Under the pieces are notes generated by a model. That model did not search any database and was not told where the DNA came from. It worked only from the letters and a program-made list of their open reading frames with translations. A DNA stretch of 64,000 bases from Parcubacteria group bacterium LiPW_30 (GTDB taxonomy: Bacteria > Patescibacteriota > Minisyncoccia > Phycocordibacterales > VMEP01): the NCBI GenBank assembly GCA_007375595.1, contig VMEP01000001.1:89274-153273 (forward strand), written 5' to 3'. A program made the translations under genes and the position numbers. Every line of letters starts with the position of its first letter. Position 1 is the first letter of the stretch. Shown here in pieces: positions 1-64,000 of the stretch.

Positions 1-13772: not shown

Positions 13773-14227
13773 AAAATTCTAATTTTAATGTATCCCCGAT
13801 CTACAGACTTTCATCTAAGTGTCGAAGCTACTGTGCACGATTAATCAGATTCGACATAATCCAATTTTTTAATTCGTGCGATTATTTTCCCAATCCTTCC
13901 GATACGCCTGAATTATTATTGTGGCGACACGGCAGGCTAGCTAACATTTTTATTCCTTACAACATCTAAAAGAAAGCATTACTTTGTGCTTCTGTAATTT
14001 ATTTTCTAAAGTCCGCTATTCAATTGACAATGAACGAGTTTAAACAACTTTCAGTCGACCAATTTAGAAACTGGCCAACCATAAATGAAAGTATAGTACA
14101 TATGGAACAAAAAAGGCTTGAAACATATGTGGATAACTCAAAATACAGCCCTCTTCGGCCGTGTTTTTATCAAGTTATCTTAGGCTCCATATTACTCGAA
14201 ATAGGGGTTTTGGTCAATCACTATTTG

Positions 14228-14310
14228 CATACACCCCTAAAATACACGCGTAAAATTCTGCTGAATTTTCGCTCTGCTCGATTCGTCAATCTGCGCAAGG
14301 TATTTTAGGG
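14228..14310. repeat. 15-bp perfect inverted repeat (ACACCCCTAAAATAC … GTATTTTAGGGGTGT) enclosing an AAAATTC-TGCT-GAATTTT hairpin
   Basis: Arms at 14228-14243 and 14295-14310; ~450 bp upstream of the giant surface-protein gene start. Confidence 0.6.
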
Positions 14311-14462
14311 GTGTATACGGGGAAAAGAATACTTAAATCTTCACACACTACGTAATGCTTTTAAAAGTAAAAAAAGATAAGTTTTAAGAAAATTTATCTA
14401 CTTGGAGGTTGAACCTCCAAGTAGCAACACCCAACAAAGACCCGACCTTTGTTGGAATTACC

Positions 14463-15305
14463 CTAGGCCAAGAAGTAACGAGTCCAGCGTTTCTCCCCTG
14501 TCTTTTTGAGGACCTTCTCTCCGACAAGTGCGGATAGTTCTCGTTGAATTGTTTTTTCACTACACCCAGAAATCATCGTAGAAATGTCCTTTATTGTAGA
14601 ATTTTTATTCTTATTGATTATCTTGAGTATCAAATCGCGTCTATCATTTTTCCCATTGTTCTTAACGGCCAAATTTGAATGTCTTTTTGTGCCAAAATCT
14701 GATTTTGTTTTTTTGTTTAAATAAAGGACATTTGTGCTTCCTATCTTATTGTCCTTTATACTGTCCCTTACAGAAGGCTCTGTCTTTCCATCTTTTTTGT
14801 AGCTAAAAAAATTTAAATTCTCTGGTGTGATATTTCCGTTTAAAGAGTTAGTGTCTGTTTCTTTTGGTAAAAAGAAGTTTTCCCCTAACCTTGTGCTATC
14901 CGTTGAAAAGATGAAGTTACGATGCGATATTTTTTCTCTTATTTTTTTGTATTCTTGTAGAAGAATATCTGCGTTCATTTCAGAGATGAAATTGTTTGAT
15001 TTTGAAATTCTGATAAGGGACTCGTTCTCTTTTATTAAGTACTCAATGTTAAAAACAACATCACCCCTTAAAGACAAAGGAAGGGTTACTAGTTCGTGAC
15101 TTAAGGACAAAGCTTCAATGGCATTTTGGCGTATTTTGTCTCTTAGATAATCTTCTTCAAAAAGTCCGGTTACCATAAACAAGGCCTCCGTTATGCGTTC
15201 AATAGCAATAGGTAATGAATACTGACTATAAGCCAAATTATCAGACAAGTGACCATGTCCTTGATTCTCCAGTGGTTGACCGTTATTGTCCTTTTCTTCG
15301 TTCAT
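14463..15305 (-). CDS. hypothetical protein with C-terminal winged-helix/HTH domain
   Basis: 280 aa; C-terminal KDISTMISGCSEKTIQRELSALVGEKVLKKTGEKRWTRYFL resembles HTH of Fic/DeoR-type regulators. Confidence 0.45.
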   Translation of the reverse strand: MNEEKDNNGQPLENQGHGHLSDNLAYSQYSLPIAIERITEALFMVTGLFEEDYLRDKIRQNAIEALSLSHELVTLPLSLRGDVVFNIEYLIKENESLIRISKSNNFISEMNADILLQEYKKIREKISHRNFIFSTDSTRLGENFFLPKETDTNSLNGNITPENLNFFSYKKDGKTEPSVRDSIKDNKIGSTNVLYLNKKTKSDFGTKRHSNLAVKNNGKNDRRDLILKIINKNKNSTIKDISTMISGCSEKTIQRELSALVGEKVLKKTGEKRWTRYFLA

Positions 15306-15634
15306 GTCTTTTTTAGATTACTTTGTCTTTAATTAGTCTATAAGACGTCCATTATATTCCCTGTTGGCTTATTCTGGCAATAGCTTTGTAAAACATAATG
15401 CTGTTGAATCCCTGTCATCTTAATTTCTTTCTTTACTTTTCCCTTTGGAAAACACGTATAAAACTTTGCTAAGTTTTTACTATGCTCGCGTCGCCACGCT
15501 GCGCAATGTTTTCCAAAGAGAAAAGTCCTAGTTTTTAAGAAAAACAAAAAACTAATACTTTTTAGAATTTTGAGAAGCTAACAACTAAAAGCTAGTTAAA
15601 ATATGTTATTATTTGTGGTAATTAAATAAGTTCT

Positions 15635-17935
15635 ATGGCGATAAAAAAAGTACGGAAAGAAACTAAGAGTAAAGTAAGCGCTCCTGCAACTTCAAACATT
15701 GGCGGAACGTTTTCGAAACTTAAAGAAGAAACAATTCACGCAATAATTGCTATTGGGTTTTTTGTTTTAGCGACCTTCCTTATTATGGCCTGGCTTGGAA
15801 GTCGTGGCACATTAAACACCGGACCTGCTGGGGATGTCTCTTACCGCGGATTAACATTTTTATTTGGTTACGGTTTCTTTTTAGCTCCCCTACTTTTCTT
15901 TATTTTAAGCTTCACTTTTTTCCGCTCAATAAAAACAAAGATGGGCGGGCTCTCTACCCTAGGTTCAATTCTTTTCTTGCTCTCTGGTCTTGGTTTAATA
16001 GATGCAATCTGGGCAAACAAAAGCGGTGGAATTATCGGGGAAATTGTTGCCTACCCATTTCTAAAACTATTTGATTTTTATGCCAGCTTAATTTTCCTTT
16101 CTGCTATTTTTATAATCTCACTTCTAGTTATTTTTGATGCGCGCCCACAGCTTGAGCATTTCATGTTTTGGAGATGGTTCTCCAAAAAGAACGCGGACGA
16201 AGAAGATACTTTTGAAGAAGTGACCGAGGTGATGATTGAAGAGAAAAAGGAGGAAAAGCAAAAAGAAGAACCGGAAGAGAAGAGTAAGGTTGGTGAAGCG
16301 ATGGCCTCCATTTTAGGTATTGGTAAAAAATCTGAGGAAGAAGAGGGTGGCCTTTTTATTGAACAAAATAAAAGAACTATCCGCGACATAGACGACACCT
16401 ATTCCCCTCCCCCTCTTTCTATTTTTGAAAAAGATAAAGGTAAGCCAGGTGTCGGCGACATTAAAGCGAATGCCAACATTATTAAACGAACGCTACAAAA
16501 CTTCGGTATCAATGTTGAAATGGATGAAATATCAATCGGACCGACCGTTACCCGTTATGCATTGAAACCAGCCGAGGGTGTTAAACTTTCGCGAATCGTC
16601 GGATTACAAAATGACTTAGCTCTTGCTCTTGCTGCCCACCCACTACGCATTGAAGCCCCTATCCCAGGAAAGTCTCTCGTTGGTATTGAAATTCCAAACA
16701 CCGTCAAAGCAACTGTTGGAATGGCGACTCTTTTCTCTGATGAAAAATACGAGAGTAACGACAAACCTCTACTCCTTGCTCTAGGTCGTGGTGTTTCTGG
16801 ACAATCAAGATTTACCAATTTGGCAAAGATGCCACACATGCTTATCGCAGGAACAACCGGCTCTGGAAAATCTGTCACCATTCATACATTCATCAACTCC
16901 CTTCTCTTTCGAAACTCCCCCGCTGATCTAAAGTTCATCATGATTGACCCAAAACGTGTTGAGCTCACTCTTTACAATAAAATCCCACATTTACTCACTC
17001 CGGTAATTACTGATGCTAAAAAAGCAATCCTCGCGCTTAAGTGGGCAGCAAAAGAGATGGATAGAAGGTACGACATTTTAGAATCGGAAACTGTTCGCGA
17101 TATAGATTCCTACCATAAAAACGTAGTATTCCCTGCTTATAAAAAAGAACGAGAAAAAGGTAAGGGCGAAGAAAGAGATTTCGCAGAACTCCCAGAGAGA
17201 ATGCCTTATATCGTTATTGTTTTGGATGAACTTGCCGACATCATGACAACATACCCACGCGAGCTCGAAGCTGGAATTGTTCGTTTGGCCCAAATGAGCC
17301 GTGCTGTTGGAATCCACTTAATACTCTCAACCCAAAGACCCTCTGTGAACGTCATAACCGGCTTAATTAAGGCTAATATCCCCGCTCGCGTAGCTTTACA
17401 GGTGTCCTCGCAAATCGACTCCCGTACAATCCTTGACACTACTGGCGCTGAAAAACTTCTCGGCGCCGGAGACATGCTCTTCCTCTCTGGTGAAATGTCT
17501 AAACCGGAACGTATGCAATCAGCGTTTATTTCTGAAACTGAAGTGAAGAAAGTGGTTAAATATTTATCTGATCAATATAAAGATAGCGTCCCGTCAGAAA
17601 TTGAACTTTCAACTGGCGCCCCAACAGCAAGTCCAACAATTTTTGATATGTCACTTGAATCACCCTCAAGTTTAGATGACGATGATGACATGTACGAAGA
17701 AGCGAAACAATGTGTCATTGAAGCTGGAAAAGCTTCAACTTCGTATCTACAAAGAAAACTAAAAGTCGGTTACGCCCGAGCCGCTCGTCTTATGGATATG
17801 CTTGAAGAGCGCGGTGTCGTTTCGGCCGGAGATGGGGCCAAACCACGAGAGGTTCTTGAAAAAAGCGCCCAAGCTATCGCAACAGCAAGCTTAACTAGCG
17901 CCGAAGAAACAAAAGAAAATTATGACTCTTTCTAG
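15635..17935 (+). CDS. ftsK: DNA translocase FtsK/SpoIIIE
   Basis: 766 aa; N-terminal TM helices, Walker A GTTGSGKSV, motor domain, C-terminal gamma wHTH (…YLQRKLKVGYARAARLMDMLEERGVV…). Confidence 0.9.
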   Translation: MAIKKVRKETKSKVSAPATSNIGGTFSKLKEETIHAIIAIGFFVLATFLIMAWLGSRGTLNTGPAGDVSYRGLTFLFGYGFFLAPLLFFILSFTFFRSIKTKMGGLSTLGSILFLLSGLGLIDAIWANKSGGIIGEIVAYPFLKLFDFYASLIFLSAIFIISLLVIFDARPQLEHFMFWRWFSKKNADEEDTFEEVTEVMIEEKKEEKQKEEPEEKSKVGEAMASILGIGKKSEEEEGGLFIEQNKRTIRDIDDTYSPPPLSIFEKDKGKPGVGDIKANANIIKRTLQNFGINVEMDEISIGPTVTRYALKPAEGVKLSRIVGLQNDLALALAAHPLRIEAPIPGKSLVGIEIPNTVKATVGMATLFSDEKYESNDKPLLLALGRGVSGQSRFTNLAKMPHMLIAGTTGSGKSVTIHTFINSLLFRNSPADLKFIMIDPKRVELTLYNKIPHLLTPVITDAKKAILALKWAAKEMDRRYDILESETVRDIDSYHKNVVFPAYKKEREKGKGEERDFAELPERMPYIVIVLDELADIMTTYPRELEAGIVRLAQMSRAVGIHLILSTQRPSVNVITGLIKANIPARVALQVSSQIDSRTILDTTGAEKLLGAGDMLFLSGEMSKPERMQSAFISETEVKKVVKYLSDQYKDSVPSEIELSTGAPTASPTIFDMSLESPSSLDDDDDMYEEAKQCVIEAGKASTSYLQRKLKVGYARAARLMDMLEERGVVSAGDGAKPREVLEKSAQAIATASLTSAEETKENYDSF

Positions 17936-18287
17936 TCACACAAAACAAACAATCTTCAGAAGCAGTCTCGTTGGTTTACTTTTAATAACCTCTTTGGCCT
18001 ACGGATATATCCAGAGTAGAAATTTAGTTCGTGGCCCTTCTATAACGGTCATCTCCCCTATAAATGGCTCTAGTTTGGATAATCAGTTAATAACGATAAG
18101 TGGAAAAACAAAAAATATTGCGGAGATGTCACTAAATGACCGACAAATCTTCCCAGATGAAAACGGCAACTTTACTGAAACTTTGGTGCTACCAGTTGGC
18201 TATACTATAATGAGCCTAAAAGCAGAAGATAAGTTTGGCAAAAAAACAGAGCAGTCGCTTTCTTTAACAGTAAATAAAAAAGGATAA
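17922..18287 (+). CDS. hypothetical membrane-anchored Ig-like domain protein
   Basis: 121 aa, N-terminal TM, overlaps ftsK stop by 14 nt. Confidence 0.4.
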
Positions 18288-18291
18288 TAAT

Positions 18292-19320
18292 ATGGCAATG
18301 GCAAAAAAACAGAAGTTGGAAGGTGCATCTAAAACAGAACTTGGTACATCTCAAATCGAATCAACAATTCGCGATATTCAGACAAAATACGGCGAAGGGG
18401 CAATAATGAAACTTGGCGAGAAGCCTAAGGTTAACATTGGCTCAATTTCAACCGGTTCGCTTGGTCTTGATTATGCTCTTGGTGTTGGAGGACTCCCCCA
18501 AGGACGTATCGTTGAAATTTTTGGACCAGAATCTTCTGGAAAAACAACGTTAACACTCCATGTCATTGCTGAAGCGCAAAAGAAGGGTGGGGTTTGCGCC
18601 TTCATTGACGCCGAACACGCACTCGATCCTGAATACGCCAAAAAGCTCGGCGTTAATATAAACGAACTCTTAATCTCTCAGCCAGACACAGGAGAACAAG
18701 CTCTCGAAATTACAGAGAGTCTTGTGCGTTCCGGGAAAATTGATGTTGTTGTTATCGACTCTGTCGCAGCCCTCACCCCGAAAGACGAAATTGAAGGAGA
18801 GATGGGTGCGCATCATGTTGGGAAACAAGCACGACTAATGTCGCAAGCTTTAAGAAAACTTACTGCCATCACCGCAAAATCAAAGACTATTGTTATTTTC
18901 ATTAATCAAATCCGTATGCAAATCGGAGTGATGTTTGGAAACCCAGAAACAACTCCAGGGGGGAAAGCGCTTAAATTCTATACTTCAGTACGTCTTGATA
19001 TAAGAAGGATTGCTTCAATCAAAAAAGGAGAAGATGTTGTTGGGGCGCGCACAAGAGTTAAGGTTGTTAAAAACAAAGTTGCTGCTCCTTTTAAGATGAC
19101 TGAATTTGATATTATCTACAATGAAGGAATTTCCCGCGAAGGTGAAATAATTGCTCTTGGTGAAAAGTTTGGATTGATGACAAAAAGCGGAACATCTTAT
19201 TCATACGGAGAAACAAAATTAGGCCGGGGGTATGATGCGACACGTACCTTTCTCAAAGAGAATCCTAAAATCACAAACGATCTCGTTAAACAAATAGAGA
19301 AGAAATTCCTAGAATCGTAA
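18292..19320 (+). CDS. recA: recombinase RecA
   Basis: 342 aa; [10 protein letters not shown] Walker A, canonical RecA core. Confidence 0.95.
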
Positions 19321-19346
19321 TCTTGAGAACCTTGTTAAAAAGTCGT

Positions 19347-19375
19347 TGACAGAACGGCTTTTTTTCTTACAATGA
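19347..19375 (+). promoter_or_regulatory. candidate sigma70-type promoter upstream of efp (TTGACA -17 bp- TACAAT)
   Basis: TTGACA at 19347-19352, 17-nt spacer, TACAAT at 19370-19375; ~100 nt upstream of efp start. Confidence 0.35.
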
Positions 19376-19471
19376 GCCACGATACTTGTCTTACTGAAAG
19401 GTGGTAAACGATAGGTCTCTAGAGATTAAACGGAAAAGTTTCCGAAAATTAGTAATTATAATTTCAAAAAA

Positions 19472-20056
19472 ATGCTTGAATATAACGAAATTAAACCTGG
19501 TAAATACATTGTTTGGCAAGATGAGCCATTTGAAGTTCTTGAGTCACACGTAGCAAGAACCCAACAACGTAAACCACAAAATCAAACAAAACTCCGAAAC
19601 TTAATTTCGGGAAGATTGGTTCCTGCGACATTTCATGCCACAGACAAAGTTCCAGAAGCAGATGTCTCAAAGCGTACTATTAAATTTATTTATGCATCTA
19701 AGGGAGAATTGTGTTTTTCAGAAATAAAAGACCCCAGCTCGCGCTTCTTCTTAGAGGAATCTTTAGTTGGAGACAAAGTTAAATTTTTGAAGGCCAACGT
19801 AGAAGTTGATGCGCTTACTTTCACAAATGATGATGACGAGGAAAGAATAATCGGTATAAAATTACCGGTTAAGATGGATTTCATCGTTAAAGAAGCTCCC
19901 CCATCTATAAAAGGAGATACGGCTTCTGGTGGAGGAAAAGCGGTCACCCTAGAAACCGGGGCGGTAATCACAGCACCACTTTTTATTAATGCTGGAGATG
20001 TTATCCGCATAAATACCGACACAGGACTTTACACAGAAAGAGTAGAGAAAAATTAA
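19472..20056 (+). CDS. efp: elongation factor P
   Basis: 194 aa; N-terminal KPG…V…EPFEVLE…QRKPQNQTKLRNL… pattern of EF-P. Confidence 0.85.
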   Translation: MLEYNEIKPGKYIVWQDEPFEVLESHVARTQQRKPQNQTKLRNLISGRLVPATFHATDKVPEADVSKRTIKFIYASKGELCFSEIKDPSSRFFLEESLVGDKVKFLKANVEVDALTFTNDDDEERIIGIKLPVKMDFIVKEAPPSIKGDTASGGGKAVTLETGAVITAPLFINAGDVIRINTDTGLYTERVEKN

Positions 20057-20074
20057 TCTCACAGAACATCAAAT

Positions 20075-20108
20075 AGAAAAACCGCCAATTGGCGGTTTTT
20101 CTATTTTA
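20075..20108. terminator. bidirectional terminator between efp and rpsR (AAAAACCGCCAATTGGCGGTTTTT)
   Basis: Perfect palindromic GC stem with A-run/T-run flanks between convergent genes. Confidence 0.7.
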
Positions 20109-20166
20109 TAAATTAGATTTATTTAGCAACGAAAGACTAAATCACAAAGTGATCGCCCGGTCGCCT

Positions 20167-20376
20167 TTAGCGGGCAACAAAGGGAATGAGTCCCATGAAT
20201 CTAGCGCGTTTTACGGCTGTTGCAAGCTTTCGCTGACTCTTTGCGCTAACACCAGAAAATTTCTTAGAAACCATACGTGCGTGTGGGTTCAAGAATTTCT
20301 TTAAAACTTCAACATCTTTATAGTCGATGTGCTTTATATTATTTGAAGCGAAGTAACACTTTTTTTTGTCTGTCAT
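20167..20376 (-). CDS. rpsR: 30S ribosomal protein S18
   Basis: 69 aa; …KRARFMGLIPF… conserved S18 C-terminus. Confidence 0.9.
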   Translation of the reverse strand: MTDKKKCYFASNNIKHIDYKDVEVLKKFLNPHARMVSKKFSGVSAKSQRKLATAVKRARFMGLIPFVAR

Positions 20377-20395
20377 AATATTTTTTTAATTTTTA

Positions 20396-20845
20396 TTAAA
20401 AAGGGATGTCGTTTGGATTAATGTCGCCCTCTGGATACTCAATTGATTCATCGGCACCTGTTTCAATTGGAGCTGATGGTGTTTCGCTGTAATTAGAATT
20501 TCCAGCTGGAGCTCCGCCTGCTCTTGGTCCGAACTGCACACGATCTGCAATAACTTCGGTACGGTATTTTTTTACACCATCCCCTCCGTCCCAACTTCTC
20601 GTCTGCATTCTTCCTTCAATAAAAACGCCTGAACCCTTTTTTAAATACTGGGCAACTGTTTCTGCTTGTCTCCCAAACACAACAACATTATGGAAATCAA
20701 CGGCCTCTTGACGTGTCCCGTCTTGCCCCTTCCAAGTTCTATTTGTTGCAACCGAAAAACTTGTAACCTTATTCCCTGTTGGCAATGATCTCAACTCAGG
20801 GTCGCGAGTAAGATTTCCATAAATAATTGCTTTGTTTACATACAT
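20396..20845 (-). CDS. ssb: single-stranded DNA-binding protein
   Basis: 149 aa; OB-fold N-terminus, Gly/Pro-rich linker, acidic C-terminal DIPF tail. Confidence 0.9.
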   Translation of the reverse strand: MYVNKAIIYGNLTRDPELRSLPTGNKVTSFSVATNRTWKGQDGTRQEAVDFHNVVVFGRQAETVAQYLKKGSGVFIEGRMQTRSWDGGDGVKKYRTEVIADRVQFGPRAGGAPAGNSNYSETPSAPIETGADESIEYPEGDINPNDIPF

Positions 20846-20854
20846 AATTATATT

Positions 20855-21313
20855 TTACTCCTCTTTAACCAAATCCTTAAGAGCAGAATCAAGCTCAACT
20901 TCCGAGACTTCAGCTACCACCTCTCCTTCAGTTTGACCTTTTCCTTTTGAAGATCTTACTGGAACTCTTTTTTGGGACATAGTGTCTTCACGGGAAGTTT
21001 TTATGAAAAGAAAACGAATCACTTTTTTGTTTTGATCAAGTTTCTCTTTTAGAGCAGCTGTCTCAGAAGCTGACATCTCAAACTTTACCCAACCAAAGTG
21101 ACCTTTTGTGTAGGTGTGCCAAACGTTGGCAACAGCCTTTCTCATAGGATATGCAAGTTCAGTTAGCTTAGGGTATCCATCTGCCAACATAAGCCCACCT
21201 AGAGATGAGATTGTGTCTTTTAAGTTGCCTGTTTCAGCGGAAACATCCCCTTCAGAAAGCTCTGGAACAAGGAGGTAGCCAATTTCGTATACAGTTAGTT
21301 CTTTTTCATCCAT
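20855..21313 (-). CDS. rpsF: 30S ribosomal protein S6 (with acidic/Lys-rich C-terminal extension)
   Basis: 152 aa; YEIGYLLVPELSEGD… typical S6 start; rpsF-ssb-rpsR gene order. Confidence 0.85.
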   Translation of the reverse strand: MDEKELTVYEIGYLLVPELSEGDVSAETGNLKDTISSLGGLMLADGYPKLTELAYPMRKAVANVWHTYTKGHFGWVKFEMSASETAALKEKLDQNKKVIRFLFIKTSREDTMSQKRVPVRSSKGKGQTEGEVVAEVSEVELDSALKDLVKEE

Positions 21314-21443
21314 AAAATTAAGAATTCCCGTGTTTTTAAAGCATCTCTAGAAAAAACCGAGACTTAAACACAGTTGCGTTATGTTAACAAAACAACCCCC
21401 AAAATGCAACTTGTCACCCAAACTCGTGGTTTTGTGTGGCTAA

Positions 21444-22223
21444 CTAAACACTTAAACCAAAAACACGGGCTGTGTTTGAAAGTGTGGTTTCGGCCATCTT
21501 CTCAACACTGACCCCCTTCAATTCAGCCAAACGCGCCACAACCTGATTCACAAAAATTGGTTCATTACGCTTTCCACGATTTGGGGCCGGTGACACAAAC
21601 GGGCAATCAGTCTCAGCTAAAATTGAGCTTAACGGAATAGATTTTATAACTTCATCGTAATCAGAGGCAAAAGTAATTACGCCGGTAAACGACATCGTAA
21701 AACTAAGCTCAATAAATTCTTTTGCAAATTCGACGGTTCCAGCAAAAAAATGAATGTTTCCACGAAGTTTCTCCCCGTCTTCTCCTTTTTTAAATTCTTT
21801 TAAAATCACAATAGTGTCTTCGTAAGCATTACGACAATGAATCATTAGTGGTAAATCAAGAGAAAGCGCCAACCTTATTTGAGAACGAAAAAGGTCGCGC
21901 TGGCGTGCTCTTTTTTCTTCGTTCTTTTCCCAGTAATAATCCAGACCACATTCCCCTATTGCAACAACTGATTTTTCCTTTGCAAGGTCTCTGTATAAAT
22001 CTTCGTTAAAAACTTCATCCTTATTGTCTATTGGGTGTAAGCCAATCGCCGAAAAAAAGGTTGGTTCATTTTGGGAAATCTCAACTGCACGCCCCGAAGA
22101 TTCATAATCTGTTCCAACGATAATCGTACCAATTTCTTTTTCTTTCATTCGAGAGATAACCTCTTTCAAATCAGAATCGAATTCTTTGGAGTTTAAATGA
22201 GAATGTGCGTCAATTAATTTCAT
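21444..22223 (-). CDS. tatD: TatD-family metal-dependent DNase/hydrolase
   Basis: 259 aa; MKLIDAHSHLN… and conserved His/Asp/Glu metal ligands (…IGECGLDY…, …HCR…). Confidence 0.85.
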   Translation of the reverse strand: MKLIDAHSHLNSKEFDSDLKEVISRMKEKEIGTIIVGTDYESSGRAVEISQNEPTFFSAIGLHPIDNKDEVFNEDLYRDLAKEKSVVAIGECGLDYYWEKNEEKRARQRDLFRSQIRLALSLDLPLMIHCRNAYEDTIVILKEFKKGEDGEKLRGNIHFFAGTVEFAKEFIELSFTMSFTGVITFASDYDEVIKSIPLSSILAETDCPFVSPAPNRGKRNEPIFVNQVVARLAELKGVSVEKMAETTLSNTARVFGLSV

Positions 22224-22238
22224 ATATAAACAGCTTCA

Positions 22239-22619
22239 TTAGTTTTCAGCTTCAATAGCTTCTTTAGGGTTAAGTTTTCGTATAATTGTATTTAACATTT
22301 TCATAACTTCTGTAAGTAAGCTATCTACTTCCCCGTATTTTAAATTTTTTGTTTTTGGTAACCTCTTCGATAATTCAATATGACTTTCAAGTTCTGCGCC
22401 TGAAGCATAGGCTATTCTTAAAAATTGTAAAAATTCTTTCTTAGAACCACGGAACCTCCCTTCGGCGATGTTAGCTGGAATAGAACTAGAAGCTCTCCTT
22501 ATTTGCGATATTAAACCATATATTTCTTCTTTTGGAAATTTTTCAGTAAGTTCGTAAACTTTTACCGTCAATTCCATTCCTCTTTGCCAAACTATTAAAT
22601 CTTTGTATGAATGAAGCAT
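22239..22619 (-). CDS. four-helix-bundle protein (23S rRNA intervening-sequence-associated protein family)
   Basis: 126 aa; …VWQRGMELTVKVYELTEKFPKEEIYGLISQIRRASSSIPANIAEG… is the signature of the IVS/S23p four-helix-bundle family. Confidence 0.65.
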   Translation of the reverse strand: MLHSYKDLIVWQRGMELTVKVYELTEKFPKEEIYGLISQIRRASSSIPANIAEGRFRGSKKEFLQFLRIAYASGAELESHIELSKRLPKTKNLKYGEVDSLLTEVMKMLNTIIRKLNPKEAIEAEN

Positions 22620-22656
22620 AGTTTTCTAAAAAGCTAAAAGCTGACAGCTAATGAAG

Positions 22657-24243
22657 CTAGCTTGTGATTCTTGCAAATAAAGGCTTTTCTAATGGTTTCA
22701 CGGAAAAAGAACTTGGCTCAGCACTTTTTATATCCCCCGTGATTATATCTTCAATTAACGCACTTGTTTCTGGCATTACTGGACGGATAAGCTCCCCAAC
22801 TGTGCGTAGCCCCAAAAGAACGTTCCAGAGAACGTCTTCTGTTTTATCTTTATCTGTCTTAATGAGTTTAAATGGTTCATAGTTTGCGATATATCCATCT
22901 AGTTCTTTGACTAAAACAAAAACATTATCGAGCGCATGGTGAATGCGATATTCATCCATACATTCTCTATATTTTGGAATAATTTCTTGTTCTATCGTAT
23001 AAGAAACACCATAACCTTCTATTTCTTGGTCTCCGGTCGGACTTTTTAGTTTCTTCACAAAAGGCACGGATTCTGGGCTATGTGGAGTAATATTCCCATC
23101 AAAATACTTTTCCGCCATCGCAACAGTACGCGAAAGTAAGTTACCCAAACCATTAGCTAAATTACCGTTATAGCTATCAATAAATTTCTGCTTCGTAAAA
23201 TCGCCATCTTCAAATGGTGGAATTTCTTTCGCCACAAAAAAACGAAAAGCTTCGGCGCCGTATTCATTTATGTATTCCTCTGGGTCTATAACATTACCAA
23301 GTGACTTAGACATCTTCTTGCCATCAGAGAGGATGAAGCCATGAACCAAAACACTTTTAGGTAATGGTAACTCTGCGGAAAGTAACATTGCTGGCCAAAA
23401 AACCGCGTGAAAACGCAAAATATCTTTACCAATAATGTGCATGTCTGCCGGCCACAAAGAGTTAAATTGTTCTTCGTTGCGACCATAACCAACCCCTGTA
23501 ATGTAGTTTGAAAGCGCGTCACACCAAACATACATCATGTGAGTTTTATCATTTGGAACCGGTACTCCCCACGGAACACTCGCTTCTGGGCGAGAAAAAC
23601 TTATATCTTCCAACCCTTCCTGAATAAAAGAGATTATTTCATTTTTTCTTACCTCTGGAAGAACTGTTAACTCGTTAGACAGAATTTTTTCCTCTAAAAT
23701 TTTTGCGTATTTTGATAGGCGAAAAAAATAATTCTCTTCTTCAACAACCTCGGGGGCTTTTCCGTGTAAAACACAAAGGCCGTTTACCAATTCTTTTTCG
23801 GTAATAAAACCCTCACACCCAACGCAATAAAATCCTTTGTAGTTTTTTTTATACAAATCACCAGAAGCAACTAGTTTTTCCCAAAGTTTTTGAGCTCCTG
23901 GCCAATGTTTTTCTTTATCAGACGTCCTAATGAAATCATCGTTTGAAATTAAAAGTTTTCCGTAAAGGACTTTAAAAAACTCCGATATCTGATTTACAAA
24001 CGCCTGCGCGCTCATCCCCTCTTCCTTTGCTTTTCGTAAAATCTTAGAACCATGTTCATCTGTCCCTGTTAGAAAAAAAACTTCTTGGCCGGTAGCTCTT
24101 TTGTCGCGCGCGATAATATCAGCAAGTACCGCTTCGTAAGCATGACCAACGTGTGGCTTTGCGTTGGTATAGGCAATAGACGTAGTAAGATAAAAAGGCT
24201 TATTTCTAGAATCAGCCCCAATGGATGGTTTTTCTTTTTTCAT
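22657..24243 (-). CDS. metG: methionyl-tRNA synthetase
   Basis: 528 aa; HIGH-class (…KPHVGHAYE…) and KMSKS motifs, MetRS Zn-knuckle region. Confidence 0.9.
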   Translation of the reverse strand: MKKEKPSIGADSRNKPFYLTTSIAYTNAKPHVGHAYEAVLADIIARDKRATGQEVFFLTGTDEHGSKILRKAKEEGMSAQAFVNQISEFFKVLYGKLLISNDDFIRTSDKEKHWPGAQKLWEKLVASGDLYKKNYKGFYCVGCEGFITEKELVNGLCVLHGKAPEVVEEENYFFRLSKYAKILEEKILSNELTVLPEVRKNEIISFIQEGLEDISFSRPEASVPWGVPVPNDKTHMMYVWCDALSNYITGVGYGRNEEQFNSLWPADMHIIGKDILRFHAVFWPAMLLSAELPLPKSVLVHGFILSDGKKMSKSLGNVIDPEEYINEYGAEAFRFFVAKEIPPFEDGDFTKQKFIDSYNGNLANGLGNLLSRTVAMAEKYFDGNITPHSPESVPFVKKLKSPTGDQEIEGYGVSYTIEQEIIPKYRECMDEYRIHHALDNVFVLVKELDGYIANYEPFKLIKTDKDKTEDVLWNVLLGLRTVGELIRPVMPETSALIEDIITGDIKSAEPSSFSVKPLEKPLFARITS

Positions 24244-24264
24244 GAACGAAATAACGGAAGATTA

Positions 24265-25362
24265 TTAAAGGGGTGTTTTCTCTGAAGAAGTTAGTTTTTT
24301 GCTTTTCTCAAAGTCTTCAACAACTTCAAGTAACACCGAGACGAGTGGCACCGCTAAGATAAGTCCCAAAAATCCGAATAGTTTTGCACAGACAATCAAA
24401 GAAAGAATAACAAGAATTGGTGGCACCCCAATAATCTTTCGTACAATAAGTGGATAGATTAAGTGATTTTCAAATTGTTGGATTATTATATAAAAACCAA
24501 TAACCATAAGGCCTAGCGCAATTCCGCCATGTGAAAAACCGAGAGCAACTGCTGGCACAGCAGAAATTATTGGACCGAAAAGCGGAATGAGCTCAAGGAT
24601 AGCTGCGAGAACCGCAAGAAGTAAAGCATATGGAATACCCATAATAGCTAGCCCTAAATAAACAAGAACACCAATAAAAAGTCCGAGCAAGAGTTGCCCT
24701 TGCATCCAAAGACCTATCTTATTTTGTGCTCTTTGCCACAAACCTGTTATATATGATTCATACCTAAGTGGTGTTATTCCACGTAAAAAATTCTCTATTC
24801 CCCTTTCTTGCACTGCTAAATAAAAAGAGATGACGATTATCAAAACAAAACTAAATATTCCTCCGAAAATTGCACTGGCCCCTTTTATAACGCCCCCTGA
24901 AAAACTCGAGAAAGTATTTCTTAAATTAGAAATTATTTCTTGTACTTGAAAACCTTCGGAGTTTAAAGAAGAAACAACTTCGCGAGATGAGCCGACAAAA
25001 CCTTTAACCCCTGTGTCCGAAAAAATATTTATTGAACTTAAATACTCTGGAGCAGAAGAAGCAAGACCAGACATATCGTCTAATAGTGGTGGAACGAAGA
25101 AATAAACAACTCCAATAATAAATGCGAAAAATGATACATAGGTGAAAAGTACCGCAGGTACTCTAGAAATACGGTATTTTGCAAACCACCTAGTAGCTGG
25201 CTCAACCGAAGAAGCTATAACAACAGATGTAAGAATTATTAAAACAACGTCTTGGAGAAAAAATAAACCGGCAAACAAAGTAACAATGAGTATCGTCTTA
25301 AAAATTGTGCCAGCACTTATGGTAATTGTTATTGGGCGATCAGTTTCATTCATATATAGCAA
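24265..25362 (-). CDS. AI-2E family (UPF0118/PerM-like) membrane transporter
   Basis: 365 aa; 8 TM topology and conserved C-terminal half typical of AI-2E/YdiK family. Confidence 0.6.
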   Translation of the reverse strand: MLYMNETDRPITITISAGTIFKTILIVTLFAGLFFLQDVVLIILTSVVIASSVEPATRWFAKYRISRVPAVLFTYVSFFAFIIGVVYFFVPPLLDDMSGLASSAPEYLSSINIFSDTGVKGFVGSSREVVSSLNSEGFQVQEIISNLRNTFSSFSGGVIKGASAIFGGIFSFVLIIVISFYLAVQERGIENFLRGITPLRYESYITGLWQRAQNKIGLWMQGQLLLGLFIGVLVYLGLAIMGIPYALLLAVLAAILELIPLFGPIISAVPAVALGFSHGGIALGLMVIGFYIIIQQFENHLIYPLIVRKIIGVPPILVILSLIVCAKLFGFLGLILAVPLVSVLLEVVEDFEKSKKLTSSEKTPL

Positions 25363-25427
25363 TAGTACCCGATTAAGAGAGTCCTCGCAAAGGGCTTAAA
25401 CAGCTTAAGTATTGCCGTTTTAATTTT

Positions 25428-26447
25428 TTAGAACTCCCTAACTTTAATAGTGCGGACAACAACACGAACTGTTTTTGAGTCCTTTCTGTCACTATAGGCG
25501 TTTGAACAAGTTAAGGTGAAATCTGTAGTTTCAAGAAGTTTACTTGTTGGATAGTCAAACGATGCCCCAGCAGAAAATCTGTCTGTTTCTTTTCCACTAT
25601 CTACCCCTACTCCAACAATAGTACAACCAGTGGCACCGTTAACAAACCAACTAACTACTGATCTCGTATTGGAGAAAATTGGATTTGGTGAAGCAGTAAG
25701 GGTCCAGTCCGTAGCTTGCGTCCATGTTGATTCGTCTGATTTCAAAGGATCAACATACGGACAATCTGACGGGCAGTTTGAATTATTTTCATTTATATCA
25801 CACGTCCCATTTCCGCCTGGTGTTGGGCAAGTCGTACAATTTAAATCAGATGGCGTAATCGCTGTGCATACACCAGTACAGCCAATTATTCCATTTGCTT
25901 TTTGGCCACAACTATTTGGCGCCGACTGACAAGCTACTCCATATCCAGAAATAACTGGCGGTGCAGTCTTCTCACTACAAGTTCCATCACAACCTATTGT
26001 GCCTTGATTTGACTGCCCACACACATTGGTCGCCAAACACACTCTTCCAAAATTAGGAGGAAGCGCTGGCGCAATAGCTCCACAAATTCCATTGCAATCT
26101 ATTGTCCCTTGGCTTGATCCACAAACATTTGCAGCTGAACATGTTTGACCATAATAAACACTACAAGATATATACCCGCCACCACTTGCGCCAGCATCAC
26201 CACCACTTGCTCCGGCACCTGATCCAGACCCCGCACCGGCGGCACCACAACCGGCGGCACCAGCAGAAGCAGAACAGCTTGCTGCCGCAGCAGCTGAACC
26301 AGAACCAAAAGCAATATTATAAAAAACACCCTTGGGTAAAACTGATACTGGAATAAAAAAATTAAAAAAGACTAAAACACCAAAAAAAAGAACTAGAGCC
26401 AATATATCCTTCTTTGTTTTATTTAACATAAAATTAAACTCTTTCAT
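25428..26447 (-). CDS. secreted Cys/Gly/Ala/Ser-rich modular protein with C-terminal beta-sandwich domain; paralog of the 30501..31406 protein
   Basis: 339 aa; N-terminal signal/TM, G/A/S/C low-complexity tract, repeated CGQSNQGTIGC…C and CGQKANGIIGCTGVCTAITPSDLNCTTCP modules, C-terminal …LTASPNPIFSNT…GATGCT…DYPTSKL…TDFTLTC…VRTI..REF domain. Confidence 0.7.
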   Translation of the reverse strand: MKEFNFMLNKTKKDILALVLFFGVLVFFNFFIPVSVLPKGVFYNIAFGSGSAAAAASCSASAGAAGCGAAGAGSGSGAGASGGDAGASGGGYISCSVYYGQTCSAANVCGSSQGTIDCNGICGAIAPALPPNFGRVCLATNVCGQSNQGTIGCDGTCSEKTAPPVISGYGVACQSAPNSCGQKANGIIGCTGVCTAITPSDLNCTTCPTPGGNGTCDINENNSNCPSDCPYVDPLKSDESTWTQATDWTLTASPNPIFSNTRSVVSWFVNGATGCTIVGVGVDSGKETDRFSAGASFDYPTSKLLETTDFTLTCSNAYSDRKDSKTVRVVVRTIKVREF

Positions 26448-26449
26448 TG

Positions 26450-27505
26450 TTATTTAATCCAACCACCAAACCATAAAAACTCATTGGTGTATTTATTTAA
26501 CTTTATAATATCCGTTGCAACAGAAGTCGCAATGTCATAGACAGAAATAACCACATATTCATTCCCCGTTTTTTCAGACACTCTTATTTCCTGCAAACCC
26601 AAAGACTTACCGTCTGGAGAAAATACAGACCAATAAGCTTTTACTTGGAAAACCTTAATCGGGGTTATAGAAAATGACTCCCATGAATTAATCTTTGAAA
26701 CAACGACATTTTTCTTTCCTGGTGAAGACCATGCGAGCATGTTCCTGTCACGAGATAAAGACAATTTCATCGTTTGAGAAGCTCGACCATCAACAGTTTT
26801 AACAACAACACCAATTTCTTTTGGATTTAAAGTGTCTTTAATATCAAAGATATATAACCCATCATTTTTTAAAACTAAAAGTTTTGTTTCGTCTGGAGAA
26901 AACAGAGGGTTAACTCCATTAGAAACCTTAACCGCTTTTCCAGAAAGATTAGTTAAGAAAACAGTCCAACCTTCCGGAAATTCAGTTGTTTCCCCTTCTT
27001 TAAGATCTTCTCTTTGAGAAATGTAAGCAATTAAAGACTTCGAAGGGCTTATTATTGGCTCTCTTTTAAAAACTTCTGGACCATTTGTTATTTGTCTTAT
27101 TCCTGTTCCATCTGGTAACGCTGTATATATTTGAATTGCTGGCTCACTTATCTTTCTGCCCGCAAAAACCATTATCGATTCATCGTCTGAAAATGAAGGT
27201 GATAAACGAATACTGTAATCCACCGCCGATGTTGAAGGATCAACCAATACACGCTGAAGTCTCCCTGAAATAAATTTGTAAGAATAAATACCTAAAGGTG
27301 TTGCAGTGTTGTCCGGGAAAAGAGAGAAGAACAAAGTTCCTGATATCTGTTGTTGTGGAACAACCACCTCAACGGGTGTTTTCACCACCTCCTTTCTTAA
27401 AAAACTTAAAAGAGAAGGCTGAAAAAACCAAACATAAAAACCGATGAGGACAACAACAATTATCCCAATAAGAACTAAGATTGCGGCGAGTTTTTTTGAT
27501 TCCAT
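26450..27505 (-). CDS. membrane-anchored TolB-like (PD40/WD40-like) beta-propeller protein
   Basis: 351 aa; N-terminal TM, repeated …SPDG(K/T)… PD40-like motifs. Confidence 0.55.
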   Translation of the reverse strand: MESKKLAAILVLIGIIVVVLIGFYVWFFQPSLLSFLRKEVVKTPVEVVVPQQQISGTLFFSLFPDNTATPLGIYSYKFISGRLQRVLVDPSTSAVDYSIRLSPSFSDDESIMVFAGRKISEPAIQIYTALPDGTGIRQITNGPEVFKREPIISPSKSLIAYISQREDLKEGETTEFPEGWTVFLTNLSGKAVKVSNGVNPLFSPDETKLLVLKNDGLYIFDIKDTLNPKEIGVVVKTVDGRASQTMKLSLSRDRNMLAWSSPGKKNVVVSKINSWESFSITPIKVFQVKAYWSVFSPDGKSLGLQEIRVSEKTGNEYVVISVYDIATSVATDIIKLNKYTNEFLWFGGWIK

Positions 27506-27544
27506 AAAATTTAAAAATTACTCCCTTAAGTGTAATACAAATAA

Positions 27545-28207
27545 CTATGCTTTCACAAGCACTCCAACCTCAGTCAGACGAAAATCTTCCTTAAAGAGCT
27601 TCTTACTCATAGCAAAAACCCCATAAGCTATGAACGGCGCAGCAAAAACATCAATCGTATAATGATAGTGCCCCAAAAGAGCGCTGACTCCCAAAAAAAT
27701 CGTCGTTGCGAGGAAAAAATTACGTAAAAAATTCTTATCCCAAAATACAAGTGACATCAAGTAGGTTGTGGCAACGTGTCCAGAAAAAAATAGATCTCCA
27801 CCAAAAGTAGCAAGAGAATTTATTGAAATTGAGTCAGGATATATTCCTATATTTGTCATGTTTATAAAACCAGCACGAACAACCGTGAGCATCGCCATGG
27901 TTTTCATTGCAAAAGGTAAGTAGCGCGGAAAAATAAGAAGTAAAATTATAGTTAAGTCGCGAATTCTCCCAGTAATTTCTCCATGGATAAAACTCGTGTC
28001 CATTCTTGGAACATTACTTAACACAATATCATTTACATAATTACTCGCATTTTCAGTTGCAAGCAAACCAGCCATTGAATTAATCAAATTCGCTAAATAA
28101 AGAAGACTGAAAGAAAGTAGTGCAATCAATAAAAATTCTCTATCAAGCCATAGATTCATATTATCTTTAAAATGTTGTGAAATTTTTTCTTTAATTTTAA
28201 AAAACAT
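27545..28207 (-). CDS. PAP2-superfamily membrane phosphatase / phosphotransferase-like protein
   Basis: 220 aa; PAP2 motifs …FSGHVATT… and …LLGHYHYTIDV…. Confidence 0.55.
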   Translation of the reverse strand: MFFKIKEKISQHFKDNMNLWLDREFLLIALLSFSLLYLANLINSMAGLLATENASNYVNDIVLSNVPRMDTSFIHGEITGRIRDLTIILLLIFPRYLPFAMKTMAMLTVVRAGFINMTNIGIYPDSISINSLATFGGDLFFSGHVATTYLMSLVFWDKNFLRNFFLATTIFLGVSALLGHYHYTIDVFAAPFIAYGVFAMSKKLFKEDFRLTEVGVLVKA

Positions 28208-28232
28208 AGTGTTTTACAGTAATCTATTATAT

Positions 28233-29099
28233 CTAGATTTTGCGAATTTTTTTTGAAAAATCAAAATCATTTTCTATATTCTGTCTAATCTTTTCGTCAA
28301 TAAGCGCTCCTTCTTTTGTCTCAGAAAAACTCCTACTTGTGTCAACGAGATGATTGTCATATAAATATTTATCAGAAAATATCGGAATAAACACCCTAAG
28401 TCCTAACAATGTATCATTTTTTTGTAATGATTTTTGTATATGTTGAATAACACTAGTAGCGCATGCATCTCTAAGCAAACTATACCATGTTGGTCTGTGG
28501 GACAACTCCTCGGCTCGAACAAACATATCTTCGGCAAGTATCTTCATACTCTCTTTAGGTAAAACAAGTGGATACAAATAAACTAAATTACCCCTAGAAA
28601 AAGCACGGAGAGTTAGGGCGTCTTTTTCATCAACAATTAAATAAGAAAGTTCAAGTTGCCGAAAGATAGTCTTAAAAAGAGAGTACTCCTCCCCTTTCTC
28701 CCTCATTCCCTCTGGTGAAATAGTAATATACGTTCCGTCTTCAAAACCAAAAGAGAGCATTGCGTGTGCTTTAAACTTACTGTCTGTAAAGGGTATCAAA
28801 ATATAATCTATTGAGCGGATAGTATTTAAGTCAAAAGTAGCATCATAATAGTCTTGTATATACGACTCCTTATCAGCGTGTAAAAAGCTTCTAACATTAT
28901 GAACTGTAACAATACTTCCACTAAAACTTACTTCGGGTAATTTTTGATACAAAGGATTATAATCATGCGAATATGTTGGTTCTACGGTGAAATACCAAGA
29001 AAGGAAAATAGCAAACAAAAAGATAATTAAAAGAATAAAAAAATTAAATACTTTTTTTAAAACTGGAAAAGTTTTTTGAAAAACCTTATTAAAATTCAT
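28233..29099 (-). CDS. hypothetical membrane-anchored protein (DUF4105/Lnb-like periplasmic domain suspected)
   Basis: 288 aa; N-terminal TM then a soluble domain with no recognised catalytic motifs. Confidence 0.35.
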   Translation of the reverse strand: MNFNKVFQKTFPVLKKVFNFFILLIIFLFAIFLSWYFTVEPTYSHDYNPLYQKLPEVSFSGSIVTVHNVRSFLHADKESYIQDYYDATFDLNTIRSIDYILIPFTDSKFKAHAMLSFGFEDGTYITISPEGMREKGEEYSLFKTIFRQLELSYLIVDEKDALTLRAFSRGNLVYLYPLVLPKESMKILAEDMFVRAEELSHRPTWYSLLRDACATSVIQHIQKSLQKNDTLLGLRVFIPIFSDKYLYDNHLVDTSRSFSETKEGALIDEKIRQNIENDFDFSKKIRKI

Positions 29100-29134
29100 T
29101 TATTAAATATAATGCCAATCTGTATAAAAAAGAA

Positions 29135-29167
29135 ATGCCACCCATACTTGAAAAAAGTGGGTGGCAT
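29135..29167 (-). terminator. rho-independent terminator after the 29194..29793 gene
   Basis: ATGCCACCCA…TGGGTGGCAT stem followed by T-run on minus strand. Confidence 0.55.
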
Positions 29168-29193
29168 CAAAGCTGATTGATTCATGTCCCGAA

Positions 29194-29793
29194 TTACTTC
29201 CTGACTTGAATCGCAGAGACCAATTCGCGAATCTTGTCCTTTACTGTCGAGTCGATGTTGCCGGCGTTCTGAACCCAGATGGTAAAGCCTAGGGTTTTTT
29301 CCTGCTTCCCGTCACTGTCGACAAACGAGCCACCGGGGGGCATCGGGATGTCGAAGTGATAGAACGAAACAAAGAACGTCCCGTGCTGAAGTGGCACTTC
29401 ACAATCGCGAATGACCCCCTTCTCGTTGACTGCGGAAGGTGCCGCTTCTTCGCGACACTTAATCTTCCCGTAGCCAAGGCCGTCTGACATCGCGTTATAA
29501 ACCACCTTCTCGACTGCCTCGGGCGTCACCATTTGGGTACGCCACAGGACAACGGTCCAGTAGGTTCTATCTTTCTGGATGCACACGGGGAACCGGAAAG
29601 TATTAACCCCCTCCCTCGGAAGTACTTGGTTTTTTGCAGAACATTTCAGGTCCCAGGAGAACCCGAAGAAACTCCGTTCCTGTTCGCGAAGGTCAATGGT
29701 AAAGCCATAGTTGTCGAGCAAAAATGGCTTCATCTCGACCGCCGAGGCGACAGACCAAAAAGCGCAAAGCAAAGCGAAAATCGTTTTTTTCAC
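29194..29793 (-). CDS. small secreted protein of unknown function, compositionally foreign (GC ~50%); GTG start with strong SD
   Basis: 199 aa; signal peptide MKKTIFALLCAFWSVASA; AAGGAGA SD; GC markedly above neighbours. Confidence 0.6.
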   Translation of the reverse strand: MKKTIFALLCAFWSVASAVEMKPFLLDNYGFTIDLREQERSFFGFSWDLKCSAKNQVLPREGVNTFRFPVCIQKDRTYWTVVLWRTQMVTPEAVEKVVYNAMSDGLGYGKIKCREEAAPSAVNEKGVIRDCEVPLQHGTFFVSFYHFDIPMPPGGSFVDSDGKQEKTLGFTIWVQNAGNIDSTVKDKIRELVSAIQVRK

Positions 29794-29935
29794 GGCTGTC
29801 TCCTTAAAAAAATCGTTATGTCAAAAAGCGGAATTTACCGCACAAAGCTAATGTTAATAATACATGAAATATACATTTTGTCAAACACACACCATGTATA
29901 AAATAATCGATAAAAAATAAATACTATATGTATAA

Positions 29936-29980
29936 AACAAAAAAAATGGGGGGGTACTTTACGTACCCCCCTTTTTTTCT
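29936..29980. terminator. bidirectional terminator (GGGGGGGTACTTTACGTACCCCCC hairpin with A/T flanks)
   Basis: Strong GC stem flanked by A-run and T-run between the two GC-rich genes. Confidence 0.65.
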
Positions 29981-30000
29981 TCTTGGCTTTCGCCGAATGT

Positions 30001-30405
30001 CTACATCTTCCAGATCTTCCGGACGGCGACGGCCTTGTTCTTCTCGCTGATGTACGGGCTCATTTCACAGGCCATCGTGGCGATCTGTCGCAAAATCAAC
30101 TTGTTGCGCGCGGATTCGGCGCCGGCCGGTGTGTGTACGCGAAACATCGCAGCCGCAACGGCAACGTTGAAGTTCTTGACGCGGCACTGCTTGTCCATCT
30201 TTTCCTTGTAGTCGTTGGCGAGAATAACGACGGTGTCGCGATATTCCTGACCACCGGCCGTCCACATCGCCTCAAGAACCATTTGGTTCGCGGCTTCGCT
30301 TGCGGAAAGCTTCTTTCCGGGTTGCGCAGCAACGGCCGTGGTGGCGAAAAGGAATGCGCCCAGCGCCAGCGAGACCAGCTTCAACAGCGTCTTCGTGCTT
30401 TTCAT
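30001..30405 (-). CDS. small secreted protein of unknown function, compositionally foreign (GC ~55%)
   Basis: 134 aa; signal peptide MKSTKTLLKLVSLALGAFLFATTAVAA; the overlapping + strand ORF (29983..30429) is Arg-rich antisense noise. Confidence 0.6.
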   Translation of the reverse strand: MKSTKTLLKLVSLALGAFLFATTAVAAQPGKKLSASEAANQMVLEAMWTAGGQEYRDTVVILANDYKEKMDKQCRVKNFNVAVAAAMFRVHTPAGAESARNKLILRQIATMACEMSPYISEKNKAVAVRKIWKM

Positions 30406-30500
30406 GGCCCTTCTCCTTTGTTTGATTGAATGTACGAGTCGTTGCTCCGGGAACTCCGAAACATCTTTATATCATACAGATAATTTAATTTTTGTCAAGT

Positions 30501-31406
30501 CTAAAACTCCCTAATATTAATAGTACGAACAATAACACGAACAGTTTTTGAGTCACTTCTACCACTGTAAGCATTTTTACAAGTTAAAGTGAAGTCAGTA
30601 TTTTCTTGCAGTTTACTTGTTGGGTAGTCAACGGCTGGTCCTCCTACATATCTATCGGTTTCTTTTCCGGTATTTACCCCAACTCCAACCAAAGTACATC
30701 CGGTTGCTCCAGTAACTTCGTAACTTACCATTGTTTTTGTATTAGAGAAGATTGGGTTTGGAGATGCTGTAAGAGCCCACTCTGAAGCAGGTGTCCAGAT
30801 AGCACCTTCTCCTGCTGGAGTTGATGTTGTTGCTGGAGCAACATATGGACAATCTGCTGGGCAGTTTGAATTATTTTCTTTTGGATCACAAACTCCGTTA
30901 CCTTTTGGTGCGGGACAAGTTGTACAATTTAAATCAGACGGTGTAATCGCTGTACATACACCAGTACATCCGATTATTCCGTTTGCTTTTTGCCCACAGC
31001 TATTAGCAGATGACTGACATGGTGTTCCGTATCCAGAAGGTAGTGCTGGTGCGGTGGTAACACTACAACCACCACCACAAACTATTGTTCCCTGGTTTGA
31101 CTGCCCACAAACATTTGAGACTAAACAAACTCTTCCAAAATCAGGTGCATCGTGATAATCACCAGACTCACAAGATGCTGGTATTATCTCCCCACCAAAA
31201 ACTCCTCTGGGTGAAATAGAGGTAAAACCAACTTCTAGTGACCCTGTGGCTATTTTATTTTTTGTATTGGAAATATTTTCTCCCACACTAAAAATAAACA
31301 ACACTCCGACAAAAAAAATAAGCAAAAATAATTTTCTTTTAATTTCTCTAAAAAAATAGCTGTCTTTATTCATTGTTGTTAATTTTATAATATCACGTAA
31401 AACCAA
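30501..31406 (-). CDS. secreted Cys-rich modular protein; last gene of the sagB-ycaO-TPR operon; paralog of 25428..26447
   Basis: 301 aa; N-terminal TM/signal, CGQSNQGTIVCGGGCS… and CGQKANGIIGCTGVCTAITPSDLNCTTCP modules identical to paralog, shared C-terminal beta domain. Confidence 0.7.
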   Translation of the reverse strand: MVLRDIIKLTTMNKDSYFFREIKRKLFLLIFFVGVLFIFSVGENISNTKNKIATGSLEVGFTSISPRGVFGGEIIPASCESGDYHDAPDFGRVCLVSNVCGQSNQGTIVCGGGCSVTTAPALPSGYGTPCQSSANSCGQKANGIIGCTGVCTAITPSDLNCTTCPAPKGNGVCDPKENNSNCPADCPYVAPATTSTPAGEGAIWTPASEWALTASPNPIFSNTKTMVSYEVTGATGCTLVGVGVNTGKETDRYVGGPAVDYPTSKLQENTDFTLTCKNAYSGRSDSKTVRVIVRTINIREF

Positions 31407-31433
31407 ACCATAAATATAAACTTATCCACTTTT

Positions 31434-32228
31434 TTAACTTTCAACACCGTCTATTAATTCAAGGTTCCTCTTTATTGATTCCCTCATTGCCCTAAGTCCG
31501 TCGCTGTAAATTTCTGGGTTATTACCAGGATAAGCCACCCCCCATTCATTAACATCCATATTCTCTGCAATAAACAGAGCCTTAACCAACACATCTTTTG
31601 CTTCTCTTTTTTGTCCAAGATTAAGTAACGCCACACCTTTTGAATTAAGTAACCAAACGCTGTCAGGATAATATTTCAAACCACTATCGGCAGTAGCAAG
31701 AACCTTTTTATAATCACCCATCCTAAAATAGACCCAGGCCAAGTCGTTATACCCTGCCCAACTATCTTTTTTCCATTCAAGAAATTCCACAAAATCACTT
31801 TCTGCCTCTTCTAGTTTGTTGTCGTATCCATTGATAAGCCCTCTAACATAATATGAGCGCCTGAAATCTGGGTATAGTTCGAGTTCTTTATTAATCTCGC
31901 TTCTTGCCTCATAAAGATTATTGTTTATGAAATGAAGTCGTGCTATTTGATAGTGTAATCTTTCTAGTGCACTATCTACCGCTAAAGCTTTTCTATAATA
32001 CTTTTCGCTTTTGCTCAAATCATAAGCCCCTTCCCCAAAGTAGTAATTACCAATATTAAAAAATAATTCTGCGTCATTTTGATTTAATAGTGTTGCAACA
32101 GCTTCAATATGAAAATTATTCCAAATCGTAGAAGCAACACTAGTGCGAAAAACAAATAAAGAAATAATACTCAACAAAAGCGCAAAACATGTTAATAGAA
32201 AAATTGTTTTTATTTTTAACTTATTCAT
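31434..32228 (-). CDS. membrane-anchored TPR-repeat protein
   Basis: 264 aa; N-terminal TM, then TPR-like helical repeats (…YYRKALAVDSALERLHYQIARLHF… / …YYVRGLINGYDNKLEEAESDF…). Confidence 0.55.
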   Translation of the reverse strand: MNKLKIKTIFLLTCFALLLSIISLFVFRTSVASTIWNNFHIEAVATLLNQNDAELFFNIGNYYFGEGAYDLSKSEKYYRKALAVDSALERLHYQIARLHFINNNLYEARSEINKELELYPDFRRSYYVRGLINGYDNKLEEAESDFVEFLEWKKDSWAGYNDLAWVYFRMGDYKKVLATADSGLKYYPDSVWLLNSKGVALLNLGQKREAKDVLVKALFIAENMDVNEWGVAYPGNNPEIYSDGLRAMRESIKRNLELIDGVES

Positions 32229-32259
32229 TTAACTAAAAAACTTCCGTGTATCCATATTA

Positions 32260-33717
32260 CTATGGAAATGGGTGTGGGTATGGATTTAATTTGAAATTTT
32301 CAACACCTTTATAGCGGGCGAATTGTTTTAACCTGTCACTATCAAAAGTTCCGTATTTTTCTACCAGAAACAACGGAAAGCAAAAAGGTATAAACGACTG
32401 TGCCACACGAAACCCTAATTTATCCATTGCTTTATTTTTAGGAAAATAAATAAGAGGGGTATACTCGCTCCCCAACTTAGTAAAAATATTTTCTAAAACA
32501 TTTGTTTCATCTTCTTCCCCTAAGGCGTTCGCGCTATTATTCACATAATTAAACACATCACCAGAAACAAACCACCTAAAAAGTTTAACCCACTCCTCTC
32601 CTTGCCACATTGTTATTCTTTTCTCTCTATCGATATCACTTATAAATGGGGTAAAATTACCAACCTCAACCTCTGCTTGATCCCTATCAAGATTAGCGAC
32701 ACATTGCTCGGCTTCTTCTAGCGCTTTTCTGACTGCAGAATGCAAATCAACACCAGCACCACCGGATACAGCAAAAGATTTTTTATTTAAATTATTCTTT
32801 CCAACGACGACACACGCTGAAGGGATACCTATGTTTGTTGTTGTTTCTAAAACATAAGTATCAACACCAATACTCTTAAAATCTTTTACGTACAAAAACA
32901 AATCCTCGGGTAATGATTCATTTATGATAACCTTTGGCGCAATTTGCGTTAACCAATGCACCAAAAAAGAATCTCTCTCTACGTATTCCAATATTGAATT
33001 TTTAATAACATCCTCCTTGGAAAAACCGCCAGCCGAACCGCTGGTGGTTGGATTCATGGTTATTATATTTTTTTTGCGCCTCCATGAAGTAAGACTTCTT
33101 GGTATCAAAGCAACTTCGTTGGTTAAAAAATTAAACCCCTTAACCCATTCTATCGCCTGATCATCATCTACTCTCAACTCCTTAAACAGCTCTCTTTGTT
33201 GTGGTAAAAATCTATGATATACAGGCGGGTAAAAAATATTTTTATATTTTATTTTTAATTCATTAAAAGAGCCCACAATAAAATCGTTATTTTCATCATA
33301 AAGCCCTGAGACAGCTCTTTCTATTAATTCCCCTATTGCCTTGGAGAGAGCCATGTCGCTATTCTTGTGGTGCCCAGTACTTTTTACTAAAAATTCTTCT
33401 CCGTCTAAAAGGCGCGTGGTATATATATTTATATTCCAATAAGAAGCAGTGTTCATTTTGCTTACCGCAGACAACATTTTGTTTCTATTCAAGAAATTAA
33501 TAATTATATCGTATGCGGGGCTATGGTCGTGAGGATATTTAATATAAACATCCTTAAGCCATGAAAACTTTAAAAATAAAGACAATAGAAAAATATGAAA
33601 TCTATCGCCAACACCAAGCGGTAATTTCCACGGTCCATTTTTTTGCATTTGGCGAATATCGTCAACGTAATCTTTCGCTAAAATATATCCAGGTGAATTA
33701 AATAAATTGTTTTCCAT
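32260..33717 (-). CDS. YcaO-domain protein (azoline-forming cyclodehydratase / backbone-amide activating enzyme family); second Met (MENNLF) taken as start
   Basis: YcaO ATP-binding signature GHHKNSDMALSKAIGELIERA; TSGSAGG motif; Pro-rich C-terminus NPYPHPFP characteristic of TOMM cyclodehydratases. Confidence 0.75.
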   Translation of the reverse strand: MENNLFNSPGYILAKDYVDDIRQMQKNGPWKLPLGVGDRFHIFLLSLFLKFSWLKDVYIKYPHDHSPAYDIIINFLNRNKMLSAVSKMNTASYWNINIYTTRLLDGEEFLVKSTGHHKNSDMALSKAIGELIERAVSGLYDENNDFIVGSFNELKIKYKNIFYPPVYHRFLPQQRELFKELRVDDDQAIEWVKGFNFLTNEVALIPRSLTSWRRKKNIITMNPTTSGSAGGFSKEDVIKNSILEYVERDSFLVHWLTQIAPKVIINESLPEDLFLYVKDFKSIGVDTYVLETTTNIGIPSACVVVGKNNLNKKSFAVSGGAGVDLHSAVRKALEEAEQCVANLDRDQAEVEVGNFTPFISDIDREKRITMWQGEEWVKLFRWFVSGDVFNYVNNSANALGEEDETNVLENIFTKLGSEYTPLIYFPKNKAMDKLGFRVAQSFIPFCFPLFLVEKYGTFDSDRLKQFARYKGVENFKLNPYPHPFP

Positions 33718-33721
33718 AAAA

Positions 33722-34453
33722 CTAAAAAGAAATCGTATAAACCAAACTCTCACTACTACCATCTAATTTAAGTAGACCCTCTACCCTTATATCACTGGAC
33801 GACCCATTTGGGATAAAAGTTAAACCATTCTCAACCCCAGACAACAATATATTCTGCCCAATATGCCCTGCTTCTAATAAAATATAACGATAACCCCGAC
33901 TTCCGTATTTACGTGTTGCACGATCAAAAACACTAGCTAGGCAAATCATTCCAAAACCGCCAACCGCCCATTTATCACTTTGATAGGAAAGTATATCGTC
34001 AGAAGAAAAACTTCTTCGCTCAACCAACTCAAGACTATGAGTTTGAAGTTCGTAATGATATACGCCAGATTCTAATTCTTCTATATTTTTAAACAAAATT
34101 AAATATAACTCGACTGAATACCTTGCTCCACCAGAAGGTGCTGTTCTATGAATTGTTCCGTCTTTTCTTTTTATTTCTCCGCAAGCACACTTTAATATTT
34201 TTGATATTTTCTCTAAAGTAACAAAATTGTCTGGTAACGATTTGCGGTCGGACGATCTTTTTTGTAAAAGATTAAATAATTCAGTATTAAAATTATCACT
34301 AAGTTTTATCGGGTCAAAAAATGGAATTTTCTTATACTCTGTGGTTTTCCAACTTATCGGCCACTTTGTTATATCAGCAGGGATTTTTATTAAACCACCC
34401 TCTGTTTTATCTTTAGTTGACCTGTGAAAAAATTTATATAAAAACGGTCTCAT
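33722..34453 (-). CDS. SagB-type (McbC-like) FMN-dependent dehydrogenase, nitroreductase superfamily
   Basis: 243 aa; nitroreductase RRSxR-like KRSSDRK and SagB signature …RTAPSGGARYSVELYLIL…; 4 bp upstream of the ycaO start. Confidence 0.7.
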   Translation of the reverse strand: MRPFLYKFFHRSTKDKTEGGLIKIPADITKWPISWKTTEYKKIPFFDPIKLSDNFNTELFNLLQKRSSDRKSLPDNFVTLEKISKILKCACGEIKRKDGTIHRTAPSGGARYSVELYLILFKNIEELESGVYHYELQTHSLELVERRSFSSDDILSYQSDKWAVGGFGMICLASVFDRATRKYGSRGYRYILLEAGHIGQNILLSGVENGLTFIPNGSSSDIRVEGLLKLDGSSESLVYTISF

Positions 34454-34506
34454 TGCGTGCTCATAATACTACATACGTAAGACTTCAGACAATTTATTAA
34501 AAACAA

Positions 34507-34536
34507 AGCGGGGCGGGTATTAAATATACCCGCCCC
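34507..34536 (-). terminator. terminator after GC-rich gene (GCGGGGCGGGTATTAAATATACCCGCCCCG)
   Basis: 10-bp GC stem; separates the GC-rich islet from the native sagB promoter region. Confidence 0.55.
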
Positions 34537-34565
34537 GGAAAATTCTGAAACACGTACTTTCCTTG

Positions 34566-35010
34566 CTACTTGACGACCTTCTTGAAGACACCGTTGTTGC
34601 GGCCGCCGGAAGGATCATGGTACCTGGCCCACAGCGTATCGCCGTGGTATTCAAAGATACAGGTACCGCTCCTTCGGGGATTGCATAGCCACGACAACTT
34701 GTCGCCCTTGATTTCTGCTCCTTCGAACGGCCATGGGTTCGTGGAGTTGTTTTCTCCGTACGAACCGCTGGCGACACAGTTCGTGCCGACCTCTTTGGCA
34801 TGAAGGCGCATCTCGCCGTAATTGCCGTAATCCCATTTGCCCACCCAAACTCCGACGAAGGCGACGCAATTTGCTGGGACAACAACCTCTGGCACCGACT
34901 TGGTGGCGTCACCTTCACCCGCCGCGAGCATCGTTTTTTGGGCAAAAGAAGGCAGGCCGAAGCCGAGGCAGAGACAAGTGGAAAATAACACCAAAAAACT
35001 CCTGATTTTC
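34566..35010 (-). CDS. small secreted protein of unknown function, compositionally foreign (GC ~53%); start at MKIRSF with GGAGG SD
   Basis: 148 aa; signal peptide MKIRSFLVLFSTCLCLGFGLPSFA; six overlapping spurious ORFs in other frames typical of local high GC. Confidence 0.55.
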
Positions 35011-35140
35011 ATGGCAACCTCCTCTTGATTTAAAATGAGTACCACTCTAAAGGTGCGGTCTTTTGTCACCTATCCATAATTGTACCATATTTTATAAATA
35101 ATGCAAGTACACAAAACCCGAGTGAAACGATTAGTATAAA

Positions 35141-36331
35141 TTACTTAAAATCAGGCTCCGTCCAACCATTAGACATGAGCCATGACTTAAATTCCGGTAC
35201 TTTATTCGCGATTAATAAAACATTCCACTTGCTGTAGATATCCATTCTTACATAATTACTACCTTCTAATTTTTGCTCAAACTTTGAATTTATTATTTTC
35301 TTAATAACACTTCCTTTGTATGAACTAGGTTTCTTTGTGTCAAAATTAAGAATAGGACCTAGTGCCATTTTTATTTCTTCGGAAGTACTTGAATCAAGTA
35401 TTGCCAAAGTTGATGAATTTACAAGAGAGGTGAAAATATTTAACTCAATAACAAAACGAGAGGAATAATCCATTGCAAATGTAAAAATTTCCCGCGATGT
35501 TTTAGCTGAAGTGTGATTGATGCCCATGGCCTCAAGGTAACGAAGGGTGGAGGCATATTGATTTAACCCAACCAAAATATCTCTGGCTGGAATATCGCTT
35601 GATGTTAACTTGCCTTCTAGTATTTTTACAACGTCATCGTTGGATGCAGACAAAAACTCTAACGCTTTTTTTATGTCACGCTCCATATTCTTTAAATAAA
35701 CACCTCTCTCCCCTTCTGGTATTTTCTTTGATCTAATTACTTTGAAATAAGTATTTCCGGCATACTGGTTTGCAGCTGTTGCTAATCCTGCAATATCAAC
35801 ATAACCATGTTTATGCAACACTTCTACGTAAGCAAGGTATATATAAAAAGACACCTCAGTATACGTTTGTGGTAATTTTTTATCCTTTAGTTTAAGAAAC
35901 TCTTCTGGATAAATACCTTCCGCTTCTTTAAGAAAAGAGAGTTCTGGGTGATTTTCTACATAATCATATATTTCATAGATATTACCCCCGTTATCGAAAA
36001 ATCTATGCGTAATGAAATAAGCGGCAGATTTCGTTTCCGCGTCATTAACACCTTTTTTAATATCCTCCACTAAAGATTTCTGAAGGGCTTCAGGTTTATT
36101 CTGTAACAAACTTTCGTAATAAGCTTTATCGTTCTGTAACAAACTTTCGTAATAAGCTTTATCGCGTTGTGCTATTTTGTTTGCCTTATCTTTTTCAAAA
36201 AAATAAAAAACGCTAAAAGAAATAAAGAAAAAAACAACAACTAGCGCAAAAAGGCTAACAAAAACAGCCTTGGATGAGATCTCGCTCACTGGCTCTTCTT
36301 GGTTATAAAAATCACCTTTTATTTCATTCAT
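35141..36331 (-). CDS. hypothetical membrane-anchored protein with internal 11-aa tandem repeat
   Basis: 396 aa; N-terminal TM; RDKAYYESLLQNDKAYYESLLQN from a 33-bp tandem DNA duplication (~36090-36160). Confidence 0.5.
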   Translation of the reverse strand: MNEIKGDFYNQEEPVSEISSKAVFVSLFALVVVFFFISFSVFYFFEKDKANKIAQRDKAYYESLLQNDKAYYESLLQNKPEALQKSLVEDIKKGVNDAETKSAAYFITHRFFDNGGNIYEIYDYVENHPELSFLKEAEGIYPEEFLKLKDKKLPQTYTEVSFYIYLAYVEVLHKHGYVDIAGLATAANQYAGNTYFKVIRSKKIPEGERGVYLKNMERDIKKALEFLSASNDDVVKILEGKLTSSDIPARDILVGLNQYASTLRYLEAMGINHTSAKTSREIFTFAMDYSSRFVIELNIFTSLVNSSTLAILDSSTSEEIKMALGPILNFDTKKPSSYKGSVIKKIINSKFEQKLEGSNYVRMDIYSKWNVLLIANKVPEFKSWLMSNGWTEPDFK

Positions 36332-36334
36332 AAC

Positions 36335-36616
36335 TTAAAATCCACCGTCGCCACTGCTACTACAATCACCGCCACCATCACCGCCACCACTACCCCCATC
36401 ACCATCACCACCACTACCCCCATCACCACCGCCACCAAAAGGATTAAATGGAACATCTGCTTTAGCAACAGGCACAAGGAAAGAGCTGTCTTTTGAGTAG
36501 TTAGAGCTTATGTAACCACCAATAGTTCCCAGTATCCCAGTAACCAAGATACTTAATAAAAATGATGTTTTCTTTTTTGCTTTTTGAATCATATTAGTGG
36601 TAAGTATATCACCCAA
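36335..36616 (-). CDS. small membrane-anchored protein with Gly/Asp/Ser-rich C-terminal tail (GGGGDGGSGGDGDGGSGGGDGGGDCSSSGDGGF)
   Basis: 93 aa; TM segment then low-complexity G/D/S/C tail; 3 bp downstream of the next gene's stop. Confidence 0.4.
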   Translation of the reverse strand: MGDILTTNMIQKAKKKTSFLLSILVTGILGTIGGYISSNYSKDSSFLVPVAKADVPFNPFGGGGDGGSGGDGDGGSGGGDGGGDCSSSGDGGF

Positions 36617-36640
36617 TAGTATATGTTTTGTGGATAACTA

Positions 36641-38578
36641 CTACACACCCTTTATTTTCTTAAGTAAAGAAGCGCCTATTAATATATGAGCTGTAGCATC
36701 AATCCAAACCTCTTGATTTAAATTATCATGGCGAAAACCACCTAAAATTTTCTCCCTAATATTATTTTTAACAAAAAAAGTGTTTTCTTTTGTGTATTGC
36801 ATGTCCATAATCCATAGCATTGTTTTCTCAATCACTTTTTTATTTTTCTCTAAATCCAAAGACAAAACTTCAAATATTTTTCCTGTCCCCCTAACGTAGG
36901 AAAATACCGAGCCATCTAAACTTGGGAAACTACCATCTTTTAACTGTTTCGAAACATACCAATCGTTAATTTTACTAGCATTTTCTAATAGTTCTTTATT
37001 ATTTGTTTTTTTACTTATCTCTTTAAATAAATAAATTAATTCCGGATACCTAGCTAGTTCTAATCTATTTTCCTTAATCCCCTTTTCATAATCTTCTAAA
37101 ACAATCTTAGTAAATTCTTTTGCTTTTTTTAAATAATCATCATCTTGAGACGCGACATCCATAAAATGAATAGCGATCTGTGAATATAAAATCGGCTCAT
37201 AACCTAAGTTGGGAATGAGGCTGATAATCATCTTTTCGCTTTTTTGGGCTTCTTCGTGTTCACCCAAAACAACAGCCAGTCTTCTGTAATAAATTAAAGA
37301 CAGACAACGCGAATATTCGGGAATGTATGGATGGTCATATAAGTTTTCTCTAAGATATAAAAAACTTTTTCTTGCTGGTTCTTTATACAAATCGTTTTTA
37401 GTCGTTTCTCCCCACAAAGAAAGCGCCCATGCTGTCAGAGCTGACCGAACCCAGTCTATTTGACTAATCTTGCCTGAGAGCGGATTTATAATCGGTGGAA
37501 TATTACCATCGCTTTCTTGAATCCTACAAATAAAGTCGGCGCTTTTGTTAACACTCTCGTAAAAACTAGAGTAAATCTCTTCTTCTTTAGTATCATCAAA
37601 ATGATTGTTACTTAAAACAATTGGCCCACTCAAAGATAATGGCTTCTTTTTTGTTGATTCTATAAAATTATCAACTTCAAATATTTCAATTAAAGCGTTC
37701 GGCAAAAAAAGTCTTGAGACACCAATCTTCTTTTCAATAAGGCTTACCAAAAAATCATTTAAACCACTGAATGAAACACAGTTAAAAACAGCTGGTAAAA
37801 ACCAACCCCGTCTACCGCCTACCGACATAAGATAGCCTTTTTCTGTATAAATAAAATTTGATGCTTTTTCCTTTTTTAAAAGCGGGATCCTTAAGCTAGA
37901 GAGAATTGCGATTTCAATCGTTGTGCTATTTAGCTCTTCAAACGAAACTGGTTTAAACCTTTCATCCCTACAGGCAAGTATCGTTGCCTCTTCAATAGCA
38001 CCCCCAAGCGGTAAACTCTCGATTATACGAGAACCGCGTAACTCACCACCAACCCACAAAGCAACGTCAACGTTCACTTTTTGAGAAAACCGACCTGTGG
38101 TAATTTTTGGCAAATCTTCCCTGTTGCCACCTTTTTTCAAAAAATTTTCTAAGATATGTCTAGAATGATTAAGTGCTTCTTCTTTTTCTTTTTCTTTTAA
38201 GCCGAAACGAATTGGTAAATTATCACTATGGTATTTTTCTTTATTTTCCCAAATCTCGAATTCGTTAGATAAAAAAATACTTTGCCAATCACTGGCGGAA
38301 CTAAAGTTGTTTTTCTCAAGAGCTTCATTAAGCCCGCCTTTTCTACAAAAAATAAAGGATGGTTTTTGTTTTGTTTTATCAAAAAAATTACCCTTCAAGA
38401 ACCTTTCTTGATGTGGAAGATCAATAAACACAACTTCATTTTCTAGTGAATTTTTTAAAAGCCAAGAAGAAAAAGCATTTATCTGCCTTAAATAATAGAT
38501 ATCGTTAAGTGTCTCAAAAAGATTAAGAAAAAACATAGATATTGTTGTAATTAGGCTTAATTGTATATACCAACACAT
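36641..38578 (-). CDS. multidomain protein: AMMECR1 domain fused to a C-terminal alpha/alpha-toroid-like domain
   Basis: 645 aa; AMMECR1 signature …VALWVGGELRGSRIIESLPLGGAIEEATILACRDERFKPV…GYLMSVGGRRGWFLPAV…; the C-terminal half has repeated (Q/K)xxDG(S/N) helical-repeat motifs. Confidence 0.5.
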   Translation of the reverse strand: MCWYIQLSLITTISMFFLNLFETLNDIYYLRQINAFSSWLLKNSLENEVVFIDLPHQERFLKGNFFDKTKQKPSFIFCRKGGLNEALEKNNFSSASDWQSIFLSNEFEIWENKEKYHSDNLPIRFGLKEKEKEEALNHSRHILENFLKKGGNREDLPKITTGRFSQKVNVDVALWVGGELRGSRIIESLPLGGAIEEATILACRDERFKPVSFEELNSTTIEIAILSSLRIPLLKKEKASNFIYTEKGYLMSVGGRRGWFLPAVFNCVSFSGLNDFLVSLIEKKIGVSRLFLPNALIEIFEVDNFIESTKKKPLSLSGPIVLSNNHFDDTKEEEIYSSFYESVNKSADFICRIQESDGNIPPIINPLSGKISQIDWVRSALTAWALSLWGETTKNDLYKEPARKSFLYLRENLYDHPYIPEYSRCLSLIYYRRLAVVLGEHEEAQKSEKMIISLIPNLGYEPILYSQIAIHFMDVASQDDDYLKKAKEFTKIVLEDYEKGIKENRLELARYPELIYLFKEISKKTNNKELLENASKINDWYVSKQLKDGSFPSLDGSVFSYVRGTGKIFEVLSLDLEKNKKVIEKTMLWIMDMQYTKENTFFVKNNIREKILGGFRHDNLNQEVWIDATAHILIGASLLKKIKGV

Positions 38579-38597
38579 TCGTTGTAAAATTCACACA

Positions 38598-40250
38598 ATG
38601 CCAAACGAAACAGAAACCGGAAAACTAAAAATAAAGGAAATCATAGAAAAAGAGGTTTTTGTAACAAAAGACAAAGAAAGAATTGTCGACCAAAATGGAG
38701 TAGACAATAGCTGGCTCTTTGATTTTAGGCGTGTTTTTTTAAGAGCAGATATCCTTGATACGGTAAGCGAATTATTTTGGGAAAAAATAAAAAATGAATA
38801 CCCTTTCCAAATAGGTGGCGTTGAAGTTGCCTCTATCCCCCTTATTACCTCTTTTGTTTTGAAAACTAAAGAAAAAGGCAAAATATCAAATGGTTTTTTT
38901 ATACGTAAATCACGTAAAAAAAGTGGTTTACTAAAAATGATTGAGGGAGAAATATCTAACGAAAAAATCATTTTGGTTGACGACATCTTAAATACCGGGA
39001 AAAGTTTTATTAGACAAGTTGAGGTTATTGAGGCGCTTGGCAAAAAAGTTAGTGCGGTATTTGTTGTCTTAAGATTTAGAGATTTACAATATTATGAATA
39101 TTTTAACGAACGTGGAATAAAAATTATCTCTCTTTTTGAGATTAATGATTTCAAGGACACACTAAAAATAGAAAATCTTATTAAATACGAAGAAAGACAA
39201 ACACCGATGCCATTTGAAACAGAGTGGTATTTCAAGAGCGAAAATCCAGACTACTTTAAGGTCATTCCAAAATCTCTACCAGCAATAGATAATGAAAAAA
39301 TTTATTTCGGTGGAGATAATGGAACTTTCTGGGCGTTAAATCAATCAAACGGAAACATAGCATGGAAATATAAAATTCTGTTTGGCGACAAAACAAAAAA
39401 AGTTTTTTCTTCGCCGATCGTCGACAATAATACTGTTTACTTTGGCGCCAACGACGGAAATTTTTATGCACTAGATTCAGAAAATGGAAAACGTAAATGG
39501 GTATTCATGGAAGCAGATTGGGTGGCCTCCTCTCCATGCATATCAAAAAGTTTAAATAGTATCTTTGTTGGACTAGAGTTTGGATTATGGGGAAAGCAAG
39601 GATGTCTTGTAGCCCTAGATTTAAATACAGGTAAAAAGAAGTGGGAATTTTCAATGTCTCAAATATCTTACTCATCACCCGCCTATTCTACGGAATCGAA
39701 CATAGTTGTTTGTGGTAATAATAATTATTCTGTTTATGGATTAGATGCAAAAACAGGAAAATTGGTCTGGGAATTTAAGACAGATGGTGAAGTAAAAGAA
39801 TCTTTCGCCTTTGACGAAAAACGTGGGTTAGTAGTTTTTGGTTCATTTGATTCGTATGTATATATTTTGGAAGCAAAAACAGGAAAACTTGTTCATAAAA
39901 CAAAGACAAATGAGGCAATATATTCTACTCCGTTGGTCCATGATGATTTTGTATACGTAGCTTCGCTTGATAAAAATCTATATTGCATTGATTTAAAAAA
40001 TGGCGCAATTGTATGGAGTTTTGCGACAAATGGCAGAATTTTTTCTTCTCCTGAAATAATTAACGACAAGATATATATTGGCTCAAATGATGGAAGACTA
40101 TATGAACTTGATAAAAAGACAGGAGAGAACACCGCTCTTTTCCAAGCAACTGAGCGGATAACAAACAAGGTCGTTTATAGTAAAAAAACCGATAGAATAT
40201 TTCTAACAACTTTTGCCAATGAGATTTATTGTTTAAAAAAGAATCTCTAA
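38598..40250 (+). CDS. fusion protein: type I phosphoribosyltransferase domain + PQQ-repeat beta-propeller
   Basis: 550 aa; PRTase PRPP-binding motif KIILVDDILNTGKSF; ≥7 PQQ-like repeats (…YALD..NGK..W…, …YGLDAKTGKLVWEF…). Confidence 0.6.
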   Translation: MPNETETGKLKIKEIIEKEVFVTKDKERIVDQNGVDNSWLFDFRRVFLRADILDTVSELFWEKIKNEYPFQIGGVEVASIPLITSFVLKTKEKGKISNGFFIRKSRKKSGLLKMIEGEISNEKIILVDDILNTGKSFIRQVEVIEALGKKVSAVFVVLRFRDLQYYEYFNERGIKIISLFEINDFKDTLKIENLIKYEERQTPMPFETEWYFKSENPDYFKVIPKSLPAIDNEKIYFGGDNGTFWALNQSNGNIAWKYKILFGDKTKKVFSSPIVDNNTVYFGANDGNFYALDSENGKRKWVFMEADWVASSPCISKSLNSIFVGLEFGLWGKQGCLVALDLNTGKKKWEFSMSQISYSSPAYSTESNIVVCGNNNYSVYGLDAKTGKLVWEFKTDGEVKESFAFDEKRGLVVFGSFDSYVYILEAKTGKLVHKTKTNEAIYSTPLVHDDFVYVASLDKNLYCIDLKNGAIVWSFATNGRIFSSPEIINDKIYIGSNDGRLYELDKKTGENTALFQATERITNKVVYSKKTDRIFLTTFANEIYCLKKNL

Positions 40251-40257
40251 AATTAGT

Positions 40258-41583
40258 CTAATTACCAATTGCACTTGAGATTTTGTTTTCCAATTCCGTA
40301 ATCAAAACACGTTCCTGTTCCCCGTTATCACGATTGCGTATTGTCACCGTGCCGTCTTCTAAGGTATCAAAATCAATCGTCACGCAAAACGGTGTACCAA
40401 TTTCATCTTGTCGGCGGTAACGCTTACCAATATTTCCATTGTCATCCCAAGCAACACGAGGAATTACTTTTTTTAAGTTTGTATAAACTTCACGCGCCTT
40501 TTCGATAAGCTCTGGTTTATTTTTCAAAAGAGGAAATACAGCAACAATAACAGGCGCAATACTTGGAGATAATTTTAAATAAACGCGAGTTTCACCGCCA
40601 AGATTATCTTCTGTGTAAGCGCTGGTTAAAACAGCAAGAACTGTTCGTTCAACACCAAATGATGGCTCAATAACATGTGGAACATATCTTTCTTTTGTTT
40701 CTTCGTCATAGTAAGACAAGTCAGTACCACTTCCTTTTGAGTGCGCAGTTAAGTCAAAATCGGTTCTGTATGCCAAACCATAAAGCTCTTTACGCCCAAA
40801 AGGGAAATCAAACTCAAAATCAATTGTTCGCTTAGAGTAATGCGCGCGGTCACCATCCCCCACTTCAAGTTCGTAAACATTTTCTTCTTTGATACCAACC
40901 TCTTTAATCCAACCCTTCATCGCTAAACGAAATTTCTCAAAGGCATTTTCCCATTCAAGAGGTTTTACGAAATACTCAATCTCCATTTGCTCAAACTCAC
41001 GCGCGCGAAAAATAAAATCTCTAGGAGCAATTTCGTTTCTAAAAGCTTTACCAGTTTGCGCCGTGCCAAAAGGTAATCGTGGATGAAAACTATCTACAAC
41101 ATTTTTAAAGTTAACAAACATTCCCCCGGCGGTTTCTGGACGCAAATAAACTACAGATGATTCATCTTCTGTCGCGCCGGCATTTGTCTTGAACATCATG
41201 TTGAACTGCCTCTCTCCCCCGAGCTTCCCACCACATTCTCCACACTTCTCTTTATTCTCTAATGTATCTGCACGAAATCTTTTTTTACATTTATCGCACT
41301 CAGTAAGCGGATCGGAAAAACCAGACACATGACCAGATGAATCCCAGACTTTTGGATTCATTAAAATCGCGGCATCAACTCCATACATATCTTCTTTTTC
41401 TTCGACAAATCTTTTCCACCATAAATTAATTATGTTTCGTTTTAAGGCGACACCAAGTGGGCCGTAGTCCCATGTACCAGCAAGGCCTCCGTAAATTTCC
41501 GAACCTTGATATATAAACCCGCGTCGCTTACAAAGCGACACAATTTTCTCCATAAGCCCTTCTTCTTTTTTGTTGTCAGACAT
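40258..41583 (-). CDS. glyQS: glycyl-tRNA synthetase (alpha2 type)
   Basis: 441 aa; MEKIVSLCKRRGFIYQGSEIYGGLAGTWDYGPLG… canonical GlyQS N-terminus; class II motifs. Confidence 0.9.
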   Translation of the reverse strand: MSDNKKEEGLMEKIVSLCKRRGFIYQGSEIYGGLAGTWDYGPLGVALKRNIINLWWKRFVEEKEDMYGVDAAILMNPKVWDSSGHVSGFSDPLTECDKCKKRFRADTLENKEKCGECGGKLGGERQFNMMFKTNAGATEDESSVVYLRPETAGGMFVNFKNVVDSFHPRLPFGTAQTGKAFRNEIAPRDFIFRAREFEQMEIEYFVKPLEWENAFEKFRLAMKGWIKEVGIKEENVYELEVGDGDRAHYSKRTIDFEFDFPFGRKELYGLAYRTDFDLTAHSKGSGTDLSYYDEETKERYVPHVIEPSFGVERTVLAVLTSAYTEDNLGGETRVYLKLSPSIAPVIVAVFPLLKNKPELIEKAREVYTNLKKVIPRVAWDDNGNIGKRYRRQDEIGTPFCVTIDFDTLEDGTVTIRNRDNGEQERVLITELENKISSAIGN

Positions 41584-41585
41584 GT

Positions 41586-43511
41586 TTATTTGACGATTAT
41601 ATCATTTCCGCTCTTAAACGATTGGTCGTTGTTTAAGGTGGTGGTTAGTGGAGAAAATATACCTGAAATAACGCTCTCGGTAAACTCGTCACTACCTTCG
41701 TATGAGATATCGCCAGTCAATGACGCTGTTCTGCCAACCTGGCCGAGTGATGGCGTAAATCCTACTTTAAAAGAAACTTCTCTGATTGGCTTAGTAAAAC
41801 CAACTCCAGGCTCAACTGCTCCGATATTCCAAACAACTTCCCCTGTCTTATCATTAAAAGTTACTTGTTCATTCTCTGGAGAAATTGTTCCAGTAAAACG
41901 AACGTAGGAAGGCAGCGTTGTCTTAACTGTAGCTTTAGTAATTCTGTTAGTAGAGTTTACAGCCGTGAAAGTAATCGCGTATGTAGTTTCTTTCCCCACC
42001 TGTGGTGGCAATTTACCCTCATTACTAAACGGACCACCGTAATACAAAATTCTTGGAGTAATCTGGAAATCGGAATTTACCCTAATGGTAGTTTTTGATT
42101 GAGATGAAACCGATTGACTACCACTTGTCTCGACGTCTGAAAATTCTCCATAAACATTAACTGAAACAACCAACTCTTTGCTTGAAAAATTATTCGACGA
42201 CGTTTCTGGCCTAAACGAAAAACTCATTCTTCCACTACTCCCTGGCTGAATTTCTCTCAATTCATTAATACTGTTTTTATCCCAAATAATGGTGTTATTA
42301 CCTGAGTTATAAAAACCACGATCCGCAGTGACCGACGACTGGTCCAACGACCCGCCAGAAAACTGAACCTCAATTCGAGCATTTGTGATTTTTGTAGGAA
42401 GATTATTTTTCCAAATTATTTCACTCTGTATACCACTACGAGATGACACCGCAACGACATCGTCGCTTTTACCATTAATTAAAAGGTTGGCGCTCAAAAA
42501 TGGTCTCTTAATTGCAACCGAATGAAATGCCGAATTATAAGCGACCCCTATCGCTTGTTCGTCTTTAAAATCTTGTTCACCAGTATAAACACGGAAGGTT
42601 CTATCCTCACCGTCTTGGCCGTGAATAATTCCTGTTACCGAAATTTCTTTAAATCCACCTTTACTTAAGTCCCCAACCCTCCAAACATTATTACCAAAAG
42701 TTGGTTTCGGTTCAGAGCTTTTATAATCAAAGCCAGCCGGATATTCGATTCGCAACAAAAGATTATTTACACCCTCTGTGGAATTAGAAGAAGCCCTTAC
42801 TTTAAATTGGTAACTCTGGTTGTCACTACCTTCTTCGGGGGCATCAACGGAAAGACTAACTGGAGCAGTGTTTATGCGGACAATATAATTTGCCTCTTTC
42901 GTAAAAACGGCGTTAGACCCTGCTATTCGATATTCAAGGGTAAATTTTATTTCTTTGTCACTTCCTTCTGCTCCAAATAGTTTTAACTTTTCAATTTTCT
43001 CTACCGAGTTGCCTGATTTTATTTCTCCTAATGAATCTCTTTCTCTTTCAATATCCTGTGTATCTTGAGCGCCAGCCCCTTTGGGATATTCAATAATCAA
43101 ATCAGCAAGCTCAAGAGTTGCACTATTACCATTATGAACCACAACCTGAAGAGCTAGTTCTTCACCCCCCGCAACAAATGCTGGCCCTGCTATTTCTATT
43201 TTAATATTTTTTGAGGAAACAATATTCCCGCCAACAAAAAAAGTATACAAAGCGTACAAAACTGAAATTATAAAAAAGATTAACGCTCCGAGAAATATTT
43301 TTTTAAACATTGATGTTGGGGTTTTTGTTTCGCTTAAATTGTCGACTGCTTCTTCTTTAGGAACCTCGTCTTCCCATTCTTTTTTTATACCGTAATTTTT
43401 TGCTTCTAGTTTCCCTGGGTGCACAAAGCTTTTCCCGCGTGCGAATGAACTATAAAGCTTCTTGGAAACTCCATCAATTGGACTAAAGTCTTTATTTTCT
43501 GACATCGCCAT
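41586..43511 (-). CDS. large membrane-anchored extracytoplasmic protein, beta-rich, function unknown
   Basis: 641 aa; cytoplasmic N-terminus, one TM (LGALIFFIISVLYALYTFFVGG), long beta-sandwich-like exterior. Confidence 0.45.
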   Translation of the reverse strand: MAMSENKDFSPIDGVSKKLYSSFARGKSFVHPGKLEAKNYGIKKEWEDEVPKEEAVDNLSETKTPTSMFKKIFLGALIFFIISVLYALYTFFVGGNIVSSKNIKIEIAGPAFVAGGEELALQVVVHNGNSATLELADLIIEYPKGAGAQDTQDIERERDSLGEIKSGNSVEKIEKLKLFGAEGSDKEIKFTLEYRIAGSNAVFTKEANYIVRINTAPVSLSVDAPEEGSDNQSYQFKVRASSNSTEGVNNLLLRIEYPAGFDYKSSEPKPTFGNNVWRVGDLSKGGFKEISVTGIIHGQDGEDRTFRVYTGEQDFKDEQAIGVAYNSAFHSVAIKRPFLSANLLINGKSDDVVAVSSRSGIQSEIIWKNNLPTKITNARIEVQFSGGSLDQSSVTADRGFYNSGNNTIIWDKNSINELREIQPGSSGRMSFSFRPETSSNNFSSKELVVSVNVYGEFSDVETSGSQSVSSQSKTTIRVNSDFQITPRILYYGGPFSNEGKLPPQVGKETTYAITFTAVNSTNRITKATVKTTLPSYVRFTGTISPENEQVTFNDKTGEVVWNIGAVEPGVGFTKPIREVSFKVGFTPSLGQVGRTASLTGDISYEGSDEFTESVISGIFSPLTTTLNNDQSFKSGNDIIVK

Positions 43512-43524
43512 ATTATATCACGCG

Positions 43525-44115
43525 TTATAGATGAGTCTCTTTAAGAGCTTTGTTAATTTCCTTAAACAACTCACTTTTTACCGACAGAGTGTCTTTAATC
43601 TTTCCCTCATTAACCTCCCCCAAAAACACTTGAGCTAGCCTATCGTTTTCTCCCCAATAACCAAGGTGGTTTAAAATGCGAGCCGCCATTATCCCTTCAA
43701 CCAAAAGAAGATCTTCAAAGCTGATATCTTTTGTTTTTATGAATTCCATAAACTTATTAACCTCTTCAAACAAAGGAGCGTTGCGTTCCTCTCCGTGTAA
43801 AAGCCGACGCGCGAGCGAAAACACCCTCGCAAGAACTTTCATTTTTGTTGTTCCGTATTCATTCAGTAAAATTTGTTTATCGCCACCAAAAACATCCACC
43901 ACCCGCCACATATTTTTTCCAAAAACCAAATCTATTTTACAAACAGAAAAGTCTTGCAATAAATATCGCAATTTTGCCTTACTAAGCCTTACACCTTGAG
44001 CGGTAGCGAAAATCAAACCAAAATCTTTTGTTAGAAGATAAAACATACGGTTTGCTTCTCCTAAGTTCACACCACCCAAGACGATACTCTCTGTTGTGTA
44101 TCGATGGTACGACAT
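43525..44115 (-). CDS. recO: DNA repair protein RecO-like
   Basis: 196 aa; N-terminal OB-fold pattern (…ESIVLGGVNLGEANRMFYLLTKDFGLIFATAQG…) typical of short RecO. Confidence 0.55.
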   Translation of the reverse strand: MSYHRYTTESIVLGGVNLGEANRMFYLLTKDFGLIFATAQGVRLSKAKLRYLLQDFSVCKIDLVFGKNMWRVVDVFGGDKQILLNEYGTTKMKVLARVFSLARRLLHGEERNAPLFEEVNKFMEFIKTKDISFEDLLLVEGIMAARILNHLGYWGENDRLAQVFLGEVNEGKIKDTLSVKSELFKEINKALKETHL

Positions 44116-44116
44116 A

Positions 44117-47100
44117 CTAAATAATCAGTTTTAAAACAAAAGATATGTCATCAAAAGAAACTTCTTCTCCGATAACAACATCAGAAAAGTATATCCCTTT
44201 AATACTCACGGCTTGAGAAATTTCTGCCTGCCATTTTTCTACAAAACTTTTTCCGTTCTCGTTTGTTGAAATACTAAGTGAGACAATATCTTTAGGGTTT
44301 AATTTTTCTTTCTTTCTTAAGTCTTGGACTGCGCGAATGAATTCACGGACCTGTCCTTCTTCTTTTAACTCGGGGGTTATTGTGACATCAAACAACACAG
44401 ACCCTTTTTCAAGAGAAGCGTTGTGTGTAATTTTTTTCACGTTTACTTCCTCCTTCACCAGCTCTTCAAAAAATTCACCATCTTGCTCGGATACTTCTAA
44501 CAAAGAGAGTGGTTGGCGAACCTTAATCCCGTGAACAGCGCGCGCGGCAAGGGCTTGTTCAACTATTCTTCTAGTATTCAACATTTCCCCAATTAAATCT
44601 TTGTTTGACCTATTTATCTTCGGCCATTTCTCAAGATGAACACTTTCTTTATCTTTTTCAGTTTTAATTTTTTGATACAAATCTTCCGCAACAAAAGGCA
44701 TGAATGGCGCAAGAATCTTAGAGAGTTCTTTCAAAACAAATAATGTTGTTTCAAGTCCTGCTTTTTTATCTTCTACATTTTCGTCCCTAAACCATCCTTC
44801 GGATGGTCGGGCGTTCAAACCATTTGAGTTTGAATTAGCCTTAAAACGTTCTCGCGAACGGCGAATGTACCAAGTCGATAAATCTTCAATAAAATCCCCG
44901 ATTGGTCTTGTTGCCTTATCAATCTCATATTTATCCATACCATCCGACACTGCTTCCTTAAGTTCGTTTAATCTCGCGATAATCCACTTATCCAAAACAT
45001 TTTTACTTTCATCTTTAGCTTCTACTTTTTCAGCATACAGCGCGTAAAAAGAATAAACATTCTCGAGGCGCACAACAATTTTTCTGTATACATCAGAAAC
45101 CGAAGCTTCAGACAAACTCAAATCCTCGGCCCGCATAATTGGAGACGAGAGTAAATAATATCGAAGTGAATCTGCTCCGTATTTTTCAATAACCTTAATT
45201 GGATCAGGGTAATTCTTTAAGCGCTTTGATATTTTTTTGCCGTCTTCGGCCATCACCATCCCGTTAACAATAACGTTTTTATATGGAGCCTTCCCAAAAA
45301 GAGCCGTGCTCAAAATCAAAAGCGTATAAAACCAACCACGCGTTTGATCTAACCCTTCCGCGATAAAATCTGCAGGGAAATTATTTTTAAATTCTTTTTC
45401 GTTCTCAAAAGGATAGTGGAATTGCGCAAATGGCATTGACCCTGATTCAAACCAACAATCAAACACTTCCAAAACACGTGTCCTTTCTCCCCCGCATTCA
45501 CAATTTAGTTTTACATCATCAATATATGGACGATGAAAATCAAGGTTTCCGTCTTTATTGCGAGGGATTGATTCGAAAATCATTTTTTCAAACTCCGCAT
45601 TACTTAAGAAATCGTCCCCTCTCTCTTTTTTCATCTTTACTGCACTTTCCACTGAAAGCCCTAATGCCATAGTAAAAAGCAACCACGCCGTGTATTCATG
45701 TGTAACAATAAGAACATTTTTCCCTTTATGCTCTTTTTCAATATTTGAAACAGCTTCAAAAACCCTTTTCTTTAAGTCAGCTAAATTCTCCCCGTTTGGA
45801 GCCCTCTTTGTAAATTTTTCTTCTAAAGAAGAGAAGTAGCCGTGATATTCCTCGTTGGTCTTTCCATTAAAATCACCAACATTTATTTCAGCCAGTCGTG
45901 GATCAAAGATAACACCAGAATTTTGTAGACCAAGTTCTTCGGCAAGAATAGACGCTGTTTGTCTTGTGCGCATAAGTGGCGAGGAAACAATGAGGTCAAT
46001 TTTTTCTTTTTTTAATTTCTGCGCGCTTTCCTTAACTTGCTCTCTCCCTTTTTCAGTTAGGTTGTCTATGTCTGTCTCTTTTGTTTTTGGAGTTCTTGTT
46101 ACATTACTTTCTGCTTGCCCATGTCTTATTACAAAATAATTATTAGAAGACGCTTTTGCCAATTTTTTAATATCAGAAAGCGAACCAACAACAAACGGTT
46201 TTTCGCATTTATTACATTTCCAAACAGGAATCGGCGCTCCCCAAAAACGAGCTCGAGAAACTGCCCAGTCGCGAGCGCCTTCAAGCCACTTACCAAAACG
46301 GTTAGTACCGATTGATTCTGGAACCCAATGTATCTTTTTATTTTCTTCAACGAGTTTATCTCTAAATTTACTAACCTCAACAAACCAAGAACTTGAAGCA
46401 TAATTTAAAAGTGGCGTCTCACATCGCCAACAAAGCGGATATGAGTGAACTATCTTTTCTTTAGAGAAGAGTGTTCCTTTTTGCGCAAGATATTTAATTA
46501 TTTCTATATCCGCCGATTGAGTATCTCCTTTTTGTTTAACATATTTACCAGCGAAATCTCTTACCTCGGGTTTAAATTGTCCACTCATTGAAACGTGTTG
46601 AACAAAAGGGAGTTTTTCTTTGATTCCAAGTTCCATGTCTTCTGCACCAAAAGCCGGAGCTTCATGAGCAATACCAGTACCGCTTTCCGCCGTCACAAAA
46701 TCGGCATGATAAACCTTCCAGCCATTCTCGTGGTTCTTTATTGTTTTATCGTTTAGATAATAATCAAAAACCGGAATATAAGCTTTACCAACTAACTCAG
46801 AGCCTTTGAATTCTTTTTCTATTTTATATGGAGTATTAAAAACAAATTCTAATCTTTCTTTTGCAAGAACGTATTTTACTCCCTCCGTCTCAACCTTCAC
46901 ATAATCAATATCTTTATTCACCGCAATCGCGACGTTCCCTGGCAATGTCCAAGGAGTTGTTGTCCAAGCTAAAAGGTAAGTTCCTGGCTCATCGGCGAGT
47001 TCAAATTTTGCCGTCACCGAAATGTCAGTCAGATCGGTATAACCTTCCGCAACCTCTGATTGCGCAAGTGGTGTCTCGCAACGTGGACAAACATACATAA

Positions 47101-47623
47101 TTTTATGTCCTTCGTAGACAAGGCCTTTTTCATGAAGAGTTTTAAATGCCCACCAAATAGATTCTGTGTATGTCGCATCCATTGTTTTATAGGCATGCTC
47201 CATATCAACAAAACGTCCTAATCTTGGAACAACTTCTTTCCAATTTGAATCAAAACGAAGAACCGCTTTTTTTGCCGACTCGTTAAACTTATCAACTCCA
47301 TACTCTTCAATATCTTTTTTATGTCCAAGATTTAACTCTTGTTCAATTAAGTTTTCTATCGGAAGACCATGACAATCCCAACCCCACTGTCTGCGTACAA
47401 AATTACCACGCATCGTTTGGTAACGTGGAATAGCGTCTTTTATTGTCCCGGCTAAAATATGTCCGTAGTGTGGCTCCCCTGTTGCGAAGGGTGGTCCATC
47501 GTAAAATACGAATTTATCATCCGCTTTCTGTTCTAGCGTTTTCTCAAAAATTTTATTTTCTCTCCAGAATTTAAGTATCCTTTTTTCATTCAGAGAAACC
47601 TGTGTATCTTTTTGTTCTTCCAT
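44117..47623 (-). CDS. ileS: isoleucyl-tRNA synthetase carrying an inserted histidine-phosphatase (PGM/RHG-family) domain
   Basis: 1168 aa; HIGH (PHYGHILAG), KMSKS (KISKRLKN), CP1 editing region; ~195-aa insert (aa ~494-690) with RHG motif FVIRHGQAESN…SSPLMRTRQTA…IVTHEYT. Confidence 0.9.
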   Translation of the reverse strand: MEEQKDTQVSLNEKRILKFWRENKIFEKTLEQKADDKFVFYDGPPFATGEPHYGHILAGTIKDAIPRYQTMRGNFVRRQWGWDCHGLPIENLIEQELNLGHKKDIEEYGVDKFNESAKKAVLRFDSNWKEVVPRLGRFVDMEHAYKTMDATYTESIWWAFKTLHEKGLVYEGHKIMYVCPRCETPLAQSEVAEGYTDLTDISVTAKFELADEPGTYLLAWTTTPWTLPGNVAIAVNKDIDYVKVETEGVKYVLAKERLEFVFNTPYKIEKEFKGSELVGKAYIPVFDYYLNDKTIKNHENGWKVYHADFVTAESGTGIAHEAPAFGAEDMELGIKEKLPFVQHVSMSGQFKPEVRDFAGKYVKQKGDTQSADIEIIKYLAQKGTLFSKEKIVHSYPLCWRCETPLLNYASSSWFVEVSKFRDKLVEENKKIHWVPESIGTNRFGKWLEGARDWAVSRARFWGAPIPVWKCNKCEKPFVVGSLSDIKKLAKASSNNYFVIRHGQAESNVTRTPKTKETDIDNLTEKGREQVKESAQKLKKEKIDLIVSSPLMRTRQTASILAEELGLQNSGVIFDPRLAEINVGDFNGKTNEEYHGYFSSLEEKFTKRAPNGENLADLKKRVFEAVSNIEKEHKGKNVLIVTHEYTAWLLFTMALGLSVESAVKMKKERGDDFLSNAEFEKMIFESIPRNKDGNLDFHRPYIDDVKLNCECGGERTRVLEVFDCWFESGSMPFAQFHYPFENEKEFKNNFPADFIAEGLDQTRGWFYTLLILSTALFGKAPYKNVIVNGMVMAEDGKKISKRLKNYPDPIKVIEKYGADSLRYYLLSSPIMRAEDLSLSEASVSDVYRKIVVRLENVYSFYALYAEKVEAKDESKNVLDKWIIARLNELKEAVSDGMDKYEIDKATRPIGDFIEDLSTWYIRRSRERFKANSNSNGLNARPSEGWFRDENVEDKKAGLETTLFVLKELSKILAPFMPFVAEDLYQKIKTEKDKESVHLEKWPKINRSNKDLIGEMLNTRRIVEQALAARAVHGIKVRQPLSLLEVSEQDGEFFEELVKEEVNVKKITHNASLEKGSVLFDVTITPELKEEGQVREFIRAVQDLRKKEKLNPKDIVSLSISTNENGKSFVEKWQAEISQAVSIKGIYFSDVVIGEEVSFDDISFVLKLII

Positions 47624-47642
47624 ATTGTCTTATATTAGCAAA

Positions 47643-49217
47643 TTACATTTTCTCTGGCGCAGAGATACCTAAAAGCGACAGTGTTTTCGCTAAAATTATT
47701 CTGGTCGACAAAACAAGCTCTAGAGCCCCAACGTTGTAATTATCCTCCTCAATAACTCGCGTGTCGCGGTAAAACTGTGAAAATTGGGAGGCAAGCTCAT
47801 AAGCATAAGTGTTCAAACGGTTGACCTGACAATCCTCTGTTGATAATTCAACAATTTCTGGAAACTGTAGGAGCTTAACAGCAAGGTCTCTTCCAGATTT
47901 ATTTTTCAAAATTTCATCAAGTTTAATTCCGTTAGGAGAAAGTGCTTTAGTATTTGCGATTATCGATGACATGCGGGCATGAGCATACTGCACATAAAAA
48001 ACAGGATTCTTGTCTGAATGCTCTTTAGCTAAAGCAACATCAAACTCCATATGGGTATTAAGCGCGCGTTCATTATAAAACCAACGCACCACATCAAGAC
48101 CAATTTCTTCTACCAAATCTTCAAGTAATACAACATTACCTGCGCGCTTCGACATTTTTGAAACTTCACCGTTTTCTTTAAGCGAAACGAGTTGGGTTAT
48201 GAAAACCTTAAACTCTCCTTCCCAACCAAGCATTTTTTTAACAGCCGTCATTCGTTTAACATGTCCGTGATGATCTGCTCCCCAAACATTAATCACTTCC
48301 CCATAACCACGCGAGAATTTATCTGAGTGATACGTAATATCTGAAAGAAAATAAGAAAATGACCCGTCGCTTCTTAAAACAACTCTGTCTTCGTCGTCAC
48401 CATATTCTGTTGTCTTTGCCCACCACGCTCCCTCTTTTTCATAAACAAGATTTTTCTCCTTGAGCTCATCAAACATTTTTTGATTAGAACCACTCGCTCT
48501 TAACTTCCCGTCTTCTGAATACCATTCATCAAAACGAACTAAAAGTTTTTCTTCAATAAAATCTCGGTTATCTCTTTGTATTAAAGTCGCTAGTTTAAAT
48601 CCGGCATCGGCTTCGCTCATTTGCGAAAAATCGTTTTGCTCTATAAGAGCGGATGTCATCTCTCCTTTATATTGTTCCCCTGTCCCAAGCGCTAATTTAC
48701 CAAGCTCTTTAATTTGATTGCTCTCGCGGGAATCATTCACATAATATTCACGTGTCACATTTCCTCCTGCAAAAGAAAAAATGTTCGCTAAAATATCTCC
48801 GTAAAAAGCTCCACGACCATGACCTAAATGCAAAGCGCCAGTTGGGTTTGCTGAAATAAATTCAATATTTATTTTTTTACCTTTTATAAAATCAAAACCT
48901 TTTTCAGACTCTTTTACTGTTTTATTTAGTTCACTTAAAACAGCTTCGGAAGATAAAGTGAAATTTATAAACCCAGGTCCGGCAATATTCGTCTCTGAAA
49001 CTTCATCTATAAATTCTTTATCTTTTTTAAGCTCGTCTATAACCAACCCTGCAATATCTTTTGGGTTTTTATCCGAAATCTTAACGACCATCGCAACATT
49101 AGTAGTGTAATCACCAAAACGATTATCAGCAGAAATATTAAAAGAAACTTCCCTTAATTCCGGGAAAATATCCTTGAGAACTTTATCTAATTTTTCTCTC
49201 AAAAAGTGAACCACCAT
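47643..49217 (-). CDS. argS: arginyl-tRNA synthetase
   Basis: 524 aa; …FISANPTGALHLGHGRGAFYGD… HIGH region; MSKR motif. Confidence 0.9.
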   Translation of the reverse strand: MVVHFLREKLDKVLKDIFPELREVSFNISADNRFGDYTTNVAMVVKISDKNPKDIAGLVIDELKKDKEFIDEVSETNIAGPGFINFTLSSEAVLSELNKTVKESEKGFDFIKGKKINIEFISANPTGALHLGHGRGAFYGDILANIFSFAGGNVTREYYVNDSRESNQIKELGKLALGTGEQYKGEMTSALIEQNDFSQMSEADAGFKLATLIQRDNRDFIEEKLLVRFDEWYSEDGKLRASGSNQKMFDELKEKNLVYEKEGAWWAKTTEYGDDEDRVVLRSDGSFSYFLSDITYHSDKFSRGYGEVINVWGADHHGHVKRMTAVKKMLGWEGEFKVFITQLVSLKENGEVSKMSKRAGNVVLLEDLVEEIGLDVVRWFYNERALNTHMEFDVALAKEHSDKNPVFYVQYAHARMSSIIANTKALSPNGIKLDEILKNKSGRDLAVKLLQFPEIVELSTEDCQVNRLNTYAYELASQFSQFYRDTRVIEEDNYNVGALELVLSTRIILAKTLSLLGISAPEKM

Positions 49218-49275
49218 AAGGCGATTCTAGCACGATTGACCGTTTTTTAAAGCTAACCTCCCAAAAGCCCGCTGG

Positions 49276-49701
49276 TTACTTTCCAGAACTACCAAAACCC
49301 TTGCCGCCTCTGTCTGTTTCGCTCAATTCTGAGACTTCAACAAATTCTACTTGTTCAATTTTCTGAATTATCATCTGGGCGACCTTCTGCCCCTTTTCAA
49401 ACTTATATGCTCTGTTGCTTAAATTAACTATTCCAACTTTAACCTCTCCGCGATACCCAGCATCTATAACTCCGCCCAACGTTTTAATTCCATTTTTTAT
49501 AGCAATACCACTTTTATCCCAAATAAGTCCAGCGTATCCGTCTGGAATTTCAAGTGCAATTCCAGTTGGCACTTCTTTCCATTCACCCGAAGCAACCTCT
49601 ATTTCTTCTCGTGAAAGTAGATCAAAAGCCGCATCTCCTTTATATGCGTAAACTGGAACCGGTAAATTTTTATCTAATCTTTTTATTTTTATTTGCATCA
49701 A
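49276..49701 (-). CDS. dut: dUTP diphosphatase
   Basis: 141 aa; dUTPase motifs (…AAFDL…, …GLIWDKSGIAIKNGI…, …DRGGKGFGSSG). Confidence 0.85.
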   Translation of the reverse strand: MMQIKIKRLDKNLPVPVYAYKGDAAFDLLSREEIEVASGEWKEVPTGIALEIPDGYAGLIWDKSGIAIKNGIKTLGGVIDAGYRGEVKVGIVNLSNRAYKFEKGQKVAQMIIQKIEQVEFVEVSELSETDRGGKGFGSSGK

Positions 49702-49815
49702 GATATTCTATAACTAAGCACCTCGAACAAGAAATGCTAGATTGACAGCAACGTCCTAAAAAGATAGTTTTGTGGTAGTAAGCTCCTCGTTAAACAAACA
49801 ACCGAAAGGAACAAC

Positions 49816-50748
49816 GTGAAATATACCTCAGCTGAAAAACCGCCAGTTGTGGCCTACAAGCCATACCGAGACCGGAAGCCAGACTATCAATTCCGGGACC
49901 TTGCAACCAGCATCATGGAATACGGTGAAATTTCCCACCCACCACAAGGAGAAGAAGCAAAACGCTTGAGTGGAGTGCAGCTCCGCTATCAGATGGAAAA
50001 CGGATTTCCCCTCATGACTGAAAGAAATCTGACCCTTGCGCTTGGGGGGTCGAACGGTGAAATAATCGGAATGACCCACGGCGAACGCACCCTCAACGGC
50101 CTCATGAAATATGGGTGCCCGGAAGTATTCTGGAAAAATTGGGTTACCCCGGAAAAATGCGCCATTTTTGGACTCCCCCCAGGAGATCTTGGTGACGGTT
50201 CGTATGGCCCTCAGTTCGGGAAACCGAAATGCGAAGGTGGTGAATTCAGTCAAATCGAGGCAGCCCTTGCGCTTGCAAAGGCTTTCCCCGATACCAGAAC
50301 CATTCGGATAACAACCTGGCGCTTAGTGGAGCTGCTACTGAATGCCGATCCAAAAAAACGGCGGACGGTGGTTGCTCCGTGTCACGGTGATTTCACAGTC
50401 GTAATCAACCGGGAAAGAAAGACGCTTAAGATCATTCATCGACAGCGCTCTGCTGACCTTCTCGTCGGATGGACAGGCAACGTCACTCAATATGCCTGGA
50501 TGGGTATGGTGTTTGCACACCTCCTTGGTTACACAATGACCGAGCTTGTGCACTACATTGAAGACGCCCATATTTACAAGCGTCAATATGAATCTTTCCG
50601 CGAACTGTTCGCAAACCAAACCAAGCCGTTCCCGACGGTTACCATTGACGAAACTGTCACTGACTACTTCAGTTTTCGTCGCGAACATCTCTTCTTGGGC
50701 AATGACTACGATTGCGGGCCGAAAATGATCATTCCAACCCCCATCTAA
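49816..50748 (+). CDS. thyA: thymidylate synthase family enzyme (ThyA-like, divergent; dUMP-directed by active-site Asn)
   Basis: 310 aa; ThyA core: …ENGFPLMTER…, catalytic VAPCHGDF, …HRQRSADLLVGWTGNVTQYAWM…, …EDAHIYKRQ…; GC ~50%. Confidence 0.7.
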   Translation: MKYTSAEKPPVVAYKPYRDRKPDYQFRDLATSIMEYGEISHPPQGEEAKRLSGVQLRYQMENGFPLMTERNLTLALGGSNGEIIGMTHGERTLNGLMKYGCPEVFWKNWVTPEKCAIFGLPPGDLGDGSYGPQFGKPKCEGGEFSQIEAALALAKAFPDTRTIRITTWRLVELLLNADPKKRRTVVAPCHGDFTVVINRERKTLKIIHRQRSADLLVGWTGNVTQYAWMGMVFAHLLGYTMTELVHYIEDAHIYKRQYESFRELFANQTKPFPTVTIDETVTDYFSFRREHLFLGNDYDCGPKMIIPTPI

Positions 50749-50856
50749 ACGCTTTTCCCTTTCACAAAAATCGCCATTCGTGGCGATTTTATTTTTTGAC
50801 AAAAATTTTATCCCGACATATAAATAACACTAGTAAGAAACTAAGGAGACCTTTTT

Positions 50857-51327
50857 ATGAACAAACCACAAGTAAACATTGCACACGCCGTAACTGAAGA
50901 TTACCGCAAAACTCTAGAGCAAATTATCCGCGACGGAGTATGCCCTTTTTGCGTGGACTTCTGTCAGGGAAACAAGCCGAGGTATCACCCCAACCCAATC
51001 ATCATAGAAACAGATTGGTGGGCAGTAACTAAAAACATGCGACCATACCCTGGAAGCTCACTTCATTTACTTCTGGTGTACAAGAAGCATGTTCTCTATC
51101 CGTGGGAGATAGACCAGAAAGCTTGGGATGATTTGCGAAATGTTATGAAAAAACTCGCAACAGATTATTCCCTCACGCATGGGACTCTCTTCCAGCGCTT
51201 TGGCGATACCGAGTTCACGGGAGCAAGCGTGACCCACTTCCATGGTCAGCTCATCGTCGGTACATCAAGAAACGAAGGGACCGATCCATTGGTTGTCTAT
51301 TGTGGATACAAGGTTCCTGGAAAATGA
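50857..51327 (+). CDS. HIT-superfamily (GalT/Ap4A-phosphorylase branch-like) nucleotidyl transferase/hydrolase
   Basis: 156 aa; N-terminal Cys cluster CPFCVDFC and HxHGQ-type motif VTHFHGQLIV. Confidence 0.45.
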   Translation: MNKPQVNIAHAVTEDYRKTLEQIIRDGVCPFCVDFCQGNKPRYHPNPIIIETDWWAVTKNMRPYPGSSLHLLLVYKKHVLYPWEIDQKAWDDLRNVMKKLATDYSLTHGTLFQRFGDTEFTGASVTHFHGQLIVGTSRNEGTDPLVVYCGYKVPGK

Positions 51328-51338
51328 AAAGAAACCAA

Positions 51339-51370
51339 AAAGGCGATCTTTGCAGATCGCCTTTTTTTAT
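51339..51370 (+). terminator. rho-independent terminator for the thyA-HIT transcript
   Basis: AAAGGCGATCTTTGCAGATCGCCTTTTTTT. Confidence 0.65.
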
Positions 51371-51401
51371 TTTTATAAAAAACAAAGCCCCCGTAGGGGG
51401 C

Positions 51402-52253
51402 TTAAAATGAAACACGGACAACTTTCACTTCGCGGTTTCGAAGAGCCTCACGGCCATTCAAATTAGCGTAGCCGTCTTTAAAGTACACGCTCCGAACACG
51501 TGCCTCTGCAAGCATTTGCGCGCAAGAAACACACGGAAAGACTGTTTGGTAGATATCAGCCCCACGAAGCGAGATGTTTTTTCGCGACGCCGCTGCCGTG
51601 AGTAACGCTCTTTCCGCATGCATGAAAAGAGAACACTCAATCATCTCCCCTGCCTGAAAATTACTCCGGGGATCCCCATTCGCATACTGCTGTTGAGGCG
51701 GTACGCTTTCGTTGAATGCGGCCAAACGCTTCCCATCGCGAGTAACCGCAATGGCTCCAATCTGACGCCAAAAATCAGAACTCCTTTTACTGAGTTCGTC
51801 TGCTTGGCGCAAAAATTTCCGAGCAGCCTCTGACGATGTCACGATAATGTCTTCGTCTGGAGGAAGCTTGGAAAGCGCAGCCATTCCATCCCAACGGAGG
51901 AAGAACGGGATGAAAGTAATGCGTTTGCGGCCGAAAAATCTTTTAGCCACGTAACGCGAAACATCTTCGTCCGGAAGAATAAGTCGCACATCCTTCCGCA
52001 TCGCAAGAGACCTAAGACCGACCGTGTTTACAACTGAAACTAAGTCGAGTGCCGGCGATACCAATCCTTTGGTTTGATTCAACATCATCGCCAAAAGCTT
52101 GGGTTCAACAGCTCTCATGTCACGGGCTATCCCGACAATTGCGTGTGACACACTCGGGTGAAGTAAGTGAAGTTCTTGTGCCCCACTTTCTTCAATAAAA
52201 CGCCGATACCCTTCGTGAAAAACAGGGATGTATGCAACCGCAACGGTCCTCAT
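51402..52253 (-). CDS. fusion of an N-terminal domain of unknown function with a C-terminal cytidine/deoxycytidylate deaminase zinc-binding domain
   Basis: 283 aa; C-terminal CMP/dCMP deaminase motifs …CSLFMHAERALL… and …PCVSCAQML…; start overlaps upstream gene by ATGA. Confidence 0.6.
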   Translation of the reverse strand: MRTVAVAYIPVFHEGYRRFIEESGAQELHLLHPSVSHAIVGIARDMRAVEPKLLAMMLNQTKGLVSPALDLVSVVNTVGLRSLAMRKDVRLILPDEDVSRYVAKRFFGRKRITFIPFFLRWDGMAALSKLPPDEDIIVTSSEAARKFLRQADELSKRSSDFWRQIGAIAVTRDGKRLAAFNESVPPQQQYANGDPRSNFQAGEMIECSLFMHAERALLTAAASRKNISLRGADIYQTVFPCVSCAQMLAEARVRSVYFKDGYANLNGREALRNREVKVVRVSF

Positions 52254-52945
52254 GATTTCGTGCCACTTATTCGAGACAGGAAACCTTCAATGACGCGATG
52301 AAGCTCCTCTGCAAGCTGTGACGCCCCAGTCAGAATCAAGGCGGAAAGCCGTGCCGTGGTCGAGTCATCAGACTGAGGAACCAACCACTCCAGCCGGCCA
52401 CAATGCTTCATCAGGTGGTCGATATGACTCTGATCCACATCTTTGGTCCCCTTCGACATAATGAGGACATCGGGGTGAATTTTTTCGACAAGCTCTTCCA
52501 GTCGTGCCCCCACATCGCGCACAGTCACGAGGTCAACGTGCCTGGTATGCAATAGCATCTCGACACGATCACCAAATGCATCAAACGGCCGAGCAGGTTC
52601 TCCTGGTTTTTGCTTTCGCTGCCGTGTCAATTCGTCAGAGTCGACACCAACCACGAGAAAGTCTCCCGCCGCTTTCGCTTTTTCAAGGTAACGAAAATGA
52701 CCCTTATGCGCCATATCGTATACACCCTGAGTCAGAACAACGACAAACCCTCCTTCCTGCAAATGCCTGACCACGCGAACCAACTCCTCGTGGTCTTGCA
52801 CAAATCGTGTTTCCTGATTCCTTTGGCGGAAATCAAAAAGATTCTTGACGATTCGGGCAAACCTTGTTTTCGGTGATACTTCCATACAAACAGAACCTTC
52901 TAATGGCGTGTTCATTCTAGACTCCTCGGTAAATGGAAAGGTCAA
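52250..52945 (-). CDS. cytidylyltransferase-like nucleotidyltransferase (HldE domain II / TagD family, HxGH motif)
   Basis: 231 aa; …VVVLTQGVYDMAHKGHFRYLEKAKAAGDFLVVGVDSDELTRQRK… aligns to heptose-1-P adenylyltransferase / G3P cytidylyltransferase core. Confidence 0.6.
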   Translation of the reverse strand: MTFPFTEESRMNTPLEGSVCMEVSPKTRFARIVKNLFDFRQRNQETRFVQDHEELVRVVRHLQEGGFVVVLTQGVYDMAHKGHFRYLEKAKAAGDFLVVGVDSDELTRQRKQKPGEPARPFDAFGDRVEMLLHTRHVDLVTVRDVGARLEELVEKIHPDVLIMSKGTKDVDQSHIDHLMKHCGRLEWLVPQSDDSTTARLSALILTGASQLAEELHRVIEGFLSRISGTKS

Positions 52946-53079
52946 ACTGCGTTAATTTATATTCCTTGAGATGCCAAAAGTAAACCCCCTACAAAAAACT
53001 TACTTTACTCCACCCTATTTTCTTTGTTAGTCTAAGCAAAGAAAGTCCTTCCCATATACACAAGAAATGGAGCGTCGAA

Positions 53080-53580
53080 ATGTCAAAACCACAACTTGCC
53101 GTAATTGCAGCAATCGAGGAAAAAACCAGAGCGATGGGTATCAACAACAAACTCCTCTGGAGGATCAGTGGCGACCTTCCAAGGTTCAAGGCGCTAACCG
53201 AAGGTCAGGTAATTATCATGGGGAAAAACACCTACCTCTCCATAGGTAGACCACTCCCAAATCGCCACAATATTGTCGTCAGTAAAACACTCGGGATGGT
53301 TTCGGGGATCGCTGTTGCCCACTACTTTGAGAACGCTATCGCATTTGCGAAAACTCTCAACTCCGAAAAGATATTTTTTATCGGAGGAGGAGAAATTTTC
53401 CGTGCGGCACTCCCGATCGCCGACATGCTTTATCTAACGCTCGTTCGCGACAACGAAGTAAAAGCTGATGCGTTTTTTCCTACCTACGAGAAATCATTCG
53501 TACAGGTCCCTGGTTCAGAAGAATCTCATCTCGACCATAGCCCGCCATTTCGTTATGTAGACTTTGTTCCCCGAAGATAA
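53080..53580 (+). CDS. folA: dihydrofolate reductase
   Basis: 166 aa; …LAVIAAIEEKTRAMGINNKLLWRISGDLPRFKALTEGQVIIMGKNTY… DHFR signature. Confidence 0.85.
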   Translation: MSKPQLAVIAAIEEKTRAMGINNKLLWRISGDLPRFKALTEGQVIIMGKNTYLSIGRPLPNRHNIVVSKTLGMVSGIAVAHYFENAIAFAKTLNSEKIFFIGGGEIFRAALPIADMLYLTLVRDNEVKADAFFPTYEKSFVQVPGSEESHLDHSPPFRYVDFVPRR

Positions 53581-53608
53581 CTTCGCGCTTCGTTTGCTCT
53601 AAACATCA

Positions 53609-53643
53609 AAAAAACCGATCACAGTTGTGATCGGTTTTTTCTA
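53609..53643. terminator. bidirectional terminator between folA and rplK (AAAACCGATCACAGTTGTGATCGGTTTT)
   Basis: Perfect palindromic stem with A/T flanks between convergent genes. Confidence 0.7.
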
Positions 53644-53658
53644 TTAAAGATTTATTTT

Positions 53659-54081
53659 CTATTTAACCTCAATTCCGGCAGAACGAGCGGAACCTTCGAT
53701 TATTTTCATTGCTGCTTCAATATCGTTTGCAGTTAAATCTGGCATTTTCTTTTCAGCAATTTCTTGTAACTGCTGTTTTGTTATTTTTCCAGCTTTTGTA
53801 ACTTTCTGTTTAGCAGCTCCTTTCTCAATACCAGCTGCTTTCAAGATAAGTCCTGTTACTGGAGGTGTCTTAACAACGAAATCAAATGTTCGATCTTCGT
53901 AAACGCGGACAACAACTGAAACTTTTTCTCCAACATTCTCTTTTGTTGCTTCATTAAATTTATTAACGAAATCTCCAATGTTCACTCCGGCCTGACCCAA
54001 GGCAGGTCCTAGTGGTGGCGCAGGTGTTGCTTTACCGGCCGCAATTTGTACTTTTATTTTTTTTGTTATTTTTTTTGCCAT
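53659..54081 (-). CDS. rplK: 50S ribosomal protein L11
   Basis: 140 aa; …[21 protein letters not shown]… L11 signature. Confidence 0.95.
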
Positions 54082-54085
54082 ATAT

Positions 54086-54631
54086 TTATATTTTCTTTAC
54101 CTGAAGGAAATCAAGCTCAACTGGTGTCTCGCGACCGAACATCGAAACCAAAACCTTAACCTTGCCACGTTCGCTATCAACCTCAGAAACCCTCCCTTCA
54201 AGCTCCTTAAATGGGCCGTCGGTGATGGTGACCATTTCACCCTGTGTTAGGGCAATTGTATGCTTCACCGTATCAGATTTCATGCGAGCAAACAACCCAT
54301 CAACTTCTTTTTGATCTAGTGGAACTGGAGTTGTCCCTGCGCCAACGAAACCAGTCACACGTGGAGTGTTGCGAACAACATACCAAGAATCGTCTGTAAC
54401 AACCATATCAACGAGAACATATCCTGGGTAGATTTTCTCTTCGGTCTCAACACGCTTCCCTCCCTTTATCTTTATCTTCTTTTCAACTGGAACAATAATA
54501 TTAAAAATTTTATCTTCCATACCAAGAGACTCCACGCGCTGTTTTAGATTTCGCATAACGGCGTTTTCATATCCTGCATACGTGTGTATTGCGTACCAGT
54601 TTCTATCTAGATTTATTTCTTGCTTAGCCAT
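54086..54631 (-). CDS. nusG: transcription termination/antitermination factor NusG
   Basis: 181 aa; NGN domain ([14 protein letters not shown]) and C-terminal KOW. Confidence 0.9.
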
Positions 54632-54632
54632 G

Positions 54633-54815
54633 TTATTGCAAAATGAAAGTCTTTATCAAAAAAGTAAAACCGAAGTCAAAAGCACCAAGCCCATAGCCGA
54701 CGATTATCGAAATCAAAATAACAACGATGGTAAAAGCAATAGTCTGGGCTTTTGATGGCCAGCTAACATGCTTCATTTCGCCTTGTGTTTCCCTTAAATA
54801 TTCAGTTAATTTCAT
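54633..54815 (-). CDS. secE: preprotein translocase subunit SecE (60 aa; the track's 140-aa ORF is over-extended into the upstream repeat element)
   Basis: [22 protein letters not shown]…single TM…; canonical secE-nusG adjacency. Confidence 0.8.
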
Positions 54816-54916
54816 ACTTTTAGTTAAAAACGCCCCCTCGGGCATTTGCACCACTCTACCTCTTATTCGAAAAAAGGTCAACCTGGCTTTTTTCCCTTTC
54901 AACCTAAGAGCACGGA

Positions 54917-54995
54917 TAATTTTCTGCTGAAAATTTCCTCGAGCTCGCGTCGCCACGCTCGCTAGTCTCTTAAGCTGAAAGGTTGAGTGGTATGT
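54917..54995. repeat. copy of the GGATAATTTTCTGCTGAAAATTTCC element plus CTCGCGTCGCCACGCT box, between a terminator and secE
   Basis: 26-nt identity to copies at 5510-5535/5698-5723/63637-63662; the CGCGTCGCCACGCT box recurs at 15486-15500. Confidence 0.6.
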
Positions 54996-55072
54996 TTCAA
55001 AAAGAAAAGAAACCCAAAAGACAAAAAACAGGGGTGACCCCTGTTTTTTTATCACACCTATTTTCGTCCTTA

Positions 55073-55891
55073 CTATTTAATTTCGTAGGAAATACTGACG
55101 TTAACGTTAATTTTATTCTCACCCTTTGCTATTTGTGGAGCAACACTTGCCTCTGAAGCATCTCCTCCCATCCCCATAGCTGATTTACTAAAGTAGATAG
55201 GATAATTTCCGTTACTTTCTGAAAAACTAACGACTCTCACCAACTTGACTCCCAACTCTTTTGCTAAAACATCAGCCTTGGCTTTAGCGTCATCAATTGC
55301 CTTCTTTCTCGCTTCGGCTTTCAAAGTGTCCTCATCATCTATCGCGAAATTAGGTCCAGAAATATCGCTAACTTTCAACTTCCCTAATCCTGCAATAATT
55401 TTTCCAGCATCATCGGTATTTCTTATCTTAACGCTAATTGTTTCTGAAACCTCATAACCAATTAGGGTTTGTCTTCCTGGTGGACAATAACCGGAAGCGC
55501 ATTGTTCTGTATCACGCTGATATTCATACTTAGGATAAGCATTGTAATTTGTCGTTTTTATATCCTTCTCCATAACCCCAGAGGTCTTTAAGAAATCAAT
55601 TGCTGAGTTCATGCGATCAGTAACATCTTTTTGAGCAAGCTCCATTGTCTTAGCATCCTTAGTTGCAGAAAAGGTTACTGTTGCGATATCTGGAACAGCA
55701 AACACCTCCCCTTCACCAGAGACAAAAATTGTACTACCAGCCTGAACACCGGTACCAATGTATTTATATTCTTTAAGAACAGATACGATTTGAGTAACAA
55801 GATAAATCGCTAACAAAAAACCAACAAGTTGCACTACCCCAAATAATTTAACCTTCTCTTTAATCAAAATTTCATTATTTGAATTATCCAT
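55073..55891 (-). CDS. SIMPL-domain (DUF541, YggE-like) membrane-anchored protein
   Basis: 272 aa; N-terminal TM; SIMPL family pattern (…TVTFSATKDAKTMELAQKD… …LKAEARKKAIDDAKAKADVLAKELGVKL…). Confidence 0.6.
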   Translation of the reverse strand: MDNSNNEILIKEKVKLFGVVQLVGFLLAIYLVTQIVSVLKEYKYIGTGVQAGSTIFVSGEGEVFAVPDIATVTFSATKDAKTMELAQKDVTDRMNSAIDFLKTSGVMEKDIKTTNYNAYPKYEYQRDTEQCASGYCPPGRQTLIGYEVSETISVKIRNTDDAGKIIAGLGKLKVSDISGPNFAIDDEDTLKAEARKKAIDDAKAKADVLAKELGVKLVRVVSFSESNGNYPIYFSKSAMGMGGDASEASVAPQIAKGENKINVNVSISYEIK

Positions 55892-55923
55892 AAAAATTAT
55901 TTAATTAAACTAATAAATTAAAC

Positions 55924-56430
55924 CTATACCACTTCCTTATTTTGTAAATATTGAAACCATATTGTAGCACCAAGAATGAAAAGTGTCGTTGATGCAACCG
56001 CGGAGAGAAGACAATAAAAACAAAAGGCCTTAATTACAAAAGCTTGCAGGTAAACGAAGTAAACCGAGGCTAGAAAACCAACCACTGAAAAAACAGAAAA
56101 TAGCTTCATCGCTCCCTGTTGTTTTGTTTCAAAATAGAAAATTGCAAGCAAAATAACTGAAAGGTAATAAAATATTCCCAAAGCTGACAAAGGAACACCA
56201 AACAAAAGTGCGTAAGGGCTCTGCGCCACCGTGTCACACCCAGTAAAAACAAAACATGGAATTGGTCCCCCAACAAAACGTTTGGCCGTAAGATATACCG
56301 AATCTAAAAACCCAGTAAAACCGATTAAAGTAATTCCGAGAAGAAAAATATTAGGAATTATCTGTGATTGCTTGATTGATTGTGTTTCGAAAATCTTCAT
56401 AACTTTGTGGATTTTGTATTTTTTTACCAT
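55924..56430 (-). CDS. vitamin K epoxide reductase (VKOR) family membrane oxidoreductase
   Basis: 168 aa; loop Cys pair (PCFVFTGC) and CFYC active-site motif in TM4. Confidence 0.7.
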   Translation of the reverse strand: MVKKYKIHKVMKIFETQSIKQSQIIPNIFLLGITLIGFTGFLDSVYLTAKRFVGGPIPCFVFTGCDTVAQSPYALLFGVPLSALGIFYYLSVILLAIFYFETKQQGAMKLFSVFSVVGFLASVYFVYLQAFVIKAFCFYCLLSAVASTTLFILGATIWFQYLQNKEVV

Positions 56431-57088
56431 TTATAAAAAATGATGGTGTAGAATTAAGGCCCATTTTGATTGATACCTTATAAGCATTAATTGCTTTTTC
56501 TTTCCCCTCTTTTGAATCTAGATTCTTCGTGAATTCTTCAACGTTAAGATCTAGTTCTTTTGCGTAATCAATAAATATTTCTCTTGCCTTTGGATTATTT
56601 GCCCAAGTAGTCTGGTTTTCAAAAAGCTTATCGTGCATTTGCCAAAACTTACCCTGTAAACCAGCAGACTCTGAAGCCGAGACAGCAAGAGCTGCTTGGA
56701 AATGTGTCTCTATTAGAGGGAAGTGTCGATAAACAAACTTAACCTTGTCTCCGAAATCTTCATCCATTAACTTTTTTACAACCTCATAATATGCGGCACA
56801 AGCTGGACACTGAAAATCACTGTACTCAACTATCACTACAGTACTATTTTCATTTCCCCTAACCCAATCACTTGCTGTGACTTCTGGAATACTACCGATA
56901 GTAACGTTTGAAGTGCTTCCGTTCTTAACAGACCAAACAATTCCCGCTGTTGCTCCGATAATGACAAACAACGTAACCCCCCAAAGAATTGCCTGTTTTA
57001 TCATTCTTTTCTGCGCTTTGGCCCTATCAGCTTCACGCTTTTCTTCTTTTTTTGTCTTCATCGAGACATCTTTGTTTTCTTCTATCAT
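56351..57088 (-). CDS. DsbA-like thioredoxin-fold protein, membrane-anchored (start trimmed to MIEENK; overlaps VKOR start region)
   Basis: CPAC active site within thioredoxin fold (…YSDFQCPACAAYY…). Confidence 0.65.
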   Translation of the reverse strand: MIEENKDVSMKTKKEEKREADRAKAQKRMIKQAILWGVTLFVIIGATAGIVWSVKNGSTSNVTIGSIPEVTASDWVRGNENSTVVIVEYSDFQCPACAAYYEVVKKLMDEDFGDKVKFVYRHFPLIETHFQAALAVSASESAGLQGKFWQMHDKLFENQTTWANNPKAREIFIDYAKELDLNVEEFTKNLDSKEGKEKAINAYKVSIKMGLNSTPSFFINGKKIQNPQSYEDFRNTINQAITDNS

Positions 57089-57176
57089 GTTCGACACATA
57101 ATACCAAACAAAATAATTAAAACAAAAAACACCATTTTGTATGGTGTTTTTTTGTTTTAATTTATCTACTCTTAAC

Positions 57177-57614
57177 TTATTTGTGCATTTCGCACTTTTC
57201 GCCACCACACTTCTCGCAATCAGAAGAATCGCATCGTGGGCAACCGGCAATCATCAAAAGACCGCCAACTATTGCAAGATTTTTTAATGTTGTAACCATT
57301 TGTCCTGCATCCCCTGCAAGCCATCCCTTGAAATGGAAAATGTATGTCGCAACAATTGTAAACAAAACTAATGCCCATGCTGCGCAACGCTTTCCCCAAG
57401 AACCCAAAACAATGAGCACGCCAGCAATAAGTTCAAGCAAACCCGCTGCCCAAGCTAGAAACACTGGATATGGTAGTCCGGCACTTGCGATATAGCCTGC
57501 TGTCCCCTCAATACCAGTTAATTTGTTGTAACCAGCATAAATGAACAATGCTGCCACGAGCACACGGATTGCTACCTTACAAAAACACTTTCCTTCACAT
57601 TTTCCTCCCATCAT
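57177..57614 (-). CDS. DoxX-family membrane protein with Cys-rich C-terminal tail
   Basis: 145 aa; DoxX TM pattern; tail CPRCDSSDCEKCGGEKCEMHK and N-terminal CEGKCFC. Confidence 0.6.
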   Translation of the reverse strand: MMGGKCEGKCFCKVAIRVLVAALFIYAGYNKLTGIEGTAGYIASAGLPYPVFLAWAAGLLELIAGVLIVLGSWGKRCAAWALVLFTIVATYIFHFKGWLAGDAGQMVTTLKNLAIVGGLLMIAGCPRCDSSDCEKCGGEKCEMHK

Positions 57615-57704
57615 ATATTTATATTTTTAATAATAACTATTAATTTTTTTCAAAATATATTATACCAAGTGCAAAAATTCGGCGCCACACAGATGAAGCT
57701 ATTC

Positions 57705-58334
57705 TTATTTTTCAACGAACTCCGAAACTTCCCCAAATAATTTTATATTTCCATCTGAATAAAACATGCCGTCCCCGTCTTTGCAGATATATATCTTTGT
57801 CTTTTTCCTCTCGACATATTCGGACAAAAAAGAATAGTCACTTTCGGAAAAATGCGGGTGAAATTCAAAATCCACAAAACCAAACCCTTTTGTATCTTTT
57901 AAATTCGGAGTATTTTCATCTTCAATAAAAGCTAAATCGATAGACAGTGTCATCATAATAGACCCAGCACTGGCACCAATAACTAATCCATCATTCTTCA
58001 GATGTTTTTCCAAAATTGAATATAAATTCCTTTTTTTTGCATCACTCATAAAAACATAGGTATTACCCCCGGAGAGATAAATAACCCCATACTTTAGTAA
58101 CCCGTCTATGTCTTCGTCGGAAAAACTTTCGGATAAATCAAAATAATCAACCTGTATATCATTGTTGATTTCTTTGTAATCTTTTATAGTTGAAAGGTAA
58201 TAAGGTTTATCTTCCTCTTGTGGTTCGGAAGAAATATAAGCAACAATATTTCCTCTTTTGGAAATCTCTTCCTTGAGAGAATCTCTTAGGTCACTATTTA
58301 AATTGTCCGTCATACTAAGAAAAAAAATTTTCAT
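57705..58334 (-). CDS. peptidase S51 (dipeptidase E)-like / class I glutamine amidotransferase-fold protein
   Basis: 209 aa; …VIYLSGGNT… and …VIGASAGS… nucleophile-elbow motifs. Confidence 0.5.
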   Translation of the reverse strand: MKIFFLSMTDNLNSDLRDSLKEEISKRGNIVAYISSEPQEEDKPYYLSTIKDYKEINNDIQVDYFDLSESFSDEDIDGLLKYGVIYLSGGNTYVFMSDAKKRNLYSILEKHLKNDGLVIGASAGSIMMTLSIDLAFIEDENTPNLKDTKGFGFVDFEFHPHFSESDYSFLSEYVERKKTKIYICKDGDGMFYSDGNIKLFGEVSEFVEK

Positions 58335-58355
58335 AAATAAAGTATATCAAATTAG

Positions 58356-60077
58356 CTACGAAAGCATTCTCACTAACCTCAAATCTTCAAACGAATACTT
58401 TCCTTTAAATTTCTCAAAAACTGGAGTTAATTTACCGTCGTCGTTTTTCTTGAATTCCTTCTTTATTTCAGGGATAACTTTGATTGTTTTACCTGAAATC
58501 ATTTTTTCGATATCTTTACTTGAAATCTTTTTTTCTTCGTGCAATTTTTCTACATGAGAGATAATCGTTGATTCTGTAAGCCCCCGCTTCTTAGAGATAT
58601 CTTTGAGATCTCCTCCTTCTTTAATGAGGGCTAGAGTTTCGTCATAAGTTGATATTTTAGATTTTTTTCTCAATTTACTGTTACCAAATATTTCATTTTC
58701 TTTTTTGGACACACCGACAAATTCTCCGTCACACGCCGCAATAAAATTATTATGCATTTTTAAAATTTCCTCTTTGGAAATCTTTTCAAAACCATTGCTT
58801 GCCTCATCAGACAAAAAACGAAACGACTCATCTTTAGCTAAAATTTCAGGATGCACTTGAAAAGTCCTCGCATTCCAACCAAGGAGATGTAGTCCGGAAA
58901 GCCTTCGTACGCGAGAAAGGGCCACGTAGCCTTGCCCAAACTCAAAAACCTGAGATAGATCCATAACGGCCTCGTCTAAGCTCATTCCCTGGCTTTTGTG
59001 CACCGTAATCGCCCAAGCAAGTCGTAGTGGCACCTGAACAATTCTCGCGCGAACAACCCCATTTTCTTCAACCACCCATTCAAGCGGAGCAACCTCAATC
59101 GTCATCCCGTTTCTTGTTTTAACCAAAGGCTGACCGCTCGTTCTTGAAAAACCAACTACCGTTCCTAGTGTTCCATTAACAAAACCATCTCGCATATTAT
59201 TTTTTGTGAACATAACCGAAGCACCAACCTTAAGCGCTAATCTCTCTGGAGACAAACAACCTTTTATAAGAGCAGTAACCAAAGCTGGCGCTCCTTGCGA
59301 AGACATTTCAAAAACACGCTCTTCGTTTTCAATCTTTAAAAGAGTATCGTCGTTCACACGATCAACGTCGGCATTGTGTGAAAAAAGTTTTGGCACTCCT
59401 TTCGGGGCCGAGCTATGTGCTATTTTTCGCTTTTCAATATGCCCCATGTGCTCCTCGTCAAAATCATTACTTCGAATTGCAGATAAAATGGAAAGAAAAA
59501 TATCATCGTCCTGGCGATGTTGCTCCGTGAGATAACAAACAATCGGGCGAGCCTTCTCCCAAGCTGTCGAATCACAAGCAAAGCGCGCAACCGGACTTTC
59601 AATTAAAAGACCCTGTCTATCTTCACTTCTACCCACTCTAACGATTGGTGGAAGTTGGAAAAAATCACCAACAAAAACAACTTGTAGCCCCCCGAATGGT
59701 TCGGAGTTTTGTTTAACCTCTCTACAAACAGCATCAACCATAGAAAGCGTTTCTGCAGAAAGCATCGAAACCTCGTCAATAATTAAAATCTTTGTGCGAC
59801 GAAGGCGTTTACTAATGTGTTCACTTCCGGCAATTTTATCTAAATCATATTTATCGAGTTTATTTTTTATCCCGATTCCACTCCAAGAATGGATTGTCAT
59901 TCCTCCTATGTGCGTTGCAGCGATTCCAGTAGAAGCAGTGATTGCCGGATCAATATTATAAGAATGCAGGTATTTAACATACTCATTTACCGTATGAGTT
60001 TTACCGCTACCAGGCTCACCTGTTAGAAAAACATTAGCGCCAGTTTTTAGAATATTAAGCGCTTCGTCTTGTGTCAT
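58356..60077 (-). CDS. PIF1/RecD-like superfamily I DNA helicase with C-terminal HTH repeats
   Basis: 573 aa; Walker A GEPGSGKT, Walker B LIIDEVSM, helicase motifs; C-terminal helix-turn-helix-like segments. Confidence 0.7.
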   Translation of the reverse strand: MTQDEALNILKTGANVFLTGEPGSGKTHTVNEYVKYLHSYNIDPAITASTGIAATHIGGMTIHSWSGIGIKNKLDKYDLDKIAGSEHISKRLRRTKILIIDEVSMLSAETLSMVDAVCREVKQNSEPFGGLQVVFVGDFFQLPPIVRVGRSEDRQGLLIESPVARFACDSTAWEKARPIVCYLTEQHRQDDDIFLSILSAIRSNDFDEEHMGHIEKRKIAHSSAPKGVPKLFSHNADVDRVNDDTLLKIENEERVFEMSSQGAPALVTALIKGCLSPERLALKVGASVMFTKNNMRDGFVNGTLGTVVGFSRTSGQPLVKTRNGMTIEVAPLEWVVEENGVVRARIVQVPLRLAWAITVHKSQGMSLDEAVMDLSQVFEFGQGYVALSRVRRLSGLHLLGWNARTFQVHPEILAKDESFRFLSDEASNGFEKISKEEILKMHNNFIAACDGEFVGVSKKENEIFGNSKLRKKSKISTYDETLALIKEGGDLKDISKKRGLTESTIISHVEKLHEEKKISSKDIEKMISGKTIKVIPEIKKEFKKNDDGKLTPVFEKFKGKYSFEDLRLVRMLS

Positions 60078-60116
60078 AAAGCGATTATAGCAGATGGCTT
60101 TGCATCTTATTTTTAA

Positions 60117-60686
60117 TTAAAAACGCACAGTTTTCACCATCTCCTCAAAGTCGGTAAGTATTTTATCTTTTGGATCATTATAAAAAGCGGTAAACATGTA
60201 AACAAAATTTTGTCGCGCAATAACGATATTTTTATTTTCATATAAACCAGATGCGTGATATGAAAGCGCGGATTCTCCCGCAATAGTAGTTTCAGAAATA
60301 ACACCGTCTGATAATTTAAAGTTTGAAAAACTTGTTCCTTCTATAAAACTACGCGCGGTGTAATTATCTAAATTGTTTTGGAAAATTCCAATGGTAATCG
60401 TTGGTGGGCCATCTCTCTCTGGAGTAGAAACACCTGAAACCAAATCTCTATTCTCCTTAGTATCTTCCATAAACACGATAGTGTACCTTTCACGTTCTCC
60501 TGAACCTTCTTCTGTTATTTCATGAGCAATAAAATATCCATCTGGCACAGAAAAACTAATACCAAACTTTTCAGATACGTATTGCTCTTCTTTTGCTGGA
60601 GCACTTACCTTCTCGACAAAAAGAAGCCACGCAATAAAACTCGCTATTAAAACAAAACCTGTAAAAATTAATATATTCTTTTTCAT
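60117..60686 (-). CDS. hypothetical exported protein
   Basis: 189 aa; N-terminal signal/TM. Confidence 0.4.
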   Translation of the reverse strand: MKKNILIFTGFVLIASFIAWLLFVEKVSAPAKEEQYVSEKFGISFSVPDGYFIAHEITEEGSGERERYTIVFMEDTKENRDLVSGVSTPERDGPPTITIGIFQNNLDNYTARSFIEGTSFSNFKLSDGVISETTIAGESALSYHASGLYENKNIVIARQNFVYMFTAFYNDPKDKILTDFEEMVKTVRF

Positions 60687-60711
60687 ATTTTAAAAAATAA
60701 AATAACCGTTA

Positions 60712-61167
60712 CTAATTTCTGTTTTTAAACTCTTCTCTTACCTCCATCCAAAGTTTACCAAGATGGTTTTCGCCGTCTTTGTTTGGCCCCCAACCCCAAA
60801 AATCATCTCGCCACGAATCTTCAATTAATTCTTTGTCACCAGACTCCAAAAGCTTCTTTTTAACATAAGGGTGTTGAATAACTTTCGCCCTTAAAATATC
60901 TTTCATCACATCAAGTTTTACCTCATTCCAATCTTTTCTTTGTTTATCTTTATTAGCATTGGCGAGTTTCTGTGAGTCGTGCGCTGAGCGGGTATTTCTT
61001 ATTTGTTCTTTTAGCTCTTCGTCTTCAAATTTTTCTGAATGATAGGCATGTTCTGAGGTTGGATAAAGTTTCCCTTTCCATTCCAACATAAAAGAAGAGT
61101 AGTTGGAAAAAACATAAAACTCATGTTCGTAAAAGAAAATCTGTTTTTCTGTATCATTTCCGTGCAT
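60712..61167 (-). CDS. NADAR-domain (YbiA-like, DUF1768) protein
   Basis: 151 aa; …FYEHEFYVFSNYSSFMLEWKGKLYPTSEHAYHSEKF… NADAR signature. Confidence 0.65.
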   Translation of the reverse strand: MHGNDTEKQIFFYEHEFYVFSNYSSFMLEWKGKLYPTSEHAYHSEKFEDEELKEQIRNTRSAHDSQKLANANKDKQRKDWNEVKLDVMKDILRAKVIQHPYVKKKLLESGDKELIEDSWRDDFWGWGPNKDGENHLGKLWMEVREEFKNRN

Positions 61168-61477
61168 ATCAAGACTCTATCAAGTTATGGGGTAGATGTC
61201 ATTTAGGCTTGTTCATGATTTTGGGGTGCCTATCGGTTTGGTCACGAGTTACTAATTCTCTTCGCTCATAAGTACTCACTGTCACGCATAATTTCTTGCT
61301 AGAAATTTGCGCGACTCCGACTCGGCTCGCCCAGCCTCCGTCTCTCAATTGCTTCACTTCTCGCAATTAAGCCCGCCTCGCGCTGTCGCAGAGCGACATG
61401 CTCCGTCTTTCAAATCCCGCTCGCAAGCAAAGCCCGTCCGAACGGATTTATCCGGGCGGGCAGTTTGCTTGCTTAGA

Positions 61478-61503
61478 CACCCAACACAAAGACCGCCTTA
61501 CGG
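61478..61503 (-). terminator. hairpin terminator downstream of tRNA-His (AAAGACCGCCGTAAGGCGGTCTTT)
   Basis: 10-bp stem immediately 3' of the tRNA. Confidence 0.5.
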
Positions 61504-61506
61504 CGG

Positions 61507-61581
61507 TCTTTGTTCTTGGGTGCCTATCGGGATTTGAACCCGAACTGAGAGTTCCACAAACTCTAGTGCTAACCATTACAC
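61507..61581 (-). tRNA. tRNA-His (GTG) with G-1 and encoded CCA
   Basis: Reverse complement folds as cloverleaf: G-1, acceptor GTGCCTA/TAGGCAC, anticodon loop TTGTGGA (GTG), T-arm TCGGG-TTCAAAT-CCCGA, discriminator C then CCA. Confidence 0.8.
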
Positions 61582-61605
61582 TATAGGCACCATGTCGAGC
61601 GTCTC

Positions 61606-62160
61606 CTATTTATAAGTAGGAGACTCCTCTGTTATAGCAGATTTATGATTCGAAAGTCGAGCGAGTGCATAAAGAAGTGAGGAAAGACGATTTAAATACG
61701 ATATTGTATATTCTCCGATTTTTGCCTCCCCTTCCTCGTAAACACCGACAACTCTCCTCTCGGCCCTCCTCGCTAAGGTGCGGGCAAAATCGAGGTTTGC
61801 TGAAAGTGAAGTTCCGCCAGAAATAAAAAAAGTTTTAATTGGTGGTAATTCTTTTTCTATGTCGTCTATTATTTTTTCGACCTCTTCCACTTTTTCTTTT
61901 GTAATAATTTTATCTGCACCAGCGAGTTCTGCCTGAACGATAAAAAGATTCTGTTGTACTGAATTTATTACCTCTTCTACTTTCAACTTTCCACATTCGA
62001 CTTTCGCCTGGTGCGCAAGCACTTTACAAACACCAAGAAAGGAGTTTATTTCATCAAGTGTGCCTAAGGCTTCAGCAACCGCAGAGCTTTTAGAAATTCT
62101 TTGATCACAGCCAAAAATAGTTGTCTTTCCACTATCTCCCTTTTTTGTATATAAAGACAT
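61606..62160 (-). CDS. ATP:cob(I)alamin adenosyltransferase, PduO-type
   Basis: 184 aa; MSLYTKKGDSGKTTIFGCDQRISKSSAVAEALGTLDELNS-like PduO/ATR N-terminus. Confidence 0.7.
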   Translation of the reverse strand: MSLYTKKGDSGKTTIFGCDQRISKSSAVAEALGTLDEINSFLGVCKVLAHQAKVECGKLKVEEVINSVQQNLFIVQAELAGADKIITKEKVEEVEKIIDDIEKELPPIKTFFISGGTSLSANLDFARTLARRAERRVVGVYEEGEAKIGEYTISYLNRLSSLLYALARLSNHKSAITEESPTYK

Positions 62161-62326
62161 ATATTACTTTTTCTTACTTGCCCCGTAGGAAGTACTCTTT
62201 CCTATGGGGTCTCCCTTTCTTGTGTACAACATAAGACAATCGTACCATCCTACAGATAGATTGACGAAATAATAATTTAATCGTAGAGTTCGACTAGTTT
62301 AACTCTTTGAGAAAGGTAGGTGTCTC

Positions 62327-63016
62327 GTGCAAAACAACCATCTTACCGCTTGTTTGTTCCTTAAAACGGGGCAACGAAGCGATTGTCACTGTGGTGACGA
62401 GGTATGGCACTACACAAAGCTAACCATGATTTCATTCGGCCTTTTCATTAGCGAATTCGTTGTCGGAATCCTAATCGGAAGCCTGGCTCTCATTTCCGAT
62501 TCGTTCCATGTGCTTGTGGACGGAACAGAAAGCTTCGTTTCCATGATTGTGTCAAAGCGAGCCAGAACAAGTGTGGATGAAAAAAAACTTCGTCGGCGGG
62601 GTGGGTACCTAAGTGCACTCTTGCTTATCGGTGTTGCGCTTTGGATTATCCTCATCGAAGCCCCAGAGCGTATGGCAAACCCGCACGAAATACAAGTCGG
62701 GTACATGATCACACTTGGTTTGGTTGGCCTTTTCGCCAATCTGTTTATGTACTTCATGCACGTCAATACGCACGAGGAACATAAGAACGAAACGCATTGG
62801 TGGCAAGAGCTCCACATCATCGTCGATACTGGCGCAAGCGTGGCTGTTGTCTTCGGTGGTATCGCCATCTGGATAACTGGCGCTGTTGTCGTCGACACCA
62901 TCATCTCGTTCCTTTTGGGTGGACTAATTCTTTTCATCGCCCTGCGACGTCTGTTCCTAAAGCCGTCCGAAGACCACAGCCACTGCGGGCACGATCACCA
63001 CCACCATCACCACTAA
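62327..63016 (+). CDS. cation diffusion facilitator (CDF) family metal transporter, TM domain with His-rich C-terminus (true start may be the internal MISFGL)
   Basis: 6-TM CDF pattern (…SLALISDSFHVLVDG… HxxxD), C-terminal HSHCGHDHHHHHH. Confidence 0.65.
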   Translation: MQNNHLTACLFLKTGQRSDCHCGDEVWHYTKLTMISFGLFISEFVVGILIGSLALISDSFHVLVDGTESFVSMIVSKRARTSVDEKKLRRRGGYLSALLLIGVALWIILIEAPERMANPHEIQVGYMITLGLVGLFANLFMYFMHVNTHEEHKNETHWWQELHIIVDTGASVAVVFGGIAIWITGAVVVDTIISFLLGGLILFIALRRLFLKPSEDHSHCGHDHHHHHH

Positions 63017-63176
63017 CCACAAGTTGTGGTAAAAACAAAAACCCTGCGATAACATCAAGGGGTTTTTATATTTTTAAACAAATGTTTTTAAAAACAAAAC
63101 ATGGAAAAATATTTAGCCCAGGTGTATACTCTTGCCAGCTGAAAAAAGGTTCATTAAACAAAAAAGGAGGCACAAA

Positions 63177-63584
63177 ATGGTAAAGAAGACAAAACATGGA
63201 AGGGTCTCAAACGGAAGTGGCTGGGGAAGATCTTCCTGTGACGAATGTGACGAATCGACGAATGGAAAGGAGGTTATCCTGATATATTATCCATTGGAAG
63301 ATCATGTGGAACGTTACGATGTAACCTGTTTTCTAAAAAAGAACCCACGCCACCGTGTCCGCTACGAGATTGTTATGGCAATCATGGCAGTAAACGGCGT
63401 ACCTGAAGCATTCCAAGGAAACGGCTGCAACCTATGTGAGCAATCAACGGAAGGAGAGGACGTCCTTGTGTCCTATGTCCAAAAAAAGGGAGCTAGTCCT
63501 CGAAAATTCTTTGGCCACCTCTCCTGCTTTATGGGCGAAGACGAAGTGCGAAGTGCGCCTGATGTACATATCAGTACAAGATGA
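63177..63584 (+). CDS. tandem-duplicated CxxC zinc-binding-like small protein (start at MVKK with AAGGAGG SD)
   Basis: Two homologous halves: …GWGRSSCDECDESTNGKEVILIYY…H…CF and …FQGNGCNLCEQSTEGEDVLVSYV…H…CF. Confidence 0.5.
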   Translation: MVKKTKHGRVSNGSGWGRSSCDECDESTNGKEVILIYYPLEDHVERYDVTCFLKKNPRHRVRYEIVMAIMAVNGVPEAFQGNGCNLCEQSTEGEDVLVSYVQKKGASPRKFFGHLSCFMGEDEVRSAPDVHISTR

Positions 63585-63603
63585 AAAGAGGTTCCTTCCA
63601 GAT

Positions 63604-63635
63604 AAAGGCCCTAAACAGGGGCCTTTGTTTTTTGG
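63604..63635 (+). terminator. rho-independent terminator (AAAGGCCCTAAACAGGGGCCTTTGTTTTTT)
   Basis: GC stem plus T-run after the Zn-binding protein gene. Confidence 0.65.
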
Positions 63636-63800
63636 CCACAGATAATTTTCTGCTGAAAATTTCCGCGGTCGTGATTCGACACACAAACAGGGGGATTCGG
63701 TCAAGAACATTTTTACTCGTCGTCACTCATAAAAATTTCTCGACCCTGCTCGTTCGACCATTTCTGCTGAAATGGTACCCGAACTCGCCTTCGAGTCTCC
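63634..63800. repeat. copy of the GATAATTTTCTGCTGAAAATTTCCGCGGTC element followed by a second CCATTTC-TGCT-GAAATGG hairpin
   Basis: Same core as the other copies; the second hairpin keeps the TGCT loop with a different complementary stem. Confidence 0.6.
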
Positions 63801-63854
63801 CCTCCGAGCAACAAACAAAATCACCCGATGTTTTCACATCGGGTTCTTTGTTTG

Positions 63855-63939
63855 TGGTGCCCAGGGGGGGACTCGAACCCCCATGCCTTGCGGCGCTACC
63901 ACCTCAAGGTAGTAAGTCTACCAGTTTCTCCACCTGGGC
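63855..63939 (-). tRNA. tRNA-Leu (GAG), long variable arm, encoded CCA
   Basis: Reverse complement: acceptor GCCCAGG/CCTGGGC, anticodon arm CTACC-TTGAGGT-GGTAG, variable hairpin GCC-GCAA-GGC, T-arm GGGGG-TTCGAGT-CCCCC, A73, CCA. Confidence 0.75.
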
Positions 63940-64000
63940 ATATCTCTCCCCTAAAAATTCAGGGGCTCACTTTCGTGAGCCCCTTCATCTTACTCTGACT

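Follow-up and report, generated by a model that had tools for sequence, protein, structure and literature searches.

We conclude with good confidence, taking the explanation as a whole, that the 64-kb stretch of DNA analyzed here (hereafter the window) belongs to the genome of one of the uL1-lacking Parcubacteria (OD1-L1; class Paceibacteria/Minisyncoccia), with its ribosomal protein genes in a two-unit arrangement. The classical secE-nusG-rplK-rplA-rplJ-rplL cluster would be present in this clade as two separate transcription units. Pfam matches and coordinates confirm the gene order given in a preliminary description of this DNA, namely, secE-nusG-rplK at one site and rplJ-rplL 47 kb away. 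The contiguous rplKAJL-rpoBC order that is canonical elsewhere is not seen in the window: rplK and rplJ, both on the minus strand, lie 46.9 kb apart, and rplA is missing. Downstream of rplL are a putative winged-helix-like gene, an MscS-like gene, and the 23S rRNA gene; rpoBC is not next.

The first of the two units consists of secE, nusG, and rplK in one run at 54845-53659 on the minus strand. The elements of this unit and its borders are the following:

55049-55023: terminator closing a SIMPL-family gene (terminator scan), which sets the secE-nusG-rplK unit apart from the upstream region
54853-54881, minus strand: sigma-70-like candidate promoter of the unit, TTGACC-17-TAGAGT (9 of 12 consensus positions, a match that is not significant alone)
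54633-54845, minus strand: secE, 70 aa (Pfam SecE, 7e-15, on the C-terminal 55 aa)
54086-54631, minus strand: nusG (Pfam NusG, 9e-28, plus KOW)
54082-54085, minus strand: the 4-nt nusG-rplK spacer ATAT, with the nusG stop TAA on one side and the rplK ATG on the other
53659-54081, minus strand: rplK (L11), the final gene of the unit (Pfam L11_N, 3e-25; L11, 3e-25)
53608-53641: bidirectional intrinsic terminator between the convergent rplK and folA genes, A7-stem-loop-stem-T7

The open reading frame at 54633-55055 on the minus strand (140 aa) is over-extended, with secE as its C-terminal part; secE itself probably begins at the ATG at 54845, in line with the 70-aa product called on sister contigs. 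The secE stop and the nusG start are 1 nt apart, and the sequence TAA-ATAT-ATG bears out the earlier observation that nusG stops 4 bp before rplK. Since the distance from the end of the −10 hexamer of the candidate promoter to the ATG at 54845 is 8 nt, the secE-nusG-rplK mRNA may be leaderless. The terminator that had been noted after rplK proved to be a strong hairpin, A7-CCGATCAC-AACT-GTGATCGG-T7, situated 17 nt 3' of the rplK stop. The consensus terminator scan missed this hairpin and did not report it, and hence the region was folded directly, giving a free energy of -22.8 kcal/mol (z = -5.0; 0 of 200 shuffles equal it). On the other side of it lies folA (53080-53580, plus strand), which encodes dihydrofolate reductase and converges on rplK. 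We picture this unit as being driven by its own promoter, with the three genes packed at 1-nt and 4-nt junctions without Shine-Dalgarno sequences, and as ending at an intrinsic terminator that would be used both ways, in common by rplK and folA. Within each of the two units, the genes would be co-transcribed and coupled.

Seventeen contigs from JGI, ENA, and Logan assemblies of independent samples encode an identical L11 protein. Among the ten contigs listed with identical L11, all nine that reach past rplK have secE-nusG-rplK followed by a convergent folA. In sister strains with identical L11, the nusG-rplK junction carries a 98-nt insertion, in which a descriptor scan for the L1-binding site (described below) found no such motif. 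Across the 76 members of the L1-less clade, the nusG-rplK spacer has a median length of 52 nt and a range of 4 to 970 nt, the 4 nt of the window being the shortest.

The second unit lies at the other end of the window, where rplJ and rplL were recovered by Pfam at the 5.8 to 6.8 kb reported earlier. Its elements are the following:

6934-6963, minus strand: promoter-like site of rplJL, TTGCAA-18-TGgTAGTAT (sequence reading; 8 of 12 positions, below the scan cut-off)
6800-6940, minus strand: L10 leader, a predicted mimic of the L10(L12)4 binding site (Rfam RF00557 and covariation)
6802-6833, minus strand: putative attenuator/terminator hairpin of the L10 leader, CGACTCC-ACGG-GGAGTCG plus a U-run (Rfam alignment, terminator scan)
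6301-6789, minus strand: rplJ (L10; Pfam L10, 9e-22)
5858-6271, minus strand: rplL (L7/L12; Pfam L12 and L12_N)
5428-5470, minus strand: terminator-like hairpin at the end of the rplJL transcript, with a 184-bp tandem duplication upstream of it

The promoter-like site may act as the promoter of rplJL; in relatives, the corresponding position is occupied by TTGACN-17-TA(T/G)A(A/C)T. The leader of about 200 nt with a GACTCC…GGAGTC hairpin that had been described before rplJ is present as stated, the upstream intergenic region being 206 nt, and the hairpin can now be identified as the terminator stem of an L10 leader: its GC-rich 7-bp stem, at 6833-6816, aligns to the terminator stem of RF00557. 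The Rfam L10_leader model matches over its full length with 31.9 bits (E = 0.006 in a 1.6-kb search), short of the gathering score of 44. The core helix is formed by ACAGAU (6913-6908) pairing with GUCUGU (6879-6874), flanked by AGA...CGAGG, and the leaders of about 27 to 28 relatives have a common AGA...helix...CGAG(G/A) core. In a hand-trimmed MAFFT alignment evaluated by pair counting, five core pairs are paired in 96 to 100% of these relatives, each with compensatory double changes. Overall pairing is 82%, versus 34 to 48% with slid partners, and the covariation score is 0.485, versus 0.25 in shuffles (0 of 500 reach it) and 0.08 to 0.16 in slid controls. An ad hoc helix finder previously applied to the rplJ leaders returned mostly spurious helices and was replaced by the alignment and pair counting; a single-sequence minimum-free-energy fold of the leader did not reproduce the covarying helix and was kept out of the evidence.

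The version in the window resembles RF00557 leaders in its location upstream of rplJ, in the AGA...CGAGG elements around a covarying helix, and in the terminator hairpin with its U-run, but differs in its sub-gathering score, a variable apical hairpin, and an extra outer helix. This type of leader is common to relatives in which rplJ is preceded by neither rplA nor rplK. The L10 leader is known as an RNA that interacts with L10(L12)4 (PMC3616713). The second unit would comprise its own promoter, an L10 leader of about 130 nt with a terminator hairpin, and then rplJ and rplL. In Bacillus subtilis, L10(L12)4 feedback is reported to operate by transcription attenuation. Given that the leader appears to mimic the rRNA site for L10(L12)4 and has a terminator hairpin, feedback by L10(L12)4 through attenuation has probably been kept in the rplJL unit.

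The L11, NusG, L10, L7/L12, and SIMPL proteins of the window are identical to GenBank proteins of Parcubacteria group bacterium LiPW_30, encoded on a 680,130-bp contig; NCBI classifies this organism no further than the Parcubacteria group. To place the window among its relatives, we scanned for L11 with one genome per species and obtained 80 loci, each with flanks of up to 10 kb (best L11 match, 84% identical). In 77 of these 80 nearest species, secE-nusG-rplK occurs without L1, L10, or L12 within 10 kb. The rplA gene directly follows rplK in three of the 80, the loci L081 (labelled Uhrbacteria), L082 (labelled Falkowbacteria), and L085. Where placement with concatenated ribosomal proteins had been suggested as a check, we used a neighbor-joining tree of two proteins, NusG and L11, rooted with E. 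coli: it puts the window inside a 76-taxon clade without rplA after rplK, and the three rplA-bearing taxa (L081, L082, and L085) form a monophyletic group sister to this L1-less clade. The labels of the nearest relatives are Paceibacterota, Nomurabacteria, Yonathbacteria, Taylorbacteria, and Minisyncoccia. Scanning metagenomes with L10 yielded 55 rplJ loci. All 41 loci with an L10 identity of at least 42% have rplJ-rplL with neither L1 nor L11 upstream. In six distant loci (L133, L136, L140, L141, L143, and L146; L10 identity of at most 37%), rplA stands ahead of rplJ-rplL and, where the upstream DNA suffices, nusG-rplK stands ahead of rplA, i.e., the canonical order.

The preliminary description had linked the separation of the two units to the loss of rplA, a link that does not hold: the L1-bearing loci L081 and L082 also have no rplJL within 9 to 10 kb downstream. 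From these two L1-bearing loci, which have enough downstream DNA, we infer that the split between rplK(A) and rplJL is probably older than the loss of rplA, the order of events then being split followed by loss. Breaks at this position are known elsewhere; in Bradyrhizobium diazoefficiens and Actinomyces israelii, genes separate rplKA from rplJL (PMC12993453). The break between the rplK(A) and rplJL units is common to these bacteria and the window; in the window, however, 47 kb lie between the units, there is no rplA, and rplL is not followed by rpoBC.

The absence of rplA from the window, as first described, was upheld in all frames. An unfiltered L1 profile (E. coli L1, locus L011, together with three L1 proteins of the candidate phyla radiation, CPR) detected nothing in a six-frame translation of the 64 kb (segments of at least 20 aa), the best E value being 7.7. 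Hence, the window contains neither an L1 gene nor a recognizable pseudogene. About 1.5 Mb of DNA of the L1-less clade from 76 or more related species likewise gave no L1 match, which taken alone is weak evidence, as only about two genes would be expected there if L1 were present and placed at random. In a protein-database search with an L1 profile, which is uninformative about LiPW_30, the best 120 of at least 8000 matches were all from Uhrbacteria or Gammaproteobacteria. Based on the lineage evidence, we hold with high confidence that rplA is truly absent from the genome, the scan itself having covered 64 kb of a 680,130-bp contig.

The L1-binding site in mRNA is a short stem with a bulge containing a G-A pair and an unpaired A; it precedes rplK in some phyla and rplA in others (PMC3616713). 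The leader before rplK is the E. coli arrangement, and Actinobacteria, Cyanobacteria, and Chloroflexi have been reported to carry the operator before rplA (PMC3616713). The site is not modeled in Rfam, and the E. coli positive control accordingly gave no match; hence, we used a hand-written descriptor of the form NGG-GA-G-stem-loop-stem-linker-CCN'. It recovers four controls, namely, the E. coli leader, the sites of L081 and L085, and the 23S rRNA site of the window. In the L1-bearing L081 and L085, the site is immediately before rplA, not rplK. In the window, the descriptor finds four matches (the 23S site and three inside coding sequence), versus 4.2 ± 2.3 in shuffles, and no GGGAG-bulge stem near rplK or rplJ. 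Among the L1-less loci, the nusG-rplK spacers give zero matches, and the 400 nt 3' of rplK give only one, of the chance type (in L052).

The E. coli L11 operon (rplKA) has the same secE-nusG-rplK order as the window; its spacer, however, is 158 nt long and holds the L1-binding leader, whereas the window has 4 nt, no GGGAG-bulge stem, and no rplA. The nearest L1-bearing relatives, in turn, depart from E. coli in having the operator before rplA. The earlier premise that an L1 leader normally precedes rplK therefore reflects the E. coli pattern and does not extend to these relatives, and the 4-bp junction says nothing on the loss of a leader. The spacer range of 4 to 970 nt and the 98-nt insertion in sister strains likewise show that a tight junction is no sign of a lost leader. 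Thus, where the missing leader and the missing gene had together been read as marks of the lineage, the missing gene stands as such at the level of the clade, and the missing leader does not. We propose instead that rplA was lost along with its small L1-binding operator: lying directly before rplA, the operator would have been removed by the deletion that took the gene. With both gone, L1 feedback would no longer act on L11 synthesis. The suggested loss of L1-mediated autoregulation is in this form supported at the clade level, with no L1-binding mRNA mimic found by the descriptor in the window.

The rRNA partner of L1 is encoded in the same window:

273-3552, minus strand: 23S rRNA gene (Rfam LSU model)

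Its L1 stalk (H76-H78, at roughly 770-880) is complete, with all highly conserved positions of the Rfam LSU consensus matched, and the L1-binding core at 792-846 matches the descriptor, with every highly conserved position as in the consensus. The 23S rRNA keeps a canonical L1 stalk, although rplA is missing from the window.

A stalk of this kind bears on two other readings of the locus. One is that rplA survives elsewhere in the genome, outside the 64 kb analyzed, so that gene order alone has changed and the organism is not L1-less; the fully canonical L1-binding site and the retained H78 in the 23S rRNA would suit this, and the window amounts to just 9% of the genome. It is nevertheless an unlikely reading in view of the 1.5 Mb from at least 76 related species in which no L1 lies near rplK or rplJ, the surveys in the literature, based on complete and draft genomes, that report the clade to be without uL1 while keeping H78, and the want of any L1 operator mimic in the window. 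The other is that a non-homologous or unrecognizably divergent protein has replaced L1 on the conserved stalk, rather than the stalk being naked. If true, an unrecognized protein would occupy the stalk of Paceibacteria ribosomes, and the near-consensus state of the H77/H78 L1-binding core in a lineage lacking the gene would find an explanation. No candidate protein was found, however, and the L1 stalk RNA contacts tRNA directly, so conservation of the stalk needs no protein; we regard such a replacement as very unlikely. The gene after rplL (4764-5375; 203 aa, conserved) was considered as a substitute and rejected, having no similarity to L1; it shows only weak N-terminal matches to winged-helix-type regulators, none of which reaches the curated cut-offs. 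In principle, rplA might be hidden by a chimeric join at the 3' end of rplK, the source being a metagenome-assembled genome. The rplK-terminator-folA junction, however, recurs on contigs with identical L11 from assemblies of different samples, and 76 species have the same gene order; the recurrence on independent contigs rules out an assembly or binning artefact for practical purposes, leaving it a negligible probability.

A further alternative to the loss of rplA within an old two-unit arrangement concerns the genes that lie 3' of rplK, which the preliminary description had called a nucleotide island of foreign composition:

49276-53580: nucleotide-metabolism neighborhood, GC-richer, with conserved synteny in the clade
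53080-53580, plus strand: folA
52250-52945, minus strand: cytidylyltransferase-like gene
51402-52253, minus strand: dCMP-deaminase-like gene
50857-51327, plus strand: open reading frame of 156 aa without a Pfam match
49816-50748, plus strand: thyA
49276-49701, minus strand: dut

On this alternative, a recently acquired GC-rich island inserted after rplK by horizontal transfer would have displaced or deleted rplA and separated off rplJL. The compositional part of the earlier claim is sound, with a GC content of 0.48 at 50 to 53 kb versus about 0.38 around it, and the cytidylyltransferase-like/dCMP-deaminase-like sub-block is missing from the sister contig L001, where a dCTP-deaminase-type gene (DCD) is in its place. 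Foreign origin, however, is contradicted by the relatives: within 6 kb 3' of rplK, homologs of folA are found in 46 and of thyA in 48 of the 80 species, with lower counts for dut (23/80), the dCMP-deaminase-like gene (20/80), the 156-aa open reading frame (20/80), and the cytidylyltransferase-like gene (17/80). Homologs of argS (20/80) occur in the same range, and ileS is also found downstream of rplK in relatives. Moreover, the L1-bearing L081 and L082 carry thyA and/or dut 4 to 5 kb downstream and no rplJL. We therefore consider displacement by an island very improbable. Given this synteny in relatives, including the two L1-bearing loci, the neighborhood is probably ancestral and older than the loss of L1, with only the cytidylyltransferase-like/deaminase-like sub-block varying.

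The loss of rplA agrees with what has been published on these bacteria. The name OD1-L1 (used by Brown et al. 2015, according to PMC5220378) derives from the rpL1 gene being missing from all members (PMC5220378). The loss of uL1 in a subgroup of Parcubacteria has been confirmed on complete genomes, and the lineages without an anti-Shine-Dalgarno motif overlap this uL1-lacking subgroup (PMC9297842). In Paceibacteria, H78 is kept while uL1 and der are missing, and in ABY1, H78 is lost while der and uL1 are kept (bioRxiv 10.1101/2024.11.29.625318). In the window, a Shine-Dalgarno-like 4-mer at −18 to −4 is found in 8 of 61 open reading frames, versus a background of 10.8%, i.e., no enrichment, as judged from the regions upstream of open reading frames alone, the 16S rRNA gene being outside the window. 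Thus, the window shares with the uL1-lacking Parcubacteria the lack of rplA by rplK or rplJ, the kept H78 and L1 stalk RNA, the lack of Shine-Dalgarno use, and membership of a clade in which the species share this arrangement; we found no substantive difference. The original suggestion that the absence of L1 fits the 'OD1-L1' subset is upheld by the placement in the L1-less clade, the kept L1 stalk, and this literature.

The agreement of the 23S stalk and Shine-Dalgarno results with the published picture means that the phenomenon is already known. As a discovery, it carries little weight: reports of uL1 loss in a subgroup of Parcubacteria go back to 2015, and complete genomes have since confirmed it again, including the retention of H78. 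On the other hand, the cited accounts of the uL1-lacking Parcubacteria (that of Brown et al. 2015 as it is cited in PMC5220378) do not describe the arrangement in two units, the place of the operator that was lost, or the L10 leader that was kept. Three modest points may be of use for work on reduced ribosomes or on the autoregulation of ribosomal proteins. The L1 operator of the L1-bearing sister lineages precedes rplA, so that it would have been lost with the gene. The split between rplK(A) and rplJL is clade-wide and probably older than the loss of L1. Finally, an L10 leader supported by covariation persists in these CPR bacteria, which do without Shine-Dalgarno sequences.

In most bacteria, rplJ-rplL is followed by rpoBC, whereas in the window two other genes occupy this position, giving the order rplJ-rplL-203 aa-229 aa.

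3924-5375, minus strand: genes for 203-aa and 229-aa proteins, 3' of rplL
10368-13772, minus strand: 1134-aa ORF

The 203-aa protein shows N-terminal matches of the winged-helix type, which are weak and all below threshold, while the 229-aa product is an MscS-like membrane protein. Comparison with loci L093-L126 of relatives showed that, where the sequence reaches far enough past rplL, most of them keep this synteny. Further, the 1134-aa ORF, which has no Pfam or NCBIfam match, is conserved in several relatives a few kilobases upstream of rplJ, beside a 303-aa TPR-containing protein.

The 3' end of rplL is itself part of a repeat, as a tandem duplication takes in the final 18 nt of the gene.

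5500-5875: tandem duplication, unit of 184 bp, 2.0 copies, 97% identical

One unit folds as a series of hairpins (-69.8 kcal/mol, z -6.1), with no match in Rfam. Because the first terminator-like hairpin 3' of rplL is found only at 5428-5470, this structured duplication probably belongs to the rplJL transcript.

A palindromic 22-nt motif, GGAAATTTTCAGCAGAAAATTA, occurs in four exact copies in the window, against none expected by chance, and is also present in the related loci L007, L014, L077 and L093.

5516-5537, minus strand: GGAAATTTTCAGCAGAAAATTA, exact copy
5700-5721, minus strand: GGAAATTTTCAGCAGAAAATTA, exact copy
54917-54938, minus strand: GGAAATTTTCAGCAGAAAATTA, exact copy
63643-63664, minus strand: GGAAATTTTCAGCAGAAAATTA, exact copy

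Two copies lie downstream of rplL, and a third precedes the -35 hexamer of secE by about 40 nt; the flanks of the copies are unrelated. For this motif, one possibility is a protein-binding palindrome, another is a small mobile hairpin.

The distance from the nusG stop to the rplK start varies, even among strains with an identical L11 protein, by an AT-rich 98-nt insertion that holds a CCCGTT...AACGGG hairpin and has neither an L1-site motif nor an obvious promoter.

L005:797-898 (a sister-strain contig): 98-nt insertion, also at the corresponding place in L006, L007, L009 and L010; compare window 54082-54085

The 23S rRNA gene (273-3552, minus strand), which adjoins no 16S or 5S gene in the window, is enlarged, at 3280 nt versus 2925 positions in the Rfam LSU model.

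1037-1297, minus strand: insertion of about 261 nt at model position ~1960, just 3' of helix 69
~1344-1390, minus strand: insertion of about 50 nt near model position 1894

An Rfam search of the larger insertion returned no group I intron and no other convincing match. In the gene annotation of the sister contigs, isoleucyl-tRNA synthetase has a histidine-phosphatase match (PF00300) lying between its two tRNA-synt_1 matches.

44117-47623, minus strand: isoleucyl-tRNA synthetase, 1168 aa

Shine-Dalgarno-like motifs are not enriched upstream of the window's ORFs (13% versus a 10.8% background), and the 20 nt preceding the starts are 73% A+T, versus 60.5% overall. At the promoter-like site of secE (54845-54881), the -10 hexamer ends 8 nt upstream of the ATG, an arrangement suggesting a leaderless secE mRNA.
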